64,000 bases of DNA, taken from NCBI RefSeq assembly GCF_964213995.1, contig NC_135810.1, forward strand, positions 67,952,001 through 68,016,000, read 5' to 3'. The stretch comes from Mustelus asterias (Eukaryota). The notes beneath the pieces are model-generated. The model was not told the DNA's origin. It saw only the letters and a program-made list of their open reading frames with translations, and searched no databases. The position numbers and the translations under genes were made by a program. Shown one piece after another: positions 1-64,000 of this stretch (the stretch's first letter is position 1; each line of letters starts with the position of its first letter).

Positions 1-1185
1 TGTTTCTTAAATTTTTCCCAATCACTTGTTTCTCCACTATTTTTGGCCGCTCTGTACGCAGCTGTTTTTATTTTAATACTCTCCTTTATTTCCTTCGTTA
101 TCCACGGCTGGTTCTCCCTTTTCTTACAATCCTTGTTTTTTGCCGGAATATATTTTTGCTGAGAACTGAAAAGGATCTCCTTAAAAATCCTCCACTGTTC
201 CTCAGCTATCCTACCTGCCAGCCTGCTCTCCCAGTCTACCTTAGCCAATTCATCCCTCATCCTATCATATTTCCCTCTGTTCAAACAGAGGACACTGGTT
301 TGAGACCAAACTTTCTCCTCTTCCATCTGAATCAGAAATTCGACCATATTGTGGTCACTAGACCCAAGAGGGTCCTTCACAATAAGATCCTTAATTCTAC
401 CTACCTCGTTACACAATACCAGATCCAAAATAGCTCGTTCCCTCGTCGGTTCCGTAACATGCTGTTCAAGGAAACTATCCCGACAGCATTCTAAGAACTC
501 TTCCTCCATTCCACCCTTACCGACTTGAGTCCGCCAGTCAATGTGCATGTTGAAGTCCCCCATGATTATTGCCGTTCCGTTTTTACACGCATCCCTTATC
601 TGCTTGTTTATAGCCCTCCCTACCTCAACATTATTATTCGGGGGCCTATATACCACACCTACTAGTGTCTTTCTCCCTCTACTATTCCTCATCTCTACCC
701 ATAACGATTCCACGTTTTGTTCCTCAGAGCCTATGTCATCCCTCAGTACTACCCTGATATTATCTCTTATTAATAGCGCGACCCCACCATCTTTTCCTTC
801 CTGTCTATTCTTCCTAAACGCCTGATACCCCTGGATATTCATCTCCCAGTCCTGGTCACCTTTCAGCCACGTTTCTGTAATGGCCACTAGATCGTACCCA
901 CTTGTGCTGATTTGCACCATCAACTCATTCACCTTGTTCCGAATGCTTCGTGCATTCAGACAAAGTGTCCTTATTCCAGCTTTTATCTGAACCCGCTTTG
1001 ATGAGTCGCGAACACCGTCTCCCTCTACTCCCTTATCTAAATTACCGCCTTCATTCACTTGCACCCTCTCCTCTACCATTAATTTTGTAATTCCCCTTAC
1101 CCCTGCATCCTCCCCCCCATCAATTAGTTCCTTGATCCTAGTCAACTCTTCTAGCTCCCCTCCGCCCAACCTATCTAGTTTAAAT
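1..1185 (-). mobile_element. CR1-clade LINE, ORF2 N-terminal AP-endonuclease domain; frame open to the window edge
   Basis: Manual translation of the minus strand gives LCLNARSIRNKVNEL..YDLVAITETWL..GGVALLIR..VGVVYRPP..IIMGDFN..ILDLVLCNE..LGSSDHNMVEF..PWITKEIK with no stop from ~990 to base 1. It is absent from the ORF track, presumably because it runs off the edge. Confidence 0.93.
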
Positions 1186-1286
1186 TCTCACAAGTGACAT
1201 CTCCACTGTCCTATAACTGGGTGGGACTGCACTCACCTGGTTCCATTCTTAACGATTCAGTTTTAGCAGAATATCATTATGGCTTC

Positions 1287-2116
1287 TGTTATGGTTGAGG
1301 TCAGAAACTCCAGAGTGTTTTATGAAGCCCGCCTGGATCATACATTTGCACTGTGAATTTGGATAGGATAAGCATGATATGGTTCATCTCAGGTATGATT
1401 CAAATGGCCCACTAGGGAGCTTTTATCAAACAAAGTTTATTTAAGAATATAGTTAACATGTATGGAAAGAAAATTAGCAATAGCTTTTATCAATTACAAA
1501 CAAAAACAAAACAACCACAATAATGTATAACCCTTAACAAATATATCTAAGATGTTCCAATCAAACCAAAACTTCCTTTAGAGTAAATCATTTCACAGCT
1601 TTAACACAGCAAAGATTAATGCTCATGCAATACTGAAACTGAGTCCTTTGGATGAATGCTGCAGTTCTGTTGATACACTCAGAACCGATTGAAGTCAGAA
1701 CAGCTTTCCAGAACACCAGGTCAAGCCACCAACAGCAGAGTTTCTACTCCTGGAAGGCTTTCAGCTAATCAGCAGAATTTCCCAAACCAGGGAGGGGGAG
1801 AGAGAGAGTCACTGCTTTCAGTCTGATGTCCACTCCCTTCTAGAACCAAAATCTGCAGCTCAGAACTGAAAATGAAAGAGCTTCTGTCACCTGACCTGCA
1901 AATACTCTTCCTCCTGACAATGCAGGGTCACAAAACTAATTACCAAAGCAAAATTAAACAACCCCCATTTAAACCACTCAAGGAGCAATAAAAGGAATCC
2001 CTGTAGAATCCTCCACAGCTCAGCAACAATGACATCAGATAAGACTGTGAGCATGATTTTTTTAAAAATCTCTTAAAGGTACACTAACGAACAATTCTCT
2101 TCCTGCAGCCATAACA
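1287..2116 (-). mobile_element. Probable solo LTR (Gypsy-like)
   Basis: Termini TGTTATGG...CCATAACA form an 8-bp inverted repeat. AATAAA lies on the minus strand at ~1436-1441. No clear TSD. Confidence 0.55.
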
Positions 2117-2286
2117 CCCACAGCTGGAGCTCCCCAAGAATCCAGCCTGTGCCTCCTCCTATTTCTCATCTAAATGCTGCCACTTGGCAACAGCATCAGA
2201 AAACACATCAGCTTTTATATGTATGCTTAAATAATCGCAACACCCATCATCATTCCCTCACCATCATCTCTCTAATCACAGAATAT

Positions 2287-2560
2287 TTATAATGCAGAAG
2301 GAGGCCATTTGGTCCATTGAGCCTGAACTGGCTCCCTGAAAGAGCATTCTTCCTCATCCCACTCCCCTGTCTTATCCCTGTAACCTTGCACATTCTTTCT
2401 TTTCAGATAGCAATTCAATTCCCTTTTGATTACCTCGATGGAGCCCACCTTCACCATCCTCTCAGGAAATTTATTCTCGACTCCAACAAACCTCCCGGTG
2501 AAAATATTTTCCCCCACATCACTTTTACTGATTTTGCCAACTCTTTTGAATCTCTGCCCT
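2287..2560 (-). mobile_element. CR1 3'-end fragment, degenerate
   Basis: The minus-strand ORF resembles RGQRFK..NIFT.R.V.. and is followed by the CR1 3' UTR hairpin region (aatggcctccttctg). Confidence 0.7.
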
Positions 2561-2869
2561 CTTGGGTCTTGGGTCACCCTCATGCTGTATGGTTTTGGAA
2601 GAGTGATTCATTTTCTTGCTGGTGATGGGGAGAGTACCCCTCAGCGGAGGGGGGGTTGCCTTTTCCATTGTGGAGGTGAAGAGGCCCTGTGTCTGTGTGC
2701 TGAGATCAGGATGCACTTTAAAAGTGGCACCCCAATCTCAGAAAAGCCGGACTGGCTGTCATGTTTTCCAAGATGCATTAATTTGCATTGATCAGGTGGG
2801 TGAATCCCACCTGCCAGGCGCTGCTAATGCCAGCGGGAAACACTTGTACAATTTTGGTTACCTTATTTG

Positions 2870-3370
2870 AAAAAATATATCATTGCTTTAGAAGCAGTTC
2901 AGAAAAGATTCATTGGATTCATTCCTGAGATAACTGCCCTATCTTATGAAGAAAGTTTGAACAGATCAGGCCTATATGTGTTGGAGTTTAGAAGAATGAG
3001 AGCTGATCTTATTGAAACATAAGATTCTGAGGGTTGTTAGGGTTGATACCATGCAAATGTTTCCCTTGTGAGAGAAACTAGAACTTGGGGATACGGTTTA
3101 AATAAAGGAGGTCTCCCTTTTATGATGGTAATTATTTTTCTCTCAAAATATCATTAATATGTGAAATCCTCTTCCCCATAAAGCAGGGAAGGCTGCGCCA
3201 TTGAATTTATTCAAGCTAAGTTAAACAGATTTTTGATAGACGAGGGAGTCAAGGGTTGTGGGGGGTGGGGGGAAGACAGGAAAGTGGAGTTGAGAACATA
3301 ACCAGATCAGCCATGATCTCATTAAATGGTGACTGAATGGTCTACTCCTGCTCCTAAGTGTTATGTTCCT
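2870..3370 (+). mobile_element. CR1 3'-end fragment
   Basis: LEAVQKRFIGFIPE..LEFRRMRADLIET motif and the 3' UTR gatcagccatgatctcattaaatgg..ctactcctgctcct. Confidence 0.85.
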
Positions 3371-3530
3371 ATCCCCAATTTTAATTGCTTCCCTATTAAC
3401 AGCCATATCTTCAACAGGTCTTAAGCTGTAGAATTCTCTTGCTAAGCCTCTCTATATCTCTTTCATCCTTTACCATACTCCTTCTTTGACCAAGTTTATC
3501 ATCAACTGTCTTGATATGTTCTGTGACTCA

Positions 3531-3653
3531 AGCCAGAATTTTCCGGTCTCGCACACCCCGCTACTGCTGCTAGTGAGAATCGAGAATTTGGCAAGTTCCA
3601 AGCAGTGGGACCAGACAATCCCAGCCTCGTGTGTGTAGTTGGAGAATTTGGGC
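3531..3653. mobile_element. Short Harbinger-type MITE
   Basis: Terminal inverted repeats gccagaattttcc / ggagaatttgggc, similar to the other Harbinger termini in this window. Confidence 0.5.
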
Positions 3654-5067
3654 CTCAGTGCTTGATAGTACTTGGGTAAAGTGCCTTGGGAGACTTGACC
3701 TCACTGAGGCACTATATAAATGCATGCTGTTGTTGCTTCAACTTCAAATGTCTAATTAATTTACGACACCAGCATATCATAGCAAACAAAATTCTGTAAT
3801 AAGAGTCATATTCAAATTAAATTGCTACCACATTCTGTAGTAGGATGCTGCGGTTAGTTCTATGACTTTTGTTAAAAAATAAGCCCTGACTTTAAATCAA
3901 CACAGAAATCGGATGTGAGGGCTGAAGCAGGAGTGTTAGACCCAGGTCAAATCAAATCAAATCAGGAGAGGCATAGTGAGCTATTAACTTTTAAATTTTA
4001 ACTTTTATATTTCCTCATACCAACTCCCAGTGACATTGAAGCTGCAAGGCCGGAGTGGAAAATTGTGAAGGTGCTCACTGCTAGTGCCAAAGATCTCCAG
4101 CAACTTAAGTGATCAAGAGAGGAAATCTGGGCCAATTGATCATGGGAGGATGTCTGGGTCAGTTGTGGCTAGAGGAGGGGAAATATGTTACAGAGGTTTC
4201 TCCAGGTTCCTTGTTAGATTTGTGGGGGCAATCCTGCTTTCCTTGGGCTTCAAAGAAGCTCTCAGAAATGTAGCACTGTACATACTTCGGCCTCTTCAGG
4301 CTCAATGCTGCTTGTGATGCTGATTGCTTGGACACTGTGCAATTCACATATCCCTAGGATATGTGTGAGACTCCAAACAATGGTATCGGATCGTGGCATT
4401 TTGATATTTGAGGCTCACACCTGGCTGCAGTAAGTGGTCTTTAAGCTTCCAAAATCTCAGAAGTTAAAATGTAAAAAAAGTGTGAGAAAACTGTAGTTCA
4501 TTTTATCTACCCCAGCTACACATCAGCCTACATTGGATGAATGTTACTGTGAACACTCAGCCATCACAGGAGAAGCTGAAGGAGTGAGAGCTGAAGTGGA
4601 ATGACGCTGTGCTGGCGAAGCTTAGTCACTGCTCTGCTGTTCTAAAGTAAATACACCAGGATTCCTGAAGAAGCGTTTCAAAACTAAAATTGAATGCCTC
4701 TGTATAAAATATGCTTTTCAAGCCAATAATACAAGCTGAAATTAACTCTCACTTTGTACAGGTCAATCCACCAAACCTCACAGCATTGATTTTATGGATC
4801 TACATTGAAACATAGCATTTGTTCGCAGAAATGTGAGAGGAAGTTTTCAGCATCCTCTCTTTTATATTTCTGTCACTAAAAACTATCTATGAATAAACCT
4901 AAAAACATGCGTTCATCATTGAACAAATTATTTTCCTTTATTTATTAATTCCTGTTTTACTATTTCAAAGGTTTTTGATTCTGTGATACCAGTATTCTTC
5001 AATTGCAGACTTATTGAATTTGGTTTGTGAGGAGGATCATTTACTTCCCCAGTCTGGTACTAATGGA

Positions 5068-5368
5068 TAGAACATTACAGCGCAGTACAGGCCCTTCGGC
5101 CCTCGATGTTGCGCCGACCAGTGGAACCAATCTAAAGCCCCTTTAATCTACACTATTCCAATATCATCCATATATTTATCCAATAACCATTTGAATGCTC
5201 TTAATGTTGACGAGTCCACTACTGCTGCAGGAAGGGCATTCCACGCCCTTACTACTCTCTGAGTAAAGAACCTATCTCTAACATCTGTCCTATATCTCTC
5301 ACCCCTCAATTTAAAGCTATGTTCCCTCGTGCTAGCCATCACTATCCGAGGAAAAAGGCTCTCACTAT
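5068..5368 (-). mobile_element. CR1 3'-end fragment
   Basis: ORF 5148-5342 TREHSFKLRGERYRTDVRDRFFTQRVVRAWNALP, plus the 3' UTR gagggccgaagggcctgtactgcgctgtaatgttct. Confidence 0.92.
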
Positions 5369-6110
5369 CCAGAATGAGAATGCTGATCCTTTACCACTAC
5401 TGCTACTAGTTATAACAAAATTTCCCCCTGCTCCCCCCGCCCCTAAGTTTCTGAAACACCTTGTCCCACAGGGCCGCTCCTGGTTGGTCCAATTCTTTAC
5501 AAGGGTCACATGTGAGGCAAGAGTGTCAAAATCTTGGCCTCCCAAAATCAGGCTAAGACTCAAAATGACCGTCAAACCACTGGCCACTATCCCTGCTATC
5601 AGTCTGCTTCACAGTATTAGTGCATCTAATCCTACAGTGTGGATCAAGCCAGAAGTGGAGAGCATCCTGAATGTGGCCCAAGCAGACTTTCAACAAGGAA
5701 GAAGCAAATGTGTTCAGAACAACTTTCATTGAAAATGGCTTTCAAAAGAATCTCAAAACAGGGGTAATTTTCTTTGACCTCCAGCAGCATATGATACAAT
5801 TTGGCACAATGGCCCATTTGTCAAAATATCAAGAGTTCTCCCTCCCTGGTTTATTGATGCCATTGAACAGCTACTCCAGAACAGATGGTTCAGCATGCAT
5901 ATGGGTGACAAGACGAGCATCTGGACGAAATAGATGAATCGGCAATCCCAGGGATTTGTTTTAGCCCCACCCCATTCAACAAGTACACCAATGACCTACC
6001 CCAACTTGGTCCCGGAAGTTTTACTATGCAGATTACCTCTTCTGTGGCTTAGAAACTCAGACTTACCCTGAGTTGGAAGACACATTAGATTGCAAAGCTG
6101 TTCAACTACT

Positions 6111-7755
6111 ATAAACACAGTAAGAAGTCCAACAGGTTTATCTGGCAGCACAAGCTTTCGGAGTCTCGCTCTTTCACCAGGTGAGTGAGGACTTGTGTTC
6201 ACAAACAGGGCATATACAGACACAAACTCAATTTACAAGATAATGGTTGGAATGCGAGTCTTTACAGGTAATCAAGTCTTAAAGGTACAGATAATGTGAG
6301 TGGAGAGAGGGCCAAGCCCAAGTTAAAGAGGTGTGCATTGTCTCCAGCCAGGACAGTTAGTGAGATTTTGCAAGGCGAACAATCACTGAAACAACAATAT
6401 GACGACATCAACAAGTTCCATTCCACCATCAGACTCATCATGGACTACTCTCCGGAATCAGTTGCATTCTTGGACACACGCATCTCCATCAAGGAAGGTC
6501 ACCTCAGCACTTCACTGTACTGCAAGCCCACTTATAACCTCACGATGCTCCACTTCTCCAGCTTCCACCCTAAACACGTTAAAGAAGCCATCCCCTACGG
6601 ACAAGTCCTCCATATACACAGGATCTGCTCAGATGAGGAGGATCACAACAGACACCTACAGATGCTAAAAGACGCCCACATAAGAACAGGATATGGCACG
6701 CGACTCATCGATCGACAGTTCCGACGTGCCACAGCGAAAAACCGCACTGACCTCCTCAGAAGACAAACACGAGACATGGCGGACAGAATACCTTCGTCGT
6801 CCAGTACTTCCCCGGAGCGGAGAAGCTATGACTTCTTCTCTGGAGCCTTCAACAGGTCATCGATGAAGACGATCATCTCGCCAAGGCCATCCCCACACCC
6901 CCACTGTTTGCCTTCAAACAACTGCACAACCTCAAACAGACCATTGTCTGCAGCAAACTGTCCAGCCTTCAGGAGAACAGTGACCACGACACCACACAAC
7001 CCTGCCACAGCAACCTCTGCAAGACATGCCGGATCATCGATATGGATGCCATCATCTCACATGAGAACACCATCCACCAGGTACACGGTACATACTCTTG
7101 CGATTTGGCCAACATTGTCCACCTGATACGCTGCAGGAAAAGATGTCCCGAGGCATGGTACATTGGGGAGACCATGCAGACGCTACGACAATGGATGAAT
7201 GAACACCGCTCGACAATCACTAGGCAGGAGTGTTCCCTTCCAGTCGGGGAACAGTTCAGCAGTCACGGGCATTCAGCCTCTGATCTTTGGGTAAGCGTTC
7301 TCCAAGGCGGCCTTCACGACACACGACAGCGCAGAATCACTGAGCAGAAACTGATAGCCAAGTTCCGCACACATGAGGACGGCCTCAATCGGGATCTTGG
7401 GTTCGTGTCACACTATCTGTAACCCCCACGACTTGCCTGGGCTTGCAAAATCTCACTAACTGTCTTGGCTGGAGACAGTACACACCTCTTTAACTTGTGC
7501 TTGGCCCTCTCTTCACTCACATTGTCTGTACCTTTAAGACTTGATTACCTGTAAAGGCTCACATTCCAACCATTATCTTTCAAATTGAGTTCGTGTCTGT
7601 ATATGCCCTGTTTCTGAACACAAGTCCTCACTCACCTGATGAAGGAGTGAGACTCCGAAAGCTTGTGCTGCCAAATAAACCTGTTGGGCTTTAACCTGTT
7701 GTTGTGAGACTTCTTACTGTGCTTACCCCAGTCCAACCCTGGCATTTCCACATCA
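6111..7755 (+). mobile_element. Penelope-like element (Neptune-type), 5'-truncated, with inverted pLTRs
   Basis: RT C-terminus (FLDTRISI..LYCKPT..FHPKHVKEAIPYGQ..RICS), a Cys cluster (PCHSNLCKTC) and GIY-YIG (NIVHLIRC..YIGET..L..MNEH). 6115-6374 is an inverted copy of ~7442-7722. The element is flanked by the duplication CAACTACT (6103-6110 / 7756-7763). Confidence 0.93.
7633..7667 (+). ncRNA. Minimal type I hammerhead ribozyme in the Penelope pLTR
   Basis: CAC-CTGATGA-aGGAG-tgaga-CTCC-GAA-AGCT-T-GTG: intact core boxes, 4-bp stem II, palindromic AGCT stem III and CAC/GTG stem I. Confidence 0.8.
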
Positions 7756-8342
7756 CAACTACTGTAAGACATGGTACTGAAAACTGAGCACCAGTACAAA
7801 AGTGTTTCGCACATTCCACCTTCACATTGGCAACTCTAAGAGGGATCTGAACCTCACCCTAAGCCAGAGGCTGAAACAGAATTCCCAACCCTGTTATCTG
7901 GGCATCACCCTTGACAGAACCCTTGCATACAGACACCACCTCATCAAGACTGTTGTAAAAACTAAAACCACAACAGCCACCTCAGTAATCCCTCATGGGG
8001 ATCACAAGCCAAGACCTTAAGAACCTTCTTGCCATCATGTACTCGACAGCAGAATACTGCCCACTGGAATGGTACCAATCTGCCCACACCAAACTTATTG
8101 GTGTGAAATTCAGCTCAACAATGCACATCATCACAGGTACTCTACAAGCAACTCACCTCCGCTGGCTCCCAGAAGAGGTGAAGAAAAAGGCCATATTGAA
8201 ATATATTTAACTGCTTTCTTCTTGTAAAGTGTGTATCTGGGGCATTGTTTACTTCTTTCTAAAAGGGGCCCAGCAAACCATATGGTTGGGCGCTGCTTTG
8301 CTTAACTTTGTGGCTGGTTAAATGTTTTTTTATTCATTTGTT

Positions 8343-8582
8343 GGAATGCACAAAGAAACCACAACACAACAATCATGCAGCCACCACCACGAAAATCAAG
8401 ATCAGTGCTCCACCTGAACGTAAATATTCTGTCTAGACTGGAGGTTCCATCTTGGCTTCCCTGTCCGCCTTCCAGCAGATGTGGATCAGCAAGAAAGGAA
8501 AACAATGAATCTGGGTCATCCATTGTGCACTGCAAATGCTTCCAAATGGACTGCAAGCAGATGCATACCGTTTGCTGCATAA
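8343..8582 (+). pseudogene. ACTG1: Processed pseudogene fragment of cytoplasmic actin (gamma-type 3' UTR)
   Basis: [51 protein letters not shown] matches the actin C-terminus, with an in-frame stop and a frameshift. It is followed by ggactgcaagcagatgcataccgtttgctgcat, like the vertebrate ACTG1 3' UTR. There is no intron at the KIK/II site. Confidence 0.88.
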
Positions 8583-8624
8583 CTTTGAAAAGGAAGAGCA
8601 ATTTTTGCTGGCCAGCTAGTTGCC

Positions 8625-8915
8625 CAAGGAAAGTTGAGAGTCAACCACATTGCTGTGACACTGGAGCCACATGTTAGCCAAACCAGGTAAGGACAGCAGA
8701 TTTCCTTCCCTAAAGGACATTTGTGAACCAGATGGATTTTTCCGATAATCGACAATGGTTTCATGGTCATCGGTAGATTCTTAATTCCCGATATTTTTTT
8801 TATTGAATTCAAATTCCACCATCTGCTGTGGTGGGATTCAAACCCGGGTCCCCTAAACATCAGATGAGTTTCTGGATTAATAGTCTAGCGATAATACCAT
8901 GTGGCCATCACCTCC
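8625..8915 (-). mobile_element. tRNA-derived SINE, second family
   Basis: B-box gggtttgaatcccacca on the minus strand. The body is homologous to the copy at 31580-31932. Confidence 0.8.
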
Positions 8916-10265
8916 CCACCCCAAGTAAGGTGGACATCAGTATTTCTCATGGCAAGGACACCTGGAAGTGGCTTGTGAATGAAGGAATCTACCATTCACC
9001 CTACACATTTTGGAATGTTCTGTGAAAGATATCTACAACAGATGTGATACCAGCATCACTGCCAGAATTGTGGCTAGCATAATTAAGGACCAATTTACTT
9101 TGAACCATACCATTTATTTTAATTTTCTTGTTGAGTACTAAGTTTATGAAAAATTGTATTATGAAACAGAAACAAAGGAGACTCATGATAAATTCTGGGT
9201 TCATAATTCAGTAAAGAACCAAACTGAACACAAAATATACAAGGGAGAATTGATAAAGGATAAGAGAGAGGTAAAGAGAGCTTGTATTTTAGTGAAGAAC
9301 ATAAAAAGGACTCAAAAGTCTTTTGTAAGCATATAAATAGTGCAAGAGTAGTCAAGGGCAATTAGGGATGAGCAACAAAAGCTGACTGAGCCATGAAAGA
9401 ATAAAATAAAGAAATTGGATAGGATAAAAATAGATAAAGAAGAGGTGCTTAAAAGCTTGAAAATGCTCAAATTAGAAAAGTCATCCAGTCTAGATGGGCT
9501 GTAATTCAGAGTTGCTGAGGAAAGTAGGGGTCGAAATTAGGCTCCAACCTTCCTTAGTTATGGGAATGCTCCTAGAGGACTGGAGGATTGCAAATGTTAC
9601 TCTCCTGTTCAAAAAAAAGTACAAAAATAAATTCAGCAATTACAGGCCATGCATCTAATGTTGTTGGTGGGAGAGCTTATAGAGATATTAATCTGGAACC
9701 AAATTAATTATTGCTTAGAAATAAAAATGAGTTAATAAATGAAAGCGAGCACAGATTTTTAAAACAAAATTAAGCCTGACAAATTTTTTGATGAAGTAAT
9801 GGAGTTACTGAAGATAATGTTATTGATGTTGTGTACATTGACTTTCAGAAAGCGTTTAAGATACCACAAGATTGACTTTTTAACAGTATTAAGGCCCATG
9901 GGATTAAAAAGGTAGTGACTGTTTCAATATGGAATTGGCTAACAGAAAGAAAGCAATAAGTACTAATGAACTGTTATTTTTCAGACTGAGGAATATACAG
10001 TGGTTCCCTCAAGGATCAGGGTGGGATCACTATTCTTTTGGATTTATATTGAAAGGTCTGGACTTCGGTACACAAGAAAGAGCTTGCAGATGAGCCAAAA
10101 CTAGGAAATGTAGTGGACAGTGAGGGAGATAGTAACAAAATTCAGGTTGAGATCACAAAATGGGCAAATGTGGCAGGTGACATTTAAAACAGAGAAGTGT
10201 GATATGATTAATTTTGGTAGAAATAATTTGAAAGGGAGTGTAAGAACAGAGTGACCTGTACATAT

Positions 10266-10822
10266 TGTGATATCGTAAGGGGTCAGGTGATGATATAGGT
10301 GGGGTTTAGAGACTCAAACTAGGCAACCTGAAGACCAAATCATGTTAATAAACAATTTATTGATTGACACATATGAAGGCACATAGCCAAATTCATAGTC
10401 GTGTAAATGGAAAACGATTCAAATTACCCATGCAGGTTCTTGTACAGTCCGTAGTTAGGTTCCAAAGTGGTTTCATTGTCCAGTTCTGGTTGTAATCCAC
10501 AAAGCACACGGCAAATTGCACACAGCGAGTAAGCCACACACAAATCCAACACCTTCCTCGCTTTCACCTTTTGCTATTGCTCCGTGATCTACCTATGTAG
10601 TCTATCTAAGGATTTGCAGTTGAACCTCATCTCCAAGATTTAAATGGAAGTGTTTCCAGGTTGAAGGTCACCAGTTCCTTCTGGGATTGCTGGCAACCAT
10701 CTTCTGTGAGGCCTGGCTGTACTCGGCAGCCAGGTTGAGTGAGGGCCCGATGTGATCTGGAATTGAAGGACTGAGTATTGGAAATACCACCTCTCCAGCA
10801 CCTGGCCCCTTGTGACGTTACA
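10266..10822. mobile_element. TG...CA element (solo LTR or Ginger-like) with ~24-bp imperfect terminal inverted repeats and a 4-bp TSD
   Basis: Left end tgtgatatcgtaaggggtcaggtg versus the reverse complement of the right end tgtaacgtcacaaggggccaggtg. ATAT lies on both flanks, and the CR1 resumes on each side. Confidence 0.75.
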
Positions 10823-10915
10823 ATATGATTGCACAAGTATTTGAATGTGACAGGACAAGTTGAGACGGCTGTGAAAAAAAACATACAGCTTCCTTTGCTT
10901 TGCAAACAGAGATCT

Positions 10916-12462
10916 AGGGCTGAATGTTTATTGACCTAACCTGCCAGGAACAGAGAAGTCCAAACATTGCAGGGAACCCAGATATTAGGGTTCTCCCCAT
11001 TCACAAAGTGCATGAAGTTCAATCAGTTCCCTACTTGGAAGCCAAGCCATATTGACAGCTTTGATTCCATGGGAATGAAAAGTCAGCCTGTGAATGTCGC
11101 AGGACCAGCCAACTGCGTGCTGAGTGACGATTTCAGAGTTGATCAATTGTACTGGTTTTAATTTGAGGGGGAGGGGTGTCAATCCTTGTGGGAAGAGGCA
11201 AGAGGTGGGTCAATCTTATGGGTAGAGAGGGAGATCAATTGGAGGAGGAATTGGCGGAATCTGGTGGACTGCTGATTCTGAGTTCTGAGGTGTTGTGATA
11301 CATCGGGAGCAAATCAGAGGCCTGAGATAAAGGGTCAGAGGGGATAGATTGTGAGGTTTGCAGTGGGGTCAGAGGCCTGGCAGGTGGTGGGGCGGTTGGG
11401 GGCTTGGGGGGAAAACAGAGCGCTGGCAGGAGGAGGCATCAGGGACCAGGGAAAGAAGTGGAGGCCTGGTAAAGATCAACTGGAGGCCTGCAGGCCTAGT
11501 AAGTGATGTGATCAGAGGTCTGTGGAAGGGGGAGGGGTGAGATTGGAGGGCTCCTGGGAAAGGATGAGGGTCGGTGGTAGTGCCTGAGGGCAGGGTTCCA
11601 CAGGCAAATATATTGGATCCTATAGATAGGCGTCACCATCAGGATCCACCAAGCTTTCCAAAGGCTCCAGGAACCCAGCCATGCATAGTTAAAATTGAAA
11701 AACTAAATGGCAATGAGGTCCAAAGCCTCATTATCATATTAAATGTGTCAACATGGTCCCCTTATTTGCGGAAGGATATATTAGCCTTGGAGGGAGTACA
11801 GAAAAGGTTCACCAGGTTGATACCGGAGATGAGGGGGTTAGCTTATAAGGAGAGATTGAGTAGATTGGGCCTGTACTCATTGGAGTTTAGAAGGCCAAGG
11901 GGAGATCTTATAGAGACATATAAGATAATGAAGGGGCTAGACAGGGTAGAGGCAGAGAGATTCTTTCCACTTAGAAAGGAAACAAGAACTAGAGGACACA
12001 GTCTCAAAATAAGGGGGAGTCAGTTTAGAACAGAGTTGAGGAGGAACTTCTTTCAGAGGGTAGTGAATCTCTGGAATTCCCTGCCCATTGAAGCAGTGGA
12101 GGCTACCTCGTTAAATATGTTTAAGTCACAGGTAGATAGATTTCTGATCAATAAGGGAATTAAGGGTCATGGGGAGCGAGCGGGTAAGTGGAACTAAACC
12201 ACTATCAGATCAGCCATGATCTTATTGAATGGTGGGGCAGGCTCGAGGGGCTAGATGGCCTACTCCTGCTCCTATTTCTTATGTTCTTATGTTCTTATAA
12301 CATGCCTCCTTGGAAGTGGGTAGCTGCCCATCCACCTTGTGAACTCAATTAAAGATGGAAGTGAGTGGATTAGAGGTAAGTTTGGTTCGGGAATCGCTTT
12401 TTAAGACTTTAACCCTGCTTCCAACTCAAACTCGCCTATTTTGCTTCAGTTAATATTACTCC
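10916..12462. mobile_element. Harbinger-type non-autonomous element, interrupted by CR1 11750-12298
   Basis: Starts gggctgaatgttta, has a G-rich interior and ends ..taatattactccc. The host CR1 resumes after it. Confidence 0.55.
11750..12298 (+). mobile_element. Young CR1 3' fragment
   Basis: WSPYLRKDILALEGVQKRFTRLIPEM..TRGHSLKIRG..RVVNLWNSLP, with tail (ttcttatg)n. Confidence 0.95.
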
Positions 12463-13259
12463 CATAGAGCACAAATGCAAGGAAATCATGCTAAATCTTT
12501 ATAAAACTCTGCTCAAGTCTTGGTTGGAGTATTGTATCCAATCCTGGACACCATACTTTAGAAAGGATGTCAAGGCCTTGGAGAGGTTGCAGAGAAGAAT
12601 TACTAGAATTGTCTTAAGGAATGAAGAACTTTGGTTATTGTGGACAGACAACAGAAACAGGGACTGTTCTTCTTTGAGTGGAGAAGGTTAAGAAGAGATT
12701 TAATGGAGATGTTCAAGATTATGATAAGTTTTGATAGAGTAGAAAGGGAGGGGAAAATCAGAGGACGCAATGATGTGTTATGATCTGAAATGCAGTGGTT
12801 GAAACAGATTGAACAACAACTTTCAAAAGGGGATAAATATTTGAAAAGAAAAACTAGGCTCTGAGGAAAGAGCTTGGGTGTGGGATAATTGGATCAAAGA
12901 GCTAGAACAGGCATCAAGAACCAAATGGCATCATTACGTTCTATGATTCTATGATAATTGCCAAGATTGGGGCCAGAACATTTTAAAGGTCAATTTTGTT
13001 TGTATCTTGACATTTTTTACCTTCTCTGCGGGTACCCACTTAATGGATGTACTTTGTCTCAATAGAGGTGGGATGTGCAATTTGTTATTTTAATTGCGGA
13101 ATTAACCTGATTAATATAAATATTAAAGCCTCTGTTAAAGTAGCAGAAGCAGGAATTTTAGACAAAAGTGTTAAGTATTTAATGTTAGCATCTAACAGCA
13201 TAATTTCACAGCCAGTATGATTTACAGATAGCATTTTGTGTTTATAAACTAAACCAAGT

Positions 13260-13606
13260 TCATAGAATCATAGAATCCCTACAATGTAGAAGGAGGCCAT
13301 TTGGCCCATCGAATCTGCACCAACTCATCAAAGAGCATCTTACCCAGGCCTCCACCCTATTCCCGTAACACCACGCATTTACCAAGGCTATTCCACCTAA
13401 GCTACACATCTTTGGACACTATGGGTCAATTTAGCATGTTAATCCACCTGACCTGCACATCTTTTGATTGTGGGAGGAAACCGGAGCACCTGGAGGAAAC
13501 CTACGCAGACACAGGGAGAACGTGCAAACTCCATAGTCACCCAAAGCTGGAATCAAACCTGGGTCCCTGCTGCCTCACAGCGCCAACCACTGAGCCACCA
13601 TGTCGC
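13260..13606 (-). mobile_element. HE1-like tRNA SINE (V-SINE) with CR1 tail
   Basis: A/B-box head, central ccggtttcctcccaca..caaaagatgtgc and (ttctatga)n tail. Confidence 0.88.
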
Positions 13607-13661
13607 AATTGCCATAGCTTTATCAGAAAGATGGTGCATCTTCAACTTTTTCTTGGCTATT

Positions 13662-15810
13662 AGGGGTGATTTTGCACCTGTGTTCACTGCAAATGCAAAT
13701 GGTGACATGGACAAAAATATTGTGAGACTCGGAAAACAAGAACCTCGCTGGGAAAATCTCATTTTCTGATTTTCCCCATCCCTTGTTGGTAACAAGATTC
13801 CTGCTCAGGAAGGTTGGGAACCTCAGCCGCGATATTCCCAAAAGTGCTGAATTGGCAGGCAAACTGTTCTAAATCCCGACTGTTTTGTGAGTTCAGCTTC
13901 TCAGCTGAATCTCTGCACTCTGTGCACTGCAGAGGTCCCAGTCGTGAATATCATTTAAAACCCCGGGGAGGGGGCGGGGGGGGGGGGGGGGGGGGGGGCG
14001 CTATTCGCGCCAGAGTCTGACACTTCTGAAACTCTGCGCATGCACAGTGGCTCCAATCCGGCAGTCTCCCTGTTTGCTGGCCAACTCGATCATTGATCGG
14101 CCCGGGACTCCTGCAGTGCTGCCCCTCCAGCCCACTCCCACCCCCACAGCCCGCTCGCGGCCCCCTCAGCAATTCCCGGGCCAGCCCTGACCCTCCCCGG
14201 TCCTGGAGCGCCCCGACGCACAGCTGACACCCCCCCCCTCCCCAGCAGTGGCGATCCCCCCACCTCCCTCACCCTGGCCGACCCCCTCACCCTGGCCGAC
14301 CACCCCCCCCGGAAGGCAGCCCCCCCGTCCCGTCCCGGCAAACCAACACCACCCCCACCCCCAGCCCACTCCAATCGCTGCCCTCCCTCCATCCCAGATC
14401 AATCCTGTCTGCAGAGTGGCAGCGGGACTCCCCACCCCCACAGATTCCCCCATGCTCCGCCCACAATAGGCCCCACCCCCTAGGCACTGCCTAATGCCCG
14501 GTGGGCAGTACCAAGGTGCCCCCAGGGCATGGGCACTTTGACTCTTGGGCAGTGCCAGGGGGCACAGGCTGGTACTACCAATGCCCAGAGGGCACCACCC
14601 CCCTGATGCGCTATCAATAAGGCGAAAGACTACCGGTGTGCCAATACAAGTGTAGGCTTTTATTCACAACAGAATCAGGAGCAGATCCCAACAAATAACC
14701 GACCTGGAATGAACAAGGGGGAGGAGTCAGCCACCTTTATACTAGGTGCCGAGGGGAGGAGCCAAACCGGAAGGGGATGTGTCCAGGTATGACAAACACA
14801 CACAACGGTGGTCCAAATAGGACAAAGGCACAACTGAAGTCCACCACACCCCCGACCGCCCAACCCCCCTCTTCTTTCCGACGGGGTCTCCCTCTAGTTC
14901 TAGTTCGAGTGGGGAGCTAGTCTGAACCCCGCCGGAATGAAGTACTCCTGACAGGGTAATAGATTTGATTGGGACCTGAAAGTTCCCAATAATGACCTGC
15001 TAAACATATTTTAAAAGATTCAAATGACTTACCTGCTTTCCCGCCAGTTTCCAGTGTGGTCCCAACTGCAACTGTTCTCCAGCTCTGGGAGATGCGCATG
15101 CGTTCCCGGCGCATGTGCAAATCCCGGTACAAGGCCAGCGACGTGCATCTCCCACCTAGACCCGCCAGAAAAGTTGTGGGTCACGATGGGAGAATCGCGG
15201 CTCACATTTCAATACATTTCCATATAATTAGCGGGCTTCCCAACTGTATTATCCCCCCACATTTGGAATTCCCCTAGTTTACAACTGCTTTTCAAAACAT
15301 GAATCAGAAAAGGAAACCACCAGTGACAATCGGTAAGTATAGCTCTCAGGGGGAGAGGGACATGCTTGGACAGTAGTACCCTGACACTACCCTTGGCAAT
15401 GTTAAGGTGCTGTGCCAGGGTGCCAGCAGACAGTTATGGGGGCTGTAACGGGGGTCTATAGGGGAGTTCCACTGGGGGATTTCCCTTATCATTTGGAGGT
15501 GCCTCATGAGCGTGTTGGGGAGTATTCCCCTTCTGTGTATGGGTCAGGGGGTGACAACCCCCATGTCCGTGTGCATGTGGGAGGAGTTCCTGTTTTTCCT
15601 ATCGGGTATTGGAAACCGTTTAAAAATTGCATCCCAATCTCAGGATTGTGGCTGCTGGCTTTTTCCGGTCCCAATCTACCAGGAACACATCTCCAGATTC
15701 TTTCTGCATGGGGTACTGGATGATCTGGAGAGAAAACTCGGTTGTACAGCCTGCAAGCTGGTTTTCCCACCTCAGTCAACACTCTGTGCACAGAATGGAA
15801 AATTCTGTCC
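13662..15810. mobile_element. PIF/Harbinger non-autonomous element(s), GC-rich
   Basis: ggggtgattttg start and ..ggaaaattctgtcc end, poly-G/C tracts, tgcgcatg motifs and tgccagg/gggca repeats shared with the other copies. It may be two nested copies. Confidence 0.65.
14604..14848 (-). mobile_element. Short solo LTR (245 bp), Gypsy-type
   Basis: On the minus strand: TGTGGTG...TATAAA...AATAAA...CATCA, flanked by CCCCC on both sides. CpGs are retained. Confidence 0.8.
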
Positions 15811-16139
15811 ATTATTTTTCATATTACCAACTGACGTTGTTTTCTGAGCATGTCCGTATACCGGATTCTTTAATGGCATTAAGAGTAACATTGATAACAA
15901 AGCACAGGACTAGTTTTAGGAACAATATGAGTCTCTTTATCATTATGTTATTATAGCTTCCACACATTTCACTCATACACAACACTCTAGTGAGGGAGCA
16001 TTCAATTTCTACTTGTTGTCATTTTATATGTTCATTATTGGGTAATGGAACACTACACCAAGGGTGAATAATTGTCACTATAATCTCACTAAATTTAAAC
16101 AAATCTAATGTTCTCCTAGTTTACTGATAGCACTTAAAA

Positions 16140-16500
16140 GTAGATAAAGGGTCTGGAAAGAATGGACATGGGGAAGATGTTTCCTTTAGTAGGAGACTAA
16201 GATCCAAGGGCACAACCTTAAAATAAAGGGACAACTCTCTAGAACCGAGATGAGGAGGAATTTCTTTAGCTAGAGGGTGCTGAATCTGTGGAATTCATTG
16301 CCACAGAAGATTGTGGAAATCTGGTCATTGAGTGTATTTAAGACAGAGATAGATAAGTTCTTGATTAGTAAGGGGGTCAAAGGTTACAGTGAAAAGGCAG
16401 CAGAATGGGGTTGAGAAACTTATAAGCCATGATTGAATGGCGGAGCAGACTCAATAGGCCGAATGGCCTATTTCTGCTCCTATATCTTATGGTCTTACGG
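16140..16500 (+). mobile_element. CR1 3'-end fragment
   Basis: GHNLKIKG..RTEMRRNFFS.RVLNLWNSLPQ and the 3' UTR aatggcctatttctgctcctatatcttatgg. Confidence 0.88.
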
Positions 16501-17955
16501 TTTAAAATCAATGCAGCAGATTTAGTTTCATTACAAATGTTTGAACTTGTATATTATCAGGTACATTTTTTTTAAAGGATTACTGAAACTTTTGAGAAAA
16601 TCTGTATCCATATCTTTATCATTATTAGTTCACAACACATTAAGGGATATTTTAATTATTGGACCAAATTTGGCATTAAAAAAATGATACACCTACCTGC
16701 AACCTTCAGTGAGAGACCTGAGCAATTAGGCATCATTAGAATAGAGTCGGCAAACAACCTTATGCTCAATGAGCAGCTCACCGAACTGGGGTAGAGTTGG
16801 GGGCAATATTGGGGTGGGTAGATGTAGAAAATCTGGCAGTTCCATGAATGAACTGACGAGAAGTTGACACTATGTCTAATGGGATGAAAATAGGGTAAAT
16901 TGTACAAAGGCTGGATGATCCAGTTTCTCTGGTTATTGCCCTGGCAATTAAACTGAAATGACACCTGGTATCTCCAATATTATTTTTTTTTGTATTGGTA
17001 ATCTGAGACTACAGAAAGTAATGGGGATTCAACCAGCCCATAAAGTCCCCCAGTTTCACTTTAGAGAAAGTTTGCTTTGTTGCAACACAGTGCTCAAACT
17101 AAGAAAAAATACTCAGAACAAGTAATTAAATACTAATCAGTCAGATGGTATTACTCATATTATGAATGCTTTACTTTACAGAAAGATTGAGATTTGCATG
17201 AATAAGACAACAGGATCAGCTGACTGACATGGCAGGAAATGATTATTTTTTACTTTTGAAATGCCTAGGCAATTTGTGTTTTGTGGTTATTTGTTGGTTT
17301 TGTTCATGGAAATGTTTTAAATTTAAGTATTAGTGATTACACAAGGGACAGTCAATGATAGCATGGATTGAGGTTGGTGACTGTGCTGCATGGGGTGCTG
17401 ACAATCATATGTTGGGGGTTTGCAATTTTTAAAATTCATTTTAGAGATGTGAGCATCACTGGCAGGACTACCATTTATTGCCTTTTCCTAACTGGCGAGC
17501 CACCTTCTTGAACTGCTGCAGTCCATCTTGCAATAGTATGGAGGAGAAACCAGGTTGGCTTCGAGATCCAGTATATGAACTCCTCTTGGTCCACAAACAG
17601 CGCAGGAAAAGTGCTTACCTCTTCAATGCAGCAAAAGCTCATCTTCCTTTAACTGATGGATTTCCAAAGCCTAGAAAACCTATCTGACTTTTATTAAAGC
17701 TGAAAGAGAGATAAAATCTAAGATACAGAGCCACATTGAAATGTTCAAACATCAAGCATCTGTTCCGCTTCGGGACAGGTGGGAGGCCACTTGCACCTTC
17801 ACCCCATTTCCACCTCTGGTAAAACCAGAAGTGGGTGAGTTGGGTTTGTACCTGAGATTTCATATGTTTTGACATCCCATCCAACCCAAAAGAACCCATT
17901 TTTGTCAGATAAAATTACCCCCTGAATGTCTCTGTATAGAATCATCAACTTGATT

Positions 17956-18267
17956 GGGCGGCACGGTGGCACAGTGGTTAGCACTGCTGCCTCACAGCAC
18001 CAGGGACCTGGGTTCGATTCCAGTCTTGGCTGACTGTCTGTGTGGAGTTTGCACATTCTCTCCGTGTCAGCGTGGGTTTCCTCTGGGTGCTCCAGTTTCC
18101 TCCCACTGTCCGAAGATATGCAGATTAGGTTGATTGGCCCCTTAGTATCAGGGGGATTAGCAGAGTAAATACGAGGGGTTATAGGGATAGGGCTTGGGTG
18201 GGATTGAGGTCTGTGCAGGCTTGATGGGCCAAATGGCCTCCTTCTGCACTGTAGGGATTCTAAGATT
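17956..18267 (+). mobile_element. HE1-like SINE
   Basis: gggcggcacggtggcacagtggttagcactgctgcctcacag (A-box), gggttcgattcc (B-box) and a CR1-like tail. Confidence 0.93.
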
Positions 18268-18989
18268 GGTTGAGAATATACACATGTGCTTACCTTGATC
18301 ACAGACGTCCCAAATCTCCTGTTGAACGTGCTGCAATAAGTGGCTCACTAATGACCACAAACCACAATGTAAAAAGCCTACAGAAAGTCTGTGGGCACAC
18401 GTAGGTGGTCGAAAATAAAGTAACTACATAACAAACATTTCACTGGCTCCACAATTCCTTTGAATGAGTGTCCTTTGTTCACTGCAAAATATGAGCCATT
18501 ATCTTTTGAATCATTTCAATGTCAACCAGCAAATCTGCACCTGTGTGTGTATGTCAATGAATTTTTTTTAATACAAAGATATTATAAAATGTAAACCACA
18601 ATTTATTATTATTCTAATTATACAAGAAAGTATGTCCCTGGAAGGGAAAGTAGTTGTTAACTAAGCAGAGTTATTAAGAGCCTATATACATTCTGCCTGT
18701 GTTTTCTTTGTGTTCCTGGAGAGTTCCTTTACTTTAATACTTTTTGATGTGAAGCACAGAATTTACATTAGATACTATGCAATGTCTGAAGTATGATGAC
18801 CGTGTGGAGAGCTCTGGCCTGGACTGTGGGCTCAAGTGAAATGTTTGTAATATAGTTACCTTATTTTTGATCATAATATAAATTAATTTATGGAAGAGAT
18901 TAAATCTAAATGCTTTAGTCTTAGAATATCAATTTGAATCTAGATTCGTAAAAACTTAATGGTAAATTATCACCTGAATGTACTCACTT

Positions 18990-19853
18990 CACAGATGCTC
19001 GAGCAGCGCAACAGGCCGGGAGACATCAGTGGAGACAGTTTTGTGGGTTTCCTGCTGGGCGCTTGGGTCTCCGCTCGCCTCTGTGGCAAAGATGAGCATT
19101 TCCATATCATTAGCAGGCCCAGGACTGAAGTTTCAAGGCTCGCTAACATCTCCCTACCAGGCATGGTTCACTCCAGCAGTATTTACAACTACTCCCCACT
19201 AACTGGGAACAGACAGCCCGACCTGGCTGGAGTGAAGAGAGGCCATTGAGGCCCTCCCAGGAGGTCGGAGGAAGGGGGGGTGCCTGCTGGGCAGTGTCAG
19301 CCTGGCCCCCTGGGACTGTCTAAGGGACAAACTGGCAATGCCCTAGAAGCATCTTGGCACTGCCCACCGAGCATCAGGCAGTGCCAAAGGGGCATGGCCA
19401 GCAGGGGTGGGGCCTATTGGGGATAGGACCTATTGGGGACTGATCGGTGGGGGTCCTACTGCCACTCTGCCAGAGGATCGCAGGCAGAGGGATGGAAGAG
19501 GCCTGGAGAAGTCCAGGAGGCCAGTGATTGGGGGGTGGTGGGGCAGCAATGGGGGGGTTGCAGGGCTGGCCAGCAATCTGAAGGCGGCAATGTGGGGCCA
19601 CTGTGCATGAGGCTGATCTCCACTCTGACAGATCGAAGCATGTGCAGTGGTCTGCCCAACGCAATGTTACTAGCCTCTCAGGTGGGAATAGGCCTTGCCC
19701 ACTGATTTTCAGAGTGAATCCCGCTTGGGCACCCTGTGATGCACAGAGTGTGGGTGATTCAAGCTGAAAATCCCGCTGAAAAAAAACACAGGAGTTACTC
19801 CCATTTTCACGCAAAAATTGGGGACTTCAAATTTTTGGGGGAGAATCCTGGCC
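18990..19853. mobile_element. Harbinger non-autonomous element, same family as 63119-63853
   Basis: Colinear similarity with 63145-63853, for example gggagacatcag, ctccccactaac.gggaac and the end gggagaatcctggc. Confidence 0.75.
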
Positions 19854-20019
19854 AAAGTGTTTACTTTAATTTTTTTTCTGGATTTTGCACATTAAAAATC
19901 TTACATGTTTCTGAATGGCCAAGGGAAACAAAAGCAAAAGTGTCACATGGAGTAACTGAGATTTAATATCAGTCAATTTTTCAATTTGAAATATATCATA
20001 GGGCGTCTGTAGGGATGGC

Positions 20020-21527
20020 TCCGCAGGGACAAGGGTTAACCACTCAGGAAGTGGCTGATGATGCCTATGTGGAGGCCACAACCACTAGCGGAGACTTGAT
20101 ACAATGAGGCTCATGCTTCAACGTGTGATGGGACTTCTTCAGTCGGCCTTGCAGTCTGAAGAGGGATGCTGTCATCCCTTCCTGATGCTTGCAGTTCCAC
20201 CAACTCTGGACCAACTGGATGAGGGGCACATCATAAGCCAGGGGCCCATCAGAGTCCTGGCCTCTGGCATCCCTCTGAGTGCTAGTTTCCTGGGATGTTC
20301 CTTCCTCCCCCTGCTGTGGATCATCAGCTGTGATGTGTTCACCTGTGAGTGACCCAGAAGCCAGCCTACTTAGTGAACCCGCCAAGGTATAAATAAGTAT
20401 CTGTGCTGGTGCCAGGTGACAGCTGTGATGCATCAATGTGGGGCTTGAGAAGTCTCCCTCGGAGCTGCTCGTATCCGATGGGGTAATGAGGATGGTCCAG
20501 ACTGCTCGGCTGCTTTGCCTGCAAGAGAAGGGAGATGGCATGAGTGCATTACAGGGAATGTGGAGGGAACATTGAATACTCACTTGGAGCTTGAAGAATG
20601 ACTGCGTGTCCTGAGGATTCTCAGATTTGTCTGCTGCCCCGTCATCACCATCAATGGAAGCGCGCTCTTTCTCCTCCCCAGCGAGCTCGAGTGCTTTCTT
20701 CTCAAAGAGTGTGAGGGTTCTGAGCTCCAGCATGAGTCTGGCTGGCTGTGCTTGCTCATGCTTGTTGTGGTTGAGTTTGTCCTGCAATGATACAGATGGG
20801 GAGAGTGTAGGCAGGAGTTGTGAGAGTGAAGATGGTGATGAGTTATGACAGGCATGGGGGCTTGAGTGGGAGCTGAAGTTTAAGGAGCATGGCAGCTAAT
20901 GGAGGGGAAATGGTGATTGGGGGAGGTGGGATGAGGGCCTCGTGCCTGGTGTTGGCAACTCTCGAGTGGCTGGGTGAGAGACGGAGTAGGAGATACGGGG
21001 AGTGTATGAGGGGATCCAGAGAGAGACTGGAAGTGGTTCACTTACCCTAGCTGAGCGAAGAAGATTGTTCATCATCTTCCGACACTGCTGTCCCACCCTC
21101 TTTTGCAGTGAGCTGGCACTCACAAGGACTGCCACTGCATCCCAGGCGGAGGTGGTGACCCTGCTGGAAGGCCGCCTTCTGGAGTGGGGTGTCCCACCTC
21201 TGCTCTACTCCATCCAGCAGTCTGATCAGGGTTCCTTCCAAAAGCGAGGTGCGAACTTCTTGGCTGCCATCCCCTGGGATAGATCTAGAACAAGTGCTGG
21301 GAAGTTGTTTATATAGAGCTCTGCAGTGATTGTTGCAGTTAAGTTATGGCAGTGCGGGTGAATCAGAGGGAGCAGGCTATGAGTGTGGCATGATTTTCAA
21401 GTGCTTAAAAATTTTTACTAATGAGACCGAAGATTCGGTCTGAAATCATGCCGGAGGCATTGGTGGGAATCACTCCATTTTTCACACCAGAACCAACACT
21501 CTGTCAAATTCTCATAAGATTCCACCC
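20020..21527 (-). mobile_element. Harbinger remnant carrying a decayed, intron-containing Myb/SANT-like gene
   Basis: MAAKKFAPRF..LIRLLDGVEQR; VSASSLQKRVGQQCRKMMNNLLRSAR followed by a GTAAGT donor; next exon DKLNHNKHEQ..LTLFEKKALELAG. The terminus gggtggaatctta lies next to TAA. Confidence 0.78.
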
Positions 21528-24091
21528 TTAATGAAACTGTCATTATACTACTATTGTACTGTACTTATTAAAATAACTTGCTACAAATAAAATATTAAAA
21601 TATTCTGCAAATGCCCCAGGAGCAAAACTATGGAGAGTTAAAGTACTTTCTACCTGCCGAGAAGCTATTTTACTGCAAATCATTTCCTATATATAGCTGA
21701 TGGAATGGGCAAATATTTATTTTACAATTAACATTTCTTCCAGGAAACCTATACACTTTTCACACCGGCAGACTAAGTACAGTGCAGTCATAAACTGGTC
21801 TCTGATATTACAAACTGATACTGACATTTACTGAGTTGCTGTCAACTTTAACTTAATCACTTGGTTTATGTACCATTACCCATAATACATAGGCCAGTGG
21901 GCAAGGTCATGAATCCCTTCAGGTTAAAGGAGACTATTTCTGTTTCAAATTACACACTATATCAGTCGCCACATCCTTCCAAAATCTTACCAACAATTGC
22001 AGTGGGTTGACTTTTCTAATTTAGTGGCTAGTTGGTTTACTTTCCTACTTCTGATGTTCAAAATTGACATTAATTCACACATTGGTGCAGTTATATTTGG
22101 AGGAGCTACATAAATACAATGTTTGGCATAATTGTTCATATCATAGAATCAGCACATTTTTCCACATGTGGACCAAGGCTGTGATGCGGTCTGGAGCCAA
22201 GTGGGCCTGATGGAATCCAGACTGACTATCAGTGAATATTGATGAGTTGTTTCACTTACAGCACATCTGACAACGTCTTCCATCACTGTGTTGATTATTG
22301 AGAGTAGACTGATGAGGCAAATTTGTCCTTTTTTTTGTGGATAGCAAATGTCAGGACAATTTTCGACTTTGCCAGGGGGATACCAAAATTATTGCTCTAC
22401 TGGGCAGAGGTGCAGTTATTTCTACAGGACTAGTCTTCAGCACAGCAGCCGACACACCTCTGGGGCATCTAGCCTTTGCCTTATTCAGTGCAATCAGCCA
22501 ATCCTTAATATGGAGTGAATCAAATTGGCTGAAGACTGACTTTTGTGATGTAGGTACCCAAGGAGCAGACCAAGATGAATCAGACTCACTCCTACCAATA
22601 CATGCAAAACAGCATTGTGGTTATGTTACTTGGCTCGTCGTCCAGAAGTCTGGATTACTCTTATAAATTCAAACCCCACCCCAGCTGCTGAGGAATTCCG
22701 GCAATCAAATAAACCTGGAAGAAAAAGCAGATACAGTAATGGTGACCAACAAATTACGAGCTTGTCATAAAACTTACCTGGTTACCTATGCTTTTATTCA
22801 GTCTAGTCTGTATGTTACTTGGCCACAACAAGGTGGTTTTCCTCTGAAAATGTCCTAGCCAGTCGTACCAAACTGCTACAAGAAAGTCGAGGAAAAATAA
22901 AACTGGATGGACCGCACAGCATTAACCCAGGTACCATACAGCCAGAGCACATGCAGCCCAGTCAATCCTACAAAATTCTCCTCCGTGCCATTTGGAGATT
23001 TGTGCAAAATTGGGTGAGCTTTCCCACAGATTAGCCACATTTTCATATATTTCAGCCAAAACCAGACCCTTCCATCACTGTCCTGTCCTGATGGCAGAGT
23101 GGACCCACCAGTGGTGGCATGGCAGCACAGTGGTATAGGAATTTTGGTTTTCATTCACGGGATGTGGGCATCACTGGCCAGTCCAGTATTTGCTGTCCAT
23201 CCCTAATTGCCCTTGAGCTGAGTGGCTTACTAGGCTATTTTGGAGAGCAGTAAAGAGCCAGCCACATTGCTATGGCTCTGGAGTCAATTGTAAAGCAGAC
23301 CAGGTACCCATCTCCAGTATTTTCCTTCCACCTGGACTCTGGCCTCTTAACCATTCGGTCTCTTTATTCAAGGCTGATATTGGTCGTCTCAATTTCTCTG
23401 TATCCCCCACGCTCTTGTCTCCCTCTGAACTTGCAGCTGTCCATTCTTTTAAGACCAGCCCAATCATTTGTTACCAAAGCTGCTTGCAAGGGTGGTGTTG
23501 TTGTTATCTGCCTTACTCACCTCTAGTCAACAGAGGATGAATGGCAACTTTCTGACACTTATCTTCCTCGGAGCATTATGCCACACCTAATATTAAACTA
23601 TTATCTCCAGAACTGTTAGCACTGGAGAGGTTCACTCCTCAACTTCTACTTTCCTCTACTCCAGCATCTACTTTCTCAGAAGACTAAGGAAATTTGGCAT
23701 GTCTGCTACGACTCTCACCAACCTTTACAGATGTACCATAGAAAGCATTCTTTCTGGTTGTATCACAGCTTGGTATGGCTCCTGCTCTGTCCAAGACCGC
23801 AAGAAACTACAAAGGGTCATGAGCGAAGCCCAGTCCATCACTCAAACCAGCCTCACACCCATTGACACTGTCTACACTTCCCACTGCCTCAGCAAAGCAG
23901 CCAGCATAATTAAGGACCCCACGCACCGTGGACATACTTTCTTCCACCTCCTTCCGTTGGGAAAAAGATATAAAAGTCTGAGGACACGTACCAACCAACT
24001 CAAGAACAGTTTCTTCCCTGCTGCCATCAGACTTTTGAATGGACCTACCTCGCATTAAATTGATCTTTCTCTACACCCTAGCTATGACTGT

Positions 24092-25132
24092 GGGCCTGAT
24101 TTTAAAACGGGCCCGAAATCGCGGTAAAGTTGGGCGTCGGGCCTTTAACGCGATCTGCACCTGAATCCGAGCAGATCGCACCTTTACCGACACCCGATTC
24201 GGGTGCGGGTCCGGCGCGCACCCGAATCGGGCGGCCCGACAATTTAAATGCATTTGCATGCATTTCAATCGAATTAATGAACCGCGTGCCCAACTCTACC
24301 GCCAAATCCCACTTTACCGTCTTCTGGCCTGATCCACGTCCGCGCTGCTACCGACCTGCAGTCACAGCTGCAGCCTCCGAAAAGGGGGGTCAGAGACTGC
24401 AACGGCTCTCTGACCCAGGTCATCCTCTGGTCGGGGTGGGAGGAGGAGAGGGGGTGTGACGTCTCATCCCTTGGGAAGTGGGGGGGGGGGGTGGGTGAGA
24501 GGGGAGGGGATGTGACGTATCAACCCCGGAGGGGGGGGAGAGGGGATGTGACGTATCATCCTCTGGTCGGGGGTGGGGGGGGGTCAGCTGCCAGTCTGCA
24601 GCCGATGCCTCCTGGCACCATCGCTGGTACACTACCAGCCACAAATTACTCTTCCCTGCAGGGGCAAGAGAGTGGGAGAGATGGCTGTGGCTGGTAGTGT
24701 ACCAGTGATGGTGTATCCCTTTACACTGTGGAATCGGCCGGTTCTGCTTCATCTTCTTAGCGAGGAATCGCTTCATCCTGAAGGTTTCGTGGGATGGCAT
24801 GGCCGCGCGTCCAGTCCGGCAGGAGGCATCGGCCGCAGACTGGCAGCCGACTCTCCCCGCCCCCCTCGACCAGAGGATGAGACGTCAGAGAGCCGCTCTC
24901 TCCGCTTTCTGCTTTTTTTTTCGAGCCCAGGCGCGCTCTGCCAGATTTTTTTCAAACTGCGCATGCGCAGTTCAGAGCTCCAATTGGTCTGCCAGCGCTA
25001 AGCCCCGCCCACAGCGCGGATCGGGCCGGAGCCGGCAAAACACGTATGGGCGCGCTGGAAAGAGGATTCCAGGTGCGGATCTATTTGATGCCCAGATTCG
25101 GCACTTAGGCTCAAAATGGTAAAATTCCCCCC
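24092..25132. mobile_element. PIF/Harbinger-type non-autonomous element with 3-bp TSD (TGT), containing an RPL39 fragment
   Basis: TIRs gggcctgatttta / taaaattcccccc with TGT on both flanks. The ends are homologous to 59697-61104. CpG-rich, suggesting a young copy. Confidence 0.85.
24726..24800 (-). pseudogene. RPL39: Captured 5' fragment of ribosomal protein L39 (eL39) coding sequence, 25 codons
   Basis: [25 protein letters not shown] versus human RPL39 [25 protein letters not shown] as recalled: 21/25 identical. Similarity stops at the Trp26 position. The ATG is preceded by gcggcc. Confidence 0.9.
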
Positions 25133-25756
25133 TGTAACATTACATTCTGCACTCACTCCTTTCCTTCTCTATGTACGATATGCTTTGTCTGTATAGTGCG
25201 TAAGAAACAATACTTTTCACTGTATACTTATACATGTGACAATAATGAATCAAATCAATTCAAAATTAGTGAACCAGATTGGTTTTTACAGCAATCATGA
25301 ATGTTTCATTGTCATCGTTACTGAGACTAGCTTTCAATTCTAGATATTTTAATAACGATGTCTTGATGGAATTTGATACTGTAGCATCAGACCATTAACC
25401 TGACCCTCTGGGTTGACATTACCACTGTGCCACTATCTCCCTTAAGCCTTGGGCACGCTGAACTTTTGCTCATGACCCCATGAAATTTCTTGGCATCAGG
25501 CAAAACATGGGCAAGGAAACCTCCTTTTAATTACCACCTACCACTTTCCCTCACCCGATGACTCAGTTCTCCTCCATGTTGAAGACTACTTGGAAAATGC
25601 ACTGAAACTAGAAGCTGGTGGACTTAAGAACATCAGAAATAGAAACATTGGTAGACATTTGGCCTGATCTGCCATTCAATAAATCATGGCTGACCTCCTT
25701 CCTCAATTTGACTTTTCCTCATGCTTCTCTTATCCCTTGATTCACTGAAAGACCAG

Positions 25757-26976
25757 GACTGGAATTTTCCATTCTGGAATATCAGTTTGGTGGAAGATGT
25801 GGAAGTGAGATTTTGGGGGGAGTAGGATGGCTGACAAATGCGAACTTACATTGTTCAATTCATTAAATATGTACCCATGAGGAGCACGGCAGGAGAAAAC
25901 AGGAAATTGCTGTCCGCCCCATTAAATCATGGGGTCAAAGATCTGGGTGCCATATTTAAAGTGCACCTGGATAGCCTGCAATATCCCTTCCACCTTGGTC
26001 CAACCACTGCTCCCGCTCTCCCTGCTAACCCTCCCTTCCTTGGTCATCCTCCACACAACCTGCATTGCTATCACCCAATCTCAGGCATAGGCTGGCATTT
26101 GCAGACTCTCCTGAAGGAGGGCAATGCAGCAGCAACACACTGCAAATCATGGAAGAAATCTACCTTGCCAGGTGCATGCCACTTATCGCAGTCATAAAAG
26201 TGAGCGTTCTAATTTCTCGTGTGTATGGGGAGGGATGGGGGGGATTTCATTTGGAGGAGGAACCTAGCTCTGGCTGTGACTTGGAATCACTTTGGTTGCC
26301 TGAGGCCCAGTGCACCCTGACATGTGCAGGACTCTCCTCTGTCATCACCGTTACTTGAGGCACAAGAGTCACTGACAGAGTGGCTAGAAAGATACTCAAC
26401 ACACCAGGTTCACCCTGACAGGAACCCCCAGACACAGAAGGTACCCACTCTTCCTCTATTTCACCTCTGGTGTGGTGACCCCAAGGCTGCTGACCTCCTT
26501 TGCAATCTTTATCCAGACTTGCTTAATCAGTCTGGCAGCTCTCCTCCTCTAGTGTCATGGGAAGAGGATAGCTTGGAGAAGAACCTGAAGGGAGGCATTG
26601 CTGAACGTGGGTGTGGTGGGTGTCTTCCTCCTTCCATTCTTGCTGCAGGCTTCTGGTTATCAGCTTTGTCACAGATAGCAGTCAGAGAATAGCACAAGGA
26701 TAATTGCAGGAAATAGACAAGGAAAGGACTCCTCTGAGCAGGCAGCAGTGAATGCAGGGCTGGCAGTCCTTTAAATATGTCACAGTGACAATTGACACTG
26801 ACTTCACTGCCTGATTTCCCATCTTGGGCCCTGGACTGAATCACTCCTGTGTCTCATGTGAGTTAATTAGCCACCGTAGGATCAGGTGTGGTTGGCCGTT
26901 GAATGCCTAAACATAAATAACACCCAGTTCCAATGTTGCTGTCAGGACCGACAACCTGGCCACTAAATCTAGCCCC
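25757..26976 (-). mobile_element. Harbinger remnant with a Myb/SANT-like fragment
   Basis: Termini ggactggaattt / aaatctagccc. Minus strand ~26470-26615 reads PTFSNASLQVLLQAILFP*..KQVWIKIAKEVSSLGVT. Confidence 0.65.
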
Positions 26977-27144
26977 ATTCCTGGCTTACGAATGGAGAGG
27001 CTGCTTTCCCTCTCCATTCGGTAGCATGCCTTAAGAGAGAGAGTGTTGGCAACCATGGACTTCCATTGGTTTCATCCATGATTATGCTTAGCAAAGTAAT
27101 GTTTAAAGATCTGAGTGGTCTCCTCCTGTCCTAGTTGTATGTTT

Positions 27145-27968
27145 GTATGACCTGTGGAAACTAACAGACCAAAAGAATGACCTTTACTGAATGATCCAAA
27201 TGACATAGCCACCGGACAAGATTTCACTTTTTATCACTTTTACTTAATAATCAAACCAAAATCAATGTAAATCGAACATAAATTAGCAGCCAAGTACTGG
27301 CCAGTATAAACTATAAACGATACTCCAAATAGCGAATACACCAAATTAGATCTCACGGATTTACTAGGCAGTCCTTCTCAGCACATATGACATCAATTTC
27401 AACACAAAGTTGTTCAAAACTCTGAACATCCTCAGGTAGAATTTCAGCTTCTTTTCCTTGAGGGTCTGGTCTCTGCTCCTTAGCCAACAGCAGTACCCAA
27501 CCAATCAGAATTCCATGAGCATGGTCTTCGTCAAAATGGTGGATGTCTGCGGAACCTTCTGGGCTCTGCTTATGACCATCTTGATGGTATGGATCTCCCA
27601 TAAACAGTTTTATCCAAACCCTCAGTAACAGCTCACTATGGTATGGCTGGGTCTGACCAGTCAGTTTATTTAAAAATAATTGAAGCAGCAATAACTTCAA
27701 TTTTCCCTTTATCTCTACACTCATATCCAGCCTGCATGTTCACATTTTTCCAATTGAACCAGCTGAGCTCAAATGGCTCTGTGCCTTTTATCTGGTCTCA
27801 ACCAGCCTGTTTCCCCAGAAACTGGAAGTTTCCATTTCAGTTTCAGTCTTGGTCTCAGTTTCCGTCTTACTCTCAGTTTCCCTAGAAACCTGAAGGTTCA
27901 GTTTCCATTTCAGTTAGGGGCTGACTCAAGAAAAACAATGTAAATTCCAAAACCATAAATTCCATGCA
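27145..27968. mobile_element. Possible solo LTR
   Basis: TGTATG...CATGCA ends and internal short repeats (cagtttcc). No TSD seen. Confidence 0.3.
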
Positions 27969-28849
27969 TTATCAAATTCACCACCAATCTCCACAGTCAG
28001 TGGCCCAAAAATTTATAAGACAGATGAATGATGACCCATTTGCCAGGACTGTTAATTATATCAACTTCCCCTGTAATAACTACCTGTTAGAACGAGCATG
28101 CCTGCAGGTTTGGGGCTCTGGATGGCTCCACACAAGTGCAAGTTGTCATTAACTGCTTGCATGTGGCAATTACAGATCTCCAGATTACCCAGGAGTAGTT
28201 ATCAACTACAAGGGCTCCACTATTAATGAGCAGCTGGTTGCAACCACAAAAAGATTCCTGGGCAGCTGCTAAAATGTTTTTGACTTGCAGCAGTCCACCT
28301 TCCCTGCTGCTTCACACCTTAACCAAACCTCCCTGTTACAACCCCACATTGTCAGTGTTAACTCATATCTCCCCATTTCTCAAGTGAAAGGCCAGTTGCC
28401 AATCAGCAACCAAAAATTGGCAAGATAATGAGTTGATTGAAATAAATATGTATGTGGCTCAAAATCAAACTCATACTTAATACTGTTATATTGCACAACT
28501 CATTGAAGCTTAGATACATAATACTGTTATATTGTATAACTATTGAAACTCAGATCTCTTCCTTAACTGCTGTGATGCTCTTGCCTGATTTCCTGTAGGG
28601 TTTTGGAACTCATCAGCAAAGATTGCTCTGCTTTTCCTATGTGGAAGCAGGCTCAGCCATTTGGGATATGAGGCAGAATGTGGGGTGCTGACTGCAGCAG
28701 GGATAAAGGGTGAGAAGTGAAAGCAGCAACAACTCCCAGCTGATATTGAGCTGGAGAATACCTTGCTCCATACCAGTGGGGTGATGACCAGCCAAGAATC
28801 ATGAATCCTATTTAAAGTAGTGTCCATTGGTGAGGACCTATATGCTCTA

Positions 28850-29134
28850 TCCCTGTAATCCCACATATTACCTATCCCTGTAACCCCACATATTTACCCC
28901 GCTAATCCCTCTAACCTATGCATCCTGGGCACTAAGGGGCAATTTAGCATGGCCAGTCAACCTAACCCGCATATCTTTGGACTGTTGGAGGAAACCGGAG
29001 CACCTGGAGGAAACCCACGCAGACACGGGCAGAATGTGCAAACTCCACGCAGACAGTGACCCAAGCCAGGAATCGAACGCAGGTCCCTGGAGCTGTGGGG
29101 CAGCAGTGCTAACCACTATGCCACCATGCCGCCC
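28850..29134 (-). mobile_element. HE1-like SINE, 3'-eroded
   Basis: Same head and V-domain sequence as the other copies. Confidence 0.9.
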
Positions 29135-31229
29135 AATTGATTGCCATGTTTAATGCTGCATGTAGATAGCCATTGGGTGAAGACATCTTCATGGGCGAAG
29201 ACAACTTAATGGGCAAAGACACCTTCATAAAGTCCTGTGACATTATGGCATTCGTACTGGAGAATACAAACATGCTGTTTCATTCTTGCTGACCATGCTT
29301 TGACCCTTGCCCTTGAAGTTGTGCAAAATGTGAGAATTTCTAGAAATAAAAGAGCAGAGATGAGTTTGAGGCTGAAGGAAATAAGTGCAGCAAGTCATCT
29401 ACTAAGTTAATAGCAATGTTTCTTATATCTAAAGCATTTTGTGTTGACTGAAATCTTTCAATACGGATGAAAGGGAAGATTCTGAGCACAAGGAGAAAAA
29501 TGGATAGGATTATGGAATTAAAGGCAATTGATGAAGTGAGGATTTCAGAGGAGCACCAAAAACATGGATGAAAAGAAGCATTTTTAAAAACAGGAAGGAA
29601 AGTGAGAAAATTGAGGGAACTGCAGGGATTACAGGGGGCAGGAGCATATCATTCTCATTAAATATTAAATGGCCACCAGTAATGGAGCTGAGGTAATGGG
29701 AGACAAGAGAAGCCCAATGTCAGAGAGATAAAGTATGTGCAGACTGATTAAACAATACAAACAACATCAACTTGTATTTATTTAGTGACTTTAACATTGT
29801 AAAGATGTCTCAAGGCACGTCACAGGAGTGTTCACAGGCACAATTTGATGACAAACCTCTTTTTTAATATTTGCTCAGGAAATTTGAGTGTCATTACCTA
29901 GGGGACGGAATTTGACAGCCCCTCCCACTGGTGGGATCTTCCAGTCTCACTGAAGTAAATGGACATTTGAACAGCCCTGCCCCACTGCAAAGGGGCTGTA
30001 AAATTCCTCCTTTAAAGATATTTTGGCTGAAGAGGTAGATCTTCAGAAGCAACTGAAAGGAGAGAGAAGTTGGGAGATTTAGGGATGGAATTCCAGAGTT
30101 TAGAGCCTAAGGTTGATGGCACAGCCAATAATAGTGGAACTATTAAAATTGGAGATCAGAACTGGAGTGGCACAGACATCTTGGAGGGTTATGGAGTTGG
30201 AACAGGTTGCAGAGAAAAGAGGGATTGGAACACAAGGACAAGAATTGCTGGAATTTTTCCACTGAGCATGGAGGTCAGAATAATTCCCTAAAATGCTGTT
30301 TCCTGTAGTTCTTTAAAATTAATTTTATCAGCTTGATCCTGGATATTCAAAAATGTCAGCAGGGACTAGCAAAGTAATTTGTTCTCTTAATCTTCCTGCA
30401 CTGTATGCCCTTTCATAATGCCCCTGGCAGCTGATTCCAATTTAATAAGAAATACATTTCAAGTTGGCAATGCCAATCTATTCTCCTCATAAAACAGCTG
30501 AGACTTGAAGCTTATGCCGATAGCTTGTTTAGAGCATTTATAGGTAAGCATTTAGTTTAGAACCAGTACTGATTGAAATAAGAGAATGAAAGAAGTGCGA
30601 TAAAAGAGTTTGGGAGGACCACAGAAATACGTACTTCCAGGAAACCAAGAGCAAACCAGTAAAATTAAGTGACAGTATCATTAATAATATATCAAAAACC
30701 TGAAACCTGTGTGCAATTTTTTTAACCCGTCAAACCTCACTTAGCCAAATACCATGGGTATTGGAAATCTGGTGGGGATGTGTGTGTGAGGGTTGGGTGG
30801 CATCGGAGTCAGAGGCTGATTCCCCCACACAATAGGCCACCATCAGCCAAGGCCACAACCCAAAAGCTGCTGCCAAGTGGTTTACTCTCCAATCAGAGGA
30901 GTGTCCCTGCTTAGTCCCTTGAATGAATATAATAATTTTCACCCTCCAAGGGCATCTCCATTTTGAGGCACCCTTGCATTTACCTATCTGCCGCAGCAGC
31001 ACCCACCTCTCTCAGCTCAACTGTAGCTAGCTCTGTGATTAGGCCAGCAGCAATGTTACTGGACCCGCCATTCTTTAACTGGATGGCAATCTCAAAGGCA
31101 AATAATTGGGAGGCAGCCCCCGAGAAAATAGCTCCCTCAGTTTGCCTCCCAGCAAGTGTGAACTCAGTATCTCTATTTAGTTCTGACATTGGGGTCCCAA
31201 AGCCCCTGGAAAAATCCTGCCCAGTCATT

Positions 31230-31455
31230 GTGGTTTTCGAGTTTATTATCAGAATTGGACCAAGTTAGAAATGTAATAGATGGAGAGCAAGTGAAAGTGG
31301 GCAGGGTGGAAAGAAGAATAAAAGGGAAGATCTGTGATCGATACGAGGGCAGCAAAGATTAAATGACAAAAGGTCTCATGGTGCAAGACCAAAGGAATTG
31401 GTAATGCAACAAGTAAAGAAACAAAAGGTATGTCAAAAGGAGATGTGAATGGAAG
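31230..31455 (-). mobile_element. Old Penelope 3' UTR fragment with a decayed hammerhead
   Basis: On the minus strand a pyrimidine-rich UTR leads to ttacatttctaacttggtccaattCTGATAAtaaactcGAAAacc. Confidence 0.45.
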
Positions 31456-31499
31456 CCCTCTGAATAGATGTGCCTGAAAGTAAAGGAAATAAGAAAGAA

Positions 31500-32682
31500 A
31501 CATAAAATCATAAGGAATAGGAGCAGGAGTGGGTTATAAAGCTCATCAAGTCTCTTCTACCATTCAATTAGATCAACAGAAGGCAGTGACATAGTGGTAT
31601 TGTTGTAGTACTAGTAACCCAGAGACCCAGGATAATGTTCTGAGGACCTGGGTTCGAATCCCACCATGGCAGATGGCAAAAGTTGAATTCAATAAAAATC
31701 TGGAATTAAAGTCTAATGATGACCATTAAATCATTGTCGATTGTTGTCAAAACCCATCTGGTTCACTAATGTCCTTTAGGTAAAAAAATCTGCCGTCCTT
31801 GCCTGATCTGGCGTACATGTGATTCTAGATCCACAGCAAAGCAGTTGACTCTTAAATGCCCTTAGGGAGTGACAGGCAATGAATACCCGACTCAGCCAGT
31901 AATGCCCACATCCCATGAACAAATAAAAAAATAACTGCCATGTCCTGAACAGCATTCTCTTTCCTGTCCCCATAACTCTTTTTTTACTCCCTTGTCAATA
32001 AAAAATCTGTCAAATTCGACCTTGAATATATTCAATGACCCAGCCTCTCTGCTCTCTGTGAAAGAGAATTCCAAAGATTCTTGGAGAGAAGGAATTCCTC
32101 CTCATCTCAGTTTAAAATGGGAGGTCTCTTATCTTTCAAATTGTGCCTCCTAGATTCCATCATGAGAGGAAACATCCTCTCAGCAACTACCCTTTTAAGC
32201 CCCCTTAGAATATTGTATGTTTCAATATGATCACCTCTCAGTCTTAAACCCTGATGAATATAGGCTCAATCTTTCCTCATAAGACAACCCTTCATCCCAG
32301 GAATCAGCCCAAGGAACCTTCTCTGAACTTCTTCCAATGCAAGCATATCCATCCTCAAGTAAGGAGACCAATGTTTACACAGTACTCTAGCTGTGGTCTG
32401 ACCAATGTCCTGTTCAGTTGCAGCAAGATTTGCTTACTTTTATTCTCTATCCCATTTTAATAACGGTCAACAGTTCTATTTGCATTCCTAATTGCTTGCT
32501 GTATCTGCATGCTAACCTTTTGAACTAATTTAAAAGAACACCTCGATCTCTCTTAACAGCAGTAATGGGCAGTCTCTCTCTGTTTAAATAATACTCTGCT
32601 TCTCTGTTCTTTTTGCCAAAATGGATAATCTCACATTTTGCGCATTAAATTCCATCTGCCAAATCTTTACCCAATCACTTAA
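31500..32682 (-). mobile_element. Degenerate CR1 3' portion, split by the SINE at 31580-31932
   Basis: Antisense of LVRPQLEYCV..LEEVQRRF..SYEERL and the 3' UTR. Confidence 0.82.
31580..31932 (+). mobile_element. tRNA-derived SINE, second family, near full length
   Basis: A-box-like tgacatagtgg, B-box ggttcgaatcc and tail gcccacatcccatgaacaaataaaaaaa. Confidence 0.85.
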
Positions 32683-32683
32683 T

Positions 32684-33240
32684 CGGGCAGTGCCAGGGAG
32701 TGGGACCTGTTGGGGGGGTGGGGCCTGATGGGGCAGGGCCTAGGGGGCGATTGGGGGGGTCCCACTGCCACTCTGCCATTGGGATCGATGGGGGCAGGAG
32801 GGAGGCCAGTGATCAGGGCAGGGAGGGGGTATGTCTGTCAGGCGGGGTTCTGCGGGGGGGGGGTTTGCTGGAGGGGGGTGGCTGCACTGTGGAGGGGTGG
32901 GGGGGGAGGGGAGCTGAAGATCAGGGCGGTCTGGGATGGGGGGGCACGGGAATGGTTGGGGGGGCCACAATATGGCCATGGGGGCTTGGGGGGGGGGGGG
33001 GCAGCACTGCGGGAGTCTCGGGCTGGCCAGCAATCGGGCTGGCCAGCAATCGAGCTGGCCAGCAAACAGGAAGCTGACAGTTTGAGACCACTGCGCATGC
33101 GCAGAGGCCCATTGGTTTCAGCCTCCTGGGTGGGAATGGACCTCGCCCCCTGAAATCAAATGATATTCACGCTGGTGGCCTCTGCATTGCATAGAGTGGG
33201 AGAGATTCTAGTGTGAACTCCCACTGGAAAAAACAATGGG
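32684..33240. mobile_element. Harbinger non-autonomous fragment
   Basis: G-rich interior, inversely homologous to 14020-14500, and contains actgcgcatgcgcag. Confidence 0.7.
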
Positions 33241-35236
33241 GTGCCACAGGGATCTGGGATCTCAGCTATTCACAATATATGTTAATGATTTGGATGAGGG
33301 AACAAAATGTAACATCTCAAAGTTTGCAGATGATACCAAGTTGGGTGAACTGTGACGAGGATGCAGAGATCCTTGAGCATGATCTGGACAGGTTGGGTGA
33401 GTGGGCAAATCAATGACAGATGCAGTTTGATTTGAATAAATGTGAGGTTATTCACTTTGGAAGCAAAACCAAGAAGGCAGATTGCTACCTGAATGGCTGT
33501 AAATTGGGAGAGGGGAGTGTGCAATGGGACCTGGGTGTCCTTGTGCATCAGTCACTGAAGATAAGCATATAGGTGCAGCAGGCAGTAAGAAAGGCAAATT
33601 GTATGTTGGCCTTCATTGCGCGAGGTTTTGAGTACAGGAGCAGGGATGTGTTATTGCAATTATACAGAGCCTTGGTGAGGCCACACCTAGAAGATTGTGT
33701 GCAGTTTTGGTCTCCTTTTCTAAGGAAGGATGTTCTTGCGCTCAAGGGAGTGCAGCAAAGGTTTACCAGGCTGATTCCAGGGATGGCGGGACTGATGTAT
33801 GAGGGGAGATTGACTAGGTTAGGATTGTTTTCGCTGGAGTTCAGACAAATGAGGGGGGATCTCATAGAGACTTATAAAATTCTGACAGGACTAGACAGGG
33901 TAGATGCAGGAAGGATGTTCTCGATGGTGGGAGTGCCCAGAACCAGGGGTCACAATCTGAGGATACAGGGTCGACCATTTAGAACAAAGAACAAAAGAAC
34001 AAAGAACAATACAGCACAGGAACAGGCCCTTCGGCCCTCCAAGCCCGCGCCGCTCCCCGGTCCAGGATTGAATCCTGAATCCAGGATCCCCGCCCAATTT
34101 TCCAGCCTATCTACATCCTAATATCCTATCCACCGAGCTGTCCCTCACAGCTACGATGCTTTGTTCATCACAACCTATTAACTCACCCCCACCCCCCCAT
34201 TCCAGACCATGTGATCTCCAGGGAGAGGCGAAAACCCAGAGTGAAAACCCCAGGGCCAATATGGGGAAAGAAATCTGGGAAATTCCTCTCCGACCCCCTG
34301 AGGCGATCGAAACGAGTCCAGGAGATCACACTGGCCCTGATCAGAAAATACTTCCCAACCCTATTCATTTCCACCATCTGAATTCCTTGCCCCCGAGACA
34401 GGTTCCCAACTATCCGCAGTCTCGCTCTGTACTGGCACCAGCAAGATGATCATAGAATGAAGCCTTGAAACGAGAAACAAAGAACAATTAGCCCGCGCCG
34501 CTCCCTGGTCCAAACTAGACCACTCTTTTGTATCCCTCCATTCCCACTCCGTTCATATAGCTGTCTAGATAAGTCTTAAACGTTCCCAGTGTGTCCGCCT
34601 CCACCACCTTGCCCGGCAACACATTCCAGGCCCCCACGACCCTCTGTGTAAAATATGTCCTTCTGATATCTGTGTTAAACCTCCCACCCTTCACCTTGAA
34701 CCTATGACCCCTCGTGAACGTCACCACCGACCCGGGGAAAAGCTTCCCACCGTTCACCCTATCTATGCCTTTCATAATTTTATACACCTCTATTAAGTCT
34801 CCCCTCATCCTCCGTCTTTCCAAGGAGAACAACCCCAGTTTCCCCAATCTCTCCTCATAACCAAGCCCCTCCATACCAGGCAACATCCTGGTAAACCTCC
34901 TCTGTACTCTCTCCAAAGCCTCCACGTCCTTCTGGTAGTGTGGCGACCAGAACTGGACGCAGTATTCCAAATTTAGATCCAAGATGAGGAGACATTTCTT
35001 CACCCTAAGAGTGGCAAGCCTGTGGAATTCATTACCACAGGAAGTAGTTGATGCCAAAACATTAAACGTATTCAAGAAGCGGCTAGATATAGCACTTGGG
35101 CGAATGGGATCAAAGGTTATGGGAAGAAAGCAAGCTTAGGTTATTGAGTTGAATGATCAGACATGATTGTGATGAATGGTGGAGCAGGCTCGAAGAACTG
35201 AATGGCCTCCTCCTACTCCTATCTTCTATGTTTCTA
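33240..35236 (+). mobile_element. CR1 RT-to-3' fragment, interrupted by an antisense CR1 at 33984-34970
   Basis: FTIYVNDLDE..SKFADDTKLG; ORF 33573 LYRALVRPHLEDCVQFWSP..RGHNLRIQGRPFR; it resumes at 34971 with EMRRHFFTLRVASLWNSLP. Confidence 0.92.
33984..34970 (-). mobile_element. Young CR1 3' fragment with an extended 3' UTR; TSD ATTTAGA
   Basis: LEYCVQFWSPHYQKDVEALERVQRRFTRMLPG..TRGHRFKV..FTQRVVGAWN and a (ttctttg)n tail. ATTTAGA occurs at 33977-33983 and 34971-34977. Confidence 0.93.
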
Positions 35237-35237
35237 T

Positions 35238-35760
35238 GGGCCCTATTTTACCATTTTGATTCGAAGTGCTGGGCAGACTTCAAACTGGGAGTGTTTCAGA
35301 TCCGACTTTTAGCCCTGATCTCAGGCACCCCCATATGACTCTGCCTGAAAAAATATCAGCAATTCCAAATCGCGCTGCAGAAGCCTGTGGGCGGGGCATA
35401 ACACGCCCAAAATCCTGCAGCTCCGATCAGCGTCTCCAACTGTGCATGCGCAGAAAAAAAATGATAGAATGCGGCTCCCCTGCCACATCCCTCCCAGACC
35501 GGATAATGCCTCCCCCTGGCCCCCACAAACATTGCCCCACTCCCACAACATTACTGACTCCCTTATCCCTCCACCCCCTCCGCCACCCAGACCCTTCCCC
35601 CTCACTAATCACAGGCAGAGTGGCAACAGAGCCCCCTTCCTCCTCACTAATCATAGGCAGATTGGCATCAGAGCCCCCCTTCTCCCTCACTGATCTCAGG
35701 CAGATTGGCACCGGAACCACCCCCTTCCTCCTCACTGATCTCAGGGAGAGTGGCATAGTT
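35238..35760. mobile_element. Harbinger non-autonomous end, family of 24092 and 59697
   Basis: TIR gggccctattttaccattt, a tgtgcatgcgcag motif and ~36-bp tandem subrepeats (ctcactaatcacaggcaga). Confidence 0.75.
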
Positions 35761-35799
35761 CTTCTCTAGCTCTCTTTATTAGGACTCCACCCTCCCCAT

Positions 35800-38760
35800 C
35801 AGATTTGGGAACAGTAGGCATAATCTTGTCTGAAACCTCTGTTGGAGTCATTGTGTGAGGGATAGTCCCATAAACGAATAGAAATCGCGCCAGTTTGGTC
35901 TACATGGATGCTGCAGATTGCTTCTTCATGCCAAGCTTCAAAGTCTCCACCACCTGTTCAGCCATCCAGTTTGAAGACTGATGATAGGGTGCTGTCCTAA
36001 CGCGTTTGATTCCATGGAAAGTATGAAGGTCCGAAACTCGGTGCTAGTAAAGTGCCACTGTTAGAGACCAGGACTTCAGGTATCCTGTGCATGCAGAAAC
36101 TTTGTCATAGTTTCTCAATGGTAGCATGGGAAGCGGTGGAGCTCATGCAATACATCTCCAACTACTTGGAATGTGTGTCAACCATAATTATGAACATGGA
36201 ACCCATAAAGTGCCTGGTAAGGTTTACATGCACTCGCACCCAGGGCCAACCAGGCCACTCGCACGGATGTAGAAAGGCAGAGAAGGGGAGATTTTGGTTT
36301 TCCTGGCATAACTCACACTGTCTGACCAAGTCTGTAATGTCTGCACCACCATGCGTAACTCCTGGCTGGCATTTTACTTTTGAAATGCCAGAGTGGCCAT
36401 GGTGTAATTCCATAAGAATTGGATATCACTCTGGGTGACAAACAACTACGTGGGAACCCCAGAGGATAATCCCATCCTCAACACTGTGTTGTCTTTCTTT
36501 GTCAGATAAAGTTTCATTTCATCCAAGGGCTGCCCTCTGAATCCCCCATGTAATGTAATATGTTTTAATTTAGATAGGATCGGGTCCTTTTGCATCTAGC
36601 CTTGATTTGCCTTGCAGAAACCAGCAGGGTGTCCAAAAATTGAGGGTCATCATGACCTCTTCCACAGCTGGTAACAAAGCCAAGCTTGTGGGCAACATCA
36701 GACAACTCAGTGCATTGGGCGTTAGCTATCTGGGTCCTGGTGCAGTACACTAGGAGGTATTCATAAGCTGCCAGTAACAAGGCCCAATGATGTATCTGGG
36801 TGGAGGCAATGGGGGGTATTGCCTTGTCGTCTTTACAAAGTCCCAGCAACGGTTTATGATCAGTTACTGCATTCCCATGCAATCAAAACAAAATTGGTCT
36901 GGATTTGTAGTGGCAGGGCATCTAACAACACCTGCTGATTGCTAGACTTGTCCTTGCACATTTGTAAAACTTGCATTTAGAGAGCACTTTTCATGACCAT
37001 CAGAGGCCCCAAAATGCTTTACAGCTATTGAAATCCTTATGAGGTGTAGTTGCCGTTTTAATGTAGGAAACACAGCAGGCAGTATGCACACAAAAGCTCC
37101 CGCAAGCAGTGATATGCAGTAGGGGTGTTGGTTTTCACAGTGCAGTCTGTGGTAGATTACAGACCACCAATTCTGAAAGTTATGGTCTGTCTCAGAGGAG
37201 TAACGACAAATGAACACTGACAGTTTAATCCTCAAAAACCCTGCAAAGTCCAGACCACTGTGAAGAGTAACCGGGAAGAAAATGTAAATTAAAGTAGGCG
37301 AAGACAACTGCCAACCCCTCTTTCTCGATTTGGGAATACCTCCGTTCAGTGTCCAAGAGGGTCCAAGATGTATACGCAATAGGCTTATCTGTTCGAGCTT
37401 TCCAGCGGTGTGCCAACACTGCCCCAACTCCGTAAGGGGGGAGCACCACATGCCAGGATGTGGTCCTTTGTGGCTCAAAATGGGCCAATACATTAGAGGA
37501 CAAAATCCACTGTTTAACACTGTTGAAAGTCTCCAGCTGCACCCACCCCTCCCCCCAGACCATCTTTGATGTTTCTGCAGCAGGGCATGTAAGAGGGCCA
37601 GTAAGGAAACCAAATTCGTAATAAATTTCCCGTAATAATTCACTAACCCCAGGAAGAATTTCAATTCTGTGCAGTTCCTTAGAGTTGGCACCTCCTTAAT
37701 GGTCCTTACTTTATCCTCCACTGGATGAAGGTCCTTGCCATCACACAATAGCCCAAATAGGTCTCGGCATTTGCTTGGAAGACACATTTTTCTCTTTTCA
37801 AGCGTACCTCGACCTCCAAGAATCGCTTTAAGACCTCTTCCAGGTTTTCTAGATGTTTGCTTTCCAAGGTACTTGTGACTAAGACGCAGCTCAGATACAC
37901 TGCTACCTGAGGTAACCCTTGAAGTATATTCTCCTTGACCAGTAGAAAAATGATGAATGCGGACGAGTCCTCAAAGGGCAGGCGAGTGTACACATATAGG
38001 CCTTTGTGCGTATTAATTGTCACATACATCCGAGAAGGCTCGTCTAATTCAAGTTGGTGATATGCCTGGCTCATGTCCAACTGAGAGAATACTTGGCCAC
38101 CAGTTAACCTGACGTACAGGTCTGCAATCTGGGGAATGGGGTATTTGTCAAGTTTAGAAATCTGATTGACAGTAAGCTTGTAGTCTCCACAAAATCGGAC
38201 TGGCTTATCCAGCTTGAAAACAGGAACAACAGTGCAGCCCTCTCTGCGAATTGTATGGCCTTATTATGCCCAGGTTTTTCCAGGCATTCTAGTTCCAACT
38301 CTGCTTTTCCAATAGGGCATATGGAACTGGTGTCGCTCTAAAATACTTAGGCAAAGCATTGGAGTTGATGTAGATCTTAGCTTTGGCTCCCCTTATTTTT
38401 CCAAGTCCTTCCTGGAAAACTTCAGGGTACTTGTTGATGACTTCATTCAGTCCCCCCACACCCAGCCTAAAGACATCCAGCCAGTTCAATCTGATTTGCT
38501 GGAGTCAATCTCTCCCCAGAAGGCAAGGATTTTGACCCCATGTAATAATGAGTGGAAGTCGAGTTGACTGCTGCCTGTAAGTCACTTGGGTCGCCGTGGT
38601 GCCCTTTATCTGTACTGGTTCCCCTGTGTACGTGGCCAGCCTGACCCTTGTGTCTTCTCAGCTCAGAACCTGAATACCAGCCTGGAAGCAATCATAAGCC
38701 TGCTCCCCGATAACAGAGACCTCAGCTTTCTTGCATTCCAAATTGTGTTCTGCCAATACT
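35800..38760 (-). mobile_element. Decayed Gypsy/Ty3 LTR retrotransposon pol (RT, RNase H, integrase)
   Basis: YPEVFQEGLGKIRG, DMSQAYHQLELDE..TINTHKGLY.YTRLPF, FLGLVNYYGKF, YGVGAVL..PIAY.S..ERRYSQIEKEGLAVVF, TDHKPLLGL, LH.GH.G..CELCQ and PW.RVHV..MVDTHSK. Many frameshifts. Confidence 0.92.
36965..37115 (-). mobile_element. DeuSINE (AmnSINE1/SacSINE1-like) 3' fragment
   Basis: The minus strand reads gcttgcgggagcttttgtgtgcatactgcctgctgtgtttcctacattaaaacggcaactacacct..gctgtaaagcattttggg..aaatgcaagt, resembling the DeuSINE 3' region as I recall it. Confidence 0.55.
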
Positions 38761-38974
38761 TTTTTTGGACTGTCACTTTGTTAATTCCTTAGACCAGTCT
38801 ATCCCACAACATGTTGTTCAGGGGTATCCTCTAATTTATTGACCCATTTTGACCCAAGAAGGGCCACATCCTGACAAGTTATGCCTTCCCTTACGGAATT
38901 GGGCACCTTAGGGTATATATATTGACCTTGATGACGAATCGTGCAGAATTATAGAATACGGAATCCTACAATGT

Positions 38975-39290
38975 TAAGTTATGTGGACAGGTTTAATAAA
39001 CCTGGCTTGCATTCAGTTTAGGTAAGAATGTTGAGTGATGATCTAATAATGTGTTTAACTTAATACATAGATTCAATAGGGTACAGCAAAGCTATTTTCT
39101 GTCTTGGAATCTGAGACTGGAGCTAGGTGAGTTAGAAATGAAAGTAAAAATTATTTTACATGAAGGGTAATGGAAATCTGGAACTCACTTTCTGAAAAGG
39201 CTGTGGAATCTGAGCCAAATTAAATTAGCAAGACTGCAATATATAGATTTTTGCTGGGTAAGGGACATGAAAAGAAATGGGTGAACTGGG
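38975..39290 (+). mobile_element. Highly degenerate CR1 3' fragment
   Basis: Recognisable ..ggaaatctggaactcact..aaaaggctgtgga..gatttttgctgggtaaggg. Confidence 0.55.
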
Positions 39291-40884
39291 CTGCCAGGAC
39301 CCATAAGGCAAGTTTTGGACTACTCTTCACTTTGCATTTACTTGGCCGCCAGCAGGCATTTCCTGCCCACGTTCTACTTGGAACAAGTTAAGATAGCTCA
39401 AGCCTGGTTTCTGCAGCAGCTGGTAAGTTTCTCATTCACTTTACCACCCACCCACCCAAACATGTCTGGAGTTAAAATTAGGGCTCAAGTGTTAACATCA
39501 AAGATTTTTAACTAAGGTTCTGATGTAAAGTCTTTTCCACTTTACCCCACTCCTTCCACATCACCTCCCAAACTGGTGACTCCTACCAGCTAGAAGGACC
39601 ACCCCCACCAATCATCCTGACTTGGAGATGTATTGCCATTCCTTCATCATTGCTGGTTCAAAATCCTGAAACTGTGGGCATACCTTCACCACACACATTG
39701 CAATGTTTCAAGAAGGCAGTTCGCCCCACCATCACCTTCTCAAAGGCCACTTCTCAAAGGAGTGGGCAATAAATGCTGGACTTACTGATACCCACATCCC
39801 ATGAATGAATAAAATACACTTCAAACGAGTGCCGACTATACCATTTTCATCTTCTACATTACCAATTTTATGGGGTTATTGAGGTTATTATTATTGAGGT
39901 TATTCACTGTGGCCAGAATTTCCTGAAATGGCAAAACTGACAAATTGCACCAAAATTTACAGTTATCATCCCATCAGTGTTCTGTACTGAAATTTCCAAA
40001 GAGGTTAATTAGCATATACCAGAATGTGAAAAACAGAGTAAAATGAAGGGAAATCATGGCAATCAATCAGGACCTGAGGAAAGAGTCAAACTGACACCTT
40101 ACTCTTTCTTCAAATTCTTCTTAATGCATTTAAATTAAAATTTAAAAGCCATCAAACCATCAGTTATGCTTCGACACAATTTTTAATGTGACTCATTTTT
40201 GTATCTTGAAGATGCATTCAACATTAGCAAAAATGCTCCTTAAGCCTCAGTGAGAAGAAAATTGTTCTGCTGTGCCTACAATTTCAGATATACAGCTTAA
40301 TCAGAGCTGGTGTATTTCAACAGAGGTTTTACTGAATCAGTATAAAAAATGGATGAAATTTGAGTGTAATGTGAAAAGGGACTTCAGTCAGTTGCATCCA
40401 AATTTTGTTGAATTCCGTGTCAAAGTTGGTATTATATCACAATTACACTGTTTACTTAGTTCAAATTTACAGGACATTCCATGCTTTTGTGACAAATGAG
40501 GGAACAGTTTTAAGATGTGGCACCATGGATACTGCAGAATGATCTGCAAGCATAGGTCATGTAGTGTAGGGCACTGAGCAGGTGTTGATGGCTCAGAAAA
40601 ATTGGAAGGTCTTTTTCAGATGCTGTAGCGGGGGGGGGGGGGGGGGGGAGTGGGGGGGCATTAGAGATATTTAGTGTTTGATGCAGCCAGCCTCTCCATG
40701 AAGCACTAAATCTCCCTATATCACAGCACACCCCTTCCCATCACTAAACCACTAGTCAGCCCTTCAAGCCCCTACATGCTGAAATATTTCAATTCCTCCA
40801 CTCGCCACCCAAGCCACTTTACTGCCTTGCATTCCACATTGTACTCTTCCACCCATCATGAACTCAAACTGTAAAGCTTTATCA

Positions 40885-41200
40885 TTCAATTTTCTTTCCT
40901 TTTCTTATATCCACTGTACCCAAATTCTCCCCTCTTATCTCCCCCTCATTCCTTCCTTCCTTTCCTCACTCTTAACCATTGACCATCTTCACACATTCCT
41001 TCATGCCACCTCTCCCCTCCACTTTTGCCTTCTCTTCCCTCTACTTTTGCCCTCTCTTCCCATCTGTTCCCTCCCTTTTTTTTGCTCTTCACAGTCTCCT
41101 TCATCCTTCTTGTCTGCCTCCATTCTCTCCTCCCTCTCCCACTTCTCCCACCCCTACTTTGGTCTAATTCTCCTTCTGCTTCTAATCCTGCTTGCCCTAA
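40885..41200 (+). repeat. Pyrimidine-rich low-complexity tract
   Basis: A C/T-dominated strand; a similar tract lies at 50060-50260. Confidence 0.8.
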
Positions 41201-42340
41201 ATATCACATGAACTTGATTCCCCATATGCAATTTCACAGCAGATCAACCAGTATATTTATATAATTCATTTCTATTGAACCTTGAAATAGATTGTTCAAT
41301 TATGCTTTGGTGTCTTTTTGCAAAGCTGTAATGGCTCACATCTGGATGTCATGATTTTGAACTTTATTTAGATCATGAAAATCTATTTGAAACATAGTTG
41401 GTTAGGAAAGTAATCATTTTGTTATGGAACTGAAGATATTGAAGCAGGTGTTATTGTTTAGAGGCTGGCCTATGCTCTGCAATAGAAATTGCTGTCAATC
41501 CTAGAGTCTTGTATAATAGACTAGAGGTCAATAATATTAGCAACTAAATGCACAGCTCAGGAGTCCCACTTTAACAGTAGGACTTTGTAACATTTCAGCA
41601 AATAAAAGCTTTTTTTCAGGATTCATTGCAAAAAAAAGGAGAGCTTTTATAAATTGTGAATGCTCCATGCATATGATTTAACTCACTAATGCAAAATAAT
41701 ATATGGGCGTTACAAATATAATGTGCTTTACTTGGTATCAAGTGAAAATTGTCATAATGAGCGGAGTGTATTAAGTCTTTATATTTATTGCCTGTGTTAC
41801 AATCTCTGTCGGGACCAATAACCTTTAAAAAGAGCTCAGAACTTCCAGTTATTTGATGAAACAATAACCTGACAAGATTTCATGTTTTAAAACTTTTGGT
41901 GTAATGAATAATTTTAAAACGTGATTGACTAAACACTATGCCCAGAATTTTTCAGTCCCGTCGTCGGGGAGCCGCTCAAATGTGCGTTGATTTCGGCAGG
42001 ACCAGATGATCCCTCTGGAAAATTCCAGCCTATTTTCTTTTTATAGGTAACCCACTACAGAAAAATGGCATTTCCCTTGTGTATCACTCATCACTCTATC
42101 CACAGAGTTACAGCGCTATTAGCAAAAAGTCCACACTTTTTGGAATTTCAATGATCTACCAGCAGCAGTAAACCCTGTTTCAATGATTCTTCTCCCTACT
42201 GGCCATGCTAGAACAAATCTCCATGGAGAAGGACAATTAGACCAAGGCAGGGGAGGGGGAAGTCCAAGAGAAGGAAGAGAATGGAAGCAGAGAAGAGAGA
42301 TGAAGGAGACTGTGAAGATCAAAAAAAGGGAACGAGCAGA

Positions 42341-42492
42341 TCATAGATCATAGAACCATAGAATCACTACAGTGCAGAAGGCGGTCATTCAGCCCATCGA
42401 GCCTGCACCAACAACAATCCCACTCTGCCCCTACCCCGTAACCCCACATATTTACCCAGCTAATCCCCCCCGCCACTAAGGGACAATTTAAC
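42341..42492 (-). mobile_element. HE1-like SINE 3' fragment
   Basis: (tcataga)n tail and cagtgcagaagg..ggtcattcagcccatcgag. Confidence 0.85.
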
Positions 42493-44079
42493 AGCTGGGA
42501 AGATTGGACGAAGGCATCTTTTCTGTTCAAAATACCTAGAGCCTGACAAGTCTATTCTCTGCTAGCAAAGCTGTTCTGGTCCTTTATCTCAAGTGTGAGA
42601 ATTTCGTATCTTGCTCAGCAAATTCCTTGATTTATTTTTGTTCTCATAGTGACTAATCAACCTTGTTATCAAGCAGCATCACCCCTTTTTTGCTCCACTT
42701 TACCTAAAATTTAACATACAAATTAAAACAGAACTATCTTATAAACCTCAATATTGCAGCATCCAAACTTGTACATTTTAAACACTGTGGTGCACACTCA
42801 TAATCACAGTATAATCTCCAATATTTCTCTGGAGATACTTGTTCTCCCCAACAACCTTTGACTCTCTAATTAATGAATTATGGCAAAAGCTGAGGGCAGA
42901 CAAAATCTGTCTCGATTTATCCGCCCTCTTTCTGGAAAGGTCAGCTTTTAACTGTCAGATAAATCAATATGTGAATGACAGGTTTAATCCAGATTCTTAA
43001 AGATAGCTATCTGGATAAATTCACACTTTAGATTTGGGCATTCATTAACATGAACCTGATCAAAATCTGAATCCTTTTTCAAGATGCTAGTCTGGTGGGG
43101 AGAAGATGACTTTTTCACAAACATCTGTGTTATTCCCCTATTCACAAGACAATCATGAAACTGATGCATGAAACCCATTGGGATGCAGGAAGCTTGGCAA
43201 ATTAAATCCACAAGACCAGCAGGAATCCACTGGTTGACTTGAATCCTGTTGTCAAAACACATTTATTACCCTCCAGTCTCCAGAATATGATGATGCATTG
43301 AAACCTGTAGTGGAAAATCAAAACTCTCTCAAATTTTGCAGTGGCATTTACTGAAAGCAAACTATATTGCAAAATCTCTGAATCTGTATATCAGCAAATT
43401 AATCATAATCGGATAGTATGGATTACATTTAGATTTAGCAAACAATTCAATGCTCAGCATTTGATTTTTCACTCTTGAAATGCAAATTGTGTTCTTTCTG
43501 AACTAACATATTAGGACTTATTTTTTAACAATTAAAAATCTTTAGTACTTTTAAGGTTCTTATTTCCTTTATAATTATGCTTCAGAAGCTCAGTAAATTG
43601 TTTTATTATGTCCCTTTGTGAATAGTGTGATTGTTGTTCTGCTGTGATGACAGTTCAATTGCCTTTCTGTGTTTCCAGTGTAATTTCAGCTTGACTTTAA
43701 ATGTCACTAGCCAGGTTTTCACATCATTAGAACAACAGTATGTCTATTGTAAAAAATAGAGATAATAGTGAGTGAGTTTATGATTGTGAGTTAACCTGGA
43801 GGTTTATAGAATTTCCATAAAAAGTCCCTCAATTTTGTTCACACAATATATGATTAGAAACTAATGGCATTCTTAATGACCATAATTCTATAATGTTATA
43901 TGCTGACCATTGGAAGGAGAATAAAGTTGAAAGGTATACTTTTCAAGCCATGATTTTATTGAAGGACGCATCAGGTTTGAGGGGCTGAATAGCCTACTTC
44001 TGCTTCTAATTCGTATGTTCATATACTTGAATATAGTATCTTTTTTTTAAACTTGCAGAAGTATAGACGCAAATCTAAA

Positions 44080-44127
44080 TCTTGAACGGGTTGCAGGAGA
44101 ACTTCTTGAACGGGTTGCAGGAGAACT
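44080..44127. repeat. Perfect 24-bp tandem duplication
   Basis: tcttgaacgggttgcaggagaact occurs twice in tandem. Confidence 0.97.
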
Positions 44128-45518
44128 TTTTGAGCCCTATATTAATTATGTTCTTTAAACATTAATTATGGCAATTCTGCAATAGACAAGAAATTAAGCT
44201 AATTGTCAGCAGGTCAGTTGACAAGTATTCTTTAATTTATTTCATCTACATGCCCTTTATTTCAAAATAAGTTCCACATCTACACCACACATGCCATAAA
44301 GGTACACTTATTTCAATCGTTACTATAAAGGTATGACCAAAAATACTTGTCATTTAGAAAAAAAAATTGCAGATAAGTTAGTTGTTTTTGTACTATATTG
44401 TAATTGCAATACTCATGAGCATATTTCCATGCCATTCTAATCACTAATTGCTTTGTAATTGTTCACTTCTACTTTTGTTCTGTTGATAATGCCTCTAGAC
44501 AGTCTGATACACATTAATCCATCGCTTTAGATATTGTAAAATAATTCTTAATTACAAGCATCTTAGATAAATCTTTGTACTAATGGCAAAAGTTATCATC
44601 TAATCCAAATTCTATATGAAGTGAGATGAATCCTATTAATGAACAAAGCAAATGCTCCCCGCAAACTTTGTTTATTCTGTAGATAATACCTCTAGTTTTA
44701 ATTGTGATCCAAAAATTCACATGGCGTACTTTTCAGTCTTTACTTCAACCTCTCTATTCTTTTTCTAAATGCGGAAACACACGATTAAGAAACCTTCAGC
44801 GGCTTCAGAGGGGCCAAATACAAAGTCAAGCTAGTAATTTAAAACAAAGGTGTTTCTGGAGGTGTGATGATGCTTTACCTAAAAACAGATAGTTATTTAA
44901 AGTTTAAAATATTCTCTGTAATCTACTCAGTAGTAATAATGAAAAAGGCTGGTAAAGAAATTGAAAGAACCATAATACTCTTCACTACACTTAGACACTA
45001 GGATAAATCAGAAATTTATAACCACTTGAAACTCCAAATGGTAAAAATAGTAACAGCGCAAAATTCCAAAAACAAGCCTCAGGAGTCATAGGATATTAAT
45101 TATCATGCAATCATTGTTTTATGTTTTGTAATATCTGAATCTATCAGTTAGATTGCAGCATTGTAACCCCCTAGGGTATCGATTATTCTACTTCTAAATA
45201 AAATTTATTTTTCTTCTTTGTAAATGTTAACCACTTTAAAGTGTTAGTAATAGGTGCAATGTATGCCAGGTTTTATATTTTTATATTATTGCTTTAATTC
45301 AACAAATAGAAATCCAAGTTTTGTAAAACGAAAGGCAATTTTTCAATTTCCTGTGAGTTGACTGTGATATTTGTGTGCAAACAATATTCATGTTGATGTG
45401 TAAGTGCACAGTTCACAAAGGGCAAATAAATACCCATGGATCGCAACATATAAGTTGACCTGACGTACAAGGTTTTTTGGTGCCACAAATCATGCTTTTA
45501 CATATACTTGATATAAAC

Positions 45519-46471
45519 TGTTACGGCCATGTGAGATGGGGTAAAAATGACTCTCCTATTATATCAAGGATGTGCTTTTCTAATGTTCAGGTGTACTACT
45601 ATGTACGCTTTCAAATTATAAAGAATTAGCAAGCCATGTTTGCCGAGTTTAAACATAGAACAAGATAAGTTTATTGAAACAAAAACAGAAAAGTGCTTGA
45701 AAATCTCAGCAGGTCTGATAGCATCTGTGGAGAGTGAATAGAGCTAAAGTTTTGAGTCTGGATGACCCTTCATCAGAGCTGAGTTTATTGACACTACTTA
45801 CAGAATTAAAAACATACATCACACATGTTCCCTCAGCCCATTCACACATACACATGTGTACGCACATACACGCACACACAATAAATATGGTAGAATAAGA
45901 GGATAGGTTTAAAGATGTCTTGTAGTTTGTGAAGAAGATAAACAATCACATTAATATACAGTTAATTGTCCTTTGGCTAGTCTCAATGTTATGATTCCAC
46001 ATTGCAGCCATTTTGTTCAGTTGTCTTCCTCGGTGTAGTTGTATGGAGCTGATTTCCACATTTTATTCTCAAAGGATATCAGTTTGCAGATTTCTCTTCT
46101 CAGGAAATATCTTGCACATTCTGGTGTAAAATCTTTGAGAAGGAGAAACAGCTTCTTGCAGTTTTTCATTAGAGCATTTTGATTTATCCTTGTGTTATCT
46201 CTGACTTGGTAAAAGAAGTCTTAAAATCCCCGCCAGTTGTATATTCTAGAAGAATTTGATTACCATGCCTGCTGTAGTCATTATTTGTAGAACAGGTAAT
46301 TGTATTCTGAAATGCATGTTTTACATACCATATACCAGTGCTAGGCAATCTAGGCTTGTGAGTGGGCCACGTGAATGGCCCTCCACCTCAGGCGGCTGCA
46401 TGATTGAAACTAGGCATAACCATGTCTAACCATGACCCCAAGAATAATATTGAATACAATATTTTGTAACA
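45519..46471. mobile_element. Probable solo LTR inside the pogo element
   Basis: TGTTAC...GTAACA termini, with AATAAA on the minus strand at ~45670-45675. No clear TSD. Confidence 0.5.
45678..45781 (-). mobile_element. 104-bp Penelope pLTR fragment consisting of a hammerhead motif plus 3' end; 10-bp TSD
   Basis: Minus strand: agct-CTGATGA-aGGGTC-atcca-GACTC-AAAAC-tttagct..ctccacagatgct..gacctgctgag. AGTTTATTGA occurs at 45668-45677 and 45782-45791. Confidence 0.82.
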
Positions 46472-46797
46472 AGTTATAGAAAATGCTTAATCATTTAAAT
46501 ATTAATAGAACCTTCAACTTCAAATGGTATAAACAAAATAAGTACTTACATTTGATTGGACACAGAGCGAGCACATGGTTCGCATACCTCACTTCATGTA
46601 CCGTTTCTTTATGTGTGTACCGCATTAGTCATATGATAGAAAAAGACTACGCTGACGGAAACTAGCAGAATCTGGCAACCCTGCACTTGGGCAATGTTCA
46701 ACAAAATGTCTTGTGGTCTGGACTCAGAAGTCTGATAGTCCACATGCAGCCCACAGATCACAGGTTGCCCGCCACTACCTTATATTGTAGGCTGCAA

Positions 46798-47134
46798 CAT
46801 AGAAACCCTACAGCACAGAAAGAGGCCATTCGGCCCATCGAGTCTGCACCGACCACAATCCCACCCAGGCCTTACCCCCATACCCCTACATATTTTTACC
46901 CACTAATCCCTCTAACCTACGCATCTCAGGACACTAAGGGCAATTTTAGCATGGCCAATCAACCTAACCCGCACATCTTTGGACTGTGGGAGGAAACCGG
47001 AGCACCCCGAGGAAACCCACGCAGACATGAGGAGAATGTGCAAACTCCACACAGACAGTGACCCAAGCCGGGAATCGAACCCAGGTCTCTGGAGCTGTGA
47101 AGCAGCAGTGCTAACCACTGCTATCATGCCGCCC
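46798..47134 (-). mobile_element. HE1-like SINE
   Basis: Full head, V-domain and tail. Confidence 0.93.
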
Positions 47135-47569
47135 TCATCTCTTATTGCCTGCTTGACAGTTCAAGCAGGCAATAAGGGATGTGTTGCACAGAAAACGCAT
47201 GGGAGTTTAAGACACACTCAGACAGAACAGAATGCCAATGACATGGCAAATGATAGACAGAACACCAGCAAAAAGAATGAAGTACTAAGCTGCTTTCAAG
47301 CTAAAAGTCATCGCATTGGCCAACTGATCATATAACTGTTGCAGCAAGAGAATTCAGCGTTAGTGAAAAATTGGTGCGAAGATGGAAGAAATTCACTCTG
47401 AAGAAGATGCCCAAAACCACATACATTGTCAGAACAGAGACCAGTCACTGACCTGATCTGCAGAAATGTTTTTCAGAATGGGTCTTCATACATTGTCAGA
47501 ATGGTTGTACTGACATCAGAAATACAATGCGTATATATGTGCTTAAGGGGGCCAAATCAGCCCTAAGTC

Positions 47570-48205
47570 TAGCATTATAGGAAGGATGTGATTGCACTGG
47601 AGGGGGTGTAAATGAGATTCTCCAGGATGTTGCCTGGGATGGAACATTTAAGTTAGGAAGAAATGTTGGGTAGGCTTGGGTTGTTTTTGTTGGAGCAGAG
47701 AAGACTGAGGGGTGACCTGATTGAGGTGTATAAGATTATGAGGGGTGTGGACAGACTGGATAGGGAGCTACTGTTGCCCTTATTTGAAGATCTGTAATGC
47801 GCTACCTGGGAGGGTGGCAGAGGTGAGTTACCTCACATCCTTTAATTAGTACGTGGATGAGCACTTGGCACGTCATAACATTCAAAGCTTTGGTTCACAG
47901 TGTTAGTAGCCTATGTAGCTGATGCAATTAAATTAAAGCCTATGAAAGTTTTCCCAACAGGTCATTTTTGTGCATGTTCATGACAACAGTTGTCTGTATG
48001 AGAATGCAGCAAAATTATGAGGGGATACAAGTTCAAGCTGAGGGACAGGAGGTTTAGTGGGGATGTGAGGGAAACCTTTTTTAACCAGAGGGTGGTGATG
48101 GTCTGTAATGCGCTGCCTGGGAGGGTGGTAGAGGTGAGTTACCTCACATCCTTTAAATAGTCCCTTCATGAGCACTTGGCACGTCATAACATTCAAAGCT
48201 ATGGT
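47570..48205 (+). mobile_element. CR1 3' fragment, rearranged by a local duplication
   Basis: YRKDVIALEGV..FSRMLPGME..RRLRGDLIEVYKIMRG; RG.KFKL..FNQRVV. Confidence 0.85.
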
Positions 48206-48323
48206 TCACAGTGGTAGTACCTATGTAGCTGATGCAATTAAAGCCTATGATAATTTTCCCAACAGGTAGTTTTTGTGCATGTTCATGACAACAGTTGTAT
48301 GTATGAGAATGCAGCAAAATTAT
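47791..48323. repeat. Direct duplication of ~225 bp (47791-48018 / 48102-48323) with an 83-bp spacer
   Basis: Both copies run from tctgtaatgcgct to gcagcaaaattat, with scattered differences. Confidence 0.93.
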
Positions 48324-49418
48324 AATCAGTAATGTGTGGAATAGATATCCCAGTGCCTAATGTGAAGAATGCATCAGATTAGTGTCGGGCATATTCAGAT
48401 GTCATGTAACCAATTAGATAAAGAAACGCCTGTGAAAAAGAATTATGTCCCTATTAAAGTTATACCAGGGACTCTAATGTCCATCCTTCAACCTTTAGAT
48501 ACATGCCTCAACAAGTCTCTCAAGAATCTAGTCTGTGCCAGCTGGAATAGGCGGTGGCTGACAGTGAGAGAAAAAAAACTTCAGAAAGAGTTGAAATATG
48601 TGTGCTGCCCACTTGATTGTTTGTGTGATTTCATCATGAAATCGTGGGATGCTATTTGTGCACCAAATGTCATCAGATCATTTAAAAAATGCAACAAATC
48701 AAATTTAGGTGGATGGAGAGGAAGATGATTTATTGTGGTCAGATGTTTCTGAGAGTGAAAACACCAAATTTGATCCAGAGGGCAATCCTTATATCTGAAG
48801 TGACTCAGAATGAACTTAATGAACTCTTGCATCAGATGTCACAGATGATTAATTTGACAGTTTTAAAATGCTTTGATACTGATTAAAGTAAATTGTACAA
48901 TGAATTCATTCCATAATCCATGACACATTAATTTAATATGAATGACTGGTGTTGTGTTTGCTTTTACATTACAAAATGGTAACCACCCATGCCCAAACCG
49001 GCAGTTCACATTTTATACTCAGCAAACAAGTTGACCTCAGCTTTGGAAGGGTTTTTGGATGCTTCAAAGGTCAACTTGTATGCTGCGATCTACTTTAGAT
49101 TAACACCTTTGCTAAAATTGCAGGAATATCATACCATGACGTTCACAGTAAATGTTCATATACAAATAATCCTTTCGCTTTAGCTGGACTCCCACACTTT
49201 TCCCCATAACTTTTGACATTTTCCACCTTCCAATGAACTCAATATGATATCAGGTCCCTTTCCCATTGCTATACACAATGATCTTATGTGACATCTCCAT
49301 TTTGGCCTTGACCATGTTCCTGATATGTCTGATACAGCACCGTAATGAACCCCTATACTGACATCTCCAACCTTAGATCTTTTAATAGAAGGAGTCAGCT
49401 AATCCAAACATTCCGTTG

Positions 49419-49746
49419 ATCATAGAATCATAGAATCCTACAGTGCAGAAGGAGGCCATTCGGCCCATCATGTCTGCACCGACCACAATCCCATCCAGGC
49501 CCTATCCTCATAACCCCATGCATTTACCTTAACTAGTCCACCTGGTACTAAGGGGCAATTTTAGTATGGCCAATCCACCTAACCCGCACATCTTTGGACT
49601 GTGGGAGGAAACCGGAGCACCCAAAGGAAATGCACGCAGACACGGGGAGAATGTGCAAACTCCACACAGACAGTGACCCAAGCTGGGAATCGAACTCAGG
49701 TCCCTGGCGCTGTGAGGCAGCAGTGTTAACCACTGTGTCACCCCAT
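49419..49746 (-). mobile_element. HE1-like SINE
   Basis: Full head, V-domain and (tcataga)n tail. Confidence 0.92.
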
Positions 49747-50659
49747 GATTTGAGGCCTGTGATAGCAATATCAGAGTCAAACAATTCATTCATAAATATA
49801 CATTTCTGATGCAGATGATCATTGTGAATAAACTATGAGGCAGAGCTAAACCATTATGACCGACTATTGCTAAATATCTGGAAGAAAACTTCAGAGCAGT
49901 TTTTTAAAAAGTAGACAGCTACTGTTGTTTTTGTGTGTGCTCTGAATGCCCACACACCCCTACCGAGGCATTTTCTTTGACTCCCCAATCCCATTGAAGC
50001 ATTCCCTTGTCCCCCCCTCTTCCCATACTGAAGTATTTTTCAGCCTCACTGCATGCACTTGAAGGTTCCACCCCCCGTTACTCCTTCATCTTCTTTCTCC
50101 TTTGTTCTCTTCCCTTTTCATCCCTCCTCCCACTGCTTCTCTCTTCCTCACTTTCCTACTTCTCCTTCCCTTCCTTTTGCCCTTTCTCCTCTCCCTCATC
50201 CTTTTTTTTCCCCTTATCCCAAACTTCCACCTTTTCTTTTCCTCCTATCCTCACCTTCATGAATCATGTCTGGCATTTTTTCACATTAAGAGGTCTCAAC
50301 ACTTCGAATGGACTATTGGGTAAGGCAGTAGACACCAAAATATTGGAATCATATAATAAATGTTGGATCCTGTGATGTGATTGTAGATATTTTATGGATA
50401 ATGAACAAGGTTGAGCTGAACAGTCTTTTCAACTCGCATTAATATTATGATAAAGTTGTAGTAAAGAAAACCATTGCCTTGAGTACATACCATATCAGTA
50501 GATTCAGGATTTACATTGACATTCAAGTGTAATTTTCAATGGCTTGTAGACCATCTATCAACAGTTTCTACAGCAGAGTTGTGGCTTTTGGTGGTATTGG
50601 TCATATTCCTGATTCAAATTAAAAACTAACTAATCTTCCAATAAGTGCACTATTGTGCA

Positions 50660-50940
50660 TTGGCACAGTGGTTAGCACTGCTGCCTCACAGCGCCAGGGA
50701 TCCGGGTTCAATTCCGGCCTTGAGTGAGTGTGTGACATTTGCGCTTTCTCCCCATGTCTGTGTGGGTTTCCTCCCACACTCCAAAGATGTGCAGGTTAGG
50801 TTGATTGGCTTTGCAAAATTGCCCCAGGGGGATTAGCAGGGTAAATACGTGGGGCTACGGAGACAGGGCCTGGGTGGGATTGTTGTCGGTGCAGGCTTGA
50901 TGGGCTGAATGGCCTCCTTCTGCACTGTAGGGATTCTATA
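50660..50940 (+). mobile_element. HE1-like SINE with internal deletions
   Basis: tggcacagtggttagcactgctgcctcacag, ggttcaattcc and a CR1 tail. Confidence 0.9.
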
Positions 50941-52590
50941 TTAAAAATAAACTTGGTTAAAACTTCAATATGTGATTCCTTGGTGCATGTCAGGACCTTA
51001 CGTTGCAATATTGCATCCTCTCAACCTTCAATTTTCTATCTATTTCAGTCAATGAACAAAAATAGGAGCTGATATTGTGCAACTTTTAAAAATATCAAAT
51101 GAGGCTGGGTTGTAATTTTTAATCTCTTGATTTTTTTACCATTTAAAAATGATGAAGGCATTTTAATATGGGCAGTGGCACAATGTGTTGTTGGGCTATA
51201 GCCAGCACAGAAATAGTCAGAGATGCAGATTTAATTTCAGTTACGTTATTGAGTTCCTGATCTCATGACTGAATGTCACTGAGGATGACGCAAATGAAGA
51301 AAAGAGGGGTGATGATGAAAGAAGTACTGATAAAGCCTGAGTATTAGAGTGTACAAAGAAAGAAATCACACATGTCTCCAAATTGGAGCAAAGGTAAAGA
51401 TCAAATGAAGAGCTATGTCCAAACCATTGTCACACAAATTAAATTCTATCACTGTCTAGTTGAGCCCTGTTAATTTCTCATTGTGCAAACTAATAGATTG
51501 CTTTCATATACATTTTAAATAACATAATACATAGTTTGTCTACACATTCTCTTTCATTCATCTTTTCATTTAGAGGTCTGGTACTGAGACTTCAAAAAGA
51601 TCACTGTAAATCTCCTCATGGTTTCTTTCAGATCAGCTACCTTAACATTCGTACAATCCTCCAAGACACTTACAAATTGAGATTCCACTGAAGTAGCTGT
51701 GACCGATCAGGGGAAACCCTGAGGCGATTGCTGGTGTTTGTAATTAATTATTTCCAACTGTTGTTCTCAATTAATCTATTTTTGAGGTCTTATTTATGAG
51801 CTCGGTGCTCCCTTGAAGTGTTCATCTTATATGCTGTCATTTTACTTCTTCCAGAAAACCATTCATCAGCTACAGCTGCTGTCAAAAGCACATTTAATGG
51901 TCAATTAAGTAAATTAATAGATGTAAAGCTATTTCCTTCCTGTGCTAAGATTGGTTGTTTAACTGTTATTTCAGCATCCCTTTTAACCCTTACAATTTTT
52001 AATAAGATCATAAGAAAATGTGATGGTCACATCATGTCCGTAAATAAATTGGGCAGAGGGATCTATAGTTTTTTAAAAACGAAGCAACGTGGGATAATGG
52101 ACACTATGGGCTCTCAAAACGTTTTCTGGAAAATCAGCTGCCTTCTGTTTGTGGTTTCAGGACAGACAGAGACAACGGGCAAAATTTTCTCTTTTTTTTG
52201 CAGGGCAGCATAGCGGGCAGGAAAAATGGGGTGGAAACAATCAGCCCCAAGGAAGACTTCCTCCATCATATTTTTAGCCACTTCGTCAAGAAATGTTATG
52301 AAGCATGTTTCATGACGTCATCAGAGACTGCCCCGCCAGCAACTTAGGTTTTTAAAGGAAGGACACCCTGATTTTAAAGAATAAAAATAAAACTGCCTTG
52401 CCATGCAACCATGAGACCATAAGAAATAGGAACAGGAGTAGACCGTTCAGCCCCCTCAAGCCTGCTCCACCATTCAATAGGATGATGGCTGATTTGACAT
52501 TCCATGTGTCCACTTTCCTGCCCTTTCCCTGTAACCATTGATTCCCTTACTGATCGAAAACCTTTCTATCTCAGCCTTAAATATACACAT

Positions 52591-53462
52591 GGGGGGCAAT
52601 GTTCCGACCTTGCCATGCCTGGCACAGAACACACCGATCCCGGAAAATAGTGTGTGGGCCTATAAATTGGTTCTGCTCCCAGTACCATACGGTTTACGAT
52701 CGCCCCGACTCCTTTCTACTGGTGCAAACCAGATCGTGCCCAGATTAACATGAGATTGACTGGATTTCAATCTCATTAGCGGGCTTGGCATGTGATCAGC
52801 CCCCTCTGATCTCACCTCTCCAGCAGGACCTCACAGTTGTGCAAATCAGCATTGGTCTCCACTAGTGGAGACTAGGCACAATGGCCATGCCTGGGGGCTC
52901 AGAGACCATTGAAGCCTTTGGGTGGTCATGGTTGGACATTGACCACTTGGCAGTGCCCACCTGACACCCCAAGGCATTGCCAATTGGGCACTGCCAGTGT
53001 GTCAGGGACAGGGCCAAGAGGGTGGGGCCGGAGAGAGGGCTATGAGGGAGGTGCCTGAGTGGGAGCTGTGACCGGGGGGGGGGCAATGCAAGATGTGGAG
53101 GGGGCTATGTGAGAGTGGTGCAATGCAGGAGGAGCTATGACAGGGGCTTTATGATGGGGGGGGGGCGGTGTAGTGGAGGGTCATGCGGGCGGCACATGAA
53201 GTGGGGCTTGACGGTGGGACATGTCGGGGATCAGGCAGAGGACCTATCGGGAGTGCCCCAAACCCTGACGCCGGAGATCCATGTCGCGAAGGGGGTAGGG
53301 GAACATGCCGCTGATGTGGGGGAGGGGGTCCCAATGTCCATGGGGTGGGGGAGGTAGTCTCCCAATGCACTGAGAGATTGTGATGCCCTTGTAAAACAGT
53401 TCCCAAGCTCTCTGCAGCCGGCTCACTGGCATGTTTAGGCCCCTCCCCACCGACCCCTGTAC
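52591..53462. mobile_element. Harbinger non-autonomous element
   Basis: Starts ggggggcaatgttcc, with a G-rich interior containing tgccc/gggca repeats. Confidence 0.6.
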
Positions 53463-53802
53463 CAGTGAAGAAATTCCTCTTCATCTCAGTCTTAAATTGG
53501 TGCTCTTTTATTCTGAGACTATGTCCCTCTGGCCCTAGTCTCTCCCATGAGGGGAAACATCCTCTCAGCATTAACCCTGACCAGGCCCTTGAAAAACCTA
53601 TTCAATGGGGATCATCTCTAATTCTTCTAAATTCCAATGAATAGAGTCCCAACCTATTTAATGTTTCCTCATAAGACAATCCCTCCATATTGGGGATCAT
53701 TCTTCTCTGAACTGCCACCAATGAAATAATGGCTGGAATTATCTGGCTATTCACGCCGGTCCCGCCAGCAGCACACGGGTTTCACGGCGGCATGGAGTGA
53801 CA

Positions 53803-55627
53803 ACAAAGAACAAAGAAAATTACAGCACAGGAACAGGCCCTTCGGCGCTCCAAGCCTGCACCAACCATGCTACCCGACTTAACTAAAACACCTACCCTTC
53901 CGGGGACCATATCTCTCTATTCACATCCTATTCATGTACTTGTCAAGACGCCCTTTAAAAGTCACTACCGTATCTGTTTCCACTACCTCCTCTGGCAACG
54001 AGTTCCAGGCACCCACTACTCTCTGTGTAAAAAATCTGCCTCGTACATCTCCTTTAAACCGTGCCCCTCGCACCTTAAACCTATGTCCCCTAGTAATTGA
54101 CTCTTCCATCCTGGGAAAAAGCTTCTGACTATCCACTCTGTCCATGCCTCTCATAATCTTGTAGACTTCTATCAGGTCTCCCCTCAACCTCCATCGCTCA
54201 GTGAGAACAAACCAAGTTTCTCCAACCTCTCCACATAGCTAATGCCCTCCATACCAGGCAACATCCTGGTAAATCTTTGCTGTACCCTCTCCAAAGCCTC
54301 CCCATCCTTCTGGTAGTGTGGCGACCAGAATTGAACACTATATTCCAAGTGCGGCCCAACTAAGGTTAATCATAGAATAATCATAGAAACCCTACAGTGC
54401 AGAAGGAGGCCATTCAGCCCATCGAGTCTGCACCGACCACAATCCCACCCAGGCCGTACCCCCACATGTTTACCCGCTAATCCCACTAACCTACGCATCT
54501 CATGACTCTAAGGGGCAATTTTTAACCTGGCCAATCAACCTAACCCGCACATCTTTGGACTGTGGGAGGAAACCGGAACACCCAGAGGAAACCCACGCAG
54601 ACACGAGGAGAATGTGCAAACTCCACACAGACAGTGACCCGAGCCGGGAATCGAACCCGGGACCCTGGAGCTGTGAAACAGCAGTGCTAACCACTGTGCT
54701 ACCGTGCCGCCCCTGGTTCTATAAAGCTGCAACATGACTTGCCAATTTTTAAACTCAATACCCCGGCCGATTAAGGCAAGCATGCCATATGCCTTCTTGA
54801 CTACCTTCTCCACCTGCATTGCCACTTTCAGTGACCTGTGTACCTGTACACCCAGATCCCTTTGCTTATCAATACTCTTAAGGGTTCTGCCATTTACTGT
54901 ATATTTCCTATCTGTATTAGACCTTCCAAAATGCATTACCTCACATTTGTCCGGATTAAATTCCATCTACCATCTCTCTGCCCAAGTCTCCAACTGATCT
55001 ATATCCTGCTGTATTCTCTGATCGTCCTCATCGCTATCCGCAAATCCACCAACTTTTGTGTCATCCGCAAACTTACTAACCAATCCAGTTACATTTTTCT
55101 CCAAATCATTTATATATATTACAAATAGCAAAGGTCCCAGCACTGATCCCTGAGGAATACCACTTGTCTCAGCCCTCCATTCAGAAACACACCCTTCCAC
55201 TGCTACCCTCTGTCTTCTTTGACTGAGCCAGTTTAGTATCCACCTTGCCAGCTCACCTCTGATCCCATGCGACTTCACCTTCTGCACCAGTCTGCCATGA
55301 GGGACCTTGTCAAAGGCCTTACTGAAGTCCATGTAGACAACATCCACTGCCCTACCCTCATCAATCATCTTCGTCACTTCCTCGAAAAACTCGATCAAGT
55401 TCATGAGACACGACCTTCCCTTCACAAAACCATGTTGCCTCTCACTAATACGTCCACTTATTTCCAAGTGGGAATAAAGCCTGTCTCGAAGAATCCACTC
55501 CAATAATTTCCCTACCACTGATGTAAAGCCCACCAGCCTGTAATTACCTGGATTATTCTTGCTACCCTTCTTAAACAAAGGAACAACATTGGCTATTCTC
55601 CAATCCTCTGGGACCTCCCCTGTAGTC
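53803..55627 (-). mobile_element. Young CR1 (RT domain to 3' tail)
   Basis: ORF 54967-55665 GEVPEDWRIANVVPLFKKG..QHGFVKGRSC..YMDFSKAFDKVPH..PQGSVLGPLLFVIYINDL..KFADDTK, followed by the C-terminal ORFs and a (ttctttg)n tail. Confidence 0.96.
54368..54713 (-). mobile_element. HE1-like SINE inside the young CR1
   Basis: Full-length copy flanked by GGTT; the CR1 resumes on both sides. Confidence 0.94.
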
Positions 55628-55879
55628 ATGATGTGGAGATGCCGGCGTTGGACTGGGTTAAACACAGTAAGAGTTTTAACAACACCAGGTTAAAGTCCAA
55701 CAGGTTTATTTGGTAGCAAATGCCATTAGCTTTCGGAGCGCTGCTCCTTCATCAAAAGGAGTGGATATCTGCTCACAAATAAGGCATACAGAGACACAAA
55801 CCCAAGTTACAGAATACTGATTAGAATGCGAATCTTTACAGCTAATCAAATTGTCTGTATCTTTAAGACTTGATTAGCT
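55628..55879 (-). mobile_element. Penelope pLTR fragment with a hammerhead variant and a fold-back end
   Basis: Homologous to 7520-7755 in reverse. Minus strand TTGATGA-aGGAGC-agc-GCTCC-GAAAGCT at ~55727-55754. agctaatcaa / ttgattagct marks an inverted junction. Confidence 0.85.
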
Positions 55880-56225
55880 CCTTGACACCAGATCTTTCGC
55901 TTCCCACTTCTTGGTAAATGTTGCTGGTCCGACTTCTCCCAGAGTGCACCAGTGAAATCTCTCAGCCGCTTCTACCGGATCAATGGGAAATCCCAATGAC
56001 AGGGGTGGGACCAGAGAATCCCATTGCCAGCAAACAGCACACTGCCTCCCACCACCAGGAAACACACGGTGGGAAGGCCAGAGAATCTCACCCAATATCT
56101 TTCCTTAAATAAAAGGACCAAAACTGCTCTCAATGTTCCAGATGTGGCCTCACCAGTATCTTGTACAGTTGCAGCAAGACTTCCCTACTCTTACATTTCA
56201 ACTCACTTGAGCTAAGGACCAACAT

Positions 56226-56560
56226 GGGGCGGCATGGTAGCATAGTGGTTAGCACTGCTGCCTCACAGCTCCAGGGACCTGGGTTCGATTCCCGGCTTGG
56301 GTCACTGTCTGTGCGGAGTTTGCACATTCTCCCCGTGTCTGCGTGAGTTTTCTCCGGGTGGTCCGGTTTCCTCCCACACTCCAAAGATGTGCAAGATAGG
56401 TTGATTGGCCATGCTAAAATTGCCCCTTGGTGTCCCGGCATGCATAGGTTGGAGGGATTAGCAGGGTAAATATGTGAGGTGACGGGGATAGGGCCTGGGT
56501 GGGATTGTTGTCGGTGCAGACTCGATTGGCTGAATGGCCTCCTTCTGTGCTGTAAGGTTC
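56226..56560 (+). mobile_element. HE1-like SINE (TSD AACAT)
   Basis: Full head and body, with aacat on both flanks. Confidence 0.93.
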
Positions 56561-57911
56561 CTGTTGTTAACATTCCACTAGCCTTCCTGATTATCTGCAG
56601 CATGTGTGTGCTAGCTTTCTGTGTTTCATGCACAACTACTCCCCAAGTCCCTTTGTGTTGCAGCTTTCTGCAGTTTTTCTCCATTTAAATGATACTCTGC
56701 TCTTCTGATTTCCCGTTCAAAATGAACAACTTCACATTTTCCCACATTATACTCTATTTGCCAATTTTTTGCTGACTTACTTTACCTATCAATATCTCTT
56801 TGTAAACTGTTTGTATCCCTTTCGCCACTTGCCATTCCACCTATTTCTGTGTCATCTATAAGTTTGCCTACTGTACATTCATTTCCTTTCTTCAAGTCAT
56901 TAATATATACTATTAGCAGTTGTGGTCCCAGCACTAATCCCCATGGAACCCCACTGGTTACAGATCACCAACCTGAAAAAGAACCCCTTATCCCCACTTG
57001 CTGTTTCCTGCTCATTAGCCAATTCTCTATCCATGCCAATATACTACATTCAACACCATGGGCTCTTATCTTATGACTTAACCTTTTGTGGAGGTACCTT
57101 GTTGAATGCTTTCTGGAAGTTTAAATACAACACATCTATATGTTCCCCTCTATCCACCCTGGTTGAGACTTCTTCGAAAAACTTTAATAAATTAGTCAAA
57201 CATGATTTCCCTTTCATGAAGCCATGCTGACTCTGCTTGATTGGATTATAATTCAAATGTGAATTTTTCCAGATTCCTTAATAATTGATTCCAACATTTT
57301 TCCAACAATAAATGTTAGGCTAATTGACATATAGTAGTTTACCTGGTTTTTACCTCCCTCCCTTTTTGAATAGGCGTGAGACATTGTCAGTTTTCTAATC
57401 CTCCTGTAGTTCTCCAGAATCCAAGGATTTTTGGAAAATGACATCCAATGTATCCATTATCTTAGTAGTTCCTTCTTTTAGGATCCTAGCTGTCATCCAG
57501 GCCTGCACTGCTGCTCTGCCATTGAATATGGTGTGAAACACCTATGTACCTAATTAATGAGATTAGGGCTGGAAGATTTGGCGTGTTTTCCCACCAGTTG
57601 CCACACAGGCAACATTCCACATTCTTGCACCGGCCACTGTATGTAGTCTCAAAATGGGAGAATTCCACCCTGTATTTCTTCCCCACAGAAGTTTGGCCAT
57701 AATTTTGTATGAAATAGCCAGAAACCTCCAACAAAGAGAGAGAATCCTTAAGACCTGCAATGTTTTTCATCTTAAAGGACAGGTTAAGAACACGTTACCT
57801 CTTTCCTGTTTCACTGTTAATAATCTAAATGCATGTTTCATCTTGAAAATTTATCTTTACTTGTGTGGATATATGTTTGTGGCCCCGATTTTTGCCATGG
57901 CAGAGAGCCTC

Positions 57912-59104
57912 TGTTATGGTGAAAATAGTCATCGAGTCCAGAAATTCTAAATCACATATCCGAATATGGCATTTCCTATTTTTATGTTGGTAGGACTGGA
58001 GTCAGGCTGGGTTTGCACATTCACAGTTTACAAAGGCAGCTGACCATTTAAGTCACCAGCTGCCTCTGTGGAAGTGAGACTTTGGTAAGCCAGGTGTGTG
58101 AAACCCAGAGTGTGCAGATTAGACAAGATAAGAGCTGTTCCAAACTTGGTGGATCTTTTTGGATAGCCAGGTAAGGTGCTTCTTTAGCTATGATCCCAGG
58201 ACATTTTTCAGAGAGGTAAGATATCCCTTTGGAGAGGTAAGGTACCCTTTGGGATTATTAAACATGATTGTGCGTAAAAAGTACATAAACTCACTAAACT
58301 GTCAAAGCTACCAAAAAAAATGTCAAGCTGTCAAAGAACTGTCAAAACTGTCAAAGAAATGTCAAAGGATACTGGGTGTGTTGGCATAGAGGAATAAGGC
58401 AAAGGGGATGGATGGGGGGGCATGTGTTGACATGAGTGGCACTAGGTTGGCATAGAGGCTATGAAGGATCAAAGGGATGTGGGGGGCAGAGGGGGATGTA
58501 TGGGCAGTGGGTAAAGACATGTGTTGGTATAGAAAGAATGAGGGGAGCATGGGGGTGGGTGGGGCATGAGTTGACAAAGATTGTCATAGCTGTGGCATGG
58601 GGAGTGCTTGCAAGGGTGAGAGCTGAAGGGCTACTTTTTGTTTTAGTATTTTTGAAGATAGAGGCAGGCCTTTCACCCAGCCTGCCTCTGCACTCAACAG
58701 CCTTTGTACTTGTTCTGGTGACAGCAGGTTCGACTTCTAATCCATTTCCCCCCCTCTCCCCCTGAACAAAGATCCATAACTGTGGGTAGCCATATTTAAA
58801 GGTTGGGTTCACAGATCCATTAATTCTCCTGTCTCTAATCACCCAATCTCGGTCTGAAAATCTGAGCCATTGTGTTTGAGGGAGTGCCTGTTTCGTTGTG
58901 TTAACGTTTCAGGTGTTGTGTAAATAAACATTTATCCTTTGTTCTTCTTTAAGCTCATTCGGAAGCCTGTTCATTTTTATCCTTCAAAGTCATAACACTC
59001 AAAAGGCTTAAAGTATTCCTTCTCAAAAAGATTTCTGGCTACGATCAGCTGAGAGGTGAGAAAAAAGGGGAAAGTTATTTCACCACCTCGCTCCGTTCAT
59101 AACA
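57912..59104 (+). mobile_element. Possible LTR with a Harbinger-like segment inside
   Basis: TGTTATG...AATAAA...CATAACA, with a G-rich Harbinger-like block at ~57970-58870. No TSD. Confidence 0.35.
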
Positions 59105-59109
59105 AAAGC

Positions 59110-59572
59110 TAAGAAATAGGAGCTGAAGTAGGTCTTTTGGTCCTCTAAGCATGCTCCAATATTCAGTATAATCATGGCTGATGTTCTACTTCGACTCTTC
59201 CTTCCCTAGTTATCCCCATAACCCTTAATTCCCCATATCCCTTAAAATTCCAAACATCTATTAAACTCTGTATTGAATATATTCAATGACTAAGTATCCA
59301 CAGTTCTTTGAGGTCGAAAATTCCAAAAGATTCATAACTTTTCGATGAAGAAACTTTTCATCTCAGTCCTAACTGACTGACTTCTTATTCTGATAACGTG
59401 TGTTCATGGGTTCTGCAGCCAGGGGAACCATTTTCTCAGCATCTACCCCTGTCACTCCCCCTCAAGAATTTTGTACGTTTCAATTAGATTACTTCTCATT
59501 CTTCTAAACTCCATGAAATATAGATCGAGTCTATTCAATCTTACCTCATAGAACAAACCCCTCATCCCAGCT
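59110..59572 (-). mobile_element. CR1 3'-end fragment
   Basis: GLFYEVRLNRLDLYFMEFRRMRSNLIETYKIL and the 3' UTR. Confidence 0.85.
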
Positions 59573-59696
59573 GTGGTGGAAGGGTATTTGGCAGAGTAAT
59601 GTGGGGCTGGAGGATAGTACTCCCCACAATTTGATGTAGAGAAGAATCTGGAAGGAGCCAGCATGGAGACAGCACCCATGCATAGCAGTACTCATA

Positions 59697-61104
59697 GGGC
59701 CCGATTTTACCAATGCGCGGGTGCGAAAACCTGGTAAAGTCGGGTGTGAGGCCATTAACACGATCCGTGCCCACGTCTGCGCAGATTGCCACTTTACAGA
59801 AACCCGGGAATGGCGGCAATCCGCTTCGTGCCCAAAACGGGCGCAACGGCGATTTAAATGCATTTGCATGTATTTAAATTGAATTATTGAACTGCCCGCC
59901 CAACTTTATCAGCATTTCCCCCTTTATCACCGCGTTTGCCAATCTGGAACCGCGCCGTAATGGACCTGCTAAATAAAAGTCTGAATCGGGCGCTCCAGTT
60001 TCTGAAGAGCGCATTCAGAGCTTCCAATGGCTCTCTGACTCAGATCAGTGGTGGAGGGGAGGAGGGAGGCGGGTCAGATCATTCCCTGGTTGGGGGGGGG
60101 GGGGGGGGGGCGGGGGGGAGGAGAGTGAGACCAGATCGTTGTCTGGAGGGGGGGGGGGTGAGTGAGCGAGGCCAGATTGTTGTCTGGAGGGGGGCGGGGG
60201 GGAGGCCCAATCGTTCACTGGTGGGGGAGGAAGCAGATGGATCATAGAATCATAGAATCCCTACAGTGCAGAAACAGGCCATTCGGCCCATCAAGTCTGC
60301 ACCGATCACAATCCCACCCAGGCCCTACTCATTTTAATCCCTCTAACCTACGCATCTCAGGACACTAAGGGGCAATCTTAGCATGGCCAATCAACCTAAC
60401 CCGCACATCTTTGGACTGTGGGAGGAAACTGGAGCACCCGGAGGAAACCCACGCAGACACGAGGAGAATGTGCAAACTCCACACAGACAGTGACCCAAGC
60501 CAGGAATCGAACCCAGGTCCCTGGAGCTGTGAAGCAGCAGTGCTAACCACTGTGCTACCGTGCCGCCCGATCTCTGGTGCGGAGGGGGGAGGCAGATGGA
60601 TCTCTGGTGGGGGTGCGGGGGGCGGGCTGGGGGGTCCACTGCCACTCTGCGGATGATCAGTGGGGGGGGGGAAGAGGGCAGGGGTAGCGATCGATCTGGG
60701 TAGTGGGGGGGGGTGGATAAGGGGGACAGTGATGTGTGTGGGTAGTGGGGTGGGTGGATAAGGGAGACAGTGATGTGTGTGGGTAATGGAGGGGGGGTGA
60801 TTAAGGGGGACAGTAATGTCTATGGGGGCCATCGCTCCTGCTTTTCGCTCCCGGGCCGTTTTCTCCGCTTTCTGCGGCCCGGGAACCATCTGACATGGGC
60901 GCGCTTTTTCAAATTTTTTTCCAACTGCGCATGCGCAGTTCAGAGCTCCGATCGTTCCGGCCGCACTCAGCCCCGCCCACAGCGCGAATGGGACTGGAGA
61001 TGTTTTTTTCAGGCTGTATGGGAGCGCCTGAAAGCAGATTTCTAAATCGGATCTGCATTACGCCCAGATTCAGCACTTTGAATGAAAATGGTAAAATCGG
61101 GCCC
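59697..61104. mobile_element. PIF/Harbinger non-autonomous element, perfect 16-bp TIRs, 3-bp TSD ATA
   Basis: gggcccgattttacca / tggtaaaatcgggccc with ATA flanks. Internal G-rich tandem subrepeats; the ends are homologous to 24092-25132. Confidence 0.9.
60241..60568 (-). mobile_element. HE1-like SINE inside the Harbinger element
   Basis: Full-length copy with GATC at both junctions. Confidence 0.93.
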
Positions 61105-61899
61105 ATAGTGAGAACTTACTGTAAATATAGTGGTTTTAAAAGGGTGAAATTCTTTGACGCATCCACTATATAGTCAATAGTATTGCTGGCTAAAGGAATG
61201 CACCGAAAATACCTCAGATGCAATGATGGAATGTCCATCAAAAAAAGCCCTATAATCCCATACTGCCAGTCACAGGCAAGCTGTCACTCGGTAATTACAT
61301 TTCATTGATTCCAATAACTTTCTGGATTTCCTGTGATCTACCTAACTTCACTTGAAATCCAAAGCACATCAATTAAATGTGTTTTTTTTATTGGCAGTTT
61401 AAAAGCACTTTGTTGTTGTGAATCAATCTTTGGCCTCTTATCATGTTTAAAAACTCACTGTAGCCTTGAGTAATTTTTTGAGAATTTGCTGCATAAATAG
61501 ATGGGTTAAATGTTAAAGATGAAATTGTCTTGATTGCCTATTCATTGCCTTGTTTTATTTATTCTGGATGCATAAATTTGCAAAGATTAATCGACTGTAT
61601 CCCTGTCTTTCTTTTCTCTTTCTAAATGGGTTTAAATCCAAACTTCCATTCTCCTTATTCTCCCACTTGTGAAAGCAATCCAAGTAGGATGTGGCAGAAT
61701 TTATAAAATAATGCATGAAAAAGTGGACTTTTCAGGTTTTAGGTGGAGTAGTATAGCTTTGATCAGAAGTAAATGCTCTTATTGGCACCACAGTTTACAA
61801 AATGAAGATGGACTTTTGTTTAAATTTCACTCTGGCAATGAACAAGCTATTCCAATTTCAATAACTCATGGGTGAAATGCAGAATTGAAAGGAATACGT

Positions 61900-63050
61900 T
61901 GGGTGCACTTTTCCCAAATTTACAATGTTGGATCAGATGAGAGAAACTGTGTCACCGGCTTCACAGAAGCCTTTTCTAACCTGATTTAATAGCACTCTGT
62001 GCAATTTCAAAGTGCGGGTGGGAATCACACAGTAGGGTGGGACCTAAACAAGCCACAACACCGGGATTCTGAGATCAGGCCAACATTTAAAAATGGCACA
62101 CCAAACTCCAAGTTAAATTAATCCCCACCCCCATGGAAATCAGTTGGGACACCCTGCCACAATCAGACTCCCTCCCTCCACCCCGTAGCAATGCAAAGAT
62201 TGGTCACTCCCCCACCCTTCACTGTCCAAAATGCAAAGATCAAGACATTTCCCCCCCCACCACACATGCAACGGGGTTACCCAAGCCACTCCCCAACTCC
62301 AGCATCGGGGCACTGCATCCCCCACAGGCATCAGGATGGTCCTCTCTTCATCACAGGCTCTGGTCCTACCTCCCCATCATTAGCACAATCCCCACCCCCC
62401 TTCACAGGCTGCAGCCCAACCCACCCACCACAAACATCAAGGTTAACCCCCCTCCCCGAACTCCCTCAGGTTCAGGGCAACCTCCCCCCCACCCCCCCCC
62501 CTTCACAGGCAACCCACACTAATGCAAGCACCACCTCCACTCCAATGCAGGCACCACACAACCATCACTCCCCCTCTCCCCCAAACATAAGAGAACCCCC
62601 TTTCCCAATTGGGCTTCCAAGAGTTCTAGCCTTGGAACAGCCATCCTGGCAACGCCACACTGCAGTGCCACGCTAGCACTGCCAGGTTGACATTGGGCAC
62701 TGCACAATCATGTCTCGCACCACCCGGGGACTATATCTCACTGTGCTCCTCCAGTGTCATCACAACTGATTGTCATTTTTGAAAACCAGTTGTGATTCGT
62801 GCTGGCGTGACTTCATGCTGGGTGGGGGGAGCATATGGTGATGGTGGAAGTAGTGGCATTAAGCCCTCTAATTATATTTAAATATATCATAAAATATGTT
62901 AATCAGATCCGTGCCCTTCATGGGTGTGAATCTGATCATGTCATTAGCGAGGAGTGGGGGAGATTACACTCAGGATTCTTGCTGGTGCAAATCCTATTTT
63001 TTTGGCCTCTCATAAAATTTAGCGGCCATTACGGATTGTGCCATGGCTAG
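61900..63050. mobile_element. Harbinger non-autonomous element, older
   Basis: gggtgcacttttccc start, C-rich interior and tcattagc/taaaatttagcgg end motifs as in the other copies. Confidence 0.5.
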
Positions 63051-63118
63051 CACTGCCACTGACTTTGATTAACACTTGTATATTTCTTTACGTCTGTTGT
63101 TACTCAATTAGATACTTT

Positions 63119-63853
63119 GGGGGCGATTCTCCCAGCCCACTGTGCTGCTCTAGCAGTGCAACAGTGGGAGACATCAGCGGAGGCCATTTAGTGGGCTCCC
63201 GCTAGGCACCAAATCCACCGCCTGTCTCCTGGTCCTGGATTTCCGGCGTTGTCAGCTTCACGCCAGAAATTGCCACGGAGCTGATTTAAATATTAAAATT
63301 TAAATTTAAATCCTATTAGGGGGCTCGGGACTAAAGTCTCCAGGCCCACTAGCCTCCCCACCCCCCTGCCAGGAGTGGTCCACTCCAGCGGGGTTTACAT
63401 TAGCTCCCCACTAACGGGGAACTGGTGGCCCAAACCCGCTGAAATGAAGGGAGGCCATGGATGCCCCCCAAGAGGCCGGGGGTAAGGGGGTGGTGCCCCT
63501 TGGCATTGCCAGTGTGACAGTGGCATTCTGGCCCCCTGGCACTGCCCAAGGGGCAAAATGGCACTGCCCAAGGGGCACCTTGGCACTGCCCACCGGACAT
63601 TTGGAGATGTCCGGGACGCCAGCGATTGAGGGTGGGGGGGTTTGGAGGGGCAGCATTGCAAGGCTGGCCAGCGATGGGGCTCTCCAGCGAGAATAGGCCC
63701 CGCCCCCGGATTTTCAAAGTGAATCTCCCTGAGGCACTCTACAGTGCTCAGAGTATGGGAGATTCATTTTGAAAATCCGCTAAAAAACCAACGGGAGTTA
63801 CTCCCTTTTTTTGCGAATTCGGCATTTAACATTTTTTTTGGGAGAATCCTGGC
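63119..63853. mobile_element. Harbinger non-autonomous element
   Basis: TIRs ggggcgattctccc / gggagaatcctggc; homologous to 18990-19853. Confidence 0.8.
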
Positions 63854-64000
63854 TTTATTGCAAATGCTTTGCTGGTATGGGTCAAATAAGATTAGAAAGT
63901 TGAATTTTTATGGTTCAAAGATTGGTGTGGAAGAAATGGGCTTTGACTCATGGAGCACTGGCAGTAATACTGGGGAAATTGGGAGCTGTACTATTGGGAC

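Follow-up and report, generated by a model that had tools for sequence, protein, structure and literature searches.

The capture of host gene sequence by cut-and-paste transposons has been surveyed across animals (Tan et al., 2021; PMC8277862). Captures were almost always single-copy, with four of the 370 cases, termed Pack-TIRs, being multicopy and the example shown having three copies, according to the portion of that paper drawn on here. PIF-Harbinger Pack-TIRs, from frogs and alligator, occupy 21 rows of its Supplementary Data 1; zero Pack-TIRs and zero PIF-Harbinger elements are given for the elephant shark in that same portion, and RPL39 appears in none of 12 supplementary files. By design, the survey discarded captures lacking introns where the parent gene has several exons. 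As the route of capture, template switching at short words common to both sequences was proposed there.

A ribosomal protein mRNA copy amplified within a DNA transposon is known from bat Helitrons, namely, RPLP0 in HelibatN424 (Thomas et al., 2014; PMC4224331). As given in the sections of that report used here, RPLP0 reached six copies, four retroposed mRNAs reached 118 copies together and genomic 5' captures reached about 5,000 copies, with retroposition into an element being separated from the capture of an existing retrogene. Turmoil-1 of Caenorhabditis elegans, a Harbinger-superfamily element, has long inverted repeats within which fragments of host coding sequence are found (Sela et al., 2008; PMC2572040). 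Finally, plant Pack-TYPE elements, including Pack-PIF, comprise PIF/Harbinger elements with captured DNA, forming clusters of more than 100 in maize (Gisby and Catoni, 2022; PMC8903248).

The locus considered here, element 1, resembles the animal Pack-TIRs in being a non-autonomous terminal inverted repeat (TIR) element holding some 200 bp of a host gene, yet differs in its cargo, a piece of RPL39 that resembles a message, folds back on itself and likely occurs in the thousands. Element 1 appears to work like a multicopy Pack-TIR, although its intron-free cargo places it outside the definition used in the survey. The bat elements differ in being rolling-circle rather than TIR cut-and-paste transposons, in keeping poly(A) and target duplications and in having no fold-back. 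Turmoil-1, in turn, is autonomous, has nine copies listed, contains an rsp-2 piece that keeps its intron, indicative of a DNA donor, and carries its cargo duplicated in both terminal repeats rather than in an internal fold-back, whereas the Pack-TYPE elements are from plants and are described in a main text that, in the part available, mentions neither mRNA nor introns. Pack-type capture by a vertebrate Harbinger element is, as such, already known; mRNA-derived cargo at such copy number, or this element itself, was not found in print in a search of openly accessible papers, and the family may be deposited in Repbase or Dfam without its cargo being noted. The main text of the Squalomix preprint contains none of the terms 'Harbinger', 'DNA transposon' or 'pseudogene'. 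In the present case, a housekeeping gene appears to have contributed a message-derived piece that became a standing part of a large shark transposon family common to two organisms.

The window, i.e., the whole 64-kb stretch of DNA analysed, contains element 1 and a relative, element 2 (Table 1). As the initial annotation had proposed, element 1 is flanked by a target-site duplication, with TGT being found on both sides; ATA flanks element 2. Elements 1 and 2 are 66.5% alike across an aligned stretch of 424 nt on the left and 74% alike across one of 196 nt on the right, and sequence alignment revealed no RPL39 match in element 2, the earlier description of which as a cargo-free copy was thus upheld. 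The terminal repeats of element 2 match at 16 of 16 positions and those of element 1 at 10 of 16, with patchy likeness extending to approximately 60 nt. At the right terminus of element 1, four of the last seven letters differ from the family majority in the contig alignment described below.

Element 1 is likely a Harbinger element, an assignment drawn solely from its ends and the 3-bp duplications. PIF/Harbinger elements make 3-bp target-site duplications (PMC9179366; PMC2572040, the latter as excerpted). At 16 nt, the terminal repeats starting with GGG are shorter than the 25-50 bp usual for PIF/Harbinger. Other Harbingers have duplications of the TAA/TTA or CWG types, with TGT and ATA being neither. 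No transposase partner sharing the 16-nt ends was found within the 64-kb window. A decayed Myb/SANT-like frame at 20899-21204 matches Pfam Myb_DNA-bind_4 weakly (E 0.071) and has no link to the element ends; more broadly, the decayed frames on the minus strand at 20065-21400 resemble a Harbinger-type Myb/SANT partner gene.

Table 1. Features of the cargo-bearing element and of its cargo-free relative (positions are those of the window).
Feature	Position	Strand	Remarks
Left 3-bp target-site duplication TGT	24089-24091	+	Identical triplet at 25133-25135
Element 1, non-autonomous TIR element, Harbinger-like, with RPL39 cargo	24092-25132	.	1041 bp
Left terminal inverted repeat, 16 nt	24092-24107	+	Begins GGG
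G-rich head-to-tail units, native to element 1 interior	24403-24584	+	Like units in element 2
Left outer arm	24549-24614	+	24578-24599 has same-strand homologue in element 2 (60629-60650); last 7 nt repeat leader end in reverse
Inverted duplicate of part of RPL39 3' UTR (left stem of inner hairpin)	24616-24644	+	Majority alleles at 24623 and 24644 make stem perfect
Part of hairpin loop	24645-24666	.	Possibly more 3' UTR; two linked subfamily variants, 24663 and 24666
RPL39 3' UTR, including right stem (24686-24713) of inner hairpin	24667-24720	-	X10 letters 176-234 on 24667-24725, one difference
End of last RPL39 codon and stop codon	24721-24725	-	TG at 24725-24724 is word shared at 76-nt deletion; X2 loose ends 24724/24725
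RPL39 codons 1-25 plus 2 nt of codon 26	24724-24800	-	Met9 family-wide; Glu5 private to element 1
RPL39 5' leader, 81% G+C	24801-24826	-	First letter of X10 contig lies on 24825
Right outer arm, inverted copy of left interior of element	24820-24895	-	In one family branch
Element 1 right half, common to element 2	24896-25132	+	Ends in degenerate terminal repeat 25117-25132
Right 3-bp target-site duplication TGT	25133-25135	+	
Element 2, cargo-free relative	59697-61104	+	Perfect 16-nt terminal repeats, ATA duplication, nested SINE-like repeat

Contigs from public sequencing runs were aligned to positions 24586-25160 at 80% likeness. Four of 20 candidate runs, of which none was listed as RNA and the best had a share of 0.46, were used, namely, X2 and X8, coming from two studies of organism A, X5 from organism B and X10 from organism C; the remaining 16, including organisms D, E and F and metagenome rows with small shares, were left out. 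X2 may stem from the same study as the window, with X5 and X8 giving the same picture without it. X10 covers 8 of 29 bins, none of these in the right half of the element; its RNA nature is a guess, its records may be filtered, and its coverage pattern is not taken to speak for either transcription or a free pseudogene. When metagenome contigs were scanned by pattern, no hits were obtained with 30 letters, while the seven obtained with 18 letters are ascribed to chance, given that they match no longer than 19-20 letters.

On the minus strand of element 1, a 26-residue peptide (24723-24800) matches Pfam PF00832 (27.3 bits vs. a curated cut-off of 21.6; E 2.9e-6) as well as 43 eL39 sequences in the PDB, with the best single-domain matches having E values of about 1e-9. 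The ATG (24800-24798) is joined straight to codon 2. Pro2 and Met17 of the cargo are those of named cartilaginous-fish RPL39, the vertebrate PDB match shown having Ser2 and Gln17, and, judged from its sequence, the cargo derives from host-type (cartilaginous-fish) RPL39. When the leader was read in frame with the majority alleles, six of eight residues matched those preceding the Met of catshark protein P0002; as such, the GC-rich leader is taken to be RPL39 5' UTR.

The first 25 codons and the GC-rich leader had been recognized in the initial annotation and both stand, but the cargo does not end at codon 25. Instead, the leader and codons 1-26 are followed colinearly by the last codon, the stop codon and at least 54 nt of 3' UTR, reaching at least to 24667; between codon 26 and the last codon, 76 nt are deleted from the element 1 copy, between two TG words. 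Indeed, a 234-nt X10 contig aligns with letters 1-102 on 24825-24724 and letters 176-234 on 24725-24667, with 73 letters in between and four differences in all, while X2 contigs with loose ends at 24724 and 24725 read, upon hand translation, as RPL39 codons 26-35 and the last codons. Because the X10 contig carries colinear 3' UTR at this position, the right stem of the inner hairpin is assigned to the host 3' UTR and the left stem to an inverted duplicate thereof. In this manner, a host-derived span of approximately 210 bp (24616-24826), exceeding the 100 bp by which a Pack-TIR is recognized, lies between left and right parts of one TIR element that are both homologous to element 2. The earlier proposal of Pack-type capture of host RPL39 by a vertebrate DNA transposon is thus borne out. 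Of the open frame of 126 codons that runs from the cargo ATG through the repeats, support was obtained for the first 25 codons and for nothing further, while the 5, 2, 6 and 0 hits of the protein searches included no annotated read-through product of other cargo copies. Most likely, the cargo is neutral freight from which no protein is made.

The initial annotation had also argued for a spliced template, given that in human RPL39 the ATG ends exon 1. The descent of the cargo from a spliced message gained indirect support from its colinear parts, from the X10 contig, in which leader, whole coding region and 3' UTR are uninterrupted, and from whale shark RPL39 isoform P0005, where other sequence is joined directly to codon 2, as a splice acceptor at this point would give; the latter is consistent with an intron after the ATG. 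A literature search for the RPL39 exon structure gave no confirmation of the intron position, and named 'RPL39-like' proteins occur in several sharks, two points that would suit a cargo taken at the DNA level, without passing through RNA, either from the gene with its introns or from a working paralogue that has none. The X10 contig and P0005 speak against this reading, as does the consideration that an intronless paralogue would itself be a retrocopy, and such an origin is deemed very improbable. The cargo likely descends from a spliced RPL39 message.

That RNA or cDNA served directly as template is unlikely. Codon 9 specifies Met in the cargo and in the X10 contig, whereas Ile is found in all 12 named cartilaginous-fish RPL39 proteins examined (P0001-3, P0005-7, P0010-12 and P0015-19, minus the mammalian ones). 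Moreover, coordinate arithmetic places the stop codon of the X10 contig 155 nt from the ATG instead of 156. This spacing and Met9 speak against the contig being a working mRNA. In X2, the loose end at 24724 (eight contigs, agreement 1.0) reads Tyr33 by hand translation, and an unnamed protein, P0004, has both Met9 and Tyr33. P0004, an unnamed ENA record from a 645-nt contig, has an RPL39-like start with unrelated sequence after codon 34 and is probably another relic of a decayed Met9 lineage. Because of Met9 and of the apparently frameshifted, intronless Met9 contig, a processed pseudogene is considered a likelier donor than RNA or cDNA used directly. The X10 contig could, though, be an early undeleted family member, in which case Met9 would have arisen inside the element, leaving room for direct retroposition.

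According to that alternative, RPL39 mRNA would have entered a single copy of the element directly, either through reverse transcription by a LINE enzyme or as an RNA or cDNA repair patch, with Met9, the deletion and the fold-back arising later in this founder before its amplification. Ribosomal-protein mRNAs have a pyrimidine run at their 5' end, and the cargo begins with such a run within one letter of the start of the X10 contig. The GAT(C/G) word present at both cargo ends could be what remains of a target duplication, reverse-transcriptase remnants are found in the window, and the bat Helitrons with RPLP0 provide a precedent (PMC4224331, in the part considered). On the other hand, no poly(A) tract was found in 24600-24830 and, apart from the GAT(C/G) word, a target duplication of the retrocopy's own is absent; a later fold-back could have overwritten the tract. 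Plain target-primed insertion, moreover, yields neither opposed 7-nt leader ends nor a duplicated 3' UTR, which a fold-back could likewise mask. Direct retroposition is, on balance, unlikely, although it carries more weight than the other alternatives. The decayed retrocopy is accordingly kept here as the preferred donor, at the level of a probable reading.

Turning to the fold-back, the inverted arms of approximately 67 bp noted earlier around the fragment (24549-24614/24820-24887; 66 and 68 nt) are indeed reverse complements, at 86.8% over 68 columns (E 3.5e-17), and the span that includes both arms folds at z = -15.6, with none of 100 shuffles being as good. Inside these, the hairpin of 28 bp formed by 24616-24643 and 24686-24713 is 96% complementary (z = -8.0 and -7.0). 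Among 13 Rfam matches, none reached the gathering score, the best miRNA attaining 30 bits vs. 100. While the two outer arms exist as described, the inner hairpin arm corresponds to host 3' UTR rather than transposon sequence. The left outer arm is native element sequence, since its same-strand homologue sits in the cargo-free element 2. As most of the coding part lies in a side loop, the double-stranded host-derived part amounts to 28-29 bp of 3' UTR.

The right outer arm seems to be restricted to a single branch of the family. The share of depth at 24814 that continues at 24827 into the right arm is 44%, 13% and 14% in the three runs, figures that G/C runs may also have lowered, and one listed contig each from X5 and X8, hence from two organisms, leaves at 24826 into a common other sequence. 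By eye, the sequence beyond 24826 resembles the family's G-rich unit in element 2 at 60209; for this reason, the possibility that the loose end at 24826 leads into host upstream sequence was dropped. We infer a second subfamily without the outer arm, perhaps larger than the armed one.

The steep drop in depth at the leader end, the X5 and X8 contigs leaving at 24826 and the continuation of only 13-44% of the depth into the right arm could also be read as signs that the hairpin derived from RPL39 moves or is amplified independently, as a SINE-like or tandem unit, and merely sits inside a DNA transposon. This is improbable, given that depth continues leftward into the arm with a homologue in the cargo-free element 2 (206,000 at 24606-24625 in X2), that no loose end at 24614-24616 is found among the 18 listed, that the alternative right flank is the same in two organisms rather than varied and resembles the family's own G-rich unit, and that neither a tRNA head nor a tail is seen.

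Amplification of the cargo together with its element was next considered. Contigs aligning over the 575 bases numbered 6618 in X2, 1964 in X5 and 134 in X8, and the ratio of summed contig depth in the coding part to that at the right end of the element was 0.58, 0.67 and 0.62, respectively. Relative to the median for the eight long pieces listed in each run, depth in the coding part is about 9600-fold (X2), 2200-fold (X5) and 66-fold (X8); these values are not copy numbers, and overlapping short contigs inflate summed contig depth. Cargo copies per genome likely run into the thousands, a figure to which depth only points. Six majority cargo alleles (24623, 24644, 24673, 24788, 24807 and 24814), one of which restores Lys5, are identical in organisms A and B and differ from the element 1 copy; they are carried by 48-81 contigs in X2 and by 20-36 in X5. 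In each of the three runs, the linked variants at 24663 and 24666 account for 16-31% of depth, revealing subfamily structure.

The listed pieces, 26 of 8762, include three that bridge the coding part and the right arm with 11-15 differences (X2 records 2 and 3; X8 record 18) and three that bridge the right arm and the right half (X2 records 4-6). At 25125, 68 X2 contigs leave, sharing a common terminus beyond which agreement falls to 0.52, a pattern pointing to many insertion sites for the wider family; these contigs may include cargo-free relatives. A multicopy Pack-TIR is defined by one chimeric junction recurring at sites with distinct target duplications; here, the same junctions are found in diverged contigs and varied flanks are found for the wider family, with none of the 26 listed pieces (of 8762) spanning cargo, terminus and flank together. 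Cut-and-paste transposition likely spread the cargo-bearing copies themselves. The continuous depth and the lack of a top-ranked loose end at 24724/5 in X5 and X8 suggest that the 76-nt deletion is common to many copies; in X2, undeleted ends are among the six loose ends listed, and the X2 joint at 24725-24730, which has unknown letters in between, was not counted for the deleted form.

The presence of a single cargo-bearing copy in the 64-kb window would be in line with a one-off insertion and rearrangement confined to element 1. This is scarcely credible in light of the dozens of distinct contigs, the majority alleles common to two organisms and the diverged bridging contigs. As far as contig sequences can tell, element 1 is one copy of an amplified cargo-bearing family, as the initial annotation had suggested in speaking of a gene-fragment-carrying subfamily.

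Taken together, we consider it probable that a decayed RPL39 retrocopy was captured by template switching with fold-back, then deleted in part, and spread as neutral freight by a transposase acting in trans. What is seen is the colinear series of leader, coding start, coding end and 3' UTR inside the element. RPL39 mRNA would first have been retrocopied, with the copy gaining Met9 (and Tyr33). A polymerase repairing or replicating the G-rich, hairpin-prone interior of the element would then have switched to this retrocopy, and fold-back would have duplicated 28-29 bp of 3' UTR and the 7-nt leader end prior to return to the element. The loss of 76 nt between two TG words, visible in element 1, may be common to many copies. 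The right outer arm may have arisen in one branch, when an additional switch copied the left interior. Diverged copies with common junctions and linked variants are present in the contigs, and their spread would have relied on transposase supplied in trans.

The coexistence of undeleted and deleted forms, with and without the outer arm, offers a dated series for reading capture and fold-back, and the family lends itself naturally to testing whether a transposon is shielded by host-like cargo against silencing through small RNAs. In this respect, one putative and rather doubtful idea is that the perfect RPL39 3' UTR stem of 28-29 bp, present in thousands of copies, yields hairpin-derived small RNAs matching the mRNA of RPL39, an essential ribosomal protein, such that the cargo drove the success of the family, with the host being unable to silence the element without hitting RPL39 or having adopted the hairpin to tune RPL39. 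If true, a vertebrate transposon would here be using a host message as its shield. On the practical side, work with RPL39 reads, primers or annotations in these genomes has to reckon with competition from a great many look-alike copies.

Repeats make up most of the remaining 64-kb window. Element 2 contains a SINE-like insertion (60237-60575) with matches at nine other places in the window; the repeat is approximately 340 nt in length, the longer matches being 71-92% alike. A third member of the terminal-repeat family is found in reverse orientation at 35238-35800, directly after a LINE-like 3' end and preceded by TAT; its second end was not located. The triplets at 24089-24091, 35235-35237 and 59694-59696 are each preceded by C (C-TGT, C-TAT and C-ATA) and, with two of the three sites lying in LINE tails, this possibly reflects a target preference. 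Element 1 is bracketed at a distance by a 28-nt inverted match of 82% (23800-23827/25465-25492), probably corresponding to two LINE pieces in opposite orientations. Further G-starting ends that resemble the terminal repeats, with A/T-rich flanking triplets, occur at 19853, 31222, 42030, 57670 and 63119, and several other small TIR families are present in the window. Broken LTR-retrotransposon-like pol pieces are found on the minus strand at 36945-38260 (RVT_1, E 3.2e-13; RT_RNaseH_2, E 1.3e-16) and a DDE_1 (pogo/Tigger-type) transposase remnant on the plus strand at 48366-48728 (E 4.1e-5). Finally, plus-strand frames at 6272-7422, for which no Pfam hit was obtained at E 0.01, resemble a Penelope-like element in its reverse-transcriptase end and its GIY-YIG portion.
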